15,387 bases of DNA, taken from Nitrospirota bacterium. GTDB taxonomy: Bacteria > Nitrospirota > JACRHJ01. The DNA is taken from assembly GCA_963845245.1 (NCBI GenBank), contig CAWJRJ010000008.1, forward strand, positions 1 to 15,387, read 5' to 3'. Positions 1 through 15,387 of this stretch are shown piece by piece. The notes under the pieces were generated by a model, which was not told the DNA's origin, did no database searches, and worked only from the letters and a program-made list of their open reading frames with translations. Made by a program: the position numbers and the translations under genes. Each line of letters opens with the position of its first letter. Positions within the stretch are counted from its first letter, which is position 1.

Positions 1-53
1 TCGGAGTTGGAGTCGGAGTTGGAGGCGGAGTTCGTGTTGGAGGTGGTGCTGGG

Positions 54-1411
54 GTGGTGACCGAAGCCGGCGTTGGCGTGCCGGTCGCATCGTTTAACAA
101 GCCAGAGGCCAGGCCTGCCGCAGTATCCGGCCCCATCGGCGAGAGGTACGTCCTTGATAACGGCATGGTGCTGCTTGTTAAGGAGAACCACGCCCTGCCG
201 GTGGTCACCGTGAGCATGATAATAAAGGCCGGGTCCGTGATGGAACCCCCAGATAAGGCGGGGCTCGCGCACCTGACCGCCGGGCTCCTCACAAAGGGTG
301 CGGACAAGATGTCCGCGAACGACATAAGCGAGGCGATAGATTTCGTCGGCGGCTCGCTCTCCACCGGCGGCTCGACCGACTACGCAACCGCCAACCTGAC
401 GGTGCTGAAGAAGGACCTGGATACCGGCTTTTCTCTTCTGGCTAAGGTGCTGACAAAACCGGCCTTCGAGCAGGCCGAGATAGACAGGCTGAAGAAGGCC
501 ATCAAGGCGGGCATCATACGCGAAGAGCAGGAGCCGGAGTCGGTCGCATCAAAGGCCTTCGCCAAGGCTGTATACGGCGCGGACAACCCGTATGGCCGTC
601 CGGTCGAGGGGACCGTAGAGACCATAGACAAGATCACGAGGAGACGACATAAAGGCGTTCCATGACAAATACTATGCGCCCAACAACTGCATAATGGCCG
701 TCGTCGGCGATATCACCGCGGCGGAGGCAAAAAACTTCGTAATGTCGTACCTGAGCGAATGGCCGAAGAAAGATGTAGCAACACCGGTGATCCCCGATAC
801 GCCACAGCCAACCGGCGTACAGATGGTCCAGATAGACAGGGACATCACACAGGCGAACATCCTGATGGGCCACCCGGCGGTGAACCGCGAGAACCCCGAC
901 TATTATAAGACTTTACGTGATGAACTATATCCTGGGCGGAGGCGGGTTCGCCTCAAGAATTCTGGACAAGGTCCGCGACGACATGGGCCTTGCTTACAGC
1001 GCATACAGCTACTTCATCGCAAACAAGTACCAGGGCTGCTATATGGCGGGCCTTGAGACGAAGAACCAGTCAGCAAAGACGGCGATAGACGAGACGCTGA
1101 AGATAATCGAGAACATGCGCAAGGAGCCTGTCACGGACAAGGAACTCCAGGACGCGAAGGACTACATAACCGGCAGCTTCCCCAGGAAGATGGACACGAA
1201 CTCAAAGATCGCCGAACTCCTCACCCAGGTGGAGTTCTATAACCTCGGCCTGAACTACTTCGAGATGTACGAGCGCGAGATTACCAAGGTAACGAAGGAG
1301 GACGTGCTTGAGGTCGCGAAGAAGTACCTGCACCCGGATAATATCTACATCATCGAGGTGGCTAATCTGAAGGAGGCGGGGGGAGAAAAGCAGGAGCAGA
1401 AGCCAAAGTAA
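54..1411 (+). CDS. M16 family (pitrilysin/insulinase-like) peptidase, probably the non-catalytic subunit; split by two +1 frameshifts (~641, ~910); true start uncertain
   Basis: Joined ORFs 54-665, 694-1056 and 917-1411 give typical M16 motifs: LDNGMVLLVKENHALPVV, GLAHLTAGLLTKGA (no intact HxxEH), NPYGRPVEGT, YYAPNNCIMAVVGD, NYILGGGGFASR..VRDDMGLAYS. Removing one base at each junction restores KITRDDIKAFHDKYY and YYKLYVMNYILG. Confidence 0.9.
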
Positions 1412-1436
1412 TATTTCAATACATTCAATGCAATGC

Positions 1437-1463
1437 AAAAGCCCCTCAAAAGAGGGGCTTTTT
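1437..1463. terminator. Bidirectional intrinsic terminator between the convergent M16 and mlaD genes
   Basis: AAAAGCCCCTC-AAAA-GAGGGGCTTTTT: GC stem flanked by A and T tracts, between stops at 1411 (+) and 1485 (-). Confidence 0.85.
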
Positions 1464-1484
1464 ATTTATGCTATATTAAATCGT

Positions 1485-2562
1485 TTAGAATACCGAGAAC
1501 TTCAGGTACTTCTTCGGGTCCTTCTTAAGGTCCAGGACAAGCGAGTCTGCGTCCTCAAAGAACTTGTTCATGTTGTTGTACAGCTTCTCGTCGGAGAGAA
1601 GCTTGCCAGCGCTCCCCTGGCCGCTCTCAAGCCGCCCCATCACAGTGTCAAGACGTGTGGACACCCTGTCGAGCTTTGCATAGAGGTCCTTGTCGTTTGA
1701 GAGCCTGGAGAGGTTGCCCTTGTTGAGGTTGTCCACAAGTTCCTTCGCACTGCTGCTCACGTCCTTCAGGTTGGCGGATACGTCGTGAAGGTTGCTGTAG
1801 AGGGCCTTGTCCTCGGAAAGTTTGGCCAGGCTGCCGTTGTTCAGCTTGTTCGACAAGCTCCCCGACCTTGTTGGATACAACCAATAAGTTGTTGTATAGC
1901 TGCGGGTCCTTTATAAGCTTCCCGGCCGTGCCTTTCCCGTTCTTTAATTCTGCAACCAGATCCTTTATGCTCTTCGCGGATTCGCTCAGCTCGTTATAGA
2001 GCTTTGGGTCCTTCAGGAACAGCCCCGCAGTGCCTTCGCCGCTCGTTATGTCGCCCATTACATCCTTCAACTGGCCTATGACCACGTTAAGCCCTTCAAG
2101 CCCGGAAGCCGCCCCGGACAGGACTCCTGAGAGCTGGGCCTCCTGGACATCCTTTATCGTTGCACCGGGCGGCATTACCGGCTGGGACGGCGTGCCGACG
2201 GATATGTCTATGTACTTGTCGCCGAGCAGGCCCAATGTTTTTATTGATACGATCGAATCCTTCCTGATGCGGTCAGAGTACTCTTTATCAATGGAAAGCT
2301 TTACGATGATCTTCTTGGACGCAGCATCAGACGAGAAGCTGATATCCTCGATGTTACCTACTTCAAGACCCGCCAGCCGCACCACGCTTCCGGTCTTCAG
2401 GCCCAATGAGTTGTCAAGGTATACAAAAAGGTTGTAGTATTTGGCAAAAAAACCCGATTTACCACCAAGCTGCATGATGCCGAAAGCCAGAAGGATAATG
2501 GCCACCAATGTAAGAATGCCAGCCCTGAGTTCAGACCAGCGTATGTTCCTGCTGGATTTCAT
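1485..2562 (-). CDS. mlaD: MlaD/MCE-domain protein with a long repetitive helical C-terminus; one +1 frameshift near 1850
   Basis: N-terminal TM helix, MCE motifs GLKTGSVVRLAGLEVGNI and TLGLLGDKYIDI. ORFs 1648-2562 and 1485-1880 join at KVGELV/NKLNN. Ends DLKKDPKKYLKFSVF and follows mlaE/mlaF. Confidence 0.88.
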
Positions 2563-3341
2563 CCCGCCTCCTCTCGCCGCACTATGGACGGCCCTAGCCC
2601 GCCAGGCTCGCAGGCATTAAACCCCGAATGCTGGAGAAAATTTTTCACTCTTTCATCCTCATTTGCGAGCAGCCCGCCCTTGTCACCGACATACACCAAG
2701 TTGCCTTCGTCAATAAACGCTATTTTTGATGCAACGCAAAAAGCAGCCGGGATGTCGTGGGTCACTACCACGGAGGCCACGCCTTCCTCAACCTTAAGTC
2801 TGTTGATGAGCATTGTAATATTATACGCATTTATAGGGTCAAGCCCCGCCGTCGGTTCATCGTATAACAATATCTTCGGAGAGGAGGCTATACCACGGGC
2901 TATGGCGACCCTTTTTTTCATCCCGCCTGAAAGCTCGGCCGGCATCTGGTCTATCGAGTCCTCAAGACCCACAAAGTGCAGGCACTTACGTACTTTGGCT
3001 TCAAGTTCTTCGCCGTCAACGCCTTTCTCCTTGAGCCTGTACCCTACGTTCTCGCCTACGGTAAGGGAGTCGAACAGGGCGCCGCCCTGGAATACCATGC
3101 CCATCTTTTCACGGACCTTGTAGATTTCGTCCTCGCCAAGCCCGGTTATCTCGTCGCCGTTCACGAAGACATGGCCGGAGTCCGGCCTGTAAAGCCCAAG
3201 TATGATACGCAGTATCGTCGTCTTACCCGAACCGGACGCGCCGAGCATCACCCCGGTCTCGCCCTTTTCAATGCCGAAAGATATGTCTTTCAGTATCGGG
3301 GTGTCCCCAAGGGTTAGGAATACGTTCTCTAGCCTGATCAT
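2559..3341 (-). CDS. mlaF: MlaF-type ABC transporter ATP-binding protein
   Basis: Walker A GASGSGKT, Q-loop GMVFQGGALFDSLTVGENV, signature LSGGMKKRVAIAR, Walker B LLYDEPTAGLDP, H-loop VVTHD. Confidence 0.93.
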   Translation of the reverse strand: MIRLENVFLTLGDTPILKDISFGIEKGETGVMLGASGSGKTTILRIILGLYRPDSGHVFVNGDEITGLGEDEIYKVREKMGMVFQGGALFDSLTVGENVGYRLKEKGVDGEELEAKVRKCLHFVGLEDSIDQMPAELSGGMKKRVAIARGIASSPKILLYDEPTAGLDPINAYNITMLINRLKVEEGVASVVVTHDIPAAFCVASKIAFIDEGNLVYVGDKGGLLANEDERVKNFLQHSGFNACEPGGLGPSIVRREEAG

Positions 3342-3354
3342 CCGGGTACTCTCA

Positions 3355-4146
3355 TCATACGCCTAAAAACAATTTTGTTATGAAAAAGTCCGAAACAAGT
3401 ATCAGTATGGACGAAAAGACCACGCTCTCCGTGGTGCTCCTGCCGACGCCCACGGTGCCTCCATGCGTGGTCAGGCCCATGAAGCATCCCACCATCGCAA
3501 TTATGAAGCCGAAGAAGACCGGCTTTATGACCCCTACCACAACATCCATATATTTCAGCGTGTCGAAGACGGAGGTCCAGTAAAAAGTCGAATCTATCTT
3601 GTACTGGCTGGCCGCGATGAGAAAACCGCCCGTGACACCTATAGTATCCGTAATAACCGTGAGCATAGGCAGCATCAGCATGCATGCGACCATCCTCGGC
3701 ACTACGAGTTTTTTTATCGGGTCGGAGCCTTCCACCTTCATGGCGTCGAGCTGCTCGGTATCGACCATCGAGCCGATCTCCGCGGCAATCCCTGAGCCAA
3801 CCCTGCCCGCCACCATAAGCGAGGACAGGACCGGCCCTAGCTCCTTTACCATCGAGAGCGACACCGCCATACCCACATACATCGTAGCACCGAACCTGCT
3901 GAGCAGGTAAGAAAGCTGAAGCGCGAAAACCATGCCAGTGAAGAGGCCTGTCAGTATGATGATGGGGATGGAACCGACGCCGATGGAGTCCATCTGGAAT
4001 ACCGTCTCGCCGAAGTAGCGTGGTTTCTTGAAGAGCGCGGCAATAGACACCCAGCAGAGCTCGAAGAACTCCTGCGTCACCAGAAGCGTTTCCTTTAGCC
4101 TGTGCACTAGATATGGAAGCGGCTCCGTAAACCCGTTTTCGCTCAC
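3355..4146 (-). CDS. mlaE: MlaE-type ABC transporter permease
   Basis: Hydrophobic 263 aa protein with KELGPVLSSLMVAGRVGSGIAAEIGSM..TEQLDAM, LVVPR and GVGRSTTESVV. Confidence 0.93.
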   Translation of the reverse strand: MSENGFTEPLPYLVHRLKETLLVTQEFFELCWVSIAALFKKPRYFGETVFQMDSIGVGSIPIIILTGLFTGMVFALQLSYLLSRFGATMYVGMAVSLSMVKELGPVLSSLMVAGRVGSGIAAEIGSMVDTEQLDAMKVEGSDPIKKLVVPRMVACMLMLPMLTVITDTIGVTGGFLIAASQYKIDSTFYWTSVFDTLKYMDVVVGVIKPVFFGFIIAMVGCFMGLTTHGGTVGVGRSTTESVVFSSILILVSDFFITKLFLGV

Positions 4147-4773
4147 GCTCTCTCCACCAGGACCGCCCTTGCGGGGGCCCCATCACCGCCCTCTATTTTC
4201 AATGGCAGACAAATAAGCTCGTACCACCCAGGGCCCACGCCCGAGAGGTCAAGCCCCTCCAGGATGACCACGCCAGCATTCAGAAAAGCCAGGTGTCCAG
4301 CGTGGTCCTTGCTGTGGTACTTCTCCACTGACATGTAATCTATCCCAACAAGCTTTACGCCAAGCGTAACCAGAAATTCGGCGGCATCGCCTGTCAGAGT
4401 GCGCAAAATCCTCATGGAAGACAGGGTCTTGCGAGAATTTCGAATTTTTTGTCTTGAACAGCAGCCTCTCGACATTTTCCAGCGGCGTCCTTTCCAGGAA
4501 CTCCCTGGTTATCTCATCAGACGTAACCTCCAACACCAGTGCCGGCCCGACAAAAGGCTCCAGCGGCATTGCATCGACTTTTGCGCCTTCCGGCAGGAAA
4601 TGAAACGGTGGGTCAACATGCGTCCCGGTGTGCGAACCCATGCAGTATTCCGACAGGTTCGCGGAGGACCCATAGCCTATTTCCTTGACCCTTTTCAAGG
4701 AGACCCCAGGGTCTCCGGGGTACACCAGCATGCCGTTTTTTATCGTCATGGATATGTCGTGGATTTTCATCAT
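4143..4773 (-). CDS. Cyclase family protein (kynurenine formamidase KynB-like metal-dependent hydrolase); one +1 frameshift near 4398
   Basis: HTGTHVDPPFHF motif, then in the second frame LVGIDYMSVE, H..L..GVVILEGLDL and LPLKIEGGDGAPARAVL. Removing one base gives HEDFAHLTGDAAEFL. Confidence 0.9.
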
Positions 4774-5681
4774 CCGTGCAGGGATTCCACATAGCGCTCG
4801 GCCTCGACAGCCGCAAGAGCGCCGTCGCCCACGGCAGTCGCAACCTGCCGCAAGGGGGTCTCACGGCAGTCTCCCACGGCGAACACCCCTTCCATCGAGG
4901 TCATCAGGAGCCTGTCCGTCTTGATAAACCCGTAATCGTCTTTTTCCACGTTTAAAAAGTCCGTATTCGGGGTAATACCCACAAAAAGAAAGACGCCTTC
5001 TACTGCAAGCGCGGAGGTCTCGCCGGTTACCGTATCCTTGAGCGTAACGCTGTTGACGCCCATAAAGTCGCCCTTGATCTCCTGCACGACCTTGTTGGTA
5101 TGGAACTCGAAGGCCGGGTTTCCCATCGCCTTCTCAAGGATGACCTTCTCGGCCCTGAACTTGTCGCGGCGGTGGATGATGTGCACTTTTTTCACTATCT
5201 TTGCGAGGAAGTTGCCCTCCTTTATCGCTGCGTCCCCGCCTCCTACGACTGCGACCTCGCGGTCCTTGAAGAAGAACCCGTCGCAGGTCGCGCAGAACGA
5301 AACTCCGCGCCCGATGAAGTCCGCCTCGCCCGGCACCCCAAGTCTCTTGGGCTTTGCGCCTGTGGACACGATCACAGCCCTCGCCTGCAGCGGGCCGTCC
5401 GAGGTCTCTACCTCCCGGTATGCGCCCTTGTCCGTGATCTTCATGACCTCCGAGAACTTGATCTCAAGGCCCAGATCCCTCGCCTGCTCCTCGAACGTCT
5501 TCATTAGTTCTATCCCGCCGACGCTTTTAAAGCCGGGGTAATTCTCTATCACGTCAGACATGCATATCTGCCCGCCGATGCCCATCTTCTCGAGCATTAC
5601 CGTCTTTAACTTCGCCCTCTGCGCATATATCCCGGCAGTCAAGCCACCGGGCCCCCCACCTACTATTATCAGGTCGTACAT
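4770..5681 (-). CDS. trxB: Thioredoxin-disulfide reductase
   Basis: FAD motif IIVGGGPGGLTA, redox motif GVSFCATCDG, NADPH motif VVGGGDAA, HRRDKFRA, GVFAVGD and RQVATAVGDG. Strong RBS upstream. Confidence 0.96.
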   Translation of the reverse strand: MYDLIIVGGGPGGLTAGIYAQRAKLKTVMLEKMGIGGQICMSDVIENYPGFKSVGGIELMKTFEEQARDLGLEIKFSEVMKITDKGAYREVETSDGPLQARAVIVSTGAKPKRLGVPGEADFIGRGVSFCATCDGFFFKDREVAVVGGGDAAIKEGNFLAKIVKKVHIIHRRDKFRAEKVILEKAMGNPAFEFHTNKVVQEIKGDFMGVNSVTLKDTVTGETSALAVEGVFLFVGITPNTDFLNVEKDDYGFIKTDRLLMTSMEGVFAVGDCRETPLRQVATAVGDGALAAVEAERYVESLHG

Positions 5682-5719
5682 ATAGCTCCCTTTCCTCCTT
5701 TTATTGGTAAAATCAGATT

Positions 5720-5748
5720 ATTTTAACCGCAAGAACGGAGGAATACAA
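5720..5748 (-). promoter_or_regulatory. Putative sigma70 promoter for the trxB operon
   Basis: Minus strand TTGTAT-17 nt-TAAAAT in the 79-bp AT-rich gap upstream of trxB. Confidence 0.55.
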
Positions 5749-5760
5749 GGCAAATTGAAT

Positions 5761-6165
5761 TCAATCCCTGAGCACCCAGAAAGACTCCTTGAACTCAGGG
5801 GTAACAATGCTGTCAAGGATGTTGCGCCTCGATATGCTCCCAGCAAGCTTGCCGTCCCTGACGACAGGTACCCTAAGCAAGTGCTTATCCGCCATGATGT
5901 CTATGAGCCTGTCGACCGGCATGTCTTCTTCCACGCAAATCGGGTTGCGGCTCATCATTTCGTCTACTGTCACCTCGTCAATGCCCTTGCCGCCCCTGAT
6001 GGCCTTAAGGATGTCAAACTCCGAGATGATACCGACGACAAACCCTTCGTCGTCTACTACTGGCAGGCTGGAGTGCTCCCCGGAGAGCAGCTTCATTGCA
6101 ATGTCCCTGCCCTTGGCCGTCTTTCTGGCCGCCTTTACCCTTCCCATTATGTCTTTTGCAAGCAT
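5761..6165 (-). CDS. Stand-alone CBS-domain pair protein
   Basis: AKDIM, SSLPVVDDEGFVVGIISEFDIL, VDEMMSRNPICV and RVPVVRDGKLAGSISRRNIL. RBS AAGGAGGGG upstream. Confidence 0.92.
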   Translation of the reverse strand: MLAKDIMGRVKAARKTAKGRDIAMKLLSGEHSSLPVVDDEGFVVGIISEFDILKAIRGGKGIDEVTVDEMMSRNPICVEEDMPVDRLIDIMADKHLLRVPVVRDGKLAGSISRRNILDSIVTPEFKESFWVLRD

Positions 6166-6195
6166 AGCCCCTCCTTTAATTCTTTAATTTTTTTA

Positions 6196-6204
6196 ATTAT
6201 ATCA
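6196..6204 (-). promoter_or_regulatory. Putative extended -10 promoter for the CBS gene
   Basis: Minus strand TG-A-TATAAT about 30 nt upstream of the ATG. No good -35 at canonical spacing. Confidence 0.5.
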
Positions 6205-6232
6205 TAAGTATTTACTTTATATGGCATTAAAC

Positions 6233-6266
6233 AAAAAAAGCCCGGAAGCGTTCGCTTCCGGGCTTT
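6233..6266 (-). terminator. Intrinsic terminator of the NHL/Fn3 gene
   Basis: Minus strand AAAGCCCGGAAGCG-AA-CGCTTCCGGGC followed by T7, 13 nt after the stop at 6280. Confidence 0.9.
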
Positions 6267-6279
6267 GAAGTCCAGGGCT

Positions 6280-8394
6280 TTATTTGTTGTTTTTCCCTTT
6301 TGGAGCAAGTGTAAAGCTCCAGCTTGGGGCAGGCTCGAATACCACGTTTTGAGAGATCTTGTTTCCGGCTGTATTGGGGACCGCCATAACCAGGTACCCA
6401 CCAGCCTGTGACAACTTCAGAATTATCTTCCACTCGCCGTTTCCGACATACTTGAAAAGACCGGCAGGGCTCCCGACTACATTAGGCTTGACCTCGACCC
6501 AGTTACCACCGGAGTTTAAGTAAAGCTTCGGTACGGGGTTCCCGATATCCGCAGGACCGACCGGCTGGCCGTTCTTTGTAATCCTAAACGACACGGGGAC
6601 CGCGCTACCCGGGTTATAAGTCCCACCGCCTCTACCCGCCCCGGAAACTCCGGCAGTCAATGCCATTGCCGTCTGTACGCAGACTTTACTGCTCGGCATG
6701 GAAGTGTTTCCCGCATTGTCAAACGACTCTACGTAAAAACAATACTCGCTGCCGTTTTCTTCAACAGATACGGAATAATTAGTCGTAGTAGTCGTGCCGA
6801 CCAATATGTTGTTGCTGTTGAATATCTTGTAACCAGCCGCTCCCCCTTCGCATTTGTCGGCTGACGGGCTCCATGTCAGCGTAACAACCGGCCCCGCTGC
6901 AGTTGCCGTAAGATTTCCGGGCACTGCCGGCGGCACCAAGTCCGGCGTGGTAATGCATTCAGTCGCACAACCGGCCGACTCTGTGCCCTGCGCATTATAG
7001 GCTACCACCGAATAGCAGTAACTCGTGCAGTCTGACACATTTGTGTCGGAGTAGCTGTAGTTTGCGGCCCCTGTCTCCGCGATATCCGCAACCAGAACAG
7101 TACCTTTTCCGTAAACCTTGTACCCGGTCACATTGTTCTTGTCAGCGGGCGGCAGCCAGGTTATCAGGTTCGATGCGCTCTGGCCGTTTGACTGCGTGTT
7201 CACGCTTACCGCCTGTGGACATTCGGGGATTGGAGAGGCAAGTATTACCTTGCGTATCCGGTTGTTGTATGTATCCGCAATGAGCATGTTCCCTGAAGGC
7301 GAGATCGATGCCCTCATTGGGGTTTTCAATGCGGCATCGACTGCAGCCGACCCGTCTCCGCTGTACGTTGCCGTTCCGTTTCCGGCTATGGTTACAATCT
7401 CCCTGGTTGTGGCGTCGATCTTTCTTATCCGTTGATTATTCGCGTCCGCTACATACATATTCCCTTTACTATCCAACCCTATCCCGCGCATGTACGGGCC
7501 AAAGCTTGCAAGGCGAGCATCTCCCCCGTCGCCAGAAAATCCAGTACTGCCATTTCCTGCATATACTGAGAGCATCCCTGTCTGTGAATCTATCCTGCTG
7601 ATCCTGTTCGTCCCTGTTGGCTCTACAATGTAGATGCTGCCATCTGCATCTATCGCTATGCCGGACGGCCCGCCAAGAAAGGCGTTGATTGCCAGCATTT
7701 CCTCTGACCATGGGGTGCCGTAATAGCCCAGACCTGCAACCACGGATATTATACCTGTCGCAGCGTCCACTTTCCTGATCTCATAAGCGCCCCACTCGCC
7801 TATATACAGGTTGCCTGATTTATCCAGGGCGATACTCTGCGGACCTACCAGGGTGGCCAGTACTGCCGGCCCCCCGTTTCCGGCAGGTGCGGCACCTGGT
7901 TGGCCGATGCCGGCTACTGTTGTTATTATACCGGTCTTCAGGTCTATTTTTCTTATGCTGGCATTGCCTGTATCGCACACGTAAAGGTTTCCGTTCCCGT
8001 CCAACTCCAGGTCATAGGGCATGGCCAAAAGCGCATCGACTGCAGGCCCGCCATCCCCGGCAAACCCCCTATAATTGCCTGCAATGGTGGACATCGCTCC
8101 GGTTACAGCGTCCACCTTACGTATCCGGTTGTTGTACGTATCCGCAATGTATACATTACCGTCTTTGTCTTCCACCGCATCAAACGGCTGGAACAGTACG
8201 GCGTCGGTAGCAAGCCCGCCATCTCCGGCAAAGCGGACTCCAGCCACACTGGCCGCCCCCCTGCCTGCAATAGTTGTTATGGTCCCTACATCGTCAGCAA
8301 CGGCAATTCCAGTGGAGACCAAAATCGATAACACAGCCGCTGTAATCGAGTACCTTAGAATCCGCCCGAACTTCAAAAGATCTAGCGTCTCCAT
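6280..8394 (-). CDS. Secreted NHL-repeat beta-propeller protein with two Fn3 domains and a PxKF-like C-terminal domain
   Basis: ATG at 8394 follows AAGGAGGGAG (alternative ATG at 8415). Signal peptide RILRYSITAAVLSILVSTGIAVA-DD. Six repeats of GN.YIAD..N.RIRK.D..TG.I.T.AG with GDGG.A..A.L linkers. Fn3 motifs ITW..P..VTGYKVY..YSVVAYN and LTWSPS..GYKIF..VESFDNAGNTS. The PxKF assignment (GSAVPVSFRI) is by resemblance only. Confidence 0.85.
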   Translation of the reverse strand: METLDLLKFGRILRYSITAAVLSILVSTGIAVADDVGTITTIAGRGAASVAGVRFAGDGGLATDAVLFQPFDAVEDKDGNVYIADTYNNRIRKVDAVTGAMSTIAGNYRGFAGDGGPAVDALLAMPYDLELDGNGNLYVCDTGNASIRKIDLKTGIITTVAGIGQPGAAPAGNGGPAVLATLVGPQSIALDKSGNLYIGEWGAYEIRKVDAATGIISVVAGLGYYGTPWSEEMLAINAFLGGPSGIAIDADGSIYIVEPTGTNRISRIDSQTGMLSVYAGNGSTGFSGDGGDARLASFGPYMRGIGLDSKGNMYVADANNQRIRKIDATTREIVTIAGNGTATYSGDGSAAVDAALKTPMRASISPSGNMLIADTYNNRIRKVILASPIPECPQAVSVNTQSNGQSASNLITWLPPADKNNVTGYKVYGKGTVLVADIAETGAANYSYSDTNVSDCTSYCYSVVAYNAQGTESAGCATECITTPDLVPPAVPGNLTATAAGPVVTLTWSPSADKCEGGAAGYKIFNSNNILVGTTTTTNYSVSVEENGSEYCFYVESFDNAGNTSMPSSKVCVQTAMALTAGVSGAGRGGGTYNPGSAVPVSFRITKNGQPVGPADIGNPVPKLYLNSGGNWVEVKPNVVGSPAGLFKYVGNGEWKIILKLSQAGGYLVMAVPNTAGNKISQNVVFEPAPSWSFTLAPKGKNNK

Positions 8395-8444
8395 AACTCC
8401 CTCCTTTATCACCATTTACTATCATTAATTAAGACTATTTAATA

Positions 8445-8460
8445 AGCAACATTAATGCCA
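8445..8460 (-). promoter_or_regulatory. Putative sigma54 (RpoN) -24/-12 promoter for the NHL/Fn3 gene
   Basis: Minus strand TGGCATTAATGTTGCT matches TGGCAC-N5-TTGCW with one mismatch and exact GG-N10-GC spacing, 50 nt upstream of the ATG. Confidence 0.7.
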
Positions 8461-8616
8461 TTTAATAAAACTCTGTAACCTCCGATAAAGGTAATACCCC
8501 GAATATTAACATCTTTTAACCATCCAAATTCTGCGCGTTTTGGCTCATAAATAAAGATGGTCTCTGCTCGATTGTGAGCTACTAATTCACGGTGAAAGAA
8601 CACGGGAAATTTGGTC

Positions 8617-8647
8617 TTGAATACCGGTATTGTTTTTATGATAAATT
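8617..8647 (+). promoter_or_regulatory. Possible sigma70-type promoter region for gatC containing a 12-bp palindrome
   Basis: TTGAAT (8617-8622), AATACCGGTATT (8620-8631) and TG-A-TAAATT (8639-8647). Spacing is non-optimal. Confidence 0.3.
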
Positions 8648-8681
8648 GTAAATTTCATTACTATTTAGGAGGTTTTTCTCC

Positions 8682-8970
8682 ATGAAGATCACGGTTGAAG
8701 AAGTAGAACACGTAGCGAAGCTCTCCAGGCTCACGTTCAGCCCGGAGGAGACGGCGGTTTTCACAAAGCAGCTCGACAATATCCTGGGGTATGTCGACAA
8801 GCTGAACGAACTAGACACCACCGGCATCGAGCCGACATCCCACGTGCTGCCCGATCAAGAACGTGTTCAAGGTCGATGAGCCCAGGCCGTCCCTTACCCC
8901 GGACGAGGCGCTTGCAAACGCGCCGGAGCGTTCCGGTGACTTTTACAGGGTGCCGAAGATAATTGAATAA
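8682..8970 (+). CDS. gatC: Asp/Glu-tRNA amidotransferase subunit C; one +1 frameshift near 8852
   Basis: MKITVEEVEHVAKLSRL..QLDNILGYVDKLNELDTTGIEPTSH. After removing one base it continues IKNVFKVDEPRPSLTPDEALANAPERSGDFYRVPKIIE*. RBS AGGAGG. Confidence 0.95.
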
Positions 8971-8972
8971 CC

Positions 8973-9057
8973 ACTTTCTTTTGAAAGAAAGTAGCAAAGA
9001 AAACCGTTCGTTTCTTTGTTCTTTTCTTTCACGTGAAAGAAAAGAACCAGAAGAAAG
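8973..9057. repeat. Cluster of pyrimidine/purine palindromes (REP-like element) between gatC and panD
   Basis: ACTTTCTTT-TG-AAAGAAAGT (8973-8992), CAAAGAAA..TTTCTTTG (8995-9018), and the perfect 30-bp palindrome GTTCTTTTCTTTCACGTGAAAGAAAAGAAC (9018-9047). Confidence 0.75.
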
Positions 9058-9067
9058 CGGTCTTAAC

Positions 9068-9434
9068 ATGTTTCGTATAATGCTTACGGTCAAAGATACA
9101 CCGGGCCACTGTTACAGAATCGAACCTCGAGTACGAGGGAAGCCTGACGCTCGACCAGGACCTGATGGACGCGGCGGGTATGCTCCCGTACGAGCAGGTG
9201 AATGTGTCGAACTTGAATAACGGCGAGAGGTTCATGACATACGTCCTGCCCGGCGGGCGCGGCTCCGGCATGGTATGCCTGAACGGCCCCACCGCCCGCA
9301 AGGGCGCGGTCGGCGACAAGGTAATCATATTCTGCTACGAGGGATACGGCAACGAAGAGTTGAAGAACTTCAAGCCGATAGTGGTGAAGGTGGACGAAAA
9401 AAACAAGATAATAAAATCTTCCGGAGGATTTTAG
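9068..9434 (+). CDS. panD: Aspartate 1-decarboxylase proenzyme; one +1 frameshift near 9086
   Basis: Corrected reading [69 protein letters not shown] includes the G-S autocleavage site and the TY motif. Confidence 0.93.
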
Positions 9435-9435
9435 A

Positions 9436-10901
9436 TTGGACCTGTACAAACTTACAATCCACGAACTCAGGGACCTCATAGCCAAAAAAGAGGTAACCGC
9501 GAAGGACGCGGCCTTCTCCTACACACGCAGGATAGGCGCAGCTTGAGTCCGACATAAAGGCATACGTCACGCTCACGGCGGACGCCACCATCGCCATGGC
9601 GGATGAAGCGGACAAGGCCATCGCCGAAGGCAAGACTCGGGCCGCTCACCGGCATCCCGATGGCCATAAAAGACAACATGTGCACGAAGGGCATCAAGGA
9701 CTACCTGCGCGTCGAAGATACTCGCAGACTTCGTCCCGCCGTACGAGTCCACCGTCACCGCAAGGCTGAAGGACGCGGGCTACGTGATGCTCGGCAAGAC
9801 GAACATGGACGAGTTCGCGATGGGCTCATCCACCGAGAACTCGGCATTCGGCCCGACGCACAACCCGTGGGACCTAGAGCAGGATACCCGGCGGCTCGTC
9901 GGGCGGCTCGGCGGCGGCTGTCGCGGCAGACCTCTGCGCGGCCTCGCTCGGCTCTGACACCGGCGGCTCCATACGCCAGCCCGCGGCATGCTGCGGCGTG
10001 GTCGGCCTGAAGCCCACTTACGGGCGCGTGTCGAGGTTCGGGCTTGTCGCCTTCGCCTCCTCGCTCGACCAGATCGGCCCCATCACAAAGGACGTCGAGG
10101 ACTGCGCGATAGTCATGAACGTCATCGGCGGGCACGACCCGGCCGACTCCACATCCGCAAACGTCGCGATGCCGGACTTCACGAAGAACCTGAAAGACGG
10201 CATAAAGGGCCTGAAGATCGGGATACCCAAGGAGTACATGGTTGCGGGCGGCATCGACCACGAGGTCTACACCGCCATCCAGGAGTCCATAAACGTGATG
10301 AAGGGCATGGGCGCGGAGGTCGTGGAGGTTACGCTTCCGCACACAGACTATGCCGTCGCGACTTATTACATACTGGCCACGTCCGAGGCAAGCTCGCAAC
10401 CTCGCGCGCTACGACGGCGTGAAGTACGGATTCCGCGCGGAGAACCCGGTCGACCTTCTGGACATGTACAAGCAGTCCCGCTCGCAGGGCTTCGGGCCTG
10501 AGGTGAAGCGCAGGATAATGCTCGGCACATACGCGCTCTCTTCCGGCTATTACGACGCATACTACAAGAAGGCACAGCAGGCGCGCACGCTTATCAAGCG
10601 CGACTTCGACGAGGCGTTCAAGCAGGTGGACATTATCGTGACGCCGACCGCGCCGACCGCCGCTTTCAAGCTTGGCGAGAAGACGGACGACCCGCTCCAG
10701 ATGTACCTGAGCGACATCTTCACCATCAGCATGAACCTGGCGGGCATACCGGGGCTGTCGCTCCCATGCGGGCTGACACGCGAGAGGCTCCCCATCGGGT
10801 TGCAGATACTCGGGCGGCACTTCGACGAGGAGACGGTACTCCGCGCGGCGTATTCATACGAGCAGGCGACCGACTGGCACACGAGAAAGCCGACGCTGTG
10901 A
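9436..10901 (+). CDS. gatA: Asp/Glu-tRNA amidotransferase subunit A; five +1 frameshifts (~9541, ~9635, ~9699, ~9880, ~10397)
   Basis: TTG start after GGAGG ([11 protein letters not shown]). Pieces give [78 protein letters not shown] and [22 protein letters not shown]. Ends DWHTRKPTL*. Confidence 0.96.
10873..10901 (+). repeat. Direct repeat copy 1 (3' end of gatA)
   Basis: ACTGGCACACGAGAAAGCCGACGCTGTGA; 24/29 identical to 11482-11510. Confidence 0.85.
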
Positions 10902-10908
10902 TACTCTT

Positions 10909-11235
10909 ATGAGTGGAAAACTCAATGAATATATTGCTGGCTTGAGGAGGGCTGTTCAGGCCGATAGGGTTCTAATAAGAAAACATGCCGACGAGAGAGC
11001 AGGCAAAAGGAAAATTGCGTTTTCCTCGATAATAGATGTAATACTGACGGGTGAGGTGATAGAGCATTATCCGGATACTGAACCCTTTCCGGCCTGCCTG
11101 CTCATGAAGCATATAGAGCATGACAAACCGCTCTACGTAGTTTGTAGTTTTGATGGTGAGTATTGTTATGTAATAACTGTCCATTGGCTTGATCCTGACA
11201 AATGGAAAGACCCATGGACAAGGAGGCTGAAATGA
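10909..11235 (+). CDS. DUF4258-like protein (putative RelE-fold toxin)
   Basis: 108 aa with HADER...I....TGEVIEHYPD..PFPACLL....KPLYVVC....VITV..PDKW...TRR. ATGA overlap with the downstream zinc-finger gene. Confidence 0.8.
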   Translation: MSGKLNEYIAGLRRAVQADRVLIRKHADERAGKRKIAFSSIIDVILTGEVIEHYPDTEPFPACLLMKHIEHDKPLYVVCSFDGEYCYVITVHWLDPDKWKDPWTRRLK

Positions 11236-11477
11236 AGTGTCCACTCTGTGGCGGCAAGATGAAAAAAGACCACATTGATTACGAAAAACATTGGGGCCGC
11301 AAGATATATAGTTTTAAAAAAGTACCGGCTTATGTATGCATAAGTTGCGGAGATATTCTTTTGACAGGTGAAGGCGCTAAAGCCATCGAGCATATTATTT
11401 CCAGCAATGAGATGCCCGAGGAATATATAGAAGTCCCCGTTTATTCGTTGGATAAACACCTTCAGAAAGTATCTTAG
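11232..11477 (+). CDS. YgiT-type zinc-finger protein (MqsA N-terminal-like, putative antitoxin)
   Basis: ATG at 11232 after AGGAGG. MKCPLCGGKM...KKVPAYVCISCGD has two CxxC pairs; 81 aa, no HTH. Confidence 0.85.
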   Translation: MKCPLCGGKMKKDHIDYEKHWGRKIYSFKKVPAYVCISCGDILLTGEGAKAIEHIISSNEMPEEYIEVPVYSLDKHLQKVS

Positions 11478-11481
11478 CTTA

Positions 11482-11510
11482 ACTGGCATACGAGAAAGCC
11501 GACATTATAA
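11482..11510 (+). repeat. Direct repeat copy 2 (orphan duplicate of the gatA 3' end)
   Basis: ACTGGCATACGAGAAAGCCGACATTATAA translates WHTRKPTL*, the same as the gatA C-terminus. Confidence 0.85.
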
Positions 11511-11531
11511 GATGTTTGAAAGGGGTCATAT

Positions 11532-11723
11532 ATGAGCAGGGATAGCGAAGGTTATTATGCCCATGTTATGTGGCACCCAACAGATATAAAAGAATTAAGA
11601 CCCAAATGGTCTCTTAAGAAGTGTGAGAAGTGGCTTGCCGAGCACGAGGAGCATATTTCCGAAAGAGCTGTTGAGCGCGGGTGGGAAGTTATCGAGTACT
11701 TATTAGACGGCGAAAACAAATGA
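11532..11723 (+). CDS. Small hypothetical protein (63 aa, Trp- and Glu-rich)
   Basis: RBS-like AAGGGGT, ATG start, and a stop overlapping the next ATG (ATGA 11720-11723). Confidence 0.7.
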   Translation: MSRDSEGYYAHVMWHPTDIKELRPKWSLKKCEKWLAEHEEHISERAVERGWEVIEYLLDGENK

Positions 11724-13697
11724 ACCGCGATTACTATTCAAATTCGATTGCTCTTTTTGTAAAGTCCGACGTAGATGAAATACTCGGCAAGCTAGCGCTA
11801 AATAGCGATTTTGATATAGGTCAGGAACAACGCAACGCGTGGGTAGAGGAAATACGCATTCTACAAAAAGTTTTGACTCCTTATTTTGGAACAATTTATT
11901 TTGAATACTCTATCCCGAGAATGGGGAAACGAATCGACGTTCTATTAATTATAGGGCCGGCAATTTTCATTCTTGAATTTAAAGTTGGAGATAAAGATTT
12001 TTCTGCGAGTGCGATAGATCAAGTTTGGGACTATGCCCTAGACTTAAAGAATTTTCATAGCTCAAGTCATGAGCATTTTATTGCCCCAATTTTAATTGCA
12101 ACCAAAGCAAAAGATATTACACCAACCATAGCAATGACTACACAAAACGATAAATTACTATTTCCTATTAAGTCTAATTTAGAAGTACTGGGAAACGTAA
12201 TAACCGGGGTCTTATCATTTATTGATGGAGTTGATATCGATGCGAAAGAATGGGAACTAGGACAATATTGTCCTACACCTACCATCATTGAAGCAGCTAT
12301 GGCGTCTGTACAATGGACATTCCGTAGAAAATATTTCACGAAGTGATGCCGGAGCAATTAATCTAACTAAAACATCCGAAGCCGTTTCGGAAATTATAGA
12401 ATATTCAAAAAATAACTCCCAAAAATCTATTTGTTTTGTGACGGGTGTCCCAGGCGCAGGAAAAACATTGGTCGGGCTTAACATCGCGACAAAGCACATT
12501 GACAAAGATAACGATTTATATAGTGTTTTCCTTTCTGGTAATGGCCCGCTTGTTGCCATTTTAAGAGAAGCTTTGACTCGTGACAAGGTACGTCACGAAA
12601 AAGAAAATGGCAATAAACTTAGAAAAAATGAAGCAATGAGCGAAGTTAAGATGTTTATACAAAATGTTCACAACTTCAGAGACGATTGTCTTACAGATAA
12701 AAATCAGCCCATTGAACATGTTGCGCTATTTGATGAGGCGCAACGAGCTTGGGACTTACAGCAAACAGTGAATTTCATGCATCGTAAAAAGAAGATGCCG
12801 AATTTCAATCAGTCTGAGCCGGAGTTTCTTATTTCATGTCTTGATCGTCACCCAGATTGGGCAGTGGTTGTTTGCTTGGTTGGCGGCGGTCAAGAAATTA
12901 ATACTGGCGAAGCGGGGATTAGCGAATGGATCGAGTGCCTCAATCGTTCATTTCCGGAATGGAATATTTATATATCCTCTAGGCTCACTGATAGTGAATA
13001 TGGAGCAGGCACAATTTTAGAACATATTGAAGCTCGTGACAATGTATTCAAAAATGACGAATTGCACTTGTCGGTATCAATGCGGTCATTTCGTGCAGAG
13101 AATGTTTCTTTGTTGATTAAACAACTATTAGATTTGGATGATGTAAAGGCGCGAGTCACATTATCTGATATAGGAAGCAAGTATCAGATTGTTATTACTA
13201 GCGATATTTCAAAAGCAAAGCAGTGGCTAAAGAAACAAGCCCGAGGCTCGGAGCGTTATGGAATTGTAGTTTCATCACAAGCTCAGAGATTAAAACCACA
13301 TGCGATAGATGTGAAATCTCCAATGGATCCAATACATTGGTTTTTAGATAAGAAAGACGACGTTCGATCATCATATTATCTTGAAGATGTAGCTACTGAA
13401 TTCCACGTGCAAGGACTTGAATTAGATTGGGCTTGTGTAATGTGGGATGCTGACCTCAGATATACAAATGATGGATGGGATTATCGTTCTTTCACAGGAA
13501 ATAAATGGAACTACATTAAAAAACTTGAACGACAAATTTACTTAAAAAATGCTTATAGAGTTTTACTCACACGTGCTAGGCAAGGAATGGTTATAGTAGT
13601 TCCACCCGGCGATTCCGAAGACCCTACTCGTAATCCAGATTTCTATAGGCCAACATTCAATTATTTACAAAACATTGGATTTGAAGTAATACACTAA
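11720..13697 (+). CDS. DUF2075-family (Schlafen-group-3-like) SF1 helicase with an N-terminal PD-(D/E)XK-like domain; one +1 frameshift near 12305
   Basis: N-terminus [15 protein letters not shown]...ILEFKVG...[13 protein letters not shown]; Walker A GVPGAGKT; Walker [43 protein letters not shown]. The junction corrects to IEAAMALYNGHSV. About 658 aa. Confidence 0.85.
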
Positions 13698-13724
13698 AAG
13701 AATACGTTGGAGGGAGAAGCCCTG

Positions 13725-15150
13725 ATGAAATACGAAGCCGTAATCGGCCTTGAGGTTCACGCACAGCTAAAGACGAAGTCGAAGATATTCTGCGGGTGCA
13801 GCACGAAGTTCGGCTCCGGCCCGAACTCCCAGACCTGCCCGGTCTGCATCGGGATGCCGGGCGTGCTGCCGGTGCTGAACAAGACCGCGATGGACTACAT
13901 CATAAAGACCGGCCTTGCGATGGGCTGCACGATAGCCCCGTTCTCCCGGTTCGCCCGCAAGAACTACTTCTACCCCGACCTCCCCAAGGGCTACCAGATA
14001 TCCCAGTTCGAGCATCCGGTCTGCCTGGGCGGAGGGATCGAGTTCCTGCTGGACGGGCAGTTGAAGAAGGTGGGGCTTACCCGTATACACCTGGAAGAGG
14101 ACGCGGGCAAGAACATGCACGAGGGCATCGAGGGCGCGTCCCACGTTGACCTGAACCGCACCGGCGTCCCGCTGATGGAGATTGTATCGGAGCCGGACAT
14201 CAGAAGCGCCGACGAGGCCGCCGAGTACATGCGCAAGCTGCGCGCGATACTCCGGTACATCGACGTCTGCGACGGGAACATGGAGGAGGGCTCGCTTCGC
14301 TGCGACGCGAACGTGTCCATGCGGCCCGTAGGCCAGAAGGAGTTCGGCACTCGCGCCGAGCTTAAGAACATGAACTCCTTCAAGAACGTCGCAAAGGCGA
14401 TCGAGTACGAGATAAAGCGCCAGACGCAGGTGCTTGGAGGACGGCGGCAGGGTGATACAGGAGTCGCGGCTATGGGATGCGAACCTCAACATAACCCAGT
14501 CGATGCGCGGCAAGGAAGAGGCGCACGACTACCGCTACTTCCCCGAACCTGACCTGGTGCCTGTCGAGGTGAACAAGGAATGGCTGGACGAGCTTCGGGC
14601 ACAGTTGCCGGAACTGCCGGACGCGAAACGCGAGCGGTTCGTGAGCGAGTACGGCATCCCGGAATACGACGCGATGGTGCTGACGGAGTCCATCGCCCTG
14701 GCTGATTATTATGAAGGCGTCGCAAAACTCTCAGACCAGCCCAAGGTCGCGTCCAACTGGGTAATGGGCGACGTAATGCGCGAACTGAAGAACGACGGCA
14801 TCGAGATTGAACAGTGCCCGCTTGAGCCCGCACGGCTTGCCGGGATGCTGAAGCTGATCGGTGACGGTACGATATCCGGCAAGATCGCCAAGACCGTCTT
14901 CGAGGAGATATACCGTTCAGGCAAGGACGCCGACACGGTTGTGAAGGAGAAGGGGCTCGTTCAGATAACCGACGAGGGCGCCATCGAGAAGGTGATCGAC
15001 GAGATCATCGCAAAAAACCCCGGCAACGTCGAGGCATACAGGGGCGGCAAGGTCGCGCTCATGGGCTTCTTCGTGGGCCAGGTGATGAAGGCCACCGGCG
15101 GCAAGGCGAACCCTGCGAAGGTGAACGAGCTTTTAAAGAAGAAACTATGA
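13725..15150 (+). CDS. gatB: Asp/Glu-tRNA amidotransferase subunit B; one +1 frameshift near 14436
   Basis: [91 protein letters not shown] and [17 protein letters not shown]. Confidence 0.97.
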
Positions 15151-15387
15151 AAAAGCTACTGCTGTTTGCGGTGATACTGCTGGCGCTGTCGTCATGCGGC
15201 GGCAAGAAGATAACGTTGGTGAACCTCTACCACACCCAGGACTACCAGTGGCACAAGAACACTCTTTACATAAAGGTACACTGGAACATAGAGAGGCCCG
15301 ATGCCAACACCGTTGTTGCAGACGGGTATGTCGAACCGTTCGACCCGAAGACCGGACTCCGCAATGTCAGGCTTGAGCTTGTCGGCT
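15147..15387 (+). CDS. Putative lipoprotein, truncated by the window end (absent from the supplied ORF track)
   Basis: ATGA overlap with the gatB stop. Reads [38 protein letters not shown]... with lipobox LSS-C and stays open to the end. Confidence 0.8.

Follow-up and report, generated by a model that had tools for sequence, protein, structure and literature searches.

The window, a stretch of 15,387 nucleotides that was analysed as a whole (positions 1 to 15,387 of contig CAWJRJ010000008.1, forward strand, assembly GCA_963845245.1), belongs to the MAG of an uncultured Nitrospirota bacterium, here called G000. It carries gatA and gatB on either side of a low-GC island, and within this island the end of gatA, an essential gene, occurs a second time as an unused copy. 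The following features were assigned:

9436..10901, + strand: gatA (Glu-tRNA(Gln) amidotransferase A), TTG start; Pfam Amidase, E 9.3e-42, in the last 183 aa
10873..10901, + strand: working gatA tail (copy 1), reading ..D WHTRKPTL*, from the sequence and repeat searches
10902..13697, + strand: low-GC island, the entire gatA-gatB gap; GC 0.35-0.44 against ~0.60 in the flanks (composition profile)
10909..11235, + strand: DUF4258 toxin-like gene, module A; Pfam PF14076, E 1.3e-16, 61 bits against a cut-off of 25
11232..11477, + strand: YgiT/MqsA-like zinc-finger antitoxin candidate, module A; weak Pfam matches below cut-off
11482..11510, + strand: orphan gatA tail (copy 2), in the frame of the zinc-finger ORF but past its TAG stop
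11532..11723, + strand: orf63, a small gene with no family assigned, first in module B; conserved beside the helicase in G002 (contig C59)
11720..13697, + strand: PDC-S41 / Schlafen-group-3 (DUF2075) helicase, module B; Pfam PF09848, E 2.2e-86; frame break near 12305
13725..15150, + strand: gatB; Pfam GatB_N and GatB_Yqey, tblastn; frame break near 14440

A tblastn search with the gatA of a relative (G006) covers 9436-10898 across frames 1, 2 and 3. The gene is read in three frames because the contig carries indels; frame breaks of the same type divide gatB and, as seen by tblastn, the helicase over two frames each. The 2.8-kb island in the gatA-gatB gap, with a GC of about 0.4 against 0.6, is foreign DNA. 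It comprises two separate modules, A with a toxin-antitoxin (TA) pair and B with orf63 and the PDC-S41 helicase. Module A has the organisation of a type II TA system: two small co-directional genes, a family match for the toxin, and an ATG of the zinc-finger ORF that overlaps the toxin stop (ATGA, 11232-11235; an alternative in-frame ATG lies at 11214). For the antitoxin no family match exceeds a curated cut-off (MqsA_antitoxin 18.1 bits against 30, DUF6487 20.4 against 24), and we regard the DUF4258 gene and the zinc-finger ORF as a candidate TA pair. In module B the orf63 stop overlaps the helicase start, and Pfam and PADLOC searches with orf63 gave zero matches. The intact helicase orthologue of G002 aligns with PADLOC PDC-S41 over positions 1-652 of 657 (E 3.5e-292), and the helicase in the window is considered a defence candidate. 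gatB begins 27 bases past the helicase stop.

The working gatA end reads ...GAC TGG CAC ACG AGA AAG CCG ACG CTG TGA, with its last base at 10901. The segment 10873-10901 is repeated at an offset of 609 bases, at 11482-11510, as ACTGGCATACGAGAAAGCCGACATTATAA. Four bases, CTTA, separate this second copy from the TAG stop of the zinc-finger ORF (11475-11477). Both copies encode WHTRKPTL* (nine codons including the stop) and agree at 24 of 29 bases overall and 22 of 27 coding bases, with a longest identical run of 14 bases. All five differences are G/C-to-A/T transitions and silent, TGA versus TAA included. A search with the 22-base core at up to three mismatches found two matches in the window, while two matches occurred in none of 200 dinucleotide shuffles (mean 0.00), which confirms the repeat as real and non-random. 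The duplication with silent changes only, as reported in the preliminary description, thus stands, as does the statement that the copies bracket the DUF4258/YgiT module: the insert between them, 10902-11481, consists of the toxin-like gene and the zinc-finger ORF. These 580 bases are one portion of the 2.8-kb island, a point absent from that description.

Second tails at six genes of one genome

To a suggestion that other housekeeping genes of this genome might have silent-variant tail duplicates, the answer was five further loci. The ends of 5206 ORFs of G000 were searched for second copies of their tails, which gave 121 raw matches and none with reversed or shuffled tails as controls. After removal of 100 rows from a tandem array and 16 rows from paralogues or long repeats, five loci were left, and one more was added separately. 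Raw matches on contigs C18 (tandem paralogues), C21, C6, C3 and C25 were inspected and turned out to be paralogues or spurious frames. The six loci are the ends of gatA, a livF-like gene, smc, clpB, a flavin reductase gene and an HD-domain gene; between the copies lie a DUF4258/zinc-finger pair, VapB/PIN, BrnT/CopG, HicB/HicA, an ankyrin protein and a 455-aa protein. Hence four of the six carry TA pairs (VapBC, HicAB and BrnTA besides that at gatA). The repeats span 27-75 bases (gatA 29, smc 29, livF 62-64, HD ~49-70, clpB at least 39 with the terminator, flavin reductase 42), and the inserts measure 0.58-2.3 kb.

At each of the four TA loci the join follows the TA stop codon at a distance of 0-5 bases, a placement tighter than expected of a random illegitimate join, and a gene directly follows the orphan tail on its 3' side. 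Read-through from the antitoxin was considered and rejected; the orphan tail is in frame at two of the four TA loci, about as often as by chance. The clpB repeat takes in the terminator hairpin; between the copies its stem is conserved and its loop altered, which is what two working alleles should show.

Over the six loci, working and orphan copies differ by 26 synonymous and 5 non-synonymous changes in 246 bases (dS 0.86, dN 0.026, dN/dS ~0.03). At least 26 synonymous changes were reached in none of 200,000 simulations under random or transition-only change, and binomial nulls of duplication followed by neutral evolution of the orphan gave P values from 2e-8 to 8e-3. The copies thus bear a strong signature of purifying selection. 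With the nulls rejected at 26:5 over six loci, the earlier view that both copies were once real gatA ends, and that no simple target-site duplication had taken place, has gained ground. Residues unique to G000 among the genomes of the family are present in both copies, so that the partner lineage appears to have been close kin. The odd codon states lie on the orphan, while the working copy has the family-wide ones: at gatA this is seen against G002 at CAC, ACG and CTG, and at livF the AAC and GGG codons of the working copy agree with six of six alignable relatives while the orphan deviates. Orphans also trend towards higher AT content, with 20 G/C-to-A/T and 9 A/T-to-G/C changes (p 0.06). The unusual codons and the AT trend are compatible with an imported orphan as well as with a displaced one.

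No recombinase domain was found by Pfam among the 21 window ORFs scanned, in line with the preliminary description, which had noted the absence of an integrase in the window. Tyrosine recombinases (PF00589) exist elsewhere in G000 as three intact genes and two fragments, on C21, C18, C17, C13:4800 and C19, and none of them lies at the six loci; the serine recombinase domain PF00239 was not found in the genome, which is 90% complete. By eye the six repeats have no common core. Nor does the arrangement fit an integron cassette array: the locus lacks an integrase, what is repeated is a gene tail, and the repeats of the other five loci are unrelated to it.

Variation at gatA|gatB in relatives

In the complete genome of a relative (G007; 2,106,539 bases, 4574 ORF ends) the same kind of scan found zero duplicated tails, and there are no orphan tails at livF and smc in the loci examined in relatives. 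Their density in G000 is therefore specific to the lineage or to the assembly. Repair genes explain nothing here: Ku was not found in G000 and was found in 6 of 11 relatives, and MutS occurs in 12 of 12 genomes.

Both modules have counterparts at other housekeeping genes. G002 has a counterpart of module B (window 11519-13691) at accD|folC, with 84.7% identity across 2173 bases; it extends from the ribosome site of orf63 as far as the stop of the helicase and lacks a gatA tail. In G000 and G007 the accD|folC site is empty. A metagenome contig (L051) has the module A family at valS|nadC, with 74% identity across 490 bases, the pair kept and the DUF4258 homologue, 66% identical, adjoining valS. 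A gatA-like tail is absent from this copy. Since both modules occur without a tail between other housekeeping genes, the tail is a property of the locus and not of a cassette, and the earlier proposal of a ~0.6-kb unit carrying its own gatA tail is not supported; neither a circle or an empty-site read, in the short read pieces available, nor a shared att core came to light.

The gatA|gatB site itself varies across the family. It is empty in G009 and G007, with gaps of 14 and 19 bases, and holds unrelated cargo in G006 (699 bases), G001 (891), G004 (936), G010 (1263) and G002 (1503). Empty sites exist also at livF|bioD (G010, G003, G009) and smc|glcD (G001, G006); all relatives with empty sites belong to other genera than G000. 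The gatA|gatB site is thus a hot spot with changing cargo, TA pairs and defence candidates, across this Nitrospirota family. On this point the preliminary description is supported.

In G008, a MAG of another genus with a gap of 1320 bases, decayed modules A and B occupy the same site in the same order. Next to gatB it has a degenerate orphan gatA tail, which matches its own working tail at 15 of 17 bases and abuts a spacer identical to that of the empty G009 site. A weaker copy was found in G001. Both orphans, with an indel and residue changes, are regarded as older and decaying. Within 1.5 kb, none of the 27 usable of 29 relatives' loci showed an orphan gatA tail, and longer stretches yielded only those of G008 and G001. 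When the phylum was searched at the DNA level with the TA-orphan-orf63 stretch, the junction turned up nowhere outside G000. Of the 401 genomes covered, none of which comes from a sister lineage of this genus, 4 gave matches: G000 itself, G002 with orf63 alone, G008 with the toxin gene alone, and a fourth over just 41 bases.

Origin of the second gatA tail

To our knowledge, it is poorly understood how TA pairs and small defence genes enter core-gene hot spots without integrases or transposases. For the locus described here we hold it to be reasonably probable that two diverged working alleles recombined, by homology at one end and illegitimately at the other, and that the second gatA tail is the scar of this event. 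Two versions of gatA|gatB from related lineages of one genus-level group would have been joined, one with the TA pair and the other with orf63 and the PDC-S41 helicase. On one side the join would have used ordinary homology in a flanking housekeeping gene, and on the other an illegitimate or very-short-homology contact 29 bases upstream of a gatA stop codon. The product would consist of gatA, its working tail, the TA pair, the tail that the other allele left stranded, cargo that was either older or arrived at the same time, and gatB. The mechanism may have been one-ended (homology-facilitated illegitimate) or of the Campbell type; 14 identical bases are too few for an ordinary RecA crossover, and the mechanism of the non-homologous join is thus wholly conjectural. 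Regarding direction, we lean slightly towards an arrival of cargo and new tail with displacement of the old tail downstream, because such an event would give a selectable gain. Addictive TA pairs may favour outcomes that add DNA over those that replace it.

A true target duplication of 29-75 bases upon de novo insertion, with the working copy overwritten later by homologous recombination with a sister allele, would also place the G000-specific residues in both copies. Furuta et al. 2010 (PMC2853133) describe this class of event for restriction-modification systems that lack mobility genes and have repeats often running over the stop codon. We consider it quite unlikely here, since the repeats published there are 93-100% identical as against a dS of 0.86 in G000, the nulls of duplication and subsequent decay are rejected, and the working copy would have had to be overwritten precisely to its stop codon at six loci, with a crossover at the edge of homology in every case.

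Site-specific integration, in which a TA unit, or what was left of a larger element, used an att site in the gatA end, supplied a replacement end and relied on a trans-acting recombinase of the tyrosine or serine type, is improbable. Direct repeats that include a gene end do flank the insert, their silent-variant form across a gene 3' end is the pattern of e14 in icd, and tyrosine recombinase genes exist elsewhere in G000; against this stand the lack of recombinases in the window and at all six loci, inserts of just 0.58-2.3 kb, repeats of 27-75 bases with no common core seen by eye, and the occurrence of the TA family and module B at other genes without the gatA tail, that is, without the same att core.

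It is likewise improbable that the arrangement is an assembly artefact, in which the MAG would combine, at each hot spot, two strain haplotypes that differ in their cargo (X and Y) end to end. The contig is error-prone, as its frame breaks show, the contamination of the MAG is 5.2%, and all six scars come from this one MAG while G007 has none. Public sequencing runs contributed no junction-spanning reads: none of those searched contains the stretch (best share of sampled words 0.10), and read pieces at 80% likeness were only short, for example a 151-base contig identical to 10961-11111 and two on module B, none of which crosses a junction. The independent G008 MAG, with modules A and B in matching order and site and an orphan tail of its own, nevertheless argues for a real arrangement, and we know of no assembler behaviour that would place a new junction 0-5 bases past a stop codon six times over.

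Selection of the orphan tails as nucleotides (promoter, processing site or coupling signal), with silent drift of the working copy alone, would likewise yield silent-only differences and would suit the gene that immediately follows the orphan at each TA locus, but is very improbable, as the odd codons lie on the orphan and the family-wide ones on the working copy, opposite to what it predicts, and decay is seen in the orphans of G008 and G001, which are older.

If recombination between two diverged alleles is the correct reading, silent-variant orphan gene tails would be direct, datable footprints of places where two working alleles of different lineages met, and the six scars of one uncultured Nitrospirota genome, four of them around TA pairs, would offer a compact test set. 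For annotation, short extra gene ends beside cargo may have to be read as scars and not as att sites of missing elements. A broader proposal, which we rate as rather unlikely, is that this lineage adds cassettes without a recombinase and uses the ends of housekeeping genes as landing pads, with TA addiction sparing only cargo-adding products where a TA pair is already present or arrives, and ordered arrays being built (gene, TA pair, old tail, defence gene). In that event DNA of sister lineages would recombine through one flanking core gene and leave orphan tails as datable scars, and six scars here versus none in a complete relative would point to an active lineage-specific process and not to rare accidents.

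Comparison with known systems

Prophage e14 and phage 21 supply a replacement 3' end to icd of E. coli and leave the old end as a silent-variant pseudo-tail. Both are prophages that bring an integrase of their own and use one fixed att site, in contrast to the scars of the gatA type, for which no integrase was found and which have six different sites and inserts of 0.6-2.3 kb. In Campbell-type insertion-duplication, a single crossover of a circle produces homology, insert and homology with the gene intact. The gatA locus has this layout, and the gene is not lost; the Campbell route needs a circular donor and workable homology, and no run of identity in the gatA repeat exceeds 14 bases.

Insertion with long target duplication was reportedly dealt with by Nobusato et al. 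in 2000. As Furuta et al. 2010 (PMC2853133) describe it, restriction-modification units without mobility genes are flanked by direct repeats of tens of bases derived from the target, often over the stop codon so that the target gene stays intact, and relatives have empty sites; the criterion for the repeat was a length above 30 bp and an origin in the target, and the repeats in Tables 2 and 3 are 93-100% identical. The 580-base TA insert within the 2.8-kb island lies below the 20 kb taken as the limit for this class and is similarly free of mobility domains, and empty gatA|gatB sites occur in G009 and G007, which are of other genera. The gatA and smc repeats, at 29 bases, fall just below 30 bp, and those of the other four loci are longer. 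The differences are that near-identity is missing here (dS 0.86, dN 0.026) and that the insert at gatA is a TA pair in place of a restriction-modification system. A limited search of the literature on TA insertions with target duplication listed no paper on TA pairs flanked by duplicated gene ends.

For arrays that arise by C-terminal displacement at Rhs, CdiA and T6SS effector-immunity loci, Kirchberger et al. 2017 (PMC5361080), who cite Jackson et al. 2009, report homology-facilitated illegitimate recombination as the proposed mechanism: a new 3' part enters together with cargo beside a conserved gene, older ends become downstream orphans and a recombinase is unnecessary. The gatA locus likewise has an orphan 3' fragment downstream of a working gene. 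The tips of Rhs, CdiA and T6SS proteins are different toxin domains with immunity genes, whereas here both tails read WHTRKPTL* and the cargo at gatA, a TA pair and a helicase, is unrelated to gatA. Taken together, the layout resembles C-terminal displacement as well as insertion with long target duplication.

A duplicated gatA end at a low-GC island

In agreement with the preliminary description, the 3' end of gatA is present twice in the window with silent changes only, as judged from the sequence, a repeat search and shuffled controls. The gene terminates at 10901 on the forward strand with TGG CAC ACG AGA AAG CCG ACG CTG TGA. The second copy, offset by 609 bases and beginning 4 bases past the TAG stop of the zinc-finger ORF, reads ACTGGCATACGAGAAAGCCGACATTATAA. 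The two tails are identical at 24 of 29 bases and both encode WHTRKPTL*; all five differences are silent G/C to A/T transitions. The repeat search of the window also recovered the pair, and the 22-base core, with up to three mismatches allowed, matches these two sites only, while two matches were obtained in 0 of 200 shuffles. The tails bracket what is here called module A, a putative toxin-antitoxin (TA) pair. It consists of a DUF4258 toxin-like gene (E 1.3e-16) and a YgiT/MqsA-like zinc-finger gene; the stop of the first and the start of the second overlap.

Features around the duplicated gatA end
8682-8879, gatC
9090-9434, panD (aspartate decarboxylase), between gatC and gatA
9436-10901, + strand, gatA, read in three frames
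10873-10901, working gatA tail
10909-11235, DUF4258 toxin-like gene
11232-11477, YgiT/MqsA-like zinc-finger gene
11482-11510, orphan gatA tail
11532-11723, orf63, downstream of the orphan tail
11720-13697, helicase of the 657-aa class (Pfam SLFN-g3_helicase, E 2.2e-86), read in two frames
13725-15150, gatB, read in two frames

The gene order is thus gatC, panD, gatA, island, gatB. At 10902 the GC content falls from ~0.60 to 0.35-0.44, and it remains low until about 13700; the whole gatA-gatB gap is thus foreign. The insert between the tails is only part of this island, which fills the entire gap. The remainder is module B, orf63 and the helicase, whose stop lies 27 bases from the gatB start. 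An intact orthologue of the helicase in the relative G002 gives a full-length match to the PADLOC candidate PDC-S41 (E 3.5e-292).

The window is a complete contig of 15,387 bases from a MAG (G000) of 2.88 Mb in 37 contigs, with 90% completeness and 5.2% contamination. As gatA and gatB are essential, the indel-type frame breaks in these genes and in the helicase are probably sequence errors rather than decay. At the start of the window, a peptidase M16 gene (3-1411) is likewise split between frames.

Cargo between gatA and gatB in related genomes

The gatA-gatB interval is a hot spot with variable content in the family.

Length and content of the gatA-gatB gap in relatives
G009, 14 bases, empty
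G007, 19 bases, empty
G006, 699 bases, unrelated cargo
G001, 891 bases, 291-aa gene, GC 0.32
G004 (L008 571-1416), 936 bases, 281-aa protein starting with a YgiT-like zinc finger
G010, 1263 bases, 409-aa ATPase
G008, 1320 bases, modules A and B, decayed
G002, 1503 bases, unrelated cargo

The zinc finger that starts the G004 protein resembles that of the window antitoxin. In G008, which belongs to another genus, module A is followed by module B as in the window. The toxins share about 70% identity, a deletion starts at the fourth codon of the zinc-finger gene and ends within the helicase, and the helicase remnants contain stops yet are about 85% identical, compared with about 80% for gatA/gatB. 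Just upstream of gatB, a degenerate orphan gatA tail (L039 2157-2237) agrees with the working tail of the same genome at 15 of 17 bases and leads directly into a spacer whose sequence is the same as at the empty G009 site. A weaker orphan tail (13 of 17 bases) is found in G001, whose assembly also breaks inside the gatA tail, exactly after ...GACTGGCAT, with an overlap of 127 bases between contigs C26 and C7 (L034, L032). This break is a sign of an assembly-graph fork inside the tail and hints at strain variants diverging there. The relatives thus show both cargo variation and a breakpoint at the repeat, the absence of which had been named as evidence against cassette capture at the gatA end.

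Both modules also occur elsewhere. Module B (window 11519-13691) has a counterpart in G002 (L045, contig C59), with 84.7% identity over 2173 bases. There it forms a tight 2.17-kb low-GC unit between accD and folC, reaching from the orf63 ribosome site directly after the accD stop to its own stop overlapping the folC start. The accD-folC junction is empty in G000 and G007, and no gatA-like sequence was found at the G002 copy. A member of the module A family lies between valS and nadC in the metagenome contig L051 (2037-2602; 74% identity over 490 bases, 66% for the toxin protein), with spacers of 20 and about 10 bases and no orphan tail. As both modules are found without a gatA tail, the stranded tail derives from the locus and not from the cargo, which speaks against the earlier proposal of a ~0.6 kb cassette carrying its own gatA tail.

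Orphan gene ends at six loci of one genome

For G000, the terminal 30 bases at each of 5206 long ORF ends were searched for in the 6 kb that follow, requiring at least 24 of 30 matches. This gave 121 raw matches, and none with reversed or shuffled tails. Of these, 100 rows belong to a tandem array of an 81-base unit on C13 and 16 to paralogues, long repeats or spurious frames; their removal left five orphan-tail loci, and a seed-based scan added a sixth. The array, of about 40 copies, occupies the contig start (C13:1-3410). Besides gatA, five further housekeeping genes have their last 27-75 bases repeated past an inserted cargo, with almost only silent differences.

Orphan-tail loci of G000 (gene; position; cargo; content after the orphan tail)
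gatA; C8; DUF4258 and zinc finger; orf63 and helicase
livF-like ABC ATPase; C30:52671-54117; VapB and PIN; 159-aa gene, GC 0.33
HD-domain gene; C13:39561-40760; HicB and HicA; DUF6602 nuclease-like gene
smc; C2:47096-50370; BrnT and CopG antitoxin; ankyrin protein
clpB; C16:180034-182345; 642-aa ankyrin protein, opposite strand
flavin reductase; C16:131161-132771; 455-aa protein

Contig C2 has exactly 65,536 bases, which may reflect cutting by software. TA pairs are present in four of the six scars, always on the side of the working gene, and at all four the join lies 0-5 bases past the TA stop, tighter than expected of a random illegitimate join. The clpB repeat extends through the terminator hairpin, with a conserved stem and a divergent loop. 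The livF-bioD and smc-glcD junctions are variable hot spots in the family too, empty in some relatives; no orphan tails were seen in the relatives' livF and smc loci examined. As a control, all 14 contigs (2,106,539 bases) of the complete relative G007 were scanned in the same way; the nine raw matches from 4574 ORF ends were all tandem paralogues or repeats.

Over 246 coding bases at the six loci, the working and orphan copies differ by 26 synonymous and 5 non-synonymous changes (dS 0.86, dN 0.026). Under random substitution, the synonymous share should be ~0.2 (0.28-0.41 for transitions only), and 26 was reached in 0 of 200,000 simulations. For a duplication with the working copy selected and the orphan drifting, a share of 0.34 is expected (P(26/31) = 2e-8), or 0.52-0.62 with strong transition bias (P = 2e-4 to 8e-3). 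Given this dominance of silent differences and the improbability of both nulls, the copies look like the ends of two alleles that had both long evolved as working genes and met recently, which supports the idea that both gatA copies were once selected as real gene ends. Residues seen only in G000 among the family genomes are common to both copies, namely TRKPTL (gatA), PAHELLENEQVKK (livF) and EAEELAEV (smc), and the partner lineage was therefore closely related. In the apparently older orphans of G008 and G001, an indel and altered residues are present, as later decay would predict.

Origin of the join and relation to known systems

None of the six loci has a tyrosine recombinase, and serine recombinases were not found in G000 (90% complete), extending the absence of an integrase noted at gatA to the other five. 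The six repeats are unlike in sequence and length, and the inserts span 0.58-2.3 kb. The most fitting origin would be a join that used homology in a flanking core gene at one end, while the other end was joined illegitimately or through very short homology.

Either of two directions may apply. In one, an incoming gene end with its cargo would have displaced the old tail; the gain of cargo would explain why such events are retained, and the G008 orphan is still fused to the native spacer. However, the unusual codon states are in the orphan copies and not in the working ones: working gatA agrees with G002 at CAC, ACG and CTG, and working livF has AAC and GGG as in six of six alignable relatives. 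Import of the orphan together with the low-GC gene behind it would fit the AT-richer trend of the orphans (20 G/C-to-A/T versus 9 A/T-to-G/C changes, p 0.06). Neither direction nor any other reading fully explains this trend together with the odd codon states. An assembly artefact is improbable. All six scars are confined to one error-prone MAG and the complete relative G007 has none, but in G008, an independent MAG, module B likewise follows module A and an orphan tail is present too. The TA pairs in four of six scars, always next to the working gene, suggest that addictive modules may bias the survivors toward products in which DNA is added and not replaced.

Orphan gene tails beside cargo are a known type of scar. 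One-sided homology with an illegitimate join has been proposed for Rhs tips and the effector-immunity arrays of T6SS (PMC5361080). The gatA layout resembles the 'insertion with long target duplication' known from restriction-modification units, whose repeats often span a stop codon and whose insertions have no mobility gene (PMC2853133). New here are the six sites in one genome, the link to four different TA families, and the finding that modules A and B travel without a gatA tail.
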